Source: the human T2T-CHM13v2.0 reference genome, Homo sapiens
Assembly: GCF_009914755.1 (NCBI RefSeq)
Contig: NC_060928.1
Direction: 5' to 3' (one strand)
DNA: 64,000 nt
Under the pieces are notes generated by a model. That model ran no database searches. It was not told where the DNA came from and saw nothing but the letters and a program-made list of their open reading frames with translations. Each line of letters opens with the position of its first letter. Within the stretch, counting starts at the first letter, position 1. The translations under genes were made by a program, and so were the position numbers. Below are positions 1 to 64,000 of the stretch, in pieces.

Positions 1-1339
1 TAGGGTCATGTTTTCTTACTTTCAGAATGGAATATATAGTCATTAACTTAAATTAAGAAGGAAAAGAAACTAACCATCAAAATTGGAGGAATAAAAGAAA
101 AATTTGTGATGTATGGTCATTTGCATACCGCATAGGTTGTCCTATGCATGTTGCAAAGAGGAAAGATTGGGATGAAGGGGTAATAATGAAACCCTGATAG
201 CATATGAAGTATCTCATGGTCATGGTTGAAAGTCAAGTCTGGAAGGAATAAACTTTACTCTTTCAGGTGTTCAAAGAAAAAAATTAAAGGTAGAGCAAAG
301 CATACTTCTTAGAATTAAGAGGTAAGAGATACAGTATAAAGGCAAACTGTTTTATAGAAAAAAAGTTGTTATCTACAATGTGTAAAAATTTTCTCTCATG
401 AGCATGTGAGTAAGGAGAGTAAACAGTTTTTCTCAAACAATGAATACTACTGAAGGACAACCAGCCAAGTATGTACTTTGATAATAATGCAATATACTCC
501 TTTCAAGTTTATCAGGTATTCTTATAATCAAAAGTGTGTCATAGATCCAAAATTTTGGTGATCTCTACTGTATTAGGAAAAAAATGAAGGGATATATAGA
601 AATAATTTAGAGGTAAAGTAATATGAAGTAAACATCAATGGATTCTTAGAAGACAACATGGAAACATACGTAAAAATCATATAAAAGTTATGTAAAAGTA
701 GTTGAGGCAGAGGGGAGTTCTCTCTGAAGGATCTTGCAGCCTAATTAGCCACATGAACTCCAATTATTTCCATGACTTTTATTGCTACTAAACTAAAAGA
801 TACATTACATTAATTCCTTCCCAGTCCAATTGAGGATAAGTTGGCTAATAACAAGTGGATTTTTACTTAGTGTAATAAGGGTAAGTATAATATAATAATA
901 TCATAAATAAAATAAACTACTAATCGTGGGAGCTGAAAAGAAATGCTTTCCAATAATAGAAATAAAATAAAAACTTTGTTTAAAGTACATATGAAAACCG
1001 TGCTAAAATTATTCATTAAAAAATAGAGGAGTATGACACCTGTATGTGTAATATTTATTACTTAAGGGATCTTTGGCTTTCCATTACTTTTTGAAGTCAT
1101 TCAGAAATTAGAGACAATTTTAAGCAGTTGAATATTTTATTTTGTTAGATGGTAATTATTCTGTCTGAACATGTGAAAATGCAAACAAAATATAAAAATA
1201 ATTACTTCTCACAGCATTAAAACACAGCTAGAAACAGTTTACTCCCAAAGTAAGCATTCAGGAAAGATTACCACTTTTAAATTCAAACTTTATTCTGATT
1301 TATTTGGAATGTCATGTATCAAAACTATTTGAACCAAAA

Positions 1340-1358
1340 TGCCACAAGGTGGCAGTGG
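1340..1358 (+). promoter_or_regulatory. CTCF-like motif
   Basis: TGCCACAAGGTGGCAGTGG resembles the CTCF core CCASYAGRKGGCRS (one mismatch) in apparently unique sequence; motif only, no binding data. Confidence 0.45.
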
Positions 1359-2799
1359 CCTGTCCAAGGTGCAGTCATAGAGCACTGAAGGACCTTCTCT
1401 TCAGCGTTGACATTCTATTTCCTTCTTATGCTTTTTTAAATAATTAATCTTTCTGATTGTGCCACATGAAATTTTCTGAATATACTTAGTGTTGAAGAAC
1501 TTTAGTGACCCATTTCCACAACCTTTATTATTCTCTTCACTACTGAAAGAAGAAACCAATAAGAGCAGAAAACATAAATTTATTATATGTTGTGTTCAGC
1601 CACCTAACTAGATGGCTTACATATTATATATCTAGAATATAGTTAAATATTCTTTAGATATTCAATACTGTTGAAGGGCTGAATACAGAATACAGTGTTT
1701 GCTGTCATCTCCAAACACAGTGCAGTCAATGACTAGGTATTTACTAAGCAGTTACAACTCTCTTGTGATTTCCAGGCACCTATACTGGCTGTGACAGCTT
1801 ATTTCATTTACCTGTTTAAAATATGCTTTCACACATATATTTTATTAATAGACATATAATATATTGTGTCTAATAAAGTGATCATGTATTATCTCTTAAT
1901 TATAATGAGATAAACTGGGATTGAGAGAATTTGTCACAGTGGATTTTGACTGTTTATTTTCCCCTGTGAAAATGATGAAATAATCTTCAAAATTATCATT
2001 TTCCAATTTCTATAGAAACATATTGTTATATTAATGAAAAATACCATCAATAATCATAAGCATTGAGAGACTAAAATGATGTAGAATTGTGGAAACAATT
2101 TTTAAATATATGATATAAAGCACAAGGCATTATTTTGTCTTTGTTCTTGTTCTTAGACTGAATGCTAAATATTTTCATGAGTTGAATGTATGGAAAGTGA
2201 TGTGAAAATAATCCATCCATCAGCACACACTTGATTCAATACCTGCATGCAGAGCACAGTGGTCAAGTCTGTGCAGTGGATTTATAGACACAACAATCTT
2301 CAGGGTTTCAGGGTTGCATGTATGTCACTACCCTTGCTTGTTGGTATATTAAGAGAAGTAATACCATTATACCATGTATAACTTTTTATGGGTAGCAAAT
2401 CAGTGAGTGAATCACTCCAGAGAAGAATGAAAAGAGCAATTTGCTGACAAGGGAATGACCATGGAGTTGCCAGACATGGCATAGTGATGAAGAAGTTGTT
2501 GCTCTACTTTTAGGGATAGCAGACATGTTCATATAACAGTTTTGAAAAGAATTTAACACATCTTATATTTATATTTTGGATTTTCTGTTTGCTTTACAAT
2601 TGGGTGAACTTAAACTATGTTTCAGTTGCTTTAGGATGATGGCTTGATTCCTGATGCCATACTGATAAATCCAGATCAGTCTCTGTATTCTTTTCATCAT
2701 TCTCATCCCTTGATTTAATTAGTTCTTTGAAGCCATCTTCAATCAACTTTACATTACTGACTATCTCTCCTGCCTCTTTTGTCTGCTTAAATTTGTTCC

Positions 2800-3030
2800 C
2801 TACAGAAAGTCAACAGAACACTGGCTTTTGAGTAAAGCAGATCTGGGTTCAAATTCTGGCATCTCTGTCTGGCCATGACATTTTTGGCAATTTAACCTCT
2901 ATAAGACTGTTGTATACAATGAGAGAAATAATGTGTGCCTTTTGAAGTTGGTTTATGATGAAAACTAAATAACATAAGTATATAGAGTGTCTCACAGACA
3001 GTGATTATCAAAACAATTGAAGCTGTTATT
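2800..3030 (+). mobile_element. MIR SINE
   Basis: GGCTTTTGAGTAAAGCAGATCTGGGTTCAAATTCTGGC...TTTAACCTCT...GCTGTTATT follows MIR head, core and tail. Confidence 0.7.
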
Positions 3031-3649
3031 TCTGTGGTTGCTACTTCCAAGTTCCGCACTTACCTAACAGCCTATCTTTTTTTTTATCATTAACCAAGTA
3101 ACCTTTATTAAAGCACTGACACCCTATCATTAATAGATTCCCAGTGGATATTTTCAGTAGAATGCTTCCTTCCTTTAACTATTGCCTTAAATATTTAGTA
3201 TATAACAAAAAATAGAATTTTGGGGGGATTCAGTTATAGGCAAGGGGCTACATTCAACTTTAAGATGATTTGAATGTTGGCACCTGAAGATAACTTCTTT
3301 CCTTTTCCCAATGGGTAGGCTTGGACTGCTGAACATGTCAAGTAGTTCTATTAGGATAGTTTATGAATGATTAAGTATCAGATTTAAAGAAATTGTTTTT
3401 GGATAAACCAAGTAAAACTCTCTACCAATAGTTACAGACAAAGTTATTGTCTCCCTCAAATATTTTCATACCTAAAATAAATATTTTGTTATTTTTCACT
3501 CTTTTTCATATGACAGTTTCTAATCTCTCATCCCATTCTTTGCACACTCTTCTGACACAATATCATTTGTTGATTTAATAAATGAATTCTTACAGCTAGT
3601 TTGGAAGAGGGATATTGTACTGGATTTGAAGCTGGATTATCACAAATAT

Positions 3650-4370
3650 GGAGTGAGTATTTCTGTATGCCAAGCACTATTCCAGATATTGAAAATCCTG
3701 GGATAAATGAGACAAAGACTCTAGAAGGTCTTATAGTTATATTAATTATTTGTTTATAAAAATAATTATAAAAGTAATATGATATAGTAAATGCTTCAAC
3801 AAGTAATTATTACAGCATGATTAAATGCTTCAAATGAGCTGTGAGTCAAATGCTGTGGCATTCAGAAAGAAAGATATTTGTCCTGGGTCTTAAAAGCAGT
3901 AAGAATTTTCCAGGTCTTAAAAGAAATAAGAATTTGTGGGATGGTGGGGTGAGGACTGCTAAGGGGAGCATATGGAGGAGAAAACAAACTATTGTGGGTA
4001 GAGGAGCCAGTTAGAAGAAAAACCAGTAGTGATAGAGTGATGCATTGTGTTGGGAAAGTTTTGGCTGACAGAGAAGGCACTTAAGTGTCAGTTAAACAAG
4101 TTGAGATTATAGTTGGGGTCAGATCATACAGACTGTCAATCCCAAACATAGGAAGTCAGGCTCTGTCCTATAAGCACAGGGAAATATTGGACTCTTTAAT
4201 GCAAAAATAAGCCATTATTTTATTTTTGAATAATAATTTTTCTGATCATGAGAGAGGAAAAACATAATAGGAGACTAATTGGGAGAGCTTGCAATAGTCC
4301 AGGTAAGAGGATGTGAGATGAATGAAGTGAAGGGCGATTGCACTGAACATAAATGCAACAGTCTAGAGTT
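3650..4370 (-). mobile_element. L2 LINE fragment
   Basis: GAGTATTTCTGTATGCCAAGCACTATTCCAGATATTG (reverse L2 3' end) followed by purine-rich L2-like body (GCAATAGTCCAGGTAAGAG). Confidence 0.6.
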
Positions 4371-5329
4371 GATCTGACCAATGCAGAGACATTTTATTTT
4401 ATTGGTTAAATCAACACAGAGTGATTTTAACAGCACTATAACACTACTATCTGGACTGGGTCATCCCCAGCTGAGTTAGATCCACAGAATATTGATTAGC
4501 ATTCTGTTTCAAAACTCAGTACATTCTGGTGAAATATTGTTTTCTTCATTTTGTTGATTTGCCTATTTCTATAGGCATCTTTTCTAAAACCATCTTGTTT
4601 CATAATATAATAACTTGACTGGCCTTTATAATTTTTTATTGTCAATATGTTTCTAATAATAACTTTGCATTTCTCACTCAGATAGCAAAATGAGTTTATA
4701 TTTAAAGTACCATGTCTACATCAAATAATATCAGTGAAAGATTAAAAAATTAAGAAAACCTATAAGATTTATCTGGGCTCAAAAGCAAGATCAATATTTT
4801 ATAGGCCAGAAATGCCAGGTTGTGAGTGGGTCTACAGCTGCAGTCCACTAGGAAGCAACTGCTGACTCACATCATCTAAAAAAACTCCATGCAATACTTG
4901 AAACTAGAGATAATGGGCTTACTGCTTTATGTCTGGGATGAGAATGACTCTCGCTCAATCAATTTTCTCTCAAGAAAGGAGGTTAGCATTATATTTGTAA
5001 CTATGAGCTTGGGGCTATGGCTTTGTAGGACACTGTAGACCAAAGTAAGTGAGAGGATCAACATGTCACTTTTTTTAAAAAAGTGGAAATTAAGTTAGTT
5101 TCTAAGTTGCCCACTGGGTTAGTGACTGACCGATCTCATCAGGAAGGGAATATTTTATGCTTCTGTTCTACACTCAATTTATTAGTAGGGTAAGTAGAAA
5201 CAACTCAACAAGAAATAAGGAAGGCTAATATTGGCAGGAGAGAGAAAGGAGGGGAAAGGGGTATTCCTTTCACTCAAATGAGTTTGCAAATCAAGATTCT
5301 AAAGTATGTAAGTAAACTAATCGATGTTA

Positions 5330-5486
5330 AGAAAGACAACTATACCAGGCAAAATGCACAAGAATATGTCCAAGATAAAATTAATATTAGGGAATAGTCT
5401 AATATTAATACTCATGGCAACAAACAAAAATTATGAAACAAAAAGGCAGAAATGAAACAAAAATAATTAGACATGTATAGAACCAA
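5330..5486 (+). mobile_element. Ancient L1/HAL1 ORF1-like fragment, 5' part (interrupted by L1MA)
   Basis: A-rich sequence that joins 12000-12280 once the L1MA and Alu are removed. Confidence 0.4.
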
Positions 5487-5489
5487 ACG

Positions 5490-11983
<6,494 letters not shown>

Positions 11984-11999
11984 TTAAAAATTGTAGAGA

Positions 12000-12280
12000 A
12001 TAGAACCAACTGAAACTTTTCTGAATACAGCTATTTTCATTGAAATTTTTAATATGTTTAGGTGGAATAAATTCTAGAATGAAAATAGTTTAAGAGAAAA
12101 TTCGTGAACTGATCATAGGACTGAGAATTTTACCCAGAATGCAGCAAAGAAAGGCAAAGAGATAGGAATTTTGGAGAAAAAAAGAATCCTCCACGGGATA
12201 ATGAGATTGAAAGGCTCCAACATACTTTGAACTGACCTTCCAGAAGAGAATGGAAGTAATGATACAAAAGCAGTATTTTT
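12000..12280 (+). mobile_element. Ancient L1/HAL1 ORF1-like fragment, 3' part
   Basis: TTCGTGAACTG...TTACCCAGAATGCAGCAAAGA...GGCTCCAACATAC...TTCCAGAAG resembles the coiled-coil/RRM region of old L1 ORF1. Confidence 0.6.
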
Positions 12281-13902
12281 GTGTATACGTTTTTCTTTTC
12301 TTGTGGTAGGGAGTAGAAAAGCCGTACACAGTAAATTAACAGTAAAGTAAAATCATTCAAAAGTGAACCTCATCATTCTATATCTGTGAAAGTTGCATAT
12401 GAATATTCTGATAACTTTTCTCTTATCAGAAAAGTCTTACCTTTAAAGATGTCTTAAAACGAAAATTCACATCATGCTTTAAATTTGTTCTCTACTAAAC
12501 AATTTGGTGAACAGCATATATTTTAAAAGTTCTGGGTTATTAGAGTGATGACTACATTAATAATAGTGTTTTTTTAATAAATTATAAAATGTTGATTTTA
12601 TGAAACATTATGTTTTTATAATATCTTAGAAAATACTGTAGTGGCAACTAATGCTAATTTTCTGTGAATATGGGAATCATTTCAAGGAAAGACAAAGATA
12701 TAATGAAGTGTGCTGTATATATGTTTAATTATGCAGTACAAGGGATTAAAGTATTTTATTCATGAAATTAATGATCCACATATTATCGAGTAATATATTG
12801 ACAATAGAAGCATAATATAAGTACTTAAATGAAATTATTTCATTAATAGCAGATTTTCCATGAAACAAATGCCAAGAATAGACAGACTTGTAAATTATTT
12901 TTTTCTTACACATACATACTTAAGAGTTACGTTAACATATTACTTCAGGACAAGATGTTTTAGAAATTAATTAGGATTTAAATGAAAATAGACCCTCACC
13001 AATTTCCACTAATGACAGGAAGATGCTATTTAGACTGTTAAAATATTAAAATTAGAAAGCATAAAAGAGGTACAATCAATTGCAGGGCTATGCATAAAAT
13101 ATAGTTGTTTCCTTTATTAGAGTAGTGTTGTTTAAATTAATTATAAAATAACATTATGTTCACATCAATTGGCCCAGCCTTTAGTATATTAAGCTGTCAT
13201 AGTCACTAGTTGATTTTACAGTTATTATTTATGAAAGTTGCCATTATTCAGTATTTATAAAAGTTGCCAAGGTGGTAAATAAGTAACCTTTATCATTATT
13301 TTATAATTTATTTTTATAAGAAACATTTGTTGGTATAGCATTATATAATTCATGTCTTATTAGTTTATTTAAATATGTATTTGGCTGATAAATTGTATAA
13401 ATTGTATGAGAGTCAGTGCAAATACTTTGAACAGATACCTACATAAACATCAAGTGCAAATTATAAAGTAAAGAGTAAGTCTAGAAATTGGTAAATATTC
13501 AAACTAAATATTAAAAGAAAAAATATATTTTGGGATTCCTGGTTGTTTGCATTTCTTCCTTTTTAATAATTTGGCATTAATCTAGCATTTTTTCTTTATG
13601 CTTCATGATAGATTATAATTTTAACAGCTCCAATATTTAAGGCTGTATCTTACATTTTGAAAAAGAGAAGGTACTTCATTTTGTCTCTTACAACATTCAA
13701 CTACTGTCATAAATCCATTTGTATAAACATATTACTTTCAAGTTAGTCAATTTACTTCATTTTTCTTTCAAATACTTTTTCTTTTTAATTTATGTCATCA
13801 TGTTTTGTGATTGCTTTAGCCACGTGAACAATAATAAAAGAATTTTGGAAAATCTGATTATTTTCTCTATAGTTTCATGTTGTAGTTCATTTTATAGGTT
13901 TA

Positions 13903-14250
13903 GGCTATCAGTCTGAATATTTGTGCCCCCCCCCCCCCCCCAACCAAATTCATATGTTAACATTCTGACATCCAATGTGCTGGTATTAGGCAGTGAGGCA
14001 TTTTGGGAGTTAAGTGGGTCATTCATGAGGCAGATCCCTCATGAACAAATTTGTGCCCTTATAAAAGAGGCCCCAGAGAGCTGCTTTGCCTCTCCCGACC
14101 CTGAAGAAGAAGAGCCTCTCTAGAACCTGACAATGCTGGCACCCTGATCTTAGATTTCTCAACCTCCAAAATTGTGAGAAGGAAATTTCTGTTGGTTATA
14201 AGTCACCTAGTTTATGGTATTTTTAATAGCAACCTAAATGGATTAGGGCA
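13903..14250 (+). mobile_element. MLT1A-type MaLR LTR with expanded C16 run
   Basis: CCAAATTCATATGTT...GCCCTTATAAAAGAGGCCCCAGAGAG...GCTGGCACCCTGATCTTAGA...TATGGTATTTTTAATAGCA. Confidence 0.85.
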
Positions 14251-14361
14251 ACATTTTTTTCAACATGACTTAACATTTTCTGATAAAAATAATTTTCTTG
14301 TATCAAAATTATTTTAAAAACAATTTGGTTTTCCTTTAATAAAGAACAAATATGCTTTAAG

Positions 14362-14523
14362 TTATTAAAAATTATAATTTCCCCTCTTCTTCATATCACT
14401 TAATTTGCTCATTCATTCAATAAATATACATTTATTCAGCATTTATTAAAAATAGTAATTTCCTTTTTTCTTCATATTAGTTAATTTGATCATTCATTCA
14501 ATGAATCTACATTTATTCAGCAT
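14362..14523. repeat. Diverged 81-bp tandem duplication overlapping an L2 3' end
   Basis: Units start at 14362 and 14443: TTATTAAAAAT...TTCTTCATAT...TAATTTG.TCATTCATTCAAT.AAT.TACATTTATTCAGCAT. Confidence 0.85.
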
Positions 14524-14650
14524 CTATTATATGCCAGGCAAGTGCTAGCTACAGGTAATAAAACTCTGGACAATATTAACAAGTCTCTTGCCATCATGGA
14601 AATTACTACTGAGTGGGAGAAGTGGACTGCAATACTATGATGGAAATGAA
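14490..14650 (-). mobile_element. L2 3' end
   Basis: CATTCATTCAA...TTTATTCAGCATCTATTATATGCCAGGCAAGTGCTAG. Confidence 0.75.
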
Positions 14651-15231
14651 GATATTTAATAATGGCATGCAGAGGCAGATTAACTTACATATATATACAT
14701 ATGAGAAAACATACACTTGTTACTTGTACATATAATGAGAAGGGAAATCTTTGCATGATGAGGTGCCTATTTTCAAGCTTTTTTTTTTTTGCATGCATTC
14801 AACACTTAAACATCACAGAACTAAGAGAAAATGTATTGTCAAAGAAATACAAATTTAAATATTTTCCAGGAGAACATCAATGAAATTTTTTAACCCATTT
14901 ATCTGATTTGTAAAAGAATGAAGTAAAGGAAAGACCTTGAAAATTAGCTTCTATAATATGAATAATGTATTCTTAAAAAGCACAATCTTATCATCCTGAA
15001 AATGCATAATATAATGAATGGGCAATATTATGTGATTTTTATTTGATAGCACAATTAAGACACAAAATCTCACTAAAAGAACATATATTAAACATGTTTA
15101 TTTTCTTCTCTTTAAAATGCCTTTTAAAAATTAAATTTCTATCTTATCACCATAATTTCTTCTTACAAGTGAGAAACATATACATCATATAAATTAGTAC
15201 CCTCCTCTTTTATTCTTAAAATGTGAAAGTG

Positions 15232-15543
15232 GGCCGGGTGTGGTGGCTCACGCCTGTAATCCCAACACTTTGGGAGGCCGAGGCGGGCGGATCACGAGGT
15301 CAGGAGTTTGAGACCAGCCTGGCAAGCATGGTGAAACCCCGTCTCTACTAAAAATACAAAATTAGCCGGGCATGGTGGCATGCTCCTGTAGTACTTGGGA
15401 GGCTGAGGCAGGAGAATAGCTTGAAGCTGGGAGGAGGAGGTTGGAGTGAGCCGAGTGTCACGAGTGGAGTGTCACGCCACTGCAATACAGCCTGGGTGAC
15501 AGAGTAAGGCTCTGTCTCAATAAATAAATAAATAATAAATAAA
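15232..15543 (+). mobile_element. Alu (AluSg-like)
   Basis: Full dimer, GGATCACGAGGTCAGGAGTTTGAGACCAGCC, (TAAA)n tail. Confidence 0.95.
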
Positions 15544-15968
15544 AGTGGAAATGGCTACTAAACTTTCTAAATTACAACTTAAAATCACCATGGCAATTTT
15601 ATTAGACCTTATGTCTTGCTATAATTTGCCATCTTAAGAGACAATTTTCTAGAGGAAAGATGTAGCATAATTATACCATGGCTTTAGGGGTTTAGATATG
15701 GCAAAATACTGCCAGGAATGCTGATACTAAATTTTCTTCCTAAATTTTATTTGCATCTAATTAAGACTACAACTCAACAAGCCATTAAAAAATAAAATCT
15801 TACTCGTTTGACTGATTGAATTTCATGGGAAAATAATTTATTGCTTTGCTCAGAAACCAAATTTGTATAATACTAATTATCTAAGTAGCAGTTTTTCCTG
15901 AAAATAGTCTTAATTAGAACCTTTTCTTTACATGGTTGATATTTTCCCTCTTTAAGCATTTTTAATAA

Positions 15969-16346
<378 letters not shown>

Positions 16347-16359
16347 GAGAAAACTCTTG

Positions 16360-16626
16360 AGGTAGCACAGCATGGTGGCTAAGAATGTATGTGCCAGAGC
16401 CACAACAAATTCAATTCAAATCAATTCCGTTGCCAACTTCTTCGGCAATTTACTTAATCTTTTTGGTCCTTGATTCCCTCATGTGTAAAATGGAGAAGAC
16501 AGTATTTACCTCAGAGTGTCATTTCATCATATGTCATTTCATTATATATATATCTGTATACATAATAGCATACTTAAAATTGTGCCTGCTGTTTTATAAA
16601 TACTATGCTAATGTTTAGCTATTATT
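16360..16626 (+). mobile_element. MIR SINE
   Basis: GGCAATTTACTTAATCT...TTCCCTCATGTGTAAAATGGAGA...TACCTCAGAG core. Confidence 0.75.
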
Positions 16627-18747
16627 TTAAACAATTTCCGCTTAGCTGTTTAAAACTTTCTACCTTGGCTGCAATTATTACAAAGTGGTATTATCTTACA
16701 GCATATGGGGGAATAGATATGTAGCATAACACACATTTTTTTGATGGGCTATTATAATTGGATGACTAAAACATACTCAAAAGTACAACCACATTGTATC
16801 TCCTAATTTGGATTTAATAAGCTTCCAAAAGCATTTAGGAATTTTTAGTTCTTTGAAGACATCTTTATGAACATCTAGTATCATTAAATTGAAGTCGTAT
16901 TAACTTTTTGGTTGGCAGAGTACCATTTAGTGAATGCCAACCAAACTAGAATTTGCTAACATGTAAAATGTGGAATACCCTTTGTCTAACCTGAAATAAA
17001 CAAAATATGAATAGTAAAATGAAATTAATATTATGTATTTCACTGAGATCATTATAAATCATCTCTTATTATGCTGTCTCCCAGAGAAATATAATGTAAT
17101 ATGATTACTTATCAAATAATTGCAGTTTTCTTAAAACAGGCACTCATTCTAGCTTTGTAAAGTAATCAAGCTTTATAAGTAATATGGTTTTATTAAGTTA
17201 TATAATTCTTAAAATTATAAGGTAGAAATGAATTTAGTGCAGTTTACAGAAAATTTTCATTTATGACATTTCAGATATAATTCCAGCTTATCTGGAATTT
17301 AATACAGGTACAACTAAACAGAAGATAGCAGAAATTGCAATTGTCATATGCAACTTTTCCCATAGAAAGTGTCTCATGAGAGAGAGATACCCCACAGAAT
17401 ACTGAATCTGTAACAAAACCTTCCTATCACAAATTAGATTTAAAATCTACTTTTGCCTTCTCTCTTCCTTCTTGCTATAGCTGTCTTATAACTAACAGAC
17501 TCTCCCACATTACTTCCTTTACTCCTAACCAAAATAAACAATAAAGAGAATAGACTTAAATTTTAATTTTTGTTCAAATATAGCATTTTATTAAAATTTA
17601 AGATAACTTCTCCAAAACAAAATGGGTCACAGTTTTAATATATGTTAGTGACTGCTATGTTCTCTTTATTCTCTGTGTTTTATCCTTGGAATTAAAATTA
17701 ATAAGAGAAACATAAAGATAAAGTGAATGGATTTATTTTATTATTTTACATGATCACTTACCTTTTCACAGCAGTCCTTAGATTCCTCCCAGGTGTTACA
17801 CCAGGAATTTGGTAGAAAGCAGATTTTTATGACCCATGTAAGTACTGAAAGTGGTAGCTGGCATTTATTTTTCAGTTAGTATTCTAAAAATCATGGGCCC
17901 TCACATATAAAACTTTACTACCTTAGGTGACTGCACAGAATTTGGAGATCTCAGGTCTTTTGTTAAACATGGCCCACTGACAATTGGGTAGTTTCACATT
18001 CTGGTAAAAATATATATATTTTCTGCAAGAGACTTCATGTAAGTTCACTGATACTAAAAGGAAATGTACATTGAAAAGCAAATTTTAGGATTTCTCCTCA
18101 GTTAATAGAAGCCTCAAATTAGAAAAATAGCAAATCTTTTTAGTACAATTATCACATATTCATGGTCACTAATATATCTCAGAAGGATTAAAAAATAAAG
18201 CTTTCTCTGAAACCTTCCTCCTTCTTTAGAAGTACAGACAGGGATTAGAGAGGAAGAAAGTGACACCTGCCTAGCTGGCCAGATCAGCAGCCTTAACTTT
18301 CAGGTGGCCTTAAACTTCATGTGACTCTTTATTGTATCCTCAGACCCTTCCTTTTCAATATTAAAAGGTCATCTATGAGTAAATGGAGCATTTCATTTGT
18401 AACCACTCAGAAGTGTTACTGAGTAATTATAAAAGTTTATTTTTCAAAGAAAAGCAATAAAGTTTACAAACGAGAATTTTTAAGATTAAAAAAATCTTAC
18501 AAGTGTTAGCATTATGCTTCTTTGCATTTGTTCATAAATAGTCAAAGGACTGCTCAAGTGACTATAAAAATATTAGAGATTGATAACATCTGCCTAGACT
18601 AAACTCTTTCAAATTATAAATGACGATGCTCAGATACGTTAAGACATGCCTAAAGTGACATGGCTGGTAGAAAAGTGTTCTAAATCAACATATCTTGGTA
18701 TCCTATATTTATGACTTGTATAATACCTCTTATAGACTGAGATAGAG

Positions 18748-18950
18748 CAGGAGCTGGCAAACAATTGCTCATGGGTCAAACCCAGCCTACCTAATGTTTT
18801 ATCGGTACTCAGCTGTACTCATTCATTTACCTATTTTCTATGGCTGCTTTTGCACCAAATGGCAAAGTTGACTAATTGTAACAGAAACTGTATGGCCAAC
18901 AAAACCTAAAATATTTACTTGTTCCTTGTAGAGAAAGTTTGTCCACCCCG
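18748..18950 (-). mobile_element. MER58A (hAT-Charlie) MITE
   Basis: TIRs CAGGAGCTGGCAAAC / GTTTGTCCACCCCG; internal CTATGGCTGCTTT and AAACCTAAAATATTTACT. Confidence 0.85.
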
Positions 18951-20109
18951 AGTACAGAAAATTAAGGTATAGGTATATATTAGAAAATAAAAAATTGAAG
19001 TTTTTAAAAAAGTATTGTTCACAAAAATAATAATCAGAATTAAAGAAAAAAGTTTTGTTCAATGTACCTATCAAATAATTGTTTGAAACTCCACTCTGAA
19101 TCAATAAATAAAACAAAGACTATGAAACAAAAAAGACTATGTTCATCTATGGATGCTACAAAGAATAGTTCTATCATAAATTACTTTTGTTCATTTTTTG
19201 TAAAGATCAAGAACCTAAGTCCCACTATATAATGTTTAATAAAGATAAAGTGTTGGTTTAGAAGGTCTATAAAAGAGGTATGGTTAATATCCCCTAAATT
19301 GTATGCCAACAAAATAGAGGGAAAATGAGAAAAATATGCCATTGTCAGCAAGGTATAATAGATATAATATAATGTACAGTAAAAGGAGAAGTGATAGACA
19401 TGCAATTTTTTTCCTGTGAAATGCCCTGACTTTGGAAAGAAATGGTTGTCAATGCCTGTGCATTTCCTTGACAGATTATGCCAGACTGCACAATGGCAGC
19501 ATTTGTCTTTGGTCTGTGGACCTAAGACAGTTGCTATCGGTGGAACCTTTTTCTGTACAGGTAATAACAAGGTGGTCAGTCATGCAACCCAAAGATCGAG
19601 TTTAAAGTTAAAATTAAAGAGGAATTCCCAGCACTATAGCATTTCATTTTATGTAAGGCTCTCCACCAGCCAAACTCGTTTACTTGTCATAGCTACCCAA
19701 ATGAGAATACAAGGTTGACATGAAAGATGCAAACATGTAAGGTAGTCTCATTCCATAGAAAAGGACCTAACAGAAACACTAGAACAAACCTATTAGATGA
19801 CTTAAAAGAATAATAAAAAGAGTAATTAACAAAAGCATATAACCTCTATCATGTCCTTCAAAAACTAACATGTGCAAACAGTAGTTCAACTTGAGGTCAC
19901 GTTGCCTTGCTTCCAACTCTTCACTAGAGAAGCCTCATTTAAAGTCAGTACAATCTCTGTATTTCTTTTGTCACACAAAGTTGACTATCCTAAAATATTT
20001 AATTTAAAATATCCTGGTTGATTTCTAGCAATAAAGAAAATATTTTTTATTAACTTTCTACATGTAATTAGCATTTTATGTGAGAGAAAATTTGGTGGCT
20101 ACAGGAAAT

Positions 20110-20286
20110 CTTCAAGTGTTCAGAGTTCAAGGAGATCCAGCTCATCAAATCCTTTTTTATTGACAGATGAGAAACTGAGACTCAGAAAGCCTCATTGCCA
20201 GAGTCACACAGAGAGTAGGAACATGGCTGGTAGACCAGAAACAAGTAACTTCAACTTCCTGCTGCAGGCCCTTTGCACAGTGCCAT
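20110..20286 (-). mobile_element. MIR SINE
   Basis: TTGACAGATGAGAAACTGAGACTCAGA...TTGCCAGAGTCACACAG. Confidence 0.75.
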
Positions 20287-20868
20287 CCTGATCCCCCTAC
20301 TTGGAGAACTTTTATTCAGTTTTAGTAATGGGGTGTGGAAGGGAGCTAATTTATGCCAACGGGCTCCAATTTGAGAACATTTTCTTCAACATTTGAAGAT
20401 TATGATGCACTTTATCGATATATGAATTTGTGATCATATAAGCTGTGAAGCCTATTTAGCCATGCTTCTTGGGTCTAGTGATAGGTCTCCCTTGATGAGA
20501 ATGCAAGGTTGACATGAAAAATACACAGAAGTAACATAGCCTTATTTCAAAGAAAAGGAACTAGAGATCTCCGAAATCAGAAACACTAGAGCAGGCCTAT
20601 TCAATGACTTAAAACACGGAGTCCAACACTTGAGTCATGCTTCCCTGAGAATATAAGGATGCAGCTACAGGTCACAGTTTAACTGCCTGGATTGTGTCCC
20701 TGACTAGAGTTTCTGGATTATCACAATGATCATATTTTCTGATGGTAAGTTCTATTATTCTCTTTTAGTTCCTGTTAAATTCAAAGTCCAACAACAATGC
20801 CAAGTGTGATCCATCATGGGTGCCTGCAGTCACTCTTAGGTTCAGCGAATATTTTAGGGCACTCAATA

Positions 20869-21235
20869 TGTATTAGGTTGTCTGCTCATGCTGCTATAAC
20901 AAAATACCATGGATGGGCAGCTTAAACAACAGAAATTTATTTTCTCACATTTCCAGAGGCTGAACGTTTGAGATGAGCGAGTGTGGTAGATTTCTATTGA
21001 GAGTTCTCGTCCTAGCTTTCAGACTGCCACCTTCTTCCTGTGCCCTAATGGAGCAGAAAGAGAGAGCAAGATCAAGCTCTTTGGTGTCTCTTCTTATAAG
21101 GCCACTACTCCTATTATGAGGGCCCTGCTCTCATGACCTCACCTAAACCTAATTACCTCCCAAAGGCCTCATCTCCAAATACCATACATCAGGAGTTAGG
21201 GCTGCAACACATGGATTTTGAATTTATTCCATAAC
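20869..21235 (-). mobile_element. MLT1A-type MaLR LTR inserted in an L2 3' end
   Basis: GCTGCTATAACAAAATACCAT...CAACAGAAATTTATTTTCTCACA...TAATTACCTCCCAAAGGCCTCATCTCCAAATACCAT. Confidence 0.9.
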
Positions 21236-21480
21236 CCAGGTGCTGCACTAGGCATAAGTAAGACACAAATAATTCCCCCAGCAAGAAAGACGTATGTAAA
21301 ACAAAGAGTCACAATGCAATGAGAAGTGGGCCCTTAATGAGTAAAATACAAATACTCTAAGGAGCTTAGGGGACTGCAGTGTCCGCTCTTCACCTCACAG
21401 AGGAAATGAAATTTAGGTGAGGCCAGAAGAACATGGAGATGTTTTTTGGTGTGGAGAAGATATAGGTAAGGGGTTATAAA
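21236..21480 (-). mobile_element. L2 fragment (continues from 20840-20868 and at ~22300-22410)
   Basis: TTCAGCGAATATTTTAGGGCACTCAATATG plus CCAGGTGCTGCACTAGG rejoin into a reverse L2 3' end. Confidence 0.55.
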
Positions 21481-21600
21481 AATTCACAGCGGGACTAGCT
21501 GTTTAATTTGTGAGGAATCCCATGCAAAATGAAAATGGAAAGGCCCTTGCTCTAAAATTATTGACAGTTTTAAGACAGTGACAGAAAATCATTAAACCAC

Positions 21601-22210
<610 letters not shown>

Positions 22211-22411
22211 ATAAACTAAGTGTGGGGCTCTTCTGAGTTCATGTTGCTGGTGTGACTGCCCAGGAGTTATGGCTATGAAGCCGGCTCTGATTTACAACAT
22301 GCTGGGGAAATGGTAAGTCGTTAGGCCTGGCTAGAATACTAGAGGCATGTATGTGGGTGTATCAGAGCTGGCAAGAGGTGAAACCTGGAATAGTAGACTG
22401 AGACCAGGTTG

Positions 22412-22605
22412 TTTTAGCAGATAGCATTGCTTGCCTGCCCAACCAGGCTTACCCCTCTTTCCTCTTAATAAGCCACCTGTTTTGTTTAGGTATATATCCC
22501 TCAGGCAAAGTAATCCAATCTCAAGCTCTGAGATTAATGCTGCTTAGCCTATGAAAATAGTGCCATGCCCAGAGTATTCTCCTTGACAGTGGTTAGTTAG
22601 TACCA
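22412..22605 (+). mobile_element. Old MaLR LTR fragment (MLT1K/L-like)
   Basis: TAGCAGATAGCATTGCTTGCCTGCCCAAC...CCCCTCTTTCCTCTTAAT...TTTTGTTTAGG resembles the LTR 5' end. Confidence 0.4.
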
Positions 22606-23277
22606 GCCCCAAATTCCTCTTCATAGGTTTTCTCCATATAATGCTGAGAAATGCATATAATCTTGTTTCAGAATTAGTCCTGGGAATTTCATAATTCCCC
22701 CAAAATGAACTCCAGAAGTGACACTAGGTATTACCTATCATATTCATTGTATTTGCTTACATGTAGTCTGTTTTTTCTCTGTGTTTATTTTCTGGTGAAT
22801 TATTATTTCCCTCCCATGTGCACATTGCTTATGTTCTGTGTCTCAGAGGGTTATTCAAGATTAATTAGCGTTCCCCTGGGTATAGAAAGTGACAACTTCT
22901 GCAGTTTATCATTGGAGCACATTATCAATTACTTTGCTCTACAAAAATCCAGATGAAAATATTTTACATTTCAGTGTACGTGTTAAGGTAATATGCAAAC
23001 AAATATGCTATATGCATTAATTAAAATTGGGTAATTGTGTCACTATAGATATAAAGTTTTAGTATCTGTTAAATATGCCATTAGATGAATTACATGAATT
23101 TGAATAACTTTATCTTATGGGGTAGCATATTGCAATACTTTGTTGCATCATCAAAGCATATTTTAACTGAATATGTATATGCAGATACAACATTATATAT
23201 CTATATTTTAAAAGTCACTTATTTAAAATTAATATATTCATCATAACATATTTAGCTATATAAACTATTTTTCTTTT

Positions 23278-23565
23278 TCTTTTTCGAGACAGAGTCTTAC
23301 TGTGTCACCCAAGCTGGAGTACAGTGGCATGATCTCAGCTCACTACAACCTCTGACTCCCGGGTTCAAGTGATTCTCCTGACTCAGCCTCCCAAGTAGCT
23401 GGGACTACAGGCACACACCACCATGCCAGGCTAAGTTTTGTATTTTTAGTAGAGACGGGGTTTCACTATGTTGGCCAGGCTGGTCTTGAACTCCTGACTT
23501 GGTGATCCACCTGCCTCAGCCTCCCAAAGTGCTGGGATTACAGGCATGAGCCACCATGCCCGATC
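23278..23565 (-). mobile_element. Alu (AluS)
   Basis: Reverse Alu dimer; TSD core TATTTTTCTTTT. Confidence 0.95.
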
Positions 23566-23639
23566 TTATTTTTCTTTTAAATCCAAGTTCAAAATGGTAT
23601 TTAGCTGAAGATTGCCCTACATTTTGCCCTATTTATCAA

Positions 23640-24480
23640 CTTAGGTTAACAACTTTTACAGTTAAGCATATATTATGCACAAAATATTATGTTAGGTGCT
23701 GTACAGAATTTAATCATCAATAAGGAATTGACGTACAGCTTATATTTCATACAAGAGTACAAATGATAATTAGAAAGACTACACGGGACATCACATGGAC
23801 GTGATCTAAGTGAGCATTATTTGGCCACAAAGTGGGGTCATTTAGATATCATTCAAGCTAAACAGGGATGCTTTCAAAACAAAGTGGCATGTGAGATAAA
23901 TAGATGGGATATGGAAAATCTGTTTAAGGTAAAATCACATGAAGTACAATTTGACAAGTACTTAATGAATGGGTCATTCTGGGTAAAGATAAATCTGTAA
24001 AATCGGTGACACTGCTGCATGAATGCATGTACCTACTTCAGGGAAAAGGAATGTTTCTGTTCCACAGATATTTAGGAGTCACCGTATGAAGGTAATGGGG
24101 CAGAAAGGTTCTGCATTTAGTCTGGCCTTAAAGGCCAGTCTGAGGAGTTTGTATTTCATCTGTTGCTTTTGGGGAGTTAGTAACATTTATCAATTGCAAA
24201 ATACCACACTCAATCTTCTAGTTCAGGGAGATTAATCTGTTAACTGTGTAAAGCTATGGAAGGATACAGGCAAAGGCATCTGGTTGGAGGGGATATGGTG
24301 AACATAAAACCTCATAAGCATTGGCAACTGATTAAATTTGGATTTAAGTGTGCTTCTGAATATCCTGGTTGTTATGGAAATGAATGGTGTCTTATTAATT
24401 ATGCTAGGAAAGTCAGGGAAAATGGTTTGTGAGAGAATATAATTAATTCCATTTAGGCATTTCACAAATTAATAAGAATT
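23640..24480 (-). mobile_element. L2 fragment (highly diverged)
   Basis: TATTATGCAC...GTTAGGTGCTG and GGCAACTGATTAAATTTGG L2-like motifs. Confidence 0.5.
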
Positions 24481-24546
24481 TCTGGGATCCACAGTGCTAG
24501 AATTACTAGTACCTACCTTGACAATTTAGTTAAAACAAAAATAGTT

Positions 24547-24855
<309 letters not shown>

Positions 24856-24983
24856 TCAGCATATTGTAGATTTGTTTATGGTCTCCTACATGCCAGACCC
24901 TACTCTAAATGCTGGGGTATTCAGCAGTTCACAAAACAGACAAAAACAAACAGAAACCTTCTCTTCATAAAGTTTACATTTTA

Positions 24984-25860
<877 letters not shown>

Positions 25861-26029
25861 TGTATAACTTCTATCAATAATCAGAAATGTTATTTTATAA
25901 TGAGCTTAAAAGAGAAAAATCTTTAGAATAAATCCATGTTATAATGTAATATGCTCTTTTCACAGACATTTACAACATGAGGCAGTACAGGATGCTTTAG
26001 TATTTATATGAGATATTGATTTCTACATT

Positions 26030-26420
26030 ATGTGAATTCTAAGATGCAAGTTTCAATACCTCTAATGTCTATCAATAGCAAAGTAGTTGAATGCATCATA
26101 GTGTTTCCACCCTGGGGAATACTGTGTAGTTATTAGAAAATAAATTTAAGTTCAATCTATATATGTTATACCTGAGGAATATCCAATATGCTTTTGTCAA
26201 ATCAGAAAAGCCACTTACAGAGTAATGTGCTTATTGTGATCCCTGGTTTTTTAAAAACAAACAAAACATGTGCTTTGTGTGTGTTTTTGTATGTCATGTT
26301 ATTACTATGAAAAACAATATAAAAGGATACAAGCTATTAGCATCGATTATTGGAAGGGGTGGGTTATGGAGGGATTAGCAGGTTTATTTTTATAGATCTT
26401 TTCATTGTTTTATTGTTTCA
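26030..26420 (+). mobile_element. L1ME-type 3' fragment
   Basis: AATGTCTATCAATAG...GGAATACTGTGTAGTTATTAGAAAA. Confidence 0.55.
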
Positions 26421-26959
26421 TTTTCACTCAGGTTAATGAGTACACTTTTTTAAATTCAAGACTAAAAATCAAAAACATCTAGAGACTCTGAAACACTCAA
26501 TATGTATTTGGGTAACACACCCAATATTAGAACCTAGACCTAACAATTTCATTCAGTGGTTCTTTCCATTAAAATAATCTTTATTGACACTTTGCACGTC
26601 GTGGACTTTTTATACTACTATCCTATTTGCCTCTTTCTATGTCCCTGTGGCATTACAGATCAATTAGTAATTCGGGTGGAAACAATGTAAGTATTTGTCT
26701 AAATATTCTATGAAGTCTAATTCAGATGAGCAGAATGTTTAGAGAATTCCAACTCTTGTTCCTTGAGTAGATTTTTGCATACTCTTTAGAAGAATTTTAT
26801 TCTAGGGAAGCTGCTGCCTCTGGAATTGTCCCATGTGTGACTCCAAACCCACTGCCTGCCCTTACAAGGCAATATTCCTTAGGCTTCAATGTGAAATGAA
26901 TTAATTTTTTAAAATGCCCAATTCATAGCAAAAATATGAGCAGAAAAAAAGAATATTAG

Positions 26960-27690
26960 ATGCAGGTTATTTTTCACCTCTACTCTTACTTATCTTTCAG
27001 CAGCATTAATCATACCCGCCTTCTTGTAAGATTTTATTAACCTAGCTTCTATGATGCACCAGCCCCCCCTCAGAAATCTTACCCAACCCATATTTTTCAG
27101 TCCAGACATCCTCCTTGAGTTTCAGAGTACCTTACTTTAAGGTCCTCTTTGCTAGATCAAACATTTCAAACCCAAAGTTTCTCAGGCTAAACTCCTGGTC
27201 TTTCCCACCAGTATTTTCCAATGTTTACCCTCTTAATGAATAGTACTATCATTCATCCAGGTGTGGACATCCAAAATCTACTCTTAGTAACTCCCTCTTT
27301 CTCATCCCCCAATATAAAATCTGTATTTAAGTCAAAACTTGCATGGAGTATAGAGTTGCAGTTGAGAATCATAGATTTTAGAGGTATACAGCACCAAGCT
27401 CTACCTACCTTCTTTTAGCCTTAGTTTTTCCTTTGTAAATGGGAAATATTAACCTAATCTACCTCTTGAGGATGCTGGGAGGATAAAAAAGTATCTGTTA
27501 ATACTCTACAATAAAATATCTGTATTCACAGATTTGATACATAAATACACACATATGTAGGTGTATCTGTTTGTATCTATGTCAAGTTATCCACACACAC
27601 ACATGCACATACACATAAACACACACATATTTACCCTAGGACAGTGACTAGCACGTTCAGTGCTCAAGAAAAGTTAGCTGTATTTAGAAT
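26960..27690 (+). mobile_element. L2 fragment followed by MIR pieces
   Basis: CAGTCCAGACATCCTCCTTGAGTTTCAGA (L2); GCCTTAGTTTTTCCTTTGTAAATGGG and CAGTGCTCAAGAAAAGTTAGCT (MIR). Confidence 0.55.
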
Positions 27691-29029
27691 TTAAGATGTT
27701 TATGTTGCACGCCATCTAACTTATAATGCAAAATAACTAGGAAAAAAGGAAGAACTGATAGAACTTCAGGTAGTTTAAATAGCTTCCTGTCTCTTGGAAT
27801 ATTTTTGAGGTTGGGAAGAGATGTTTGGCCCCTATCATGTGTTGTTCTTTCTCTTACATAGCATATTTTCCAAGGTCTTTATGACTTATAAGGTCAAGGG
27901 CTTATTGCACCTCTTCTCACAACAATATCAGGTAAAATTGGGAAAAGTGATTGGTAGAAGTATCTGCAAATAATTTTTGTCTAAACAAAGTTCTAAAACT
28001 TGTGCTTTGCTGTGACTGAATTTCTCTCAGTTTGAAAAATTTGACATTTAGCATAATCTTGAAATATGTGGTTTTTTCCACTGTTAGTTCTTAAGACTTA
28101 GCTTTTAACACAGCAGTCACCAAAAAGGCAGTATCCTTCCCTAAATGTGGTAGTATCTTTGAACCACAAGTTAATGGAAATGAACAATTTAACTACCAAG
28201 CCACAACAGTGCCTCCAGTGTCTGTCATCTTGCTCTGAGCTGGTGCAAATGCGTGTGTTCTACATCTGTATTAGAGAGTTTAGCCTTGACATTCCTTCGT
28301 CCCATGCAATATTTGTTAAATAAAAGAAAAAGAAAGGGGCAGGCATGCTTTACCCAGATGTGATATTTAGTCAGCCTGGAAATTCTTTTGCTGTGGCTTT
28401 ACTCTCACTGAACAGTATCCACCAGTGCTGGCCTCCTGTATCCAATTTAAATTGATGATTGCTAGAGACATATTACCCTAATTTCTAATCAGCTAATTAC
28501 AATGGATCTACTGTGCAGAATAAGAGTACTACAATTAATTCTAATAGAAGCTTTATTCTGTTTCATGTTTATAAATTCTGTATTAATTCTCTTGTATAAG
28601 CCAGTTTAATTTTTAAGTTTCTTTAAAAGTTTAGAATAAAAGCTATCCAAACATTTTTAAAATTTTATCAGAAAACAAGGTCATGTATCACATTCATTCC
28701 TAAAAAGTGCACAATGATTCTTATTGACAGAAACCATTGTCTTCTCTCAACCCTAGATGCCAGAAAACATAAGAAATCTTGATAGTTTGTTCTTTCTACC
28801 TTCCCTTATCTCCCTTCTCCTGTTGCTTCTCTTTCTCTGTACTCTTTTTACTTCTCCTCCCTAAAGATAAACCATATTTAGTTGTGCTAATGAGGTGATA
28901 TAAATGCCAAATGGATTAATAATTAATTCAGTTTTAGAACGTATTCTTCGATCTGGCAGTATAGTTTTAAAATATATAAGTTAGAAAAATATGTTTGAAA
29001 CTAGGTTTGGACTAGGTTTTCCAATTCTT

Positions 29030-29068
29030 TGAGAGAGAGAGAGAGAGTGTGTGTGTGTGTGTGTGTGT
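29030..29068. repeat. (GA)n(GT)n microsatellite
   Basis: Direct reading. Confidence 0.95.
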
Positions 29069-29532
29069 ATTTTAAATAGGTAAATAGATATAGATGTACA
29101 TATAGATGTAGATAGATACAGATAAGATTTAGATATAGATAAACCTCAAGTATTTTTACTGGTAGCAGTATGTTAACAAATAGTTTGGAGACTGCCACTC
29201 CAAAACATAAGTTCTAAAAAGGAATGAATCTTTTTATCATTATACTCCCAGAACCTAGCACTGTTGGTTACATGTTTTGGGAGTCAAGAAATATTTATTA
29301 AATTAATTAATGGAAGATTTCAGTATACTTCATGGAGCTGAATCAAACATCAGTCAAGTCTCAGACACATCTGTTTGGTGCATGCTCTTGCCATTGTAGT
29401 CATTTGAAAAATATCAAGTAATGTTTTAATGGCAAGTAGTAAGGTGATATCCTAAATAGATTTCATAGGCATTTGTTTTCTCTGCATTTTTTATTTAAGA
29501 TGTGGAGTCCAAATATTGCTAAATAATTAGTA

Positions 29533-30545
29533 TAATAGAGAGTCTCTGAATCTGTGCCTAGTGACTCACTAGACGATGAAATGACCCATTTTCTCTGAAA
29601 CCCACCGACTGTGCCCACACTTGAATAAATGCTCCCCCTTAGTGGGATACTGCTTGCTGTCTATGCACTCTGCCTTTTTTAGTTGTGGTGTATGCTAATC
29701 AAGAGCCATTCACATTTGTTTCCACACATGTTTATGCTAGTTGTTCTTTTATTTATTAAATGTAATATTTAATTGTTCATGTAATTGAATCAAATGTTAT
29801 AAAAGCTGATGAAATGTGAGAGCAAAAAGAAATGTTTCTAGGCTGGGCACAGTGGCTCATGCCTGTACTCCCAGCACTTTGGGAGCCCAAGGTGGGCGGA
29901 TCACCTGAGGTAAGGAGTGAAACCCCAACATGGTGAAACCCCATCTCTACTAAAAATTAGCTGGGCATGGCAGCACACACCTGCAGTTTCAGCTACCTGG
30001 GAGGCTGAGGCAAGGGAATCACTTGAACCCAGGAGGTGGAGGTTGCAGTAAGCTGAGATCCGGCAACTGCACTCCAACCTGGGTGACAGAGGGAGAGACT
30101 CTGTCTCCAAAAAAAGGAAAAATGTTTTTAAGAAAAGTTAGTTAATGTTTTGGAAAGTTTTGGCTAAAATTATGGTTAAATTAGGTGTGGAAAAATAATT
30201 GCACATTATTGGAGAGAGAATCATAAACATCTAGATGATTTTCATGAGCAAGTCACTTAAAAAGTACCTTTAGGTTCCTGCTATGCTTTCCAGAAACTGA
30301 TACTAGAATTTATAAATGACACATTGGAGGTAATTTGTATAAGAAAGATTATAAGAAACTCTGAGAGCAGTCACTTGCCTAGAAAAGGCCTTATTTATGG
30401 TTTTAAAATGGTAACTACTTGGGCATTTGTATGTTTTACATTAAAAATTATGCTTTGTGTGCTTTGTATGATCCTCTCCTTAACTGTTCTTTAACAAACT
30501 CACTAATGACAGTCCAGCTGTGTCAGATTAAGAGGATTTCTACTG
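29533..30545 (+). mobile_element. Tigger (TcMar) element, Tigger13a-like, split by Alu
   Basis: Ends TGTGTCAGATTAAGAGGATTTCTACTG+TA; decayed transposase HTH-coding sequence (AGCAAAAAGA...AATGTTTTGGAAAG...TTAGGTGTGG). Confidence 0.7.
29841..30115 (+). mobile_element. Alu (AluS) with small left-arm rearrangement
   Basis: Alu dimer; flanks AAATGTTTCTA/AAATGTTTTTA; GTGAAACCCC occurs twice. Confidence 0.95.
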
Positions 30546-32852
30546 TAGTTCAACTTTGAGAGTTCATTTCACTCCTCTTTCGTGGTTCTGGGACAATGTA
30601 ATTGAAAAATCTTGAAATAAAGACAAGGTGTTAAAATCAATTACTATTTGCAATTTCATTGTATGAACTATGATTTTCTTAATATTGTACTACTCAAAGA
30701 AAATTGAGAAATAAGTAAAAATATACAGCTGATAGATGGGATAGCAAAAGTTACTCAGATTTTCTCATTTTGAATATCTTTCACAACAGCCTCATTGTTT
30801 TACTGATTAACAATAATTTAAGTTAAAATTATGAATGCAAGCCCAACCAAAAAATTCTAAAGCATATTTTAATATATCGGGGATCTATAAAAGTTTTCAT
30901 CTGAAATGTGTTTCTTTATCAGAAGATGTTTCAAATTCTCTATTTTAGGGTATACAAAAATGGTTAAAACTCTGTCCAAGCTTTCAAGAAACAACAGTGG
31001 ACAACATCAAATTGACACCAAGGAGATAGATGGATGGTGAGTTTACTTCTCACTAAGAAGATAAGGGAGACTTCACCTAGAAAGTGCGGTTTAAACTGCA
31101 ACTTAAAATAAGCAGTTTTCTGGTATACAGCTAGAGGGAAAGGTCATTTCAGAGGGAGGAAACTGGACTAACAAAGGGCGATAGGAGGAGAGCAGAAAGT
31201 ATTACAGAGGGAAGAAACTATGGGTCAGGAGGAGAAGGGAGCTACCTGAAGTCCAAAGTGTTGGAACTTTTAAGTAAGTTGGTTATTTTAGGTACTGATG
31301 GTGCTTGAGTTTAGAAATGATAATTTATGGAACATCTGTTAAGATGGGTATAAAGTGTTATGGGAGACCCTGTAAAATAATGACTGGTTCTGCCTATTGG
31401 GAAGCTTCTTCATAGAAGAGATGACACTTCATTTCCATTTGAAATATACACATTTTGGGGCTATTTAGAGGGCTTTGTTTGAAGTGAGAAGATGCTAGAA
31501 GCAGAGACAGCAATACTGAAAGGATGCAATGCAAAATAACTCATGAACTTAATGAAACAATTTTATTTCATTTTCTGGCAGTTCTTGTTGATTTTTAAAA
31601 ATAAACTCTAAATAAAATTTAAATTAAGAAATATTTATTTCCTTTCATTAGTTGCAGTTATTTTTAGAAATTGCATCATTAGATTGGTATCTTGAAAGAA
31701 CTTGCCTAAAGTAAAAAATTAATAAACTTTTAGATCAAAAACTGTGTCATTCCTAAATAAAATGAAAGGCAAAATTAAAATATAACTTTTTTGTGTATAA
31801 AAGAAAATGTTTGCTCAAATTGTTTGTTATTAAAAAGACACTAAAATTGGACTTTAAATATTTTTGAAGGATTCCAAATTGTTGTCATGTTTCAGTTTTA
31901 TGTGCCTTTAAGTGAAATGTCTTCTTTAGGTGTTAGGGAGTTTTCTTCATAAATCATTAAAGAAAATGTTCTTAAAGTGGACATTCATTTTTGTACGTGA
32001 TTAATAGGAAGGAGTACCATTTTATTTTATTTTTTTTCAATGCTCTACTGGCTTTCAGTTGGGAGGTTAGCTTACTTTGTAAATATGCAAAATAGTGACA
32101 AAATAATCATACAGAAGTGCTTTGTAAAATGCATATAGCATAAGAAAATGTGAATACCGTTTATATGTAGAATTATCTAAAATATGTTAGGAAAGTTAAT
32201 ATTTGTAAGAATTTGCAGAATTCAAACATCCATATATTGGAAATTATACTTTTTGTGCATTGAGAAACACAATTTTTAAAATGATAATTTTAAATTAATA
32301 AATTTAAAAACATCAATTAAAAATATTTTTATCCTACTCTCCAGAAGGTACTTTGTAGGATATAACATTTATATGTACAAAAAACTATGTAAACTACCTT
32401 TTAAAAATCATATTCTCATAAAATTATATTGATACATCATTTTTCTTCAGTTCTTTATTTAGCATATCTCTTTAGCATCTTTTAATATTCAAAATTATTT
32501 TTCCAGCGCATGATCTTAATGACTTACACAAATGTTATCCTATTTGATGTGTCAGATTTTATTTGACCATAGATGACTGGCACTTAAACTTTTTAAAGAG
32601 TCTCTAATGTAACCATGGGGATGAACTACCTGAGACCTAAATGTCTCTACCCATCTCTTAAAAGGTACAGTACAGGGCTAGGGTTAGGTAAGTAAGCCTT
32701 ATGCATCTTAAAGTTTTTGCTTCATAGTATGAATTAGCTTTCCAATTTGTATGCTGCTTTCTCTTAACTTCCCTATCCTAAGTAGTATCTTTGTTTTCTT
32801 TTTTGTTATTTTAAAATTATTTGGATTTTAAGTTATTTTTATTATTTGCATC

Positions 32853-33080
32853 CTAAACTATGAGGATGCAAATGCATAAGAATGACACAATGGACTTTGG
32901 GACTCAGGGGAAAGGATGGGAAGGGGGTGCGGGATATAAGACTACAAACTGGGTGCAGTGTATCCTGCTCGGGTGATGAGTGCACCAAAATTTCACAAAT
33001 CACTACTAAAGAACTTACTCAAGTAACCAAATACCACCTGTTCTCCAATAACCTATGGAAATAAAAAAAATTAAAAAAAT
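32853..33080 (+). mobile_element. L1PB1-like 3' end (5'-truncated)
   Basis: CTATGAGGATGCAAA...TGCTCGGGTGATGAGTGCACCAAAAT...AACCTATGGAAATAAAAAA. Confidence 0.85.
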
Positions 33081-33289
33081 ATTTTTTAAGATTTAACATT
33101 GTTTACAATTATTAGTGATTTGTATATTTTTGTAAATTTTATATTAATGTACTTTTCTGTTAATTTATACAGGTGCCTTTTGCCATTTAGGTTGCAAATA
33201 TTTTTCTCCTTGTTACTTGCTTTGATATTTTGTTTATGGGATTTTGAAATGCAGATATTTATACTTCAGTGACCCAAATCTAAGAATCT

Positions 33290-33709
33290 TCCTTCCTTCC
33301 TTCCTTCCTTTCTTTCTCTTTCTCTCTTTCTCTCTCTTACTCTCTCTTTCTTTCTTTCTTCTTTCTTTCTCTCTTCTTCTTCTCCTTCCTTCTTCTTTCT
33401 TTCTTCTTCTTCTTTTTTTTTTTTTCTTGAGACAGAGTCTCTCTGTGTCACCCAGGCTTGACTGCAGTGGCACGATCTCAGCTCACTGAAGTCTCGACCT
33501 CCTGGGTTTAAGTGATCCTCCCACCTCAGCCCCTCAAGTAACTGAGACTAGAGTTGTGCGCCGCCACACCTAGCTAATTTTTTGAATTTTGTAGAGATAG
33601 GGTCTCTCTCTGTTGCCCAGGCTGGTCTTGAATTCCAGAGCACAAATGATCCTCCTATCTGAGCCTCCCAAAGTGCTGGAATTACAGGAATGAGCCACCG
33701 TGCCCGGGC
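33290..33709 (-). mobile_element. AluJ with expanded (CCTT)/(CTTT)/(CTT) tail (33290-33427)
   Basis: Reverse Alu with J-type GATCCTCCCACCTCAGC; short TSD GAATCT. Confidence 0.9.
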
Positions 33710-33748
33710 GAATCTCACTTTCTTTTTTCTAAGCTGTTAGGTATGCAC

Positions 33749-33749
<1 letters not shown>

Positions 33750-33789
<40 letters not shown>

Positions 33790-33794
33790 TGTGT
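33750..33794. repeat. (TG)n microsatellite
   Basis: Direct reading. Confidence 0.95.
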
Positions 33795-34260
33795 CTGTGG
33801 TGGACTATAATAAATAGGCACAGAAGAGACAAAATCACACAGGTAAACTTTGAATTGTCAGTTGACCATATATCATTCTAATAATCTGGGGCAAAGTCAA
33901 AGAGCTTATGTGAAGAGTTCACGTGTTTATGAATTAGAGGAATCATTTGAATTGCAAGGGTGAGTTGAAAATGTCTTGCGGTTAATTATTTTTTTTCCAA
34001 ATGAGGATATTACTTTTACAATCAGGAACCTGGACATACTCTACTCAAAATGGCGAATTTGGTTGATTTTTAAAATACAGAAGAAACAATTCTCAGGAAG
34101 ATGAAAAGTTAGACTGTGATTGTCACAACAAAACTTTGATCTAATCTTGAAGCTGACTACAGGGGTGACAATAAATGTTTTGCATTAGATGTGACACTGC
34201 ACATTTTAGATGATGAAATACTGTTGTTAGTGGTTGTAGAACTTTAATGTTGCCAGAATA

Positions 34261-34337
34261 TTTCATCAAGTAGAGTCTCTGCATGTGGTAAAATTTCATC
34301 AAGTGGAGTCGCTGCATGAGGTAAAATTTCACCAAGT
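34261..34337. repeat. 33-bp tandem repeat, ~2.3 copies
   Basis: TTTCATCAAGTRGAGTCKCTGCATGWGGTAAAA units start at 34261, 34294 and 34327. Confidence 0.9.
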
Positions 34338-34349
34338 TAAAAATTTTTA

Positions 34350-34630
34350 TGAACAATATTTTATAAAATATGTATTTATATATTTGGCAAAATTATAGAG
34401 AAAAGTAAGAAATGAAAAACATAAATTTCAGAGTAAAACATAAACTTCAGTTACCTCTGGGAAAGAGAGAAGCGGGTGTAATCAGGGAGTGTAAATAGGG
34501 GGCAACAACTGGACTGGGAATGTCAAAGTTGGTGCTGGTTACACAGGGTTGTTTTACAGTATTCCTTATATCTTGTATATGCATTGTGAATAGGCTTTGT
34601 TTGAATAGGATATTGAAATATTTTAATAAT
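34350..34630 (+). mobile_element. L1ME-type 3' end
   Basis: CAGTTACCTCTGGGAAAGAG...GGTTACACAGGGTTGTTTT. Confidence 0.6.
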
Positions 34631-35099
34631 TAACTTTAACAGTCACAAAAATATTTACAATGAATGCAAGAATGGTCAAAACATATTGAATGCATCATAT
34701 GAACCCTCAAGTCCTGGTTCCCTTCCTGGTCATTTTCTCACACTGTGTTGACCAACTACACTTCTCATGTCTCTGTGCTGCCTCTAGTGCTCCCTCATTC
34801 CTCTCTGGTGCTTAGCCCTCCTTGTTTTGGTGTCCAGAGTTTTCTCTGAAGAAATATCCTAGGGAAGTTCTCCCCAGCGTCATACAAATAAACTTGAGTT
34901 CTCAAATCCGACTCGCCTCCAATGCAAAGTTGACGTGCCTATGCCTTATTGCCCTGGAATTGCATACTCATGCTCCATGTTTTCCACATAGGGAATCAGG
35001 AAGTATAGTAAGTTCATCTTTGAAAGCTGTTAATAAAAGAAGTAGAGTCCCCTCCTCTTGTATTTCTCATGTGAATTTAGAGACAATGTACCCTGCTTT

Positions 35100-35595
35100 T
35101 GTTGTCTGCTTAAAACTGTGAAGTGATGGTTTCCATCCTACATCTCTTTTCTCAGGTCCAAACCTCTGTATTCAGCTATATGCACACTTGTATATCAGAT
35201 ATACATAAAACTGAATGCATAGTTTTTCATACTTATCCAAAACCTCCTCTTTCTGTCCCACATTTTGACAAACGGCAGATCTACTGTCTGATGGTTCAGG
35301 TAAGGCACACAGGAGATATCCTAAAGCCATTTCCTCCTCACCTCTCCATTTTTAGTGATGTTTCCTTTGCCATCTGTCTCCTTTTCTCCATCCCTCTGTT
35401 GTAGTTTAGGGCTTCATTTTTACTCAACTGGATTATATATACAGTACAAAAATTTAAAAAATTACAAATGGCCTCCCTACTGATCTATAATGTCATCTAC
35501 TCAAATATGCTTTCTACCCAAGGTGAACACTATAGCATATTCTTCTGTCAATGCCATTCTCCTGTTCAAAAATTACAGTGTCTTCTCATTGTCCT
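35100..35595 (+). mobile_element. L2 fragment
   Basis: CCATCTGTCTCCTTTTCTCCATCCC...CAACTGGATTAT...CTCCTGTTCAAAA. Confidence 0.55.
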
Positions 35596-36659
35596 TATCA
35601 GTGGTCCCCAAACACATACCTCAGAGGGACAGAAAGATGAGCAAGTAAAGTGTATGAAAAAAACATATTAGCACTTCCATTTATATTCGTTTTGAATGTA
35701 ACACAAGGACACAATGCTTTATATAATAAAAGGATAGTATCAAGAAAAACTTCATTTTACATTAAAATGTGTTTGAAGCATACAATACATTTTTAAGTAT
35801 TTTCACCAAAACCATTGTCTATCACTTGAAATACTAAATTCTAATATTGAAAAAATTTTCATAGTCTTAAGATGTTATTCGTGTTAAACAATAGTGTAGT
35901 AGTCTTTTCTTGCTGGACATTTCATATGAGTGTTTTATACAATGATTTACTGCCATCAAGTTTGTGTCCTATTTGTTCATACATCTTTAATATGTGTTTA
36001 TATATATGTGGGTATGCATATCATGCTAATATAATGTGGTGGGAAAGAACTAATGCATTGAGCTGAGTTTATTTCAGATGCTTGCTCTGCAGTTATGACA
36101 TTTGGGTTATACAGTTTGCTCAAATTATGGCTAACCTGTTAAAAAGCTCCATGACATTGCGGTACTGGGGAATGATGGGCAGTTTCTTAAAGCTTAAAGA
36201 TTAATATGATCAATAGTAGCAATACATTATTGAATTCATGTTTTACAAATCTTTGTGTCTTTTTAATTGCCTGTGTTCAAAATAGATAAAGTGCATTCAG
36301 TTATTTTTTATGCCCTCAGGATAAAGGCACCTGGGAGTTTTACTCAGAGCAGATATTTTGGTGGTATTTATTGGTCTGGAAGATTTCTCATGGAATTTTC
36401 TGTAAACTCTGTTGCTCCAATGTCTGGATAGTATGTTTATAGTTCTTGGGCTTTCTTCCTTTCTTCAGCCTTTAGGGTAACTGTGTTTTAGGTTTCATTA
36501 ATCTATTGTAACATTTTCTGTTCTAAGTGAATGATTATTTGAAGGCAAAATGCCATCAGAAATTAAAATAAACACATAACTGTAAGCATGTCCACAGATC
36601 CACCTTCTATATTGCACTGAGTTAATAATTTGTGCAATTCAATATTCATTATTCTAAGC

Positions 36660-36962
36660 TTTTTGAGATGAGGGAATGGGTCTGACTCAGTTGCTTAGGC
36701 TGAAATGCACAGGCAATGATCATAGATCATAGCTTACTGCAATCTCCTGGGCTTAAAGAATCCTTCCACTTCAACCTCCTGAGTAGCTGGGACTATAGGC
36801 ATGCATGCCACCATGCCGAGCTAATTTTTAACTTTTTTTTTTTTTTTTTTTTGGTAGAGACGAGGTCTCTTTCTATGGCTCAGGCACTAATAGCCTCAAG
36901 CAATCCTCTTGCCTTGGCCACCCAAAGTGCTGGAATTATAGGTAGTAACCATCATACCTAGC
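36660..36962 (-). mobile_element. AluJ (diverged)
   Basis: Reverse Alu; TSD TATTCTAA at 36650-36657 and 36963-36970. Confidence 0.9.
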
Positions 36963-38274
36963 TATTCTAACTTACTATTTTTAAAAAATTAAAATATGTA
37001 TTTTCATCTGTTGAAGTAACAAACATCCACACACTTTTATTTCCTAGTCTCTTTAGTCAGACCCACAAAATGTAATATTTTAATAAAAGACATTAAGAGT
37101 GAATTCTAGGGCGATGCCAGTTAATTAATAATACTTAATCTTTTACCTTTATTTAAAAATAATTCTCTAGGAGTTTGTGTACTATACAGAATAAATGACA
37201 GACAGTCAAAACTTTCGGTGAGACTGATTGACTACAATAGGTATTATCCATTTAATTATCCATAACATATCGGTTGTGCATTTACTATTTCCAGTAATCT
37301 AATTTCTGGCTAAGCAATCTCTCTAACATTATGACAAGAAAATATTTAAGATGAAGTAAAAGTAACACTGAAAAATACAAAAATAAGCTATCGTCTATTG
37401 CTGCCGGATACAATATGATGAAATACTGATTTTAAAAGAAATATTCTGGAATCATGACAGGAAATGTATTTTATATATCTTAAACTCAAGTCTGTAAAAG
37501 CTAGAATGGGTACACAGAATTGGTATGGTAAGTGGGTCCTGCAGCTGTGTTGGCTCCACAAATGCTTTGCATGTGTTGTTCTTGAAGAGCAAATAAAAGA
37601 GAAACCCCCTCATTTTTCAAGGGTATGGGAATATGTTTCTTTTTTTCATTTTAATAATGGTACCAGATAGGATTCCCATTCTATTTTCTTAAAATATTTG
37701 AAACAGTAAGTAGACACTTCAACTTGAAGACACAGCTGTTCAGACGATTAGGCACAAAAGAAGCCCAACAATATTCTCAAAGTGAAATTGCAATTGTAAT
37801 TATGTGAATGTTAGCTACTGGAATTATAAACATGGGGCCCCAGGAGGAAAACTGGGAAGCTGCCAACTTCATTTTCTGAAACTATTCACATATATCACAA
37901 AGAAACGTACACTTTTCACCCTGCTCTGCTTATTGGCATGCAAACCATCTCCTTGCTCTCTGTTTGAAGAGCTGTTCTTGCTTCTCTTGCTTCTTCTAGT
38001 CAAAGGTGGAAGTCAGGTGGCTGGAAGTTGCTTAAATGATTTCCTCTCATCTGCCCATAATGAACAGCTGCAGTAAATTGCCCAACATCATTTTGAATAT
38101 GCATAAACCAATGAGCAGCTCAGATTTTTTAATGTAACTTTATATTCTTGGCTATTCCGGTGTTTGCATTGTTCATTTTTAAGTCATTTAAAAATTGATA
38201 CAAATCAAATTATTGTTGCAGTTTTATACTAAAAAAAAGACTATTATTATTACAGGACCATTGAGATATGTTTT

Positions 38275-40616
38275 TAAAAAATTATTATTATACTTTAAGT
38301 TCTGGGATACATGTGCAGAACATGCAGGTTTTTTACATAGGTATACACGTGCCATGGTGGTTTGATGCACCCATCACCCCATCATCTACACTAGGTATTT
38401 CTCCTAATGCTATCCCTCCCCTAGTGCCCCAGCCCCCGACAGACCCCTGTGTGTGATGTTCCCCTCCTTGTGTCCGTGGGTTCTCATTGTTCAACTCCCA
38501 CTTATGAGTGAGAACATGCAGTGTTTGGTTTTCTGTTCCTGTGTTAGTTTGCTAAGAATGATGGTTTCCAGCTTGATCCATGTCACTGCAAAGGACATGA
38601 ACTCATCCTTTTTTATGGCTGCATAGTATTCCATGGTGTATATGTACCACGTTTTCTTTATCCGGTCTATCACTGATGGACATTTGGGATGGTTCCAAGT
38701 CTTTGCTATTGTGAACAGTGCTGCAATAAACATACATGTGCATGTGTCTTTATAGTAGAATGATTTATAATCCTTTGGGTGTATACCCAATAATGGAGTT
38801 GCTGGGTCAAATGGTACTTCTGGCTCTAGATCCTTGAGGAATCACCACACTGTCTTCCATAATGGTTGAACTAATGTACACTCCCACCAACAGTGTAAAA
38901 CTGTTCCTATTACTCCACATCCTTTCCAGCATCAGTTGTTTCCTGACTTTTTAATGATCACCATTCTAACTAGTGTGAGATGGTATCTCATTGTGGTTTT
39001 GACTTGCATTTCTCTAGTGACCTGTGATGATGAGCTTTTTTTCATATGTTTGTTGGCCACATAAATGTCTTCTTTTGAGAGGTGTCTGTTCATATCCTTT
39101 GCATACTTTTTGATAAGTTATTTGTTTTTTTTTTCTTGTAAATTTGTTTAAGTTCCTTGTAGATTCTGGATATTAGCCCATTGCCAGATGGATAGATGCA
39201 ACAATTTACTCCCATTCTATAGGTTGCCTGTTCACGCTGATGATAGTTTCTTTTGCTGTGCAGAAGTTCTTTAGTTTAATTAGATCCCATTTGTCAGTTT
39301 TGGCTTTTGTTGCAATTGCTTTTGGTGTTTTAGTCATGAAGTCTTTGCCCATGCCTATGTACTGAATGGTATTGCCTAGGTTTTCTTCTAGGGTTTTTAT
39401 GGTTTTAGGTCTTATGTTTAAGTCTTCAATCCATCTTAAGTTGATTTTTGTATAAGGTGTAAGGAAGGGGTCCAGTTTCAGTTTTCTGCATATCGCTAGC
39501 CAGTTTTCTCAACACCATTTGTTAAATAGGGAATCCTTTCCCCATTGCTTTTTTTTGTCAGGTTTGTCAAAGATCAGATGGTTGTAGATGTGTGGAATTA
39601 TTTCTGAGGCCTCTTTTCTGTTCTATTGGTCTATATCTCTGTTTTGGTACCAGTACCATGCTGTTTTGGTTACTGTAACCTTGTAATATAGTTTGAAATC
39701 AGGTAGCATGATGCCTCCAGCTTTGTCCTTTTTGCTTAGGATTGTCTTTGCTAGATGGGCTCTTTTTTGGGTTCCATATAAAATTTATAGTAGTTTTTTC
39801 TAATTCTGTGAAAAAAGTCGATGGTAGCTTGATGGGGATATCATTGAATCTATAAATTACATTGGGCAGGATGGCCATTTTCATGATATTGATTCTTCCT
39901 ATCCATGAGCATAGAACGTTTTCCATTGGTTTGTGTCCTCTCAAATAATTTCCTTGAGCTCTGGTTTGTACTTCTCCTTGAAGAGGTCCTTCACATCCTT
40001 TGTAAGATGTATGCCTAGGTATTTTATTCTCTTTGTAGCAATTGTGAATGGGAGTTCACTCATGATTTGGCTCTCTGATTGTCTATTATTGGTGTGTAGC
40101 AATGCTTGTGATTTTTGCACATTGATTTTGTATCCTGAGACTTTGCTGAAGTTGCTTATCAGCTTAAGGAGATTTTGGGCTGAGACGATGGGGTTTTCTA
40201 GGTATACAATCATGTCATCTTCAAACAGGGACAATTTGACTTCTTCTCTTCCTATTTGAATATGCTTTATTTCTTTATCTTGCCTGATTGCCCTGGCCAG
40301 AACTCCCAATACTATGTTGAATAGGGGTGGTGAGAGAGGACATCCTTGTCTTGTGCTGTTTTTCAAAGGGAATGCTTCCAGCTTTTACCAATTCACTGTG
40401 ATATTGGCTGTGGGTTTGCCATAAATAGCTCTTATTATTTTGAGGTACATTCCATCAATGCCTAGTTTATTGAGAGTTTTTAGCATGAAGCAGTGTTGAA
40501 TTTTTTCGAAGGTCTTTTCTGCATCTATTGAGATAATCATCTGGTTTTTGTCATTGGTTTTGTTTATGTTATGGATTACATTTATTGATTTGTGTATGTT
40601 TTACCAGCCTTGCATC
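38275..40616 (-). mobile_element. L1PA7-like 3' 2.3 kb (ORF2 C-terminal part, 3'UTR, tail)
   Basis: ORF2 peptides [33 protein letters not shown]; 3'UTR TAAGTTCTGGGATACATGTGCAG. Confidence 0.95.
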
Positions 40617-40639
40617 ATTGATACAAAAGCTTAAACCAG

Positions 40640-40860
40640 GAAAAGTGTTCTGGGGGTGAGCAGTGAATTAGAATGCTGAAGAACTTGTCCTTTCTCATCA
40701 CTGTTTCACTTGTGAACTTTAGTAAGTGGTTTCCTCTCTATTTCATCCTCTCTCAGATAGTAAGAATAGTGCTTATCATAACCATATCAATAGGGAAGTG
40801 TGAAAGACCTTGAAACTGTAGCATACTATCCACTTATAATTAGTGACAAGTGTGTTGAAA
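40640..40860 (+). mobile_element. MIR-like fragment
   Basis: CTTGTGAACTTTAGTAAGTGGTTTCCTCTCTATTTCATCCTCT. Confidence 0.4.
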
Positions 40861-41199
40861 AGAAAGTACTGAATCTTAAAGACATAGACAAGATGGAAGC
40901 TGAATTCAAAAGATTGCCAGTTGGTCAGGGCCCCTTCTACTGCTGCATTTCATAATAGTAGCAGCTGTCTATTGACATTTATATTTTCCACAGTAAAAAT
41001 GAAAGACAAGACTCTAATCATAGAAATAGTGTTTTTCTCTACACAGAATAAAAGACCATGCCAAAAGTTAAAGATATACAGACTTTATGAAATATTTAAT
41101 TTCAAATTTTGGCTTTAGTTCTGAATCAAACTAAGTATGGAACTTCATATACCAAAGGGACTTTTTCCCCTAATAACAACTGCCTAACTACCATATGCT

Positions 41200-42660
41200 A
41201 TATTAATACTGGGCAGTTAAAAATATAAAATCGAAAGCAAAACTATAATATCCTATAAGAGTATACTTATGACTTCCAGAAAAGATGAAATTATTCAACA
41301 AAATACAAAAGTGCAAACTGCAGAGGTAAAGTTTAAAATGCATTAAGATGACTATCAGAAATTCTGATTTCTAACCATCAAAATCAATGAAAAAAAAACA
41401 AAAGAACTACACACTGAGAGATGATATTTTGTAATACACATAAGCAGCAAAGGATTAATCAATATCCAAAAATAAATAAAAAGAATCTTATAATTTGCAA
41501 GAGAAAGAATAACTCACTTGAAATAATAGGGAAAAATCTTAATAGGTACTTCACAGAAAGAAAATCTGAACAGCCAATAAAAGATGCTCAATCTAATAAA
41601 TAATCAAGTAAATAAAAATGAAAACCACATTGAGAGATCATGTATAACTCACTATAGTGGGAAAAAAACAGTTTGTTAATATCTTGTGTTGTTGAGGATG
41701 AGGGTTAACCAGATCACTTATACAAGACTTCTCATGGATACAAAATAATATAACTACTCTGAAAAATAAATTGGCATAATCTATACACTCTTTTGTGTTT
41801 CTTTTTATTTTCTATAAATTAAGAAAAATATTTACTTTGTATTTCTGCATGAATTTATTTCAAGGTAACCAAATAAGTGATAAGGAAAAGTTTTTCTGTA
41901 TAGAAGAATTCAAGCTAACAAATTCAGGATAAATGATAGAATTATAGAGTCACTATTATTCAACCCTTAGTAAAAATATTTAGGTAACTTTCAATAATAG
42001 ATGCTAATAACATTGGGTGAAATTTTATGGGAAATCTTGTAATGAAGTAATTAGACTGACACTATCTGAACCTACTGGTTGAGCTCAGGAGATCTAAAAT
42101 TGGGGCAATAGGCAGTATAGAGCATCACATATTAAAATTTCTTACTCAGAAAAAAATTATACTACATTTAATCAAATCAGTTTACAGGGAATAGAGGAAT
42201 ATGGATAGTAGAACAGACAGCATGATTTTACTGGAGCAGTAAAATCCAGAATGTGAGACATTTTAGGATAATGTTTTTAAGGACCTGGTTTCTCCAACAA
42301 ATCAATAGCATAGAAGATAAAAAGAATGGCGGGGACTGTTGTAAAGGAAAAAAGATGCAAGAGGTCAAGATACAGTGTGAGAAAACATAATGTCACTTGA
42401 AATTTGGTCAAACCAACTATAAGAAATAGACAGTCAATGAAATGTTAATAAAGGTGAAAATAAAATGTGAAGTAGGTATCAGATGACATTAAGGAAAGTA
42501 TTTTGTTAGGCATAATAATGTCAGGATGTTTTCTTTAAAAATGTTACAAGACAAAGATCTATGCTGAAGTGTTTGCAGATGAAATGAGATATCTTACATT
42601 TGCTTTAACAAAACAAAACTGTTAATATAATTAAGTGTTTTAATAAATTATTAGTTATAA
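41200..42660 (+). mobile_element. Old L1M fragments (L1ME ORF2 end ~41200-41790; L1MC-like 3' end ~41860-42660)
   Basis: AAATCTTAATAGGTACTTCACAGAAAG...AAAGATGCTCAA; AATCCAGAATGTGAGACATTT...CCTGGTTTCTCCAACAAATCAAT. Confidence 0.6.
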
Positions 42661-43090
42661 GGGTGGCGATGGAAAACAAGAGGTCTAGGATAACATCTGG
42701 ATTTTGCCTTTGGTTTCAAGGGTGGTGCCATTTGCCAAGACAGGTGACACAGAAGCAACAGGAGGCTTCAGAAATTAAAATGACTTTAATTTTGAACATG
42801 AGTTTTAAGAGTCACAAAGGGCTCGATTGAGTTTGGAAACTATAAATTATTGTAGCAGCCATCCACAGTTTTGTGAAATTTCCTAAAAGTTCCTTCAGCA
42901 GTACCCAGGGATGTAGCTACAAGTGCAGTGAAAAAAATGTCTGGATCAATCTACCTTGGAATGTTAGTAGGTCAGATACAACAAAAGACCAAAAAGACAT
43001 GGGAAATGGGGATTGTTGCAAGAGAGAACTTAAATGATATGTTATCCTAGGTTGGATAGGAAAGTGCTAACTCCGTTAAAGTGATGATGG
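42660..43090 (-). mobile_element. L2 fragment (continues at 44483-44960)
   Basis: GGTGGTGCCATTTGCCAAGACAGG...TTTTGAACATGAG. Confidence 0.5.
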
Positions 43091-43091
43091 G

Positions 43092-43393
43092 AGCCGGGCA
43101 CGGTGGCTCACACCTGTAATCCCAGCACTTTGAGAGACTGAGGCAGGTGGATCACCTGAGGTCAGGAGTTTGAAACCAGCCTGACCAATATGGCAAAATC
43201 CCGTCTCTACTGAAAATACAAAAATTAATCGGATGTGGTTGCGTGCTCCTGTTGTCCCAGCTACTCAGGAGGCTGCAACAAGAGAATTGCTTGAACCCAG
43301 GAGTCGGAGGTTGCAGTGAGCCCAGATTGCTCCATTGCACTCTAGCCTGGGTGACAGAGCACAACTCCATCTCAAAAAAAAAAAAAAAAAAAA
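43092..43393 (+). mobile_element. Alu (AluSx/Sq-like); A tail interrupted by an LTR
   Basis: TSD AAAGTGATGATGGG (43078-43091) / AAAGTGTTGATGGG (44469-44482) encloses Alu plus LTR. Confidence 0.95.
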
Positions 43394-44462
43394 TGTTGCG
43401 GGAAGTCAGGAACCCTGAACGGAGGGACCGGCTGAAGCCATGTCAGAAGAACATAAATTGTGAAGATTTCATAGACATTTATTAGTTTCCCAAATTAATA
43501 CTTTTATAATTTCTTACACCTGTCTTTACTGCAATCTCTGAACATAAATTGTGAAGATTTAATGGACAATTATCACTTCCCCAGTCAATACTCTTGTGAT
43601 TTCCTATGCCTATCTTTACGTTAATCTCTTAATCTCATCATCTTCATAAGCTGAGGATGAATGTCGCCTCAGGACCCTGTGATAATTGCATTAACTGCAC
43701 AAATTGTTTAAACGATATGAAATCTGGGCACCTTGAAAAAAGAACAGGACAACAGCAATGTTCAGGGAACAAGGGAGATAACCTTAAACTCTGGCTGCCT
43801 GTGGGCCAGGCAGAACAGAGCCATATTTCTCTTCTTTCAAAAGCAAATAGGAGAAATACTGCTGAATTCTTTTTCTCAGCAAGGAACATCCCTGAGAAAG
43901 AGAATGCGTCCCTAAGGGGAGGCCTCTGAAATGGCCGCTTTGGTGACAGCCGTCTTTTACAGTTGTGGATAAGGGATAAAATAAGCCCCAGTCTCCCATA
44001 GCGCTCTCAGGCTTATTAGGACGAGGAAATTCCCACTTAAAAAATTTTGGTCAGACTGGTTGTCTGCTCTCAAACCCTGTCTCCTGATAAGATGTTATCA
44101 ATGACAATGCGTGCCCGAAACTTCATTAGCAATTTTAATTTCGCCCTGGTCCTGTGGTCCTGTGATCTCGCCCTGCCTCCATTTGCCTTGTGATATTTTA
44201 TTACCTTGTGAAGCATGTGATCTCTGTGACCCACACCCTATTCGTACACTCCTTCCCCTTTTGAAAATCACTAATAAAAATTTGCTGGTTTTACGGCTCA
44301 GGGGGCATCACAGAACCAGCCGACGTGTGATGTCTCCCCTGGACACCCAGCTTTAAAATTTCTCTCTTTTGTACTCTGTCCCTTTATTTCTCAGGCCAGG
44401 TGACACTTAAAGAAAATGGAAAAGAACCTATGTGAAATATTGGGTGTGAATTTCCCCCGAAA
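43394..44462 (+). mobile_element. MER11C-like solo LTR (HERV-K11/HML-8)
   Basis: Starts TGTTGCGGGAAGTCAGG, internal 91-bp repeat GAACATAAATTGTGAAGATTT, AATAAA at ~44273, ends GAATTTCCCCCGA; ~1.07 kb. Confidence 0.9.
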
Positions 44463-45163
44463 AAAAAAAAAGTGTTGATGGGTTAGGAAGTCTTCAGATA
44501 ATATCAGTAAGGGTGGATAGAGGATAATAGGCATCTCAGGGGAGGTAAGTATTGTTATAATCATCAAATAATGATCTGAATACAGCAGTGGAGGGTTAAA
44601 GCAAAATGCTGCTACTTAATTTGGGGGTTCTATAGTTAAGTAAGAGGGAATAAAAAGTTTTAGCTTGCATGCTATTTAGAAGGGAGTAGAAGAACCCATC
44701 TGTGAATAGATTGGCAGTGTAGAGTAGATGCTAGGTGATAGATAAGGGTTCTAGAATAAAAGGCAATGGTCAGTAGCAAATAGAATGTAAGTGTGAAAGA
44801 ATGGGTGTCCTGGAATAGGACAGAGATGAGAGAAATGAGAGTAAGCTGGTCAGGGGCCAGCACTTTGGCTGATGACCAAAGACAAGTGGAGGAAAACATG
44901 TTAGATGAGCTGCTCTTGAGCCTTATGGGCAGACCAAGTCCCAAGTGCTGCAAAAGCCTCATGAGATTAGCAAATTTTAGGTGCTACTTATCATTGAAAA
45001 GGAATGTCACTGGGAATTTACTTATCTTGTCTCTGAAGAATCCTTTTTCTCAGGCTGTTAAAGGAAAAAAAAAAACAACACATCAATGCTTATTCCTTAT
45101 TTTATGATTTATTTTTATATTAATAATCAGTTGTATCAAATTCCTATTATATATACTTTGCCA

Positions 45164-46194
45164 TTTTTAAAATTTTTTTATTATTATTTCTTAATTATAA
45201 TTTAAGTTCTGGGATACATGTGCAAAATGTGCAGGTTTGTTACATACGTATACACGTGCCATGGTTGTTTGATGCACCCATCAACCCATCATCTACATTA
45301 GGTATTTCTCCTAATGCTATCCCTCCTTCCTAGTCCCCCACCCCCTGACAGGCACAGTGTTTGATGTTCCCCTCCCTGTGTCCATGTGTTCTCATTGTTC
45401 AACCCCCACTTATGAGTGAGAACATGTGGTGTTTGGTTTCCTGTTCCTGTGTTAGTTTGCAGAGAATGATGGTTTCCAGCTTCATCCATGTCCCTGCAAA
45501 GGACATGAACTCATCCTTTTTTATGGCTGCATAGTATTCCATGGTATATATGTGCCACATTTTCTTTATCCAGTCTATCATTGATGGACATTTGGGTTGG
45601 TTCCAAGTCTTTGCTATGGTGAACAGTGCTGCAATAGACATACGTGTGCATGTGTCCTTATAGTAGAATTATTTATAATCCTTTGGGCATATACCCAGTA
45701 ATGGGATTGCTGGGCCAAATAGTGGTTCTGGTTCTAGATCCTTGAGGAATCGCCACACTGTCTTCCACAATGGTTGAACTAAGGTACACTCCCACCAACA
45801 GTGTAAAACCTTTCCTATTTCTCCACATTCTCTCCAGCATCCGTTGTTTACTGACGTTTTAATGATTGTGATTCTATCTGTGGTGAGATGGTATCTCACT
45901 GTGGTTTTGATTTGCATTTCTCTAATGACCTGTAATTATGAGTTTTTTTTCATATGTTTGTTGGCCGCATAATGTCTTCTTTTGAGAAGTGTCTGTTCAT
46001 ACCCTTTGCCCACTTTTTGATAAGTCGTTTGTTTTGTTCTCATAAATTTGTTTAAGTTCCTTGTAGATTCTGGATATTAGCCCTTTGTCAGATGAATAGA
46101 TTGCAAAATTTTTCTCCCATCTGTAGGTTGCCTGTTCATGCTGATGACAGTTTCTTTTGCTGTGCAGAAGCTCTTTAGTTTAGTTAGATTCCCA
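45164..46194 (-). mobile_element. L1PA7-like 3' 1.0 kb (second 3' end)
   Basis: Tail, 3'UTR and ORF2 C-terminal peptides (KTWNQPKCPSMIDWIKKMWHIYTMEYY). Confidence 0.95.
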
Positions 46195-46278
46195 CCAGCA
46201 GGGCCCTGGGTTTCAAGCACAAAACTGGGCGGCTGTTTGGGCAGACACCAAGCTAGCTGGAGGAGTTTTTTTATACCC
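46193..46278 (+). repeat. Inverted copy of L1 5'UTR segment 46817-46904
   Basis: CAGGGCCCTGGGTTTCAAGCACAAAAC...CTAGCTGGAGGAGTTTTTTTATACCC is the diverged reverse complement of 46817-46904. Confidence 0.9.
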
Positions 46279-47236
46279 ACTTGAAGAGGCAGTCTTAGCA
46301 GAGCTCGAGCACTATGCTGGGAGATCCATTGCTCTCTTCAGATCCAGCAGGCAGGAACGTTTGAGTCTGCTGAAGCTGCACCCATGGATGCCCCTTCTCC
46401 CAGATGCTCTCTCTCAGGGAGAGAGGATCTTTATCTATAAGCCCATGACTGGGGTTGCTGCCTTTCTTTCAGAGATGCCCTGCCCAGAGAGGAGGAATCT
46501 AGAGAGGCAGTGGCTTTACCAAGCTGCAGTGGGTTCCACCCAGTTCGAACTTCCTGGCAGCTTTGTTTACACTGTGAGTGGAAAACTGCCTACTCAAGCC
46601 TCAGTAATGGTGGATGCCCCTCTCCCCACCAAGCTCAAGCATCCCAGGTTGACTTTAGACTGCTGTGCTGGCAGCAAGAGTTTCAAGCCAGTGGATCTTA
46701 GCTTGCTGGGCTCCCTGGGGGTGGGATCGGCTGAACTAGACCACTTGGTTACCTGGTTCAGCCCCCTTTCCAGGGGAGTGAATGGTTCTGCCTGGCTGGT
46801 GTTCTAGGCACCACTGGGGTATGAAAAAAAACTCCTGCAGCTAGCTCTGTGTCTGCCCAAATGGCCACCTGGTTTTGTGCTTGAAACCCAGGGCCCTGGT
46901 GGTGTAGGCACCCAAGGGAATCTCTGTTCTGTGGATTGCGAAGACCTTGGGAAAAGCGTAGTTTCTGGGCCAGAATGCACCATTCCTCATGGCATGGTCC
47001 CTCGCAGCTTCCTTTGGCTAGGGGAGGGAGTTCTCTGACCCCTTGCACTTCCCGGGTGAGGCAACGCCTCATCCTGCTTCAGCTCACCCTCTGTGGGCTG
47101 CACACACTGTCTAATCAGTCTCAATGAGATGAGCTGGGTACCTCAGTTAGAAATGCAGAAATCACCTACCTTCTGCATTTGTCTTGCTGGGAACTGCAGA
47201 CCGGAGCTGTTTCTATTTGGCCATCTTGCCAGCCAC
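46275..47236 (-). mobile_element. L1PA7-like 5'UTR with intact 5' end
   Basis: Ends ...GGCCATCTTGCCAGCCAC (YY1-site region AAGATGGCC on the minus strand), immediately followed by TSD TGAGATATGTTTT. Confidence 0.9.
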
Positions 47237-47722
47237 TGAGATATGTTTTAATTTATTTTCTGTATATTTTGGAAATTCCTAGCAACCTTTGGCAAAAGCT
47301 AGAGAAAATTTTCCTTTTCAAAGTTCCAAAAACATTTTATTTAGTCTCTTTTATGATTACTCCTCACAATAATTAATCCTATTTTGGGCTGTTGATGATA
47401 GTCATTTGCTCTTGTCAAATAATGTATTCCTTTCCACATTTTCTTCTCTATTGTTAGGACAGTACTAAAACTTTGTAACTTTTCATTAGTTTTCACTTTT
47501 TTTACTCAGTTCTTCTCTGTGTCCAGCTGTACATTTGTTGTATCCTTTAATGTTTTCAAAACATTTTAATTTTTCAAAATTATTCATTCTCTAGATGTGT
47601 CTTATTATTGTCTTAAATTTCCTCCTAAATTCTACTTTATTGCTTTTAGTCTAACTTGAGATATTTTCATATAATGTTTTTGAACAAAAGGAAAAAACAT
47701 TGGTTATCATTTGCATTTAAGG

Positions 47723-48102
47723 TAATATGGTTTGGATCTGTGTACCCACCCAAATTACATGTTAAAATGTAATCCCCAGTGTTGGAAGCAGGGCCTAGGG
47801 TGAAGTGATTAGATTGTGGGAGTAGATTTTTCATGAATGGTTCAGTACAATCGCCTTGGTACTGTTCTCAGAATAGTGAGTGAGTCCTTGTGAGATCTGG
47901 TGGTTTAAAAGTATATGGCACCTCTTCTCTCTCCCCCTTGGTCCTGCTCCTGCCACGTGAGATGCCTGCTCCCTCTTTGCTTCCTGACATGATTGGAAGT
48001 TTCCTGAAGCCTCCCCAGAAGCAGAAACCACTATGCTTTCTGTACAGCCTGCAAAACTATAAGACAATTAAACTTCTTTTCTTTATAAAATCTCCAGTCT
48101 CA
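47723..48102 (+). mobile_element. MSTA/MSTB MaLR LTR
   Basis: ATATGGTTTGGATCTGTGT...GATTGGAAGTTTCCTGAAGCCTCCCCAGAAGCAGA...AATTAAACTTCTTTTCTTTATAAA. Confidence 0.9.
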
Positions 48103-48189
48103 TATGAGATATGTGAGGTTAGAATTGTCTGCTGTGGGTAAATTCATTGTTCTTTTCCAAAATTTACCTTAATAGGATTATTTCTATAG

Positions 48190-48665
48190 CATTTGACAGT
48201 ATTCATCATTTACGTTTTTGTCTTTTTCAAACTCTCCCTCCTACCTTAGGCGTACTACTTCTCCATAGAAGCTTTCTGTTTCTCTGCTAGTCCCTTAACT
48301 ATGTCTCAGAGTCTTATTCAGATTTGCCTATATTCCTTTCTCACTAAGCCTGCTCTACCTCTTCCTTTTTTCCATGTTTTCATCTCATGGTGAAGGCTCA
48401 CAAATCTCTATCATTTTTGCTCTCTCCCCTCAACTCCAGAACCATATAATCAGATTCTACTGGAGATCGCCACTGGGTTCAAATACCATAACATTAGCTT
48501 GTCCATCCCAACCTGATCCCAGCCCATGTATCCCCACCACTATTTGAAAAAGAAAAGAGTCAAGGATATCATCATTTGGATGCCACCTTCCTTCTCATCT
48601 TATGTCTTCCTTCTCATCCTATATCTCACAATACTCATCTAGTTCATCAAATTTAGCTTTTCAAT
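48190..48665 (+). mobile_element. L2 fragment
   Basis: TCACAAATCTCTATC...CTCTCCCCTCAACTCCAGAACCATATA. Confidence 0.55.
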
Positions 48666-48667
48666 AC

Positions 48668-49119
48668 CTATAGCAGATTGACTCATTCAACATCATTTCC
48701 AACCCCCTTTGATCTTGCCTTCTTGTATGTTAGAAACTGGAAAATGATAAAACTATATATTTCCAGACTTTCTTGTAACTAAGTCTCTTCGTGTGACCTA
48801 CATGCCACCAAATAGGGAAAAAAGCAGTAGTCACACTCACTGAATATCATAGCTCCTGCCAAAACTTAATGGTGGAGCTGTATGACTTTTTGTGGACTGC
48901 TAATGCAAAGTTTCTAGTATCATAGGTCCATAAGGATAAAGAATGATTAAACATTTCTCCTGACTGAGGTTTGTCTACCTCGATTTTCTTCAGGCTACAT
49001 AGCATCCAAACTTGATGCTTTTGTTCACCTAAGGATCCTGTGAACATCTTCTATACCTTTCAGCTTAAACTCACTTGAATAGGTTTTGCTGTTTTTAACT
49101 GAAAATCCTGAAGAATACA
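48668..49119 (+). mobile_element. ERVL LTR (LTR33-like)
   Basis: ATTTCCAACCCCCTT...ATTTCCAGACTTTCTTGTAACTAAG...CAGCTTAAACT...CCTGAAGAATACA. Confidence 0.55.
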
Positions 49120-51154
49120 ATATGTCTCAAATTTATTTTAATTTTCCCATCACATAAGTCACTACCTTTGTTCAGCCATTCTTTATCCCCATAAGAAAAG
49201 TCATAGTGTTTGAATTATTTGTTTTTTTATGTTCTCTTTTCAATTTTATCTTTTATTGATCTACAAAGATGTACATATTCTCGGGTATTTGTGATAATTT
49301 AATATAGTCACATAATTTGTAAAGATCAAATCAGTGTAATTGTGATATTCATCATCTTAAATCTTTATCTTTTCTTTATGCTAGAAACTTTTGAATTATT
49401 TTCTGCCAGCTACTTTGAAATATACAACAGATTATTATAAACTATAGTCACAGTACTGATCTATGAAATACTAGGTCTTATTTCTTCTATCAAACTGTGT
49501 GTTGTATTCATTAATCAACCTCTCTTTATTCCCCTCACTTGCCCCTCAACCTTTCCTGTCCTCTGGTCACCACCAATCTACTGTCTTCCTTCATGAGACC
49601 CACTTTTTTTGTTCCCATATGTGAACATGCAATATTTGTCTTTTTGTATTTGGCTTATATCATGACTTCCAGTTCTATCCATGCTGCTACAAATGACAGG
49701 ATTCATTCTTTTTTAGGCTGAATAATATTCTATTTGTATATATACAATTTCTTTATCCACTCATTCATTGATGGGCACTTAGGTTGATTCTATATTTTGG
49801 CTGTTGTGAATAGTGCTGCAATAAACATAGGAGTGTAGATAGCTCTTTGATATATTGATTTCCTTTATTTTTGATGTATACTCAGTAGTGTAATTGCTGA
49901 ATCATATGGAAATTCTTTTTTTAATTTTTTTAGGAACCTCCATATAGTTTTCCATACTGGCTGCATTAATTTACACTCCCACCAACAATATATAAGGATT
50001 CCTCTTTTTCTACATTCTTGTCAGCATTCGTTGTTCCTGTCTTTTTGATAAAAGCCATTTTAACTGGGGTGAAATGATATCTCATTGTGGTTTTCATTCT
50101 CATTTCTCTGATTATTAGTGATGTTGAGCTTTTTATCTGTTGGCCCTCTGTATTTCGTCTTTTGGGAAATATCTATTCAGTTCTTTTGTTTGTTTTTAAA
50201 TAAATTTTTTTTTTTTGCTAATTGTTCAAGCTCCTTACATAGTCTGGTTATTAATTTCTTGTCAGATGGATAGGTTGTAAATATTTTCTCCCATTCTGTG
50301 GATTGTCTCTTCACTTTGTACATGTTTTCCCGCTGTGCAGAAGCTTTTTAGTTTGATATAATCCTGTTTGTCTATTGTTGCCTACTTTGCCTGTGCTTTT
50401 AATGTTTTGCACAAAAATTCATTTCCCAGACCAATATCCTGGAGCATTTCCCCAAAGTTTTTTGTTAGTAGTTTTACAATTTGAGATCTTAAGACTTCAG
50501 TCTGTAATCTATTTTGATTTAATTTTTGTGTGAAAGGTGAAGATCTAGTTTTATTCTTCTGTGTTGATTATCCAGTTTCTCCAGCTCCATTTATTAAAGA
50601 GACTGTTCATTCCCCATTGTTTGTTATTGGAAACTTTGTTGAAAATGAGTTGGCTGTAAATATGTGGATTTATTTCTGGGTTCTCTATTCCACTCCTTTA
50701 GTATATATGTCTGTTTTTAATGCCAGTATTAAGCTTATTTGGTTATTATAGCTTTGTAGAATATTTTGAATTCAAAGGATGTGATGCCTCCAGCTTTGTT
50801 CTTTTTGCTCAGGAAAAGACTTTGACTACTTACTTTGACTACTCAAAGTCTTCTGGGGTTCCATATAAATTTTAGGATTTTTTTCTACTTCTGTGAAGCA
50901 TGACATTGTTTTTTTGATAGGGATTGCACTGAATCTATAAAGTGCTTTGGGTAGAATTGTCATTTTAACAATATTAATTCCTTAAATCCACAAACATGGA
51001 ATATCTTTCCAATTTTTTTGTGTCTTCTTCAATTCCTTTCACCAGTGTTTTGTAGTTCTTCTTGTATGGCTCTTCCAATTCCTTGACTAAATCAGTTCCT
51101 AGGTATTTTATATTCTTTGTAGCTCTTGTAAATAAAATTACTTAATTTCTTTTT

Positions 51155-51181
51155 TCTTTTCTTTTCTTTTCTGTCTTTCTT

Positions 51182-51212
<31 letters not shown>

Positions 51213-51486
51213 GAGACTAAGTCTTACTCTGTTGGCCAGGCTGGAGTGCAATGGCATGATCTCAATTCAATGCAACCCCCACCTCCCAGGTTCAAGTGAT
51301 TGTCGTCCTGTCTCAGCCTTCCAAGTAGCTGGCATGTGCCGTGCCTGGCTAATCTTTTGTAATTTTAGTAGAGATGGGGTTTCACCATGTTGGCCAGGCT
51401 GGTCTCGAACTCCTGCCCTGAAGTGATCCACCTGCTTAGACCTCCTAAAGTGCTAGGATTACAAGTGTGAGCCACCGTGCCTGGCC
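51155..51486 (-). mobile_element. Alu (AluS) with internal deletion
   Basis: Long T tail; TSD TTACTT(A/G)ATTTCTTTTT at 51138-51154 and 51489-51505. Confidence 0.95.
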
Positions 51487-52239
51487 AGTTACTTGATTTC
51501 TTTTTCAGATTGTTTGCTATTGGCATATATAAATGCCACTGATTTTCATATATTGATTTTGTGTCTTGCAAATTTACTGAATTCATTTATCAGTTCTAAC
51601 AGTTTTTCTTTTTTTTTTTTTTGGTAGAGTCTTTAGGTTTTTCTACGTATAAGATTATGTCATTTGCAAACAGGGCTAATTTGATTTTTTCCTTTTCAAT
51701 TAGAATGTCCTTCATTTATTTGTCTTGCCTCACTGCTCTGGTGAGAACTTCTAATATTATGCTGAATATAAGTGGTGAAAGTGGGCAACCTTGTCTTGTT
51801 GCTGATCTTAGAGGAAAGGCTTTCCATTTTCCCCTCTTCAGTACAATGATAGCTGTGGGTTTATTGCCTTCATTATTTTGAGTTTCATTCCCTCCACTCC
51901 CAACTCATTAAGGGTTTTTTATTATAAAAAAACCCTTTTTTATTAGTCTTGCTAGCAGTCTGTCGATTTTGTTGTTATAAAAAAAAAACCCGTAGTGCGT
52001 CGTGAATTTTATGGAATTTTTTTTCATTTTTTAAAAATATACTTTAAGTTCTAGGGTACTTGTGCACAACGTGCAGGCTTGTTACATAGGTATACATGTG
52101 CCATGTTGGTTTGCTGAACCCATTAACTCGTCATTTACATTAGGTATTTCTCCTAATGCTATCCATCCTCTTGCCCCCCTCCCCATGACAGACCCCCATG
52201 TGTGATGTTCCCCGCCCTATGTCCAAGTGTTCTCATTGT

Positions 52240-56097
<3,858 letters not shown>

Positions 56098-56160
56098 TAT
56101 GATGTTAGCTGGTTATTTTGCCCGTTAGTTGATGCAGTTTCTTCCTAGCCTCGATGATCT

Positions 56161-57185
56161 TTACAATTTGGCATGTTTTTGCAGTGGCTGGTACTGGTGT
56201 TTACTTTTCATGTTTAGTGCTTCTTTCAGGAGCTCTTTTAGGGCAGGCCTGGTGGTGACAAAATCTCTCAGCATTTGCTTGTCTGTAAAGGATTTTATTT
56301 CCCCTTCACTTATGAAGCATGGTTTGGCTGGATATGAAATTCTGGGTTGAAAATTCTTTTCTTTAATAATGTTGAATATTGGCCCCCACTCTCTTCTGGC
56401 TTATAGAGTTTCTCCCAAGTGATCTGCTATTAGTCTGATGGTCTTCCCTTTGTGGGTAACCCGACCTTTCTCTCTGGCTGCCCTTAACATTTTTTCCCTC
56501 ATTTCAACCTTGATGAATCTGACAATTATGTGTCTTGGGGTTGCTCTTCTCGAGGAGTATCTTTGTGGTGTTCTCCATATTTCCTGAATTTGAATGTTGG
56601 CGTGCCTTGCTAGGTTGCAGAAGTTCTCCTGGATAATATCCTGAAGAGTGTTTTCCAAATTGGTTCCATTCTCCCCGTCACTTTCACGTACACTGATCAA
56701 ACGAAGATTTGGTCTTTTCACATTGTCCCATATTTCTTGGAGTTTTTTTCATTTCTTTTTACTCTTTTTTTCTCTAAACTTCTCCTCTTGCTTTATTTTA
56801 TTAATTTTATATTCAATCATTGATACACATTATTCAACTTGATCGAATCGGCTATTGAAGCTTATGCATGCATCACGTAGTTCTCTTGCCATGTTTTCAG
56901 CTCCATCATGTCATTTAAGGTCTTTTCTACACTGTTTATTCTAGTTAGCCATTCATCTAATCTTTTTTCAAGGTTTTTAGCTTCCTTGCAATGTGTTTGA
57001 ACATCCTCCTTTAGCTTGGAGAAGTTTGTTATTACCGACCTTCTGAAGCCTACTTCTATCAGCTCATCAAAGTCATTCTCCATCCAGCTTTGTTGCATTG
57101 CTGGTGAGGAGCTGTGATCCTTTGGACCAGAAGAGGTGCTTTGGTTTTTAGAATTTTCAGCTTTTCTCCTCTGATTTCTCCCCAT
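56161..57185 (-). pseudogene. Disrupted L1 ORF1
   Basis: MGRNQRRKAENSKNQS..., KRPNLRLI, RATPRHIIVRF in separate frames. Confidence 0.95.
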
Positions 57186-60100
57186 CTTTGTGGTTTTATC
57201 TATCTTTGGTCTTTGATGCTGATGCCTACAGATGGGGTTTTGGTGTGGATGTCCTTTTTGTTGATGTTGCTGCTATTCCTTTCTGTTTGTTAGTTTTCCT
57301 TCTAAGTATCAGGTCCCTCAGCTGCAGGTCTGTTGGAGTTTGCTGGAGGTCTACTCCAGACCCTGTTTACCTGGGTATCACCAGTGGAGGCTGCAGAACA
57401 GCAAATATTGCAGAGCAGCAAATATTGCTGCCAGATCCTTCCTCTGGAAGCTTCCTCCCAGAGGGGCACCCACTTGTATGAGTTGGCCCCTTCTGGGAGG
57501 TGTCTCCCAGTTAGGTTACACAGGGATCAGTGACCCACTTGAGGAGGCAGTCTGTCCGTTCTCAGAGCTCAAATGCTGTGGTGGGAGAACCACTGCTCTC
57601 TTCAGAGCTGTCAGACAGGGACATTTAAGTCTGCAGAAGTTTCTGCTGCCTTTTGTTCAGCTATGCCCTGCCCCCAGAGGTGGGGTCTACAGAGGCAGCA
57701 GGTCTTGCAGAGCTGTAGTGGGCTGCACCCAGTTTGAGCTTCCCCATCCACTATGTTTACCCACTCAAGTCTCAGCAATGGCAGACACCCCTCACACTGC
57801 CAGGCTGCTGCCTTGCAGGTCAATCTCAGACTCCTGCACTAGCAGTGAGCAAGGCTCCACGGGTGTGGGACCTGCTGAGGCAGGCGCAGGATATAATCTC
57901 TTCATGTGTTGTTTGCTATGATCATTGGAAAAGCACAGTATGTGGGTGGGAGTGTCCCTATTTTCCAGGTACAGTCTGTCATGACTTCCCTTTGCTAGGA
58001 AAGGGAAATCCCCCAACCCCTTGTGCTTCTCAGGTGAGGCAATGCCCTGCCCTGCTTCAGCTCACCCTCCATGGGCTGCACCCACTGTCTGACCAGTCCC
58101 AATGAGATGAACCATACCTCAGTTGGAAATGCAGAAATCACTGTCTTCTGCATCAATCACACTGGGAGCTGCAGACCCAAGCTGTTCCTATTCGGCCATC
58201 TTGGAATGGAATCTTTTATGGGATTTTTATAGCATCTAATGAAATTATCATATTGTTTTTGTCCTTGGTTCTGTTAGTATGATGTATCACATCTCAATTT
58301 TCATATTTTGAACCATCCTTGCATTTCTAGAATGAATTGCACTAAATCATAGTGAATGATCTTTTTAACATGTTGTATTTTTGAATTCAGTCTGCTATTA
58401 TTTTGTTGAGGATTTTGTATCTATATTTATCAATGATAATGGCCTGTAGTTTTATTTTTGTTATATCCTTTTCTGGTTTTGATATCAGGATAATGCTGGC
58501 CTGGTAGAATAAGTTTAGAAGTATTCCCTCCTCTTCAATTTTTTTGAAAAGTTTGGTAGGATTGGTGTTAGTTCTTTAAATTTTTGGCAAACTCAACTAC
58601 AAAGCTATCAGATTCTGGGCTTTTCTCTGAGGAAAGACTTTTTTATTATAGCTTCAATTTGATTACTCATTATTGGTTTGTTGATGTTTTCTACTTCTTC
58701 ATGATTCAATCTCGGTAGGTTTTATGTGTCCAGGAATTTACTCATTTCTGCTAGGTTTTCCAATGTATTGGCACACAGTTGTTCATAATAGTCTATGGTG
58801 ATTATTTGTATTTCTGTGGTCTAAGTTGTTATGTCTCCTTTTTTATTTCTGGTTTTATTTATTTGGGTCCTCTCTCTTCTTATGTTAGTATAGTTAGTTT
58901 GTTAATTTTATTTATCTTTTCAAAAAACCAACTTTTCATTTTGTTGATATTCTGTATTTTTTTAGTGTCAATTTTCTTTATTTCTGCTCTGAAGTTTATT
59001 ACTTTTTTCCTTCTGCTAATTTGGGGTTTGGCTTGTTCTTGCTTTTCTAAATTCTTTGAGGTTCATCATTAGGTTGTTTATTTGAAGTTTTTCTGCTTTT
59101 TTGATGTAGGTGTTTATTGCTATAAACTTCCCTCTTAGCACTGCTCTTACTGTATCCCATAGATTTGGTATGTTGTATTTCCATTTTTCATTAGTTTCAA
59201 GAATATTTTAAAATTTTCTTCTTTATTTCTTCATTCACCCATTGGTCATTGAAGAGCATGTTGTTTGATTTCCATGTGTTTGTGTATTTTCCAAAGTTCC
59301 TCTTGATATTGATTTCTTGTTTTATTATATTATGATCTGAAAACATACTTGATATGATTTATGCTTTTGACTGCATTATTTTCTGTTGTTTCTCCTACTT
59401 TCATACTCAGATGTGGGAAGTTTTTCATATTTACTAAGTTGTATGCAACAACATTTAATTGTGATTGCTATGTATTTTTGTGGGGATAATTAATAGGTGT
59501 GAGTGTGTGTTTACATAAAAATAATGTCATCTTTCCATAGCTAAAGCTTGAGATTTTATTTTTTCAAAGATGAAAGAAAAAAATATATCAGTCCCCAGTT
59601 TGTTCTCCTCCTCTCAAATCATATCATTATGATACAATAATATCATAAAAACTTCAAGAATTGGCATTGACGGAAAAAATAAAACAAATCTATATTTTTT
59701 CATAAATATCTAGTGCAAACTTATGAGGAAAGATATTCACTATTTTTTTACTTTAATTTTCCCACTTTTTTCACTGTTATCTCACAATGTAATGCCTTGC
59801 TAGTGGTTGTAAAGTTTATTTTATAGCAGACACAAGAGTTAACTTTTGTCTGAAATTCTTCATGTGTGGCATTAGTTTAGTCCAAAGTCTACATTTAAAT
59901 AGATAAATTCCATTTATAAAAACTGCATTTCAAGCCAAAATTGTTTTCAGGGTATTTGACTGCAGTGTGCTGCTGAAAGCCAGTCTTCAGGGGATTCCTC
60001 CTTTTTCTTTCTGTCTTTTCTACTTGGGAAATCCCCATTTCAGTAAATAGTTACTATTTAAGGATTCTCTTATATTTCCTTTTTTAAATTTATCATCAAT

Positions 60101-60441
60101 CTAGTTGTAATACATTAGTAGATGGTCTATTTTGGGTATTTAACCCTTGGGATATCTCTTCTATGAAATATCATTTTCTTCTTTTAACTTAGGTTTTAAT
60201 TGTCTCCTCTTCTTCAAAATCCTGTCCGCTCTTCTCTGTCCTAAACAAATATGTTACCCTCCCCTCAACCTTCAAGCTACTACTCTGTTCTTTTTCTTTT
60301 ATGGCAAAGAAATACCCGTTTAAATTTGCTTTCATTTTCTTCTTACTCTTCCTTCTTGCCAAAATGTGGCTTCTACTCTGAGCATTGTGCAGTAGATGTT
60401 TTTTCCATCACAAACTAGCTTCCTAGTTACCTAATAAAGTA

Positions 60442-60675
60442 AGAATTTACATTTATTGAATGCTTATTATGTGTCCAAAATGATGATGTTTTATATAAAT
60501 TACCTTCTTTAGATCCTTACAATAACCTTATAATTATGTGCTATTATTAACTCTATTTTGTCTTTGAAATGACTGAGTCACAAAGAAGTTAAATAACTCA
60601 CCCATTTTCACACACCTAATGAGTGGCTGAGTCAGAATTAAAATCCTGCTGCCATAACCACTCTGCATCATGCCT
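60442..60675 (-). mobile_element. MIR SINE
   Basis: ACATTTATTGAATGCTTATTATGTG...ACTGAGTCACAAAGAAGTTAAATAACT. Confidence 0.85.
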
Positions 60676-60769
60676 ATTTCCTGGCAGTGTTCAATCTAAT
60701 ACAATTATTAGTATCATCCTCTTTAATCTCTCTGCTAATTCCTATACAGTTAAGCAATCCTTCATTCTT

Positions 60770-61995
60770 AATTTTTTTTCTTTTGAATTTGAAATAAGTA
60801 TGGACTAGAGAAAGTTGCAAAAATAGTATTAATATGTAAAGTCCTATGTACCTTTCACCCAGTTTCCTCCATTGACAACATCTTGTATAAATGTACTCCA
60901 ATATTAAAACTGGGATATTGAAATTGGTAATCTACTGGTAACTAGACTACAAACCTTGCTCAGTTTTCACAAGTTGCTACATGCATCCATTTGTTTTTCT
61001 GTGTTTGTATGAATTTTCTCCCACATGTAGATTTGTGTAGCCACCACTGTAATCCGTAACCATAAAAGAACTTCCTTGTGCTTTATATTTGACACTCCCT
61101 CACCCACTTCTCTTCCTGTCCTCTGTTAACCTCTAGGCTGCTCTTCATCTCTATAATTTTGTCATTTTGAGAATTATATACAAATAGGATTATACACTGT
61201 ATAATATTTTGAAATGGACTTTTTTCAGTAAGCAAAATGACCTTGAGATTCATCTGGATTGCTTCATGTAGGAACGCTTTATTCCTTTACATTGATGAGT
61301 AGTATTCCATTGTGTCGTGGTTTCAAATTTTGTTTGCCCTTCAGTCAATGAAGGACATTTATGTTGTTACCAGGTTTTGTTTTGTTTTTTGCTATTACAA
61401 ATAAAAATGCTATAATTATATGTGTTTATTTGTTTGCATGAACATAAATTTAATTTCTTAACATGAATGTCCAGGAGTGTGAATCCTATGTAGTATGGCA
61501 AGTGCACGTTTCATTTTATAAAAAGCGGCCAAACTATTTTCCAGAGTGTTTATACCATTTCACATTGCTACCAACAATGTATTAGATACAGTTAGTCCAC
61601 ATTCTTCCTAGTATTTAATATTATCACTTTTTTAAAAAAAATGGCTACTAATAGGTGTATAGTGATATCTTAAGGTGGTTTTAATTTTCATTTCCCTAAT
61701 AGCAAATTTTGTAAAAAAATTTTCAAGTTCTTGTTTGCTATCTGAACTCCCATTTTAGTGAATAATCTGTGTGTGGGTTTTTTTTTTTTTGCTTTGTTTT
61801 TTGTTTGCTTATTTTCGAATTGGATTTTTGCTACTTCACTGTTGAGTTTCGAGAGTTTTCATACATTGCATTTTCATACATTGTCAGATACGTGGTTTGC
61901 AAACATTTTCTCCCAGACTGTAACTTACTTTTTCATTCTCTTAACATATGTTTCATAGAGGAAAAGTTTTCAATTTTGATGAGATCCAGTTTATG
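60770..61995 (-). mobile_element. L1MC/L1MD-type 3' fragment
   Basis: AAGTTGCAAAAATAGTA...CCTTTCACCCAGTTTCC...GCCAAACTATTTTCCAGAGTG...TTTGCAAACATTTTCTCCCAG. Confidence 0.8.
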
Positions 61996-62387
61996 GGAAC
62001 ACCCCACATGTCATTCCTCAACTCCTGACTTTAGTCCTTATCCGTTCTGTCTTCTTTTTGACTTCCAGAGATTTTCTATATTTGTTATACTATTTCCAAT
62101 GTATTTCAATTGTCAGGTGGTGATATAGGGAGGAATAGGTCTACTGCCTCTTCTCTGGAACCAGAAGTCAACTCTCATTTAAAAAAATTGCCGATCTTCA
62201 CTGTCTGTTCTCTTTCTATCAAATCTTTAATTTAGACATCTTTCCAAGACCTATTCTAGTGCCTCTTAACCCCCTCCCTTTCATTGTCTACAGTTTCTTG
62301 ACAGTAACAGTCAACCTCTGGACGAAATCTTAATTTCCATTTAAATAATTCCTCAGTTTCTCAGTTTATACTTCTAGCGTAAATCTC

Positions 62388-62503
62388 AGAACTTTATTTT
62401 CATATTTTCATTTGGATATCTTCTCCAAGGTTTTTTTATATATATTTTTATCTGGATATTTCCTTAGAACTTTGTTTTCATATTTTCATCTCGATACCTT
62501 CTC
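62388..62503. repeat. Degenerate ~39-bp tandem repeat, 3 copies
   Basis: AGAACTTT.TTTTCATATTTTCAT.T.GATA.CTTCTC at 62388 and 62466 with a diverged middle unit. Confidence 0.75.
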
Positions 62504-64000
62504 TAAAATAGCCCAACGACACATCAGATTAAATTATTTTGTAACAAGGGCAATATCTTGGAAATAACAATAAGCTTTTTTTCCTGCCTTCTAAGTAGAA
62601 GAGATGCTCATCTGCCTATTGGACAAAGATGGTTTCATAGAGGATGAGGAAAGACTGAAGAAAAAAAGAGCAACATTCTGATGTTCCACATGGGATTTTT
62701 ACAGTAAAAACTTGAAACGTAAAGTTTGAGAAGAAAGAATTTTCTAAATTCCTTTAACCTTCATTTAGCATTATTAAGGCCCAGGCAAGGAAAACCTAAT
62801 TGTGAAATCTCTCCCATAGTCCACCAGTCTACTATACACTCTCAGCCATGAAGTGAAATTCAAGAACAAGGTTATTAATTGAAGGATGTAAAAGAGAAGC
62901 CTGCCCCTTTTGGATCTAGGAGGTTATTGAAATGGGTTGCAGACTGCAGAAAGGAATGGAGAGCTCAGTGTCAAGGATCATGTTTTCAAGTCTCCTCTCT
63001 TCTCCTGGGCCAACCCTAAGGAGGTTGTATGGTAGCCTTGGAAGTATCTAGGGGCTTAGTGGAGGCAAGGCAAGGGAAGAAGGCTTTTAGTCTTCTTTTG
63101 AAGAACATTGTTCTCAGGTTGTGTCTGTACCAATTCAACTCTAAAATTTTATAAGAAGTGTAATATTTGTCAACTCAGCATGATAGTGTTTTAATCTGAT
63201 CCCCCCACTAATCCTTGTAACTGTTATTGTTTTGAAAAATAGCCCCTCTCTCTATTGAATATGTACTATATGTATCCCCTCCTGTGACAGAGGAAATCTC
63301 ATTGTGAATTCTGCATATGCATATGTCTGTTAATGTTCCATCCATTAGGAGATTGATGATGTGGAAGTTTAACGAAGGATGAAAGACAAGCTGTACCCAG
63401 GTGTGCAGAAAGGAATGAGTCAGGTACACAAGAGAAATCACTAGGAGTTAGTGCCAGAGGCAAAAAAAAAAACTGAGAAATCAATGAAGAAAAGAAGTTG
63501 GAAAGCCTGTAGAACTGCAAAGTTTGGGACTAAAATGCTGGGAACTTGGGCATGAGAGGACATTTCTACTTAGGCATCAGAACCAGAATTAGCTACCCAC
63601 TTCTTTAGTTGCCCAGGAACCTAGAGATGAAGCAGCAGAAAGACAGAAATATTTCTAAAGTGTTAAAAGAAAAAAAGGAGAAGCATAAAAACAGAATCAA
63701 ATTTGAAAAGAATGTAATGTGGCATAGGCTTAGCCAAAAGTAATTTAACAGATGGCAAAATGTATAAGATGCATAATGTGATCCTGAGCAGTGACTATCA
63801 AATATTCTGTAAAGTCTTCTAAGCCCATGAATACTTTGTGGGGAAACATTTTGATGTGTGGAAACTGGAGAAGGGCTATTTTTATGTCTACATTCATGTA
63901 GCATAAAGCAAAGGCAGCCCTTGAGAATTCAAGATCTAGAGCACTGTAACCCACCAGAAATCTCTAGAACATTGGAGCAAGCCTTGGAAATTTACCACCT

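What the first reader, a model, noticed from the sequence alone, without database searches (positions are those of the whole stretch)
38262..47249. A single TSD brackets a ~9 kb composite L1 with two 3' ends and ~4.5 kb of captured genomic DNA
Seen: TGAGATATGTTTT occurs exactly at 38262-38274 (against the tail of the left L1 piece) and at 47237-47249 (against the L1 5' end). On the minus strand the right copy reads TT|AAAACATATCTCA, the canonical L1 endonuclease site. I found no convincing individual TSD for either L1 piece. Element order on the minus strand is 5'UTR, 1 kb L1 3' end with tail, ~4.5 kb of MIR/L1M/L2/Alu/LTR-containing DNA (45163 to 40617, no poly(A) at its end), then 2.3 kb L1 3' end with tail. 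Established: L1 mobilises 3' flanks by read-through and its RT can switch templates. Inference: this was one retrotransposition event carrying an internal transduction, either by switching between a normal and a read-through transcript of one source L1, or by read-through to a second downstream L1. Standard repeat annotation would list unrelated L1 fragments.
Basis: partly seen in the sequence, partly recalled or inferred. Interest (0 to 1): 0.85.

Follow-up and report, generated by a model that had tools for sequence, protein, structure and literature searches.

The report
L1 insertion carrying copied intron DNA
An ancient L1 jumping-gene insertion in an intron of the human CFAP299 gene holds, between two L1 tail ends, a 3.5 kb copy of another intron of the same gene, most likely because the L1 copying enzyme hopped between templates in one event.

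Summary
The 13-mer TGAGATATGTTTT sits flush against the tail of the left L1 piece and against nucleotide 1 of an L1 5'UTR. Neither L1 piece has a target-site duplication (TSD) of its own.

The interior is not old local DNA. It is a 3.5 kb copy, 91-93% identical, of chr4:84200239-84203738, about 0.21 Mb downstream. The homology stops flush at both L1 junctions. The extra 1.07 kb is an LTR-like repeat that is absent from the source and so came later.

It is the start of a CFAP299 intron, about 75 nt past a splice donor, and it was copied in the gene's sense orientation.

An 86-nt inverted 5'UTR piece sits at a further junction. At least three of the four internal junctions show 3-5 nt microhomology.

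Best reading (0.55): one target-primed reverse transcription with serial template switches, L1 RNA to CFAP299 pre-mRNA to L1 RNA. Rivals are read-through from a lost source L1 (0.15) and a DNA-templated copy in cis (0.2). This is a new variant of known L1 chimeric insertions, of moderate interest.

The parts
38262..38274 (-). 3' copy of the target-site duplication (minus strand AAAACATATCTCA; the AAAA may belong to the poly(A))
38275..40616 (-). L1 piece 1: the 3' terminal 2.34 kb of an L1 (about nt 4122 to the end of a 6.46 kb full-length relative), with the tail ...AATAATAATAATTTTTTA
   Evidence: 87.2% identity to the window's full-length L1; 87-91% to three full-length relatives; tail
40617..40619 (-). 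3-nt filler (AAT on the minus strand) at the junction between captured DNA and L1 piece 1. The captured DNA ends in ATC; a same-position L1 in the window and the source both read ATCCC here
40620..43393 (-). captured DNA, 3' part: copy of G000:C4:84200929-84203738 (+). It includes an Alu (43093-43393) that the source also has
   Evidence: 89.4% over 2812 columns; 91.2% over aligned bases outside the Alu; Alu alignment
43394..44460 (.). later insertion of a 1.07 kb high-copy LTR-like repeat into the A/T-rich tail of the captured Alu; absent from the source locus; contains a 90-bp tandem repeat at 43449-43619. It was not part of the original event
   Evidence: 39 other genomic copies at 89-92% over this stretch alone; boundaries and the empty site in the source
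44461..45163 (-). captured DNA, 5' part: copy of G000:C4:84200243-84200938 (+). The AAAA at 45164-45167 is shared with the L1 tail (microhomology)
   Evidence: 91.0% over 708 columns; 92.6% over aligned bases; junction
45164..46192 (-). L1 piece 2: the 3' terminal 1.0 kb of an L1 (about nt 5449 to the end), with the tail ...AATAATAATAAAAAAATTTTAAAAA
   Evidence: 89.65% identity to piece 1 over 1005 columns
46193..46278 (+). 86-nt copy of L1 5'UTR nt ~335-420 in the opposite orientation to the rest of the element; junction microhomologies TGG and TGGGT
   Evidence: 87.5% identity to 46817-46904 in inverted orientation; 81-95% to the opposite strand of 39 other L1 5'UTRs
46279..47236 (-). L1 5'UTR from nucleotide 1 to about nt 976. 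ORF1 starts 326-360 nt further on in the 3 of 9 relatives examined that keep an ORF1-like N-terminal frame, so the break lies inside the 5'UTR
   Evidence: 82-86% identity to 39 other L1 5'UTRs, all ending at this break
47237..47249 (-). 5' copy of the target-site duplication, preceded on the minus strand by TT (endonuclease site TT|AAAA)

Best explanation
One endonuclease-dependent L1 insertion, originally 7.9 kb, was made in an intron of CFAP299 by a single run of target-primed reverse transcription in which the growing cDNA changed template several times.

The proposed order of synthesis is:
1. The nicked target ...ATGTTTT-3' primed on an L1 RNA, and 2.34 kb was copied.
2. The cDNA end moved to an unspliced CFAP299 transcript at about +3574 of the next intron of the main transcript. 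That intron starts about 0.21 Mb downstream of the target, and the RNA was probably nascent or nuclear and therefore close by.
3. 3.5 kb of that intron was copied, up to the last A-run before the splice donor (about +75).
4. The TTTT end of the cDNA paired with the A-run at the 3' end of a second L1 RNA, and 1.0 kb of it was copied.
5. After a short 86-nt stretch copied from an antisense 5'UTR template, synthesis finished on L1 5'UTR nt ~976 to nt 1.
6. The end joined the other side of the staggered break, which gave the 9-13 bp TSD.

A solo-LTR-like repeat later landed inside the captured Alu.

Shown: the anatomy, the source locus, the flush ends of homology, the microhomologies, the single TSD and the matching ages. 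Inferred: that the middle template was RNA rather than DNA, and that all switches happened during one synthesis.
For: - Single TSD: it is flush with nt 1 of the 5'UTR and with the distal tail, at a TT|AAAA site. Chance is about 1e-6 per position pair. Neither piece has a TSD of its own.
- Only one other copy of the interior exists in the genome, at C4:84200239-84203738 on the opposite strand. Its homology ends within 0-4 nt of both L1 junctions. The outer flanks of the 9 kb unit are unique in the genome. The interior is therefore imported, not ancestral local DNA.
- Direction of copying: the source lies in its native setting. It starts 74-78 nt after the donor AAG|GTAAAT of the CFAP299 exon matched at 84200019-84200165 (PF14713 positions 101-156, 65.7 bits).
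- Matching ages: non-CpG divergence is 7.5% and 8.3% for captured DNA against its source, and 8.9% for L1 piece 1 against piece 2.
- All RNA-like parts share one polarity. The captured stretch is in the sense orientation of CFAP299 (+ strand, six PF14713 exon matches).
- Target and source lie in the same transcription unit, 205-214 kb apart (my arithmetic). For a template drawn at random from the genome this would have a chance of about 1.4e-4.
- Junctions: AAAA is shared between the L1 tail and the source. TGG and TGGGT lie at the two junctions of the 86-nt piece. ATC plus a 3-nt filler lies at the fourth.
- No L1 adjoins the source.
- The rearranged junction is private: 0 of 39 other scored L1 5'UTR copies cross it.
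- Precedent: in L1-expressing cells, long reads showed 9 insertions built from two RNA transcripts. Same-orientation cases were ascribed to template switching or RNA ligation, with microhomology or untemplated bases at the junctions (PMC11702581, section 7 read whole).
- CFAP299 mRNA is reported as predominantly testis-expressed in mouse, in spermatogonia and primary spermatocytes (passage in PMC9226698). The template would therefore be present in germ cells.
Against: - Nothing in the sequence proves an RNA template for the middle part. It has no splice junction and no poly(A).
- There is no A-to-G excess that would mark RNA editing: A>G 42 against G>A 38, and T>C 58 against C>T 58, source to copy.
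- Sense orientation has even odds under a DNA template.
- The two L1 3' ends are not each other's nearest relatives. Piece 1 ranks 13th among the 39 other copies scored for piece 2, out of 15,300 first-look candidates. A shared source RNA is therefore not shown.
- The A(n)T(n)A(n) tail that both pieces carry also occurs in 4 of 11 close relatives and in the window's third L1. It marks a lineage, not one source.
- The source boundary CCT|AAAA is also an acceptable L1 endonuclease site. A former L1 at that spot, or a second nick there, would explain that junction equally well.
- The deletion with the 86-nt inverted filler could instead be a later DNA repair event.
- No outgroup genome could be consulted, so intermediate states are not excluded by direct observation.
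Confidence: 0.55

Rival explanations
1. The reader's model (a), 3' transduction plus one switch. A now-absent, never-fixed L1 sat in the sense orientation at about +75 of the CFAP299 intron. Its read-through transcript (L1, tail, intron) served as the second template after reverse transcription had started on a normal L1 RNA.
For: The source boundary reads CCT|AAAATGC, so the bottom strand reads TTTT/AG, which is close to the L1 nick site. The captured DNA would then begin with that element's 3' TSD. L1 piece 2 with its tail directly precedes the captured DNA, as in a transduction. This model needs one template switch fewer between RNAs.
Against: There is no L1 at or next to the source in this assembly, and the site looks like an intact empty site only about 75 nt from a splice donor. 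The captured DNA ends without a poly(A), at an internal L1 ORF2 position. No other genomic copy carries the same rearranged L1 junction: 0 of 39 scored. The model has to assume an element that inserted, was active and was then lost.
Confidence: 0.15
2. DNA-templated copy in cis. The 3' end of the first L1 cDNA (or another end of the break) annealed by microhomology to single-stranded genomic DNA 0.21 Mb away. There ORF2p or a repair polymerase copied 3.5 kb before synthesis returned to L1 RNA. A variant has two L1 nicks, at the target and at the source, whose intermediates were joined.
For: Source and target are 205-214 kb apart on one chromosome. Junctions show microhomology or a short filler. 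There is no RNA-specific mark. [quoted passage not shown] The source boundary fits an L1 nick site.
Against: The published cases were ascribed to processing of the reciprocal DNA end, that is, at the edge of the insert. Here the copy lies between two L1 cDNA stretches of the same polarity, so synthesis would have to go RNA, DNA, RNA. A DNA template gives no reason for the sense orientation. It also gives no reason for the start about 75 nt after a splice donor, which by my post hoc arithmetic has a chance of about 6e-4 within the 642 kb gene.
Confidence: 0.2
3. Two independent L1 insertions flank old local DNA, and the 13-mer is a chance match. The paralog would then be an unrelated duplication.
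For: The subfamily was very active and L1 pieces are dense in this window. The AAAA part of the repeat is favoured by the nick-site preference.
Against: Only 3 of about 3,000,000 random position pairs share a 13-mer. Neither piece has its own TSD. The homology to the paralog ends exactly at both L1 junctions, and the outer flanks have no paralog. Two insertions would therefore have had to hit both ends of a duplicated block to the base.
Confidence: 0.02
4. An ordinary full-length L1 inserted with this TSD and was rebuilt later by DNA-level events: a deletion with a templated filler, and insertion of a second L1 end plus the duplicated intron DNA.
For: The 86-nt inverted copy of a stretch about 550 nt away resembles the templated inserts of error-prone end joining. 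The 5'UTR and both 3' pieces fit one subfamily.
Against: The last 1.0 kb of L1 is present twice, which one element cannot supply. A nested second insertion would need its own TSD or poly(A) at the captured end, and neither is there. The ages of all parts match.
Confidence: 0.06

Closest known systems
L1 template-switch chimeric retrocopies: bipartite and tripartite chimeras such as U6/L1 and mRNA/L1, and double template jumps in LINE reverse transcription. Sources: PMC2104539 (title and start of abstract seen in the listing); Law and Burns 2025/2026 (abstract and passages); the earlier papers by Buzdin and colleagues are recalled, not read here.
   Same: Several RNA-derived parts lie head to tail in one polarity under a single TSD at a TT|AAAA site. 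The 3' part is a 5'-truncated L1 with a tail. The junctions carry microhomology or a few extra bases.
   Different: The foreign part lies in the middle, between two L1 3' ends, not at the 5' end. It is 3.5 kb of unspliced intron rather than a small RNA or spliced exons. It comes from the same gene as the target. There are at least four junctions. The locus was not found in the 4 supplementary files held for Law and Burns: no CFAP299 or C4orf22, and no chr4 position starting 805 to 809. The hg38 position I searched for is my own estimate from recall.
Non-canonical L1 insertions seen by long reads in L1-expressing cells (PMC11702581, section 7 read whole)
   Same: Insertions built from two RNA transcripts in the same orientation (9 cases), and insertions with sequence templated from DNA near the integration site (3 cases); microhomology or untemplated bases at the junctions.
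   Different: Those are fresh somatic events in culture, and the text read describes two parts. This one is an old, fixed germline event with five parts and a very long middle part.
L1 3' transduction (Moran 1999; Goodier 2000; Pickeral 2000; all recalled, not read here)
   Same: Non-L1 DNA follows an L1 tail inside the TSD, and a diverged copy of it exists elsewhere in the genome.
   Different: The donor locus has no L1 upstream of the copied DNA. The copied DNA has no poly(A) of its own and runs into the middle of a second L1.
Twin priming / 5'-inverted L1 insertions (Ostertag and Kazazian 2001, recalled)
   Same: One short stretch of 86 nt lies in the opposite orientation, with microhomology at its ends.
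   Different: The large parts all share one orientation. The inverted stretch is an internal filler, not the 5' portion of the insert.

Membership tests
Endonuclease-dependent L1 insertion (target-primed reverse transcription) | Direct repeat of target DNA (TSD) flush with both ends of the insert | tested here: met
   13-mer (9 bases unambiguous) at 38262-38274 and 47237-47249; controls
Endonuclease-dependent L1 insertion (target-primed reverse transcription) | Target resembles the nick site TT|AAAA | tested here: met
   The minus strand reads AAATT|AAAACATATCTCA. The consensus itself is established knowledge, recalled.
Endonuclease-dependent L1 insertion (target-primed reverse transcription) | L1 3' end with an A-rich tail at the 3' TSD | tested here: met
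   The tail reads ...GTATAATAATAATTTTTTA followed by the AAAA of the TSD. It is short, but the terminal A-run after the T-run is equally short (3-7 bases) in the 4 tail-motif relatives.
L1 3' transduction | At the donor locus the transduced DNA lies directly 3' of the source L1 | tested here: not met
   No L1 adjoins 84200239. The nearest same-orientation L1 fragment ends 4.15 kb upstream. Only this one assembly was examined.
L1 3' transduction | The transduced DNA ends at a downstream poly(A) site with its own A tail | tested here: not met
   The captured DNA ends ...GCTTTTGTATC, then a 3-nt filler, then the ORF2 region of L1.
L1 3' transduction | The transduced DNA follows the L1 tail inside the TSD | tested here: met
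   The tail of piece 2 is directly followed by the captured DNA.
L1 template-switch chimeric retrocopy | Parts from different templates lie in one polarity under one TSD, with no TSD or poly(A) between all of them | tested here: met
L1 template-switch chimeric retrocopy | The foreign part corresponds to the transcribed (sense) strand of a transcription unit | tested here: met
   The source lies inside CFAP299 on its sense strand (and the hub's gene table).
L1 template-switch chimeric retrocopy | The foreign part was copied from RNA | not testable with these tools
   There is no splice junction, poly(A) or editing signature in it. Expression data were not on hand.
L1 template-switch chimeric retrocopy | Microhomology or a few untemplated bases at the internal junctions | tested here: met
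   AAAA; TGG and TGGGT; ATC plus the filler AAT
Twin-primed (5'-inverted) L1 | The 5' portion of the insert is inverted relative to the 3' portion | tested here: not met
   The 5'UTR and both 3' ends are collinear on the minus strand; only 86 nt are inverted.

The most novel reading that the evidence does not exclude
An L1 reverse transcriptase working at a nick inside an active gene can pick up that gene's own unspliced, locally held pre-mRNA as a template. It then writes kilobases of intron back into the gene as an inverted intragenic duplication, sandwiched between L1 pieces. The start of the copy about 75 nt from a splice donor would then mark where the enzyme met a splicing complex or an RNA end. 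This would be an RNA-mediated route to duplicating non-exonic DNA in cis. Standard repeat annotation cannot see it.
Probability: 0.45. Interest if true: 0.6.

Novelty: new variant of a known kind. Interest (0 to 1): 0.5.

Why it matters
If the reading is right, it shows three things in a fixed germline event:
- L1 reverse transcription can chain at least four template changes.
- It can copy 3.5 kb of an unspliced host intron.
- It can take that template from the very gene it is inserting into.

This extends the known chimeras, in which small RNAs or spliced exons sit at the 5' end of an L1, to a sandwich form. It also gives a concrete and testable prediction: the middle parts of such sandwiches should be sense-strand copies of nearby transcribed DNA.

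In practical terms, repeat annotation lists such events as unrelated L1 fragments plus a small duplication. They are therefore missed in counts of L1-driven duplication.

This is a single case. The general mechanisms, template switching and non-canonical insertions, are already documented, so it refines the picture rather than changes it.

Tried and rejected
- RNA-editing signature: I looked for an A-to-G excess in the copy relative to the source, mainly in the shared Alu. None was found (42 against 38), so this says nothing on RNA versus DNA.
- Nearest-neighbour test: piece 1 is only the 13th best of 39 scored relatives of piece 2. This neither supports nor excludes one source RNA.
- Tail motif: the A/T/A tail looked like a private marker of one source. 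It also occurs in 4 of 11 close relatives and in the third L1 of the window, so it is a lineage trait.
- Older repeat spanning the insertion site: I checked whether the outer flanks belong to one older repeat split by the insertion, which would have served as a stand-in for an outgroup. The left 600 bp has no other match in the genome. The first ~457 bp of the right flank has no listed match other than itself. No such test is possible.
- Splicing as the origin of the L1 tail/intron junction: rejected, because no AG precedes the source boundary.
- Downstream L1 at the source: none.
- Known RNA families in 38000-47500: none at gathering score.
- Outgroup genomes: none on hand.
- Repeat library: none on hand, so the names L1PA7, MIR, L2 and the LTR family remain unverified.
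- Literature searches for a described case of same-gene intron capture found none. Only the open-access library was searched, with those terms.

Full report
**Observation**

The 13-mer TGAGATATGTTTT occurs twice in the window and nowhere else, even with one mismatch allowed: at 38262-38274 and 47237-47249.
- Read on the minus strand, the right copy is preceded by TT (AAATT|AAAACATATCTCA). It is followed at once by GTGGCTGGCAAGATGGCCAAATAGAAACAGCTCCGG. Several other full-length L1 copies begin their homology at that very base: their matches start at query base 14, right after the 13-mer.
- The left copy follows the L1 3' end ...CCCAGAACTTAAAGTATAATAATAATTTTTTA.
- Four bases of the repeat (AAAA) could belong to the poly(A), so the TSD is 9 to 13 bp.
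- As a null, 3 of about 3,000,000 random position pairs of the real window share a 13-mer and 40 share a 9-mer.
- The flanks of each single L1 piece share only words of 5 and 6 bases. Random pairs of 40-mers have a mode of 5, and none of 1973 exceeds 10.

**Anatomy, on the minus strand, 5' to 3'**

Three full-length relatives with the same 5'UTR type served as rulers (L045-L047). In L045 the element is about 6.46 kb long.

| Window position | Part |
|---|---|
| 47236-46279 | L1 5'UTR, nt 1 to about 976 |
| 46278-46193 | 86 nt of 5'UTR nt ~420 to 335 in antisense |
| 46192-45164 | last 1.0 kb of L1 with the tail ...AATAATAATAAAAAAATTTTAAAAA |
| 45163-44461 and 43393-40620 | 3.5 kb of non-L1 DNA |
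| 40619-40617 | 3 filler bases |
| 40616-38275 | last 2.34 kb of L1 with its tail |

- The break at nt ~976 lies inside the 5'UTR. Of 9 relatives examined, the 3 that keep an ORF1-like N-terminal frame start it 326-360 nt further on.
- The stretch 43394-44460 is a separate 1.07 kb repeat. At least 39 other copies at 89-92% identity match that stretch alone, out of 2176 first-look candidates of which 40 were scored.
- This repeat lies in the T-run that is the tail of an antisense Alu, and the source locus lacks it. It therefore inserted later.
- From its ends and size it looks like a solo LTR. Its family name comes only from recall and was not tested.
- The original insert was 7.9 kb (my sum of the parts).

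**Where the middle part comes from**

A search of the window's own genome with 40617-43090 found one other full-length copy: C4:84201237-84203738 on the opposite strand, 90% identity over query bases 4-2474. The next best hit covered 236 bases at 71% (40 of 56 candidates scored).

Local alignment of the fetched region gives:
- 45167-44465 against 84200239-84200938, 91.0%;
- 43396-40620 against 84200929-84203738, 89.4%. This block includes the Alu, so the Alu was already there when the copy was made.

The homology ends flush at both L1 junctions.
- At the 5' side the window reads ...TTTTAAAAATGGCAAAG and the source reads CCTAAAATGCTAATG. The shared bases are AAAA.
- At the 3' side the window reads GCTTTTGTATC-AAT-GATGCAAGG, and the source continues GCTTTTATATCCCAAGG.

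The outer flanks of the 9 kb unit have no second copy. The left 600 bp matches only itself. No other match is listed for the first ~457 bp of the right flank; every listed hit lies at base 458 or beyond, where a common repeat begins.

So the interior is an imported copy whose limits are the L1 junctions. That is hard to reconcile with two independent L1 insertions into old local DNA.

**The source is not next to an L1**

In 84186001-84212000 the only L1 sequences are:
- a full-length element in the opposite orientation (84186004-84191574);
- a 362-bp 3' end in the same orientation (84195727-84196082), which stops 4.15 kb before the source.

Nothing L1-like follows 84203738. The 4.2 kb in between gave only Alu-type hits among the 40 scored candidates.

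**What the source is**

A scan of the genome with the Pfam family of CFAP299 (PF14713) gave six matches, all on the + strand of C4 from 83.67 to 84.29 Mb.
- One is at 84200019-84200165 (profile positions 101-156, 65.7 bits). It reads an open frame and ends in AAG|GTAAAT, a good donor site.
- The copied stretch begins 74-78 nt after that donor and runs to about +3574 of the intron.
- The next exon match is at 84274846, so this intron is about 75 kb long.
- The target site lies between the exon matches at 83913152-83913247 and 84200019, that is, in the preceding intron of the main transcript. The hub table lists no exon of that transcript in the window.
- The copy has the polarity of the L1 parts, and this equals the sense strand of CFAP299.
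- The A-run at which the copy starts is the first run of four or more A in the intron counted from the donor. The copied 3.5 kb holds 26 such runs. An enzyme moving 3' to 5' would meet this one last.
- By my own post hoc arithmetic, a breakpoint this close downstream of one of five donors in a 642 kb gene has a chance of about 6e-4. I treat this as suggestive of an RNA-level landmark. No mechanism is shown.

**Ages**

Non-CpG divergence:

| Comparison | Non-CpG divergence | Identity over aligned bases |
|---|---|---|
| Captured 5' part against source | 7.5% | 92.6% |
| Captured 3' part against source | 8.3% | 91.2% |
| L1 piece 1 against piece 2 | 8.9% | 89.8% |

These values fit one time of origin.

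Piece 1 is not the closest relative of piece 2. It ranks 13th of 39 other copies scored, at 1325 bits against a best of 1379, out of 15,300 candidates. The two pieces belong to one subfamily, but a common source RNA is not shown.

The odd A(n)T(n)A(n) tail of both pieces also occurs in 4 of the 11 closest relatives (L032, L034, L035, L036) and in the window's third L1. In those four relatives the final A-run is also only 3-7 bases long.

**Junctions**

At least three of the four internal junctions carry 3-5 bases of microhomology:
- AAAA, between the L1 tail and the intron;
- TGG and TGGGT, at the two sides of the 86-nt antisense piece;
- the fourth has ATC followed by a 3-base filler.

None of the 39 other L1 5'UTR copies scored crosses the 5'UTR break. 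All their matches end at query bases 972-975. The rearranged L1 is therefore private to this insertion.

**Mechanism**

The simplest account is one target-primed reverse transcription with serial template changes: L1 RNA, then CFAP299 pre-mRNA, then the 3' A-run of a second L1 RNA, then a short antisense 5'UTR template, then the 5'UTR to its first base.

What this account explains:
- the single TSD;
- the common polarity of the parts;
- the flush limits of homology;
- the microhomologies;
- the absence of an L1 at the source;
- the sense orientation;
- the fact that source and target lie in one gene 205-214 kb apart. Unspliced intron RNA exists only in the nucleus near its gene.

Supporting reports:
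- CFAP299 mRNA is reported as mainly testis-expressed in mouse, in spermatogonia and primary spermatocytes (passage in PMC9226698).
- Same-orientation insertions made of two RNA transcripts, with microhomology or untemplated bases, have been seen in L1-expressing cells (9 cases). So have 3 insertions with sequence templated from DNA near the integration site (PMC11702581, section 7).

What stays inferred:
- That the middle template was RNA. There is no editing signature, no splice junction and no poly(A).
- That the 86-nt piece and the internal deletion arose in the same synthesis rather than by later repair. An L1 antisense-promoter transcript as template for that piece is a speculation from recalled knowledge.

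**Rivals**

1. Read-through of a lost, never-fixed L1 at intron position +75, plus one switch (0.15). The boundary CCT|AAAA would suit an L1 nick. But the element must be assumed, the copied DNA has no poly(A), and no relative carries the same junction.
2. DNA-templated copying in cis, including two-nick intermediates (0.2). This explains the proximity and the microhomology. It does not explain the orientation or the position next to a donor, and it needs synthesis to go from RNA to DNA and back.
3. Later rebuilding of a plain full-length L1 (0.06). The doubled 1.0 kb 3' end and the missing TSD or poly(A) speak against it.
4. Chance (0.02).

**Comparison with what is known**

The event works like the L1 template-switch chimeras (U6/L1, mRNA/L1, tripartite chimeras).
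- The catalogue of Law and Burns concerns sequences at the 5' end of L1. I read its abstract, outline and passages.
[quoted passage not shown] The hg38 position is my estimate from recall, and long files may have been cut.
- Two text searches found no described case of same-gene intron capture.

The event fails two defining tests of 3' transduction: no source L1 at the donor, and no terminal poly(A). I file it as a new variant of a known kind. It is a five-part sandwich chimera with a 3.5 kb unspliced intron of the host gene in the middle.

**Limits**

- There were no outgroup genomes, no repeat library and no expression data.
- The genome search scores only the 40 best candidates per query.

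Noticed in passing
G000:C4:84200019-84200243 (source locus, locus L010): The copied intron stretch begins 74-78 nt after the splice donor of a CFAP299 exon, at the first run of four or more A in that intron. The chance is about 6e-4 by my post hoc arithmetic. This could reflect a roadblock, an RNA end or coincidence.
   Followed up: partly
window 40617-40622 and 38258-38266: The 3-base filler with its neighbours reads TCAATG on the minus strand. The same word spans the end of the TSD and the start of the 3' flank (CATATCTCAATGG). This may be a brief copy of target DNA, or it may be chance.
   Followed up: no
window 51990-58215, minus strand: A third, roughly full-length L1 (about 6.2 kb) lies in the same orientation 4.7 kb away. 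It has a different 5'UTR type (only 76-80% alike, in patches) and 86-87% identity to the two pieces. Its tail has the same T-run then A-run form.
   Followed up: partly
window 43093-43393 against G000:C4:84200945-84201240: The shared Alu differs far more between copy and source (83.5% identity, non-CpG divergence 12.4%) than the DNA around it (7.5-8.3%). There is no A-to-G bias, and part of the difference may be alignment at the tails.
   Followed up: partly
loci L032, L034, L035, L036 and window 52015-52040: A subset of this L1 subfamily carries a heritable tail of the form A-run, T-run, short A-run directly after the 3' end. This suggests a lineage whose source element passed on the start of its own tail.
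   Followed up: partly
window 9234-11312 and 49659-51133: Older L1 fragments, 66-70% identical to the pieces studied, lie elsewhere in the window. The first is in the opposite orientation.
   Followed up: no

What the first reader, a model, noticed from the sequence alone, without database searches (positions are those of the whole stretch)
38361..46145. The two L1PA7 3' ends share apparently private substitutions
Seen: both copies carry TTTGATGCACC (38361, 45268), TGACCTGT (39018, 45926), TTTTTGATAAGT (39107, 46014) and TTCA(C/T)GCTGATGA (39231, 46135). The L1PA6 in this window has TTTGCTG, TGACCAGT, TTTTTGATGCAG and TTCACTCTGATGG at those sites. The two copies otherwise differ at many positions. 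Inference: both derive from one source element in an old event, independently supporting the composite-insertion model.
Basis: partly seen in the sequence, partly recalled or inferred. Interest (0 to 1): 0.7.

Follow-up and report, generated by a model that had tools for sequence, protein, structure and literature searches.

The report
Old DNA-repair scar inside a LINE-1
The two LINE-1 ends share rare mutations and lie inside one element that also holds a 3.5-kb inverted copy of DNA from 212 kb away, most likely because a DNA repair or replication accident tens of millions of years ago re-copied the end of an already dead element; it is probably a neutral fossil of a known kind of rearrangement, not the trace of an active jumping gene.

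Summary
All eight motifs are where stated. The alleles are rare: site 1 is in 41 of 6,884 genomic matches; a two-site haplotype is in 3 of 3,784, two of them these copies. A tree of 63 ends makes the copies sisters (95/90). One 13-bp target-site duplication brackets the whole 9-kb block. The spacer between the copies is an inverted copy of chr4:84,200,239-84,203,738, 212 kb away in the same gene. About 3.15 kb of the L1 middle is missing and about 90 bp of 5'UTR is duplicated in reverse. All duplicated parts are equally diverged (7.4-9.5% non-CpG), which fits one event. The donor site has no L1, the spacer has no poly(A), four junctions show short microhomology, and the shared alleles are amino-acid-changing plus a shared 1-nt loss in ORF2. 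Best reading (0.65): DNA-level template switching (MMBIR/SDSA-like) inside one resident, dead L1PA7-like element. Main rival (0.2): 3' transduction from a vanished source L1. A known class of event; this locus was not found in print.

The parts
38262..38274 (.). Left copy of the 13-bp target-site duplication (TGAGATATGTTTT)
   Evidence: longest common string of the two block flanks; 2 copies in the window; 0 of 5,000 random draws of 40-nt pairs reach 13
38275..38288 (-). Decayed poly(A) tail of copy A, interrupted by a T-run in element sense
38289..40616 (-). Copy A: last 2.33 kb of an L1PA7-like element (3'UTR and ORF2 3' part; subfamily name recalled, not tested against Dfam)
38365..39236 (-). 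Shared rare alleles in A at 38365, 38876, 38901, 39023, 39115-39118 (with a 1-nt loss) and 39236; matching B positions 45272, 45784, 45809, 45931, 46022-46025, 46140
40612..40622 (.). Junction 1, L1 to captured DNA: imperfect 8-of-10 microhomology between the L1 continuation and the donor; no poly(A)
   Evidence: null P about 0.02
40620..45167 (.). Captured spacer: inverted copy of chr4:84,200,239-84,203,738 (L061:3740-7239), 3.5 kb once the later LTR is set aside
   Evidence: the only long paralog found in the genome, 89-91% identical
43093..43393 (+). Alu shared with the donor at the same place, so older than the duplication
43394..44461 (+). Solo LTR (MER11-like, name recalled) in the Alu tail, absent from the donor, so inserted after the duplication
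   Evidence: best genomic relatives 92% identical
45163..45194 (-). Junction 2 (TTTTA shared by donor and A's tail edge) and tail of copy B, with the same interrupted pattern as A's tail
   Evidence: the pattern is in A, B and 1 of 59 relatives
45195..46192 (-). Copy B: second copy of the last 1.0 kb of the L1
46185..46278 (+). Inverted duplicate of about 90-100 nt of the element's own 5'UTR (template about 46817-46924); junction 3 microhomology AGAT(T)CCC followed by a 12-nt skip; junction 4 microhomology CCC(C)A
46279..47236 (-). First 0.96 kb of the L1 5'UTR, reaching the element's 5' start; ORF1 and the 5' part of ORF2 (about 3.15 kb) are missing
   Evidence: 6 of 6 5'UTR relatives tested have a same-family 3' end about 4.7-5.8 kb away
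47237..47249 (.). Right copy of the target-site duplication; followed by AA, so the empty site reads TTTT/AA

Best explanation
The two L1 ends are sister copies inside one 9-kb block under a single target-site duplication, and they most likely arose when DNA repair or replication switched templates four times inside an already dead, full-length L1 that had lain at this site for a few million years. Inferred path along the + strand: synthesis ran through the tail and 2.33 kb of the element (A); jumped to an opposite-strand template 212 kb away and copied 3.5 kb; came back at a T-run to the element's own tail and re-copied 1.0 kb (B); copied about 100 nt of the 5'UTR backwards; then resumed in the 5'UTR, losing about 3.15 kb. 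Shown: the parts, their origin, their order, the equal divergences and the shared alleles. Inferred: the DNA-level mechanism, a single event, a dead resident ancestor, and the age (19-35 Myr for assumed rates of 2.2 to 1.2e-9 per site per year).
For: One 13-bp duplication around the whole block, none around B or the spacer. The 5'UTR and A belong to one family and fit one full-length element. One donor, same chromosome, 212 kb away, inverted. No L1 in the 9 kb fetched around the donor. No poly(A) at the spacer's far end; the nearest canonical hexamers lie 480-680 nt upstream and 3 AATAAA plus 4 ATTAAA lie inside it. Non-CpG divergence 79/964 (A-B), 197/2445 and 51/688 (spacer-donor), 8/84 (inverted pair): homogeneous, P=0.89. 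Microhomology at all four junctions. The four rare shared ORF2 point changes are all non-synonymous (K>T, L>V, L>Q, R>S). Both copies are 1 nt short at site 3, about 207 codons before the ORF2 stop and upstream of the Cys-rich motif. B's tail has A's interrupted pattern, seen in 1 of 59 relatives. No third sister found. No A-to-G excess in the copied Alu, 1 of 27 changes. The MMBIR model lists these outcomes: mixed deletion, duplication and inversion, 2-5 bp microhomology, switches tens to hundreds of kb away (PMC2621351, passages).
Against: The donor breakpoint reads TTTT/AG on the bottom strand, like an L1 endonuclease site, and B + tail + spacer has the order of a 3' transduction. Junctions 2 and 4 are only 4-6 nt and could be chance; junction 1 is imperfect (P about 0.02); junction 3 was not given a proper null. 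The site-3 region is an indel hot spot (31 nt in 19, 27 nt in 17, 30 nt in 8 of the 63 rows), so the ancestral frameshift is likely, not certain. A looser interrupted-tail pattern occurs in 10 of 59 relatives. The exact-pattern searches would miss a third sister mutated in each motif. The shared-allele excess is modest: P=0.024 by a crude count, 0.0004-0.003 by simulation, and 1 of the other 1,890 pairs scores higher. The tree bootstrap had not settled. No other primate genome could be examined.
Confidence: 0.65

Rival explanations
1. 3' transduction from a vanished source. A full-length L1 once sat at chr4:84,200,239 in the sense of CFAP299. Its read-through RNA was reverse transcribed here with several template jumps, giving A, the flank, B and the 5'UTR in one insertion. 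The source allele was later lost.
For: The donor breakpoint resembles an endonuclease site and the spacer lies 3' of B's tail in the right orientation. One target-site duplication and an intact 5' start are expected of one retrotransposition event. Equal divergences fit too.
Against: No L1 or remnant at the donor. No second poly(A) after the flank, which is how partnered 3' transductions are recognised (PMC12350158, passages). The ancestor had non-synonymous changes and probably a frameshift, so it would need rare mobilisation in trans (cis preference: PMC5860796, passages). It also needs a 212-kb local hop, three jumps including one onto an antisense template, and clean loss of an element old enough to carry about 0.5% private change.
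Confidence: 0.2
2. Retrotransposition-coupled capture. The rearrangement happened during an L1 insertion, or two nearby simultaneous nicks, with ORF2p or host repair copying genomic DNA from the donor into the nascent insertion.
For: Insertions with templated genomic DNA near the site are seen in L1-expressing cells (PMC11702581, passages). It explains an endonuclease-like donor site that stayed empty.
Against: Still needs an unseen source that already carried the shared damaging alleles and left no other copy found.
Confidence: 0.1
3. Two independent insertions, later homogenised by old gene conversion, or sharing alleles by chance or by sub-lineage.
For: The copies are 9.3-9.8% apart and are not each other's best hit. 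Two shared alleles also occur in C and a few others.
Against: One target-site duplication around both and none around B. The spacer is foreign DNA of the same age. Differences are even along the 1 kb (5-13 per 100 columns). Haplotype counts of 3 of 3,784 and 41 of 6,884.
Confidence: 0.05

Closest known systems
Repair-mediated duplications inside transposable elements (Pace et al. 2009, PMC2671141; read: abstract, introduction, results parts 1-3 of 8, passages, searches of Table S1)
   Same: DNA captured inside an old repeat from a single donor on the same chromosome; microhomology, deletion and filler at the breakpoints; chimeric acceptors with more than one donor; many date to the primate and catarrhine stems.
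   Different: Their confident class is under 5 kb away and at most 619 bp; distant cases (max 3,424 bp) were left unclassified. This one is 3.5 kb from 212 kb away, has three templates, and loses about 3.15 kb of the host, which their filter (host ends within 30 bp) would exclude. Table S1 showed no C4orf22 row, 2 L1PA7 rows at other loci, and no coordinate at my recalled hg18 position; only 30 of 143 chr4 entries were viewed.
FoSTeS/MMBIR complex rearrangements (Hastings, Ira, Lupski 2009, PMC2621351; passages)
   Same: Several template switches, short microhomology, mixed deletion, duplication and inversion, paired inverted switches that restore orientation, distances of tens to hundreds of kb.
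   Different: Described for recent disease alleles with exact junctions. This is an apparently fixed fossil with 8% decay, so junctions are blurred and MMBIR cannot be told from multi-template SDSA.
L1 3' transduction (definition as in PMC12350158; passages)
   Same: L1 3' end, then A-rich tail, then unique DNA from one other locus; outer target-site duplication.
   Different: No second poly(A), no full-length L1 at the donor, and a second L1 3' end follows the unique DNA.
L1 insertions with templated genomic DNA (PMC11702581, preprint; passages)
   Same: L1 sequence joined to copied genomic DNA and local inversions.
   Different: Those arise during insertion from an active element; here the shared alleles point to a copy made after the element had decayed.

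Membership tests
Repair/replication-mediated duplication (RD, MMBIR-like) | Inserted DNA interrupts a repeat and has one donor elsewhere in the genome | tested here: met
Repair/replication-mediated duplication (RD, MMBIR-like) | Microhomology, deletion or filler at the breakpoints | tested here: met
   Four junctions with about 4-8 shared nt and a 3.15-kb loss; individually weak
Repair/replication-mediated duplication (RD, MMBIR-like) | No poly(A) tail and no target-site duplication of the captured piece | tested here: inconclusive
   None at junction 1 and no duplication around the spacer; an A-rich tail is present at junction 2 and is read here as the host L1's own tail
Repair/replication-mediated duplication (RD, MMBIR-like) | Donor within 5 kb (confident class of Pace et al.) | tested here: not met
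   212 kb; fits the MMBIR range, not the strict proximal class
Repair/replication-mediated duplication (RD, MMBIR-like) | Unrearranged pre-event allele in an outgroup species | not testable with these tools
   No relative genomes are held
L1 3' transduction | Unique DNA directly 3' of an L1 tail | tested here: met
L1 3' transduction | Second poly(A) after the transduced DNA | tested here: not met
L1 3' transduction | Full-length source L1 upstream of the donor sequence | tested here: not met
   None in chr4:84,196,500-84,205,500 of this genome; a lost allele cannot be excluded
L1 3' transduction | Source able to retrotranspose in cis | tested here: inconclusive
   Shared non-synonymous changes and a probable shared frameshift in an indel-prone region; that the Cys-rich domain is needed is recalled
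L1PA7 subfamily | Diagnostic match to the Dfam/Repbase consensus | not testable with these tools
Segmental duplication (over 1 kb, over 90% identity) | Length and identity thresholds | tested here: inconclusive
   3.5 kb at 89-91%, borderline; annotation tracks not available

The most novel reading that the evidence does not exclude
The block records a ghost source: an L1 that lay 212 kb away, is gone without a scar, and whose read-through RNA was copied in one insertion with three reverse-transcriptase template jumps, one of them onto an antisense 5'UTR template, yielding two copies of its own 3' end and 3.5 kb of flank.
Probability: 0.2. Interest if true: 0.55.

Novelty: new member of a known kind. 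Interest (0 to 1): 0.33.

Why it matters
It is probably neutral: deep in a CFAP299 intron, with no exon or annotated element. Its value is as a worked case. A DNA-level rearrangement can mimic an L1 3' transduction (L1 end, tail, foreign flank, outer target-site duplication), so transduction catalogues of old elements may hold such impostors. It also shows a multi-switch event, larger and further-reaching than the catalogued repair-mediated duplications, surviving for tens of millions of years. Private alleles shared by a repeat and its own partial copy let one estimate both the age of the event and the time the element had already lain there. If the rival holds, it would be a rare record of a lost source L1.

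Tried and rejected
Local tandem duplication: the spacer has no non-repeat paralog in the window. Alleles being subfamily consensus: rejected for all sites except the last base of site 4. A third sister: L070 (chr7) shares 39115/39116 and 39236 but without the 1-nt loss and none of the other sites; L071 (chrX) shares 38680, 38876 and 38901 only and groups with L041. Splicing of the spacer: no gap of 8 nt or more against the donor. RNA editing in the copied Alu: 1 A-to-G of 27 copy-specific changes, low power. A short gene-conversion tract: differences are even. Continuity of an old repeat across the donor and acceptor empty sites: no usable hits. Spliced L1 (SpIRE): considered and dropped because an inverted piece sits between the 5'UTR and B; splice sites were judged by eye only. 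The junction-3 null used a window cut too short and is not relied on. The whole genome was not available as a file, so a tree of all L1PA7 copies was not built; 63 ends were used. Three papers I wanted (Szak 2003, Khan 2006, Gilbert 2005) were not held under the ids tried and are not cited as evidence. Earlier scan findings were not available.
Full report
Observation. The eight motifs are at the stated positions and the third L1 in the window (C) differs at each site. I collected the closest genomic relatives of each copy: 60 loci, of which 3 were the window itself and 5 duplicates, leaving 52. In their alignment A (38290-39290) and B (45195-46192) share alleles found in 1-4 of 52 relatives at 38365, 38876, 38901, 39023, 39115, 39116 and 39236. 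No relative has more than 2 of the 7. Exact genome-wide counts agree: the site-1 allele is in 41 of 6,884 matches; the 38876+38901 pair in 3 of 3,784; sites 2+3 give 4 matches, of which only A and B read as L1; sites 3+4 give 9, of which 3 read as L1. The two extra L1 hits were fetched and lack the other alleles.

Strength of the sister claim. A tree of 63 ends joins A and B at 95/90, one of 2 starred branches of 60, though the bootstrap had not settled. A crude count gave 8 shared derived columns of 962 against 3.4 expected (P=0.024). A rarity-weighted simulation gave P=0.0004, or 0.003 counting the complex site once; A-B ranks 2nd of 1,891 pairs, behind L041-L071. Against: the copies are 9.3-9.8% apart and not mutual best hits, and 38680 and perhaps 38876 may be sub-lineage alleles. 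The allele evidence is good but not overwhelming alone; the anatomy is what settles common origin.

Anatomy. A 13-bp duplication at 38262 and 47237 brackets the block. It occurs twice in the window, 0 of 5,000 random draws reach that length, and nothing comparable brackets B or the spacer. The empty site reads TTTT/AA. Inside, on the minus strand, lie a full 5' start with 0.96 kb of 5'UTR, a reversed duplicate of about 90-100 nt of that 5'UTR, B with its tail, the spacer, then A with its tail. Six of six 5'UTR relatives tested carry a same-family 3' end at about the expected distance, so the 5'UTR and A fit one element missing 3.14-3.17 kb.

Origin of the spacer. Both halves have one long paralog, chr4:84,200,239-84,203,738, inverted, 212 kb away and inside the same gene. 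An Alu is shared; a solo LTR is only in the window copy and so came later. The 9 kb fetched around the donor holds no match to these L1 ends. Its breakpoint reads TTTT/AG on the bottom strand. The far end of the spacer has no poly(A), and the last hexamers are 480-680 nt upstream.

One event. Non-CpG divergence is 8.2% for A-B, 8.1% and 7.4% for the spacer halves and 9.5% for the inverted pair; homogeneity P=0.89. The shared Alu is higher (13.3%), which I put down to CpG decay (inference). Pooled corrected distance 0.085 gives 19-35 Myr for assumed rates of 2.2 to 1.2e-9 per site per year (the 2.2e-9 figure is from PMC2671141, the others are my assumptions). About five or six private changes per kb against about 46 later changes per copy suggest the element had lain there roughly a tenth as long again before being copied (inference).

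Mechanism. Each junction has short homology: 8 of 10 nt at junction 1 (null P=0.02), TTTTA at junction 2, AGAT(T)CCC plus a 12-nt skip at junction 3, CCC(C)A at junction 4. The four rare shared ORF2 point changes all alter the amino acid, and the one synonymous shared change is the common 38680 allele. Both copies are 1 nt short at site 3, upstream of the Cys-rich motif, though the region is indel-prone. This is the pattern of a resident dead copy, not a replicating source; L1 proteins prefer their own RNA (PMC5860796, passages), and that the Cys-rich domain is required is recalled. B's tail repeats A's interrupted pattern, found in 1 of 59 relatives; a looser version is in 10 of 59. The simplest account is four DNA template switches inside the resident element. 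It explains the nearby donor, the empty donor site, the lack of poly(A), the lack of a third copy and the endonuclease-like donor motif (as the T-run used for the switch) without a lost element. I give it 0.65. Transduction from a lost source gets 0.2, insertion-coupled capture 0.1, independent insertions 0.05.

Comparison with what is known. It works like the repair-mediated duplications of Pace et al. (PMC2671141) and the MMBIR model (PMC2621351). It fails the strict proximal class (donor within 5 kb) and fails two defining features of 3' transduction (second poly(A), source L1; PMC12350158). Templated genomic DNA in fresh L1 insertions is described in PMC11702581. I did not find this locus in print: searches (listings only, except the papers named) and Table S1 of Pace et al. 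(partial view, with hg18 position recalled). Subscription papers, segmental-duplication tracks and other supplements were not visible and may list the pair.

Verdict. Observation confirmed; sister relationship supported; the active-source, composite-insertion reading is probably wrong. A new member of a known kind, likely neutral, of modest interest (0.33) as a clean case of a DNA-level event mimicking a transduction.

Noticed in passing
window 52010-58220: Element C is a full-length L1 (about 6.2 kb, minus strand) inserted into an older L1, with similar sequence at both ends that may be a target-site duplication (near 52003-52020 and 58209-58226; by eye).
   Followed up: no
window 39115-39140 and relatives: This stretch of ORF2 is an indel hot spot: 27 nt in 17 and 31 nt in 19 of 63 rows, so a 4-nt loss recurs or marks a sub-group.
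   Followed up: partly
L041 (chr7:156.49 Mb) and L071 (chrX:15.83 Mb): These two copies share 10 derived columns and group at 98/85 next to C; probably a real sub-lineage or another parent-daughter pair.
   Followed up: no
one search hit list: 9 of the 41 site-1 allele matches are on chr4 (7 without A and B); probably chance.
   Followed up: no
window 43394-44461: A solo LTR sits in the poly(A) tail of the duplicated Alu and gives a lower bound on the age of the rearrangement; best relatives 92% identical.
   Followed up: partly
L061:3680-3800: The donor breakpoint seems to lie within a very old repeat fragment (L2-like by recall); no alignment could confirm continuity across it.
   Followed up: partly
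window 47236-47240 and 38258-38262: The L1 5' start and the target flank beyond the duplication share 3 further bases, a common feature of L1 5' junctions (recalled).
   Followed up: no
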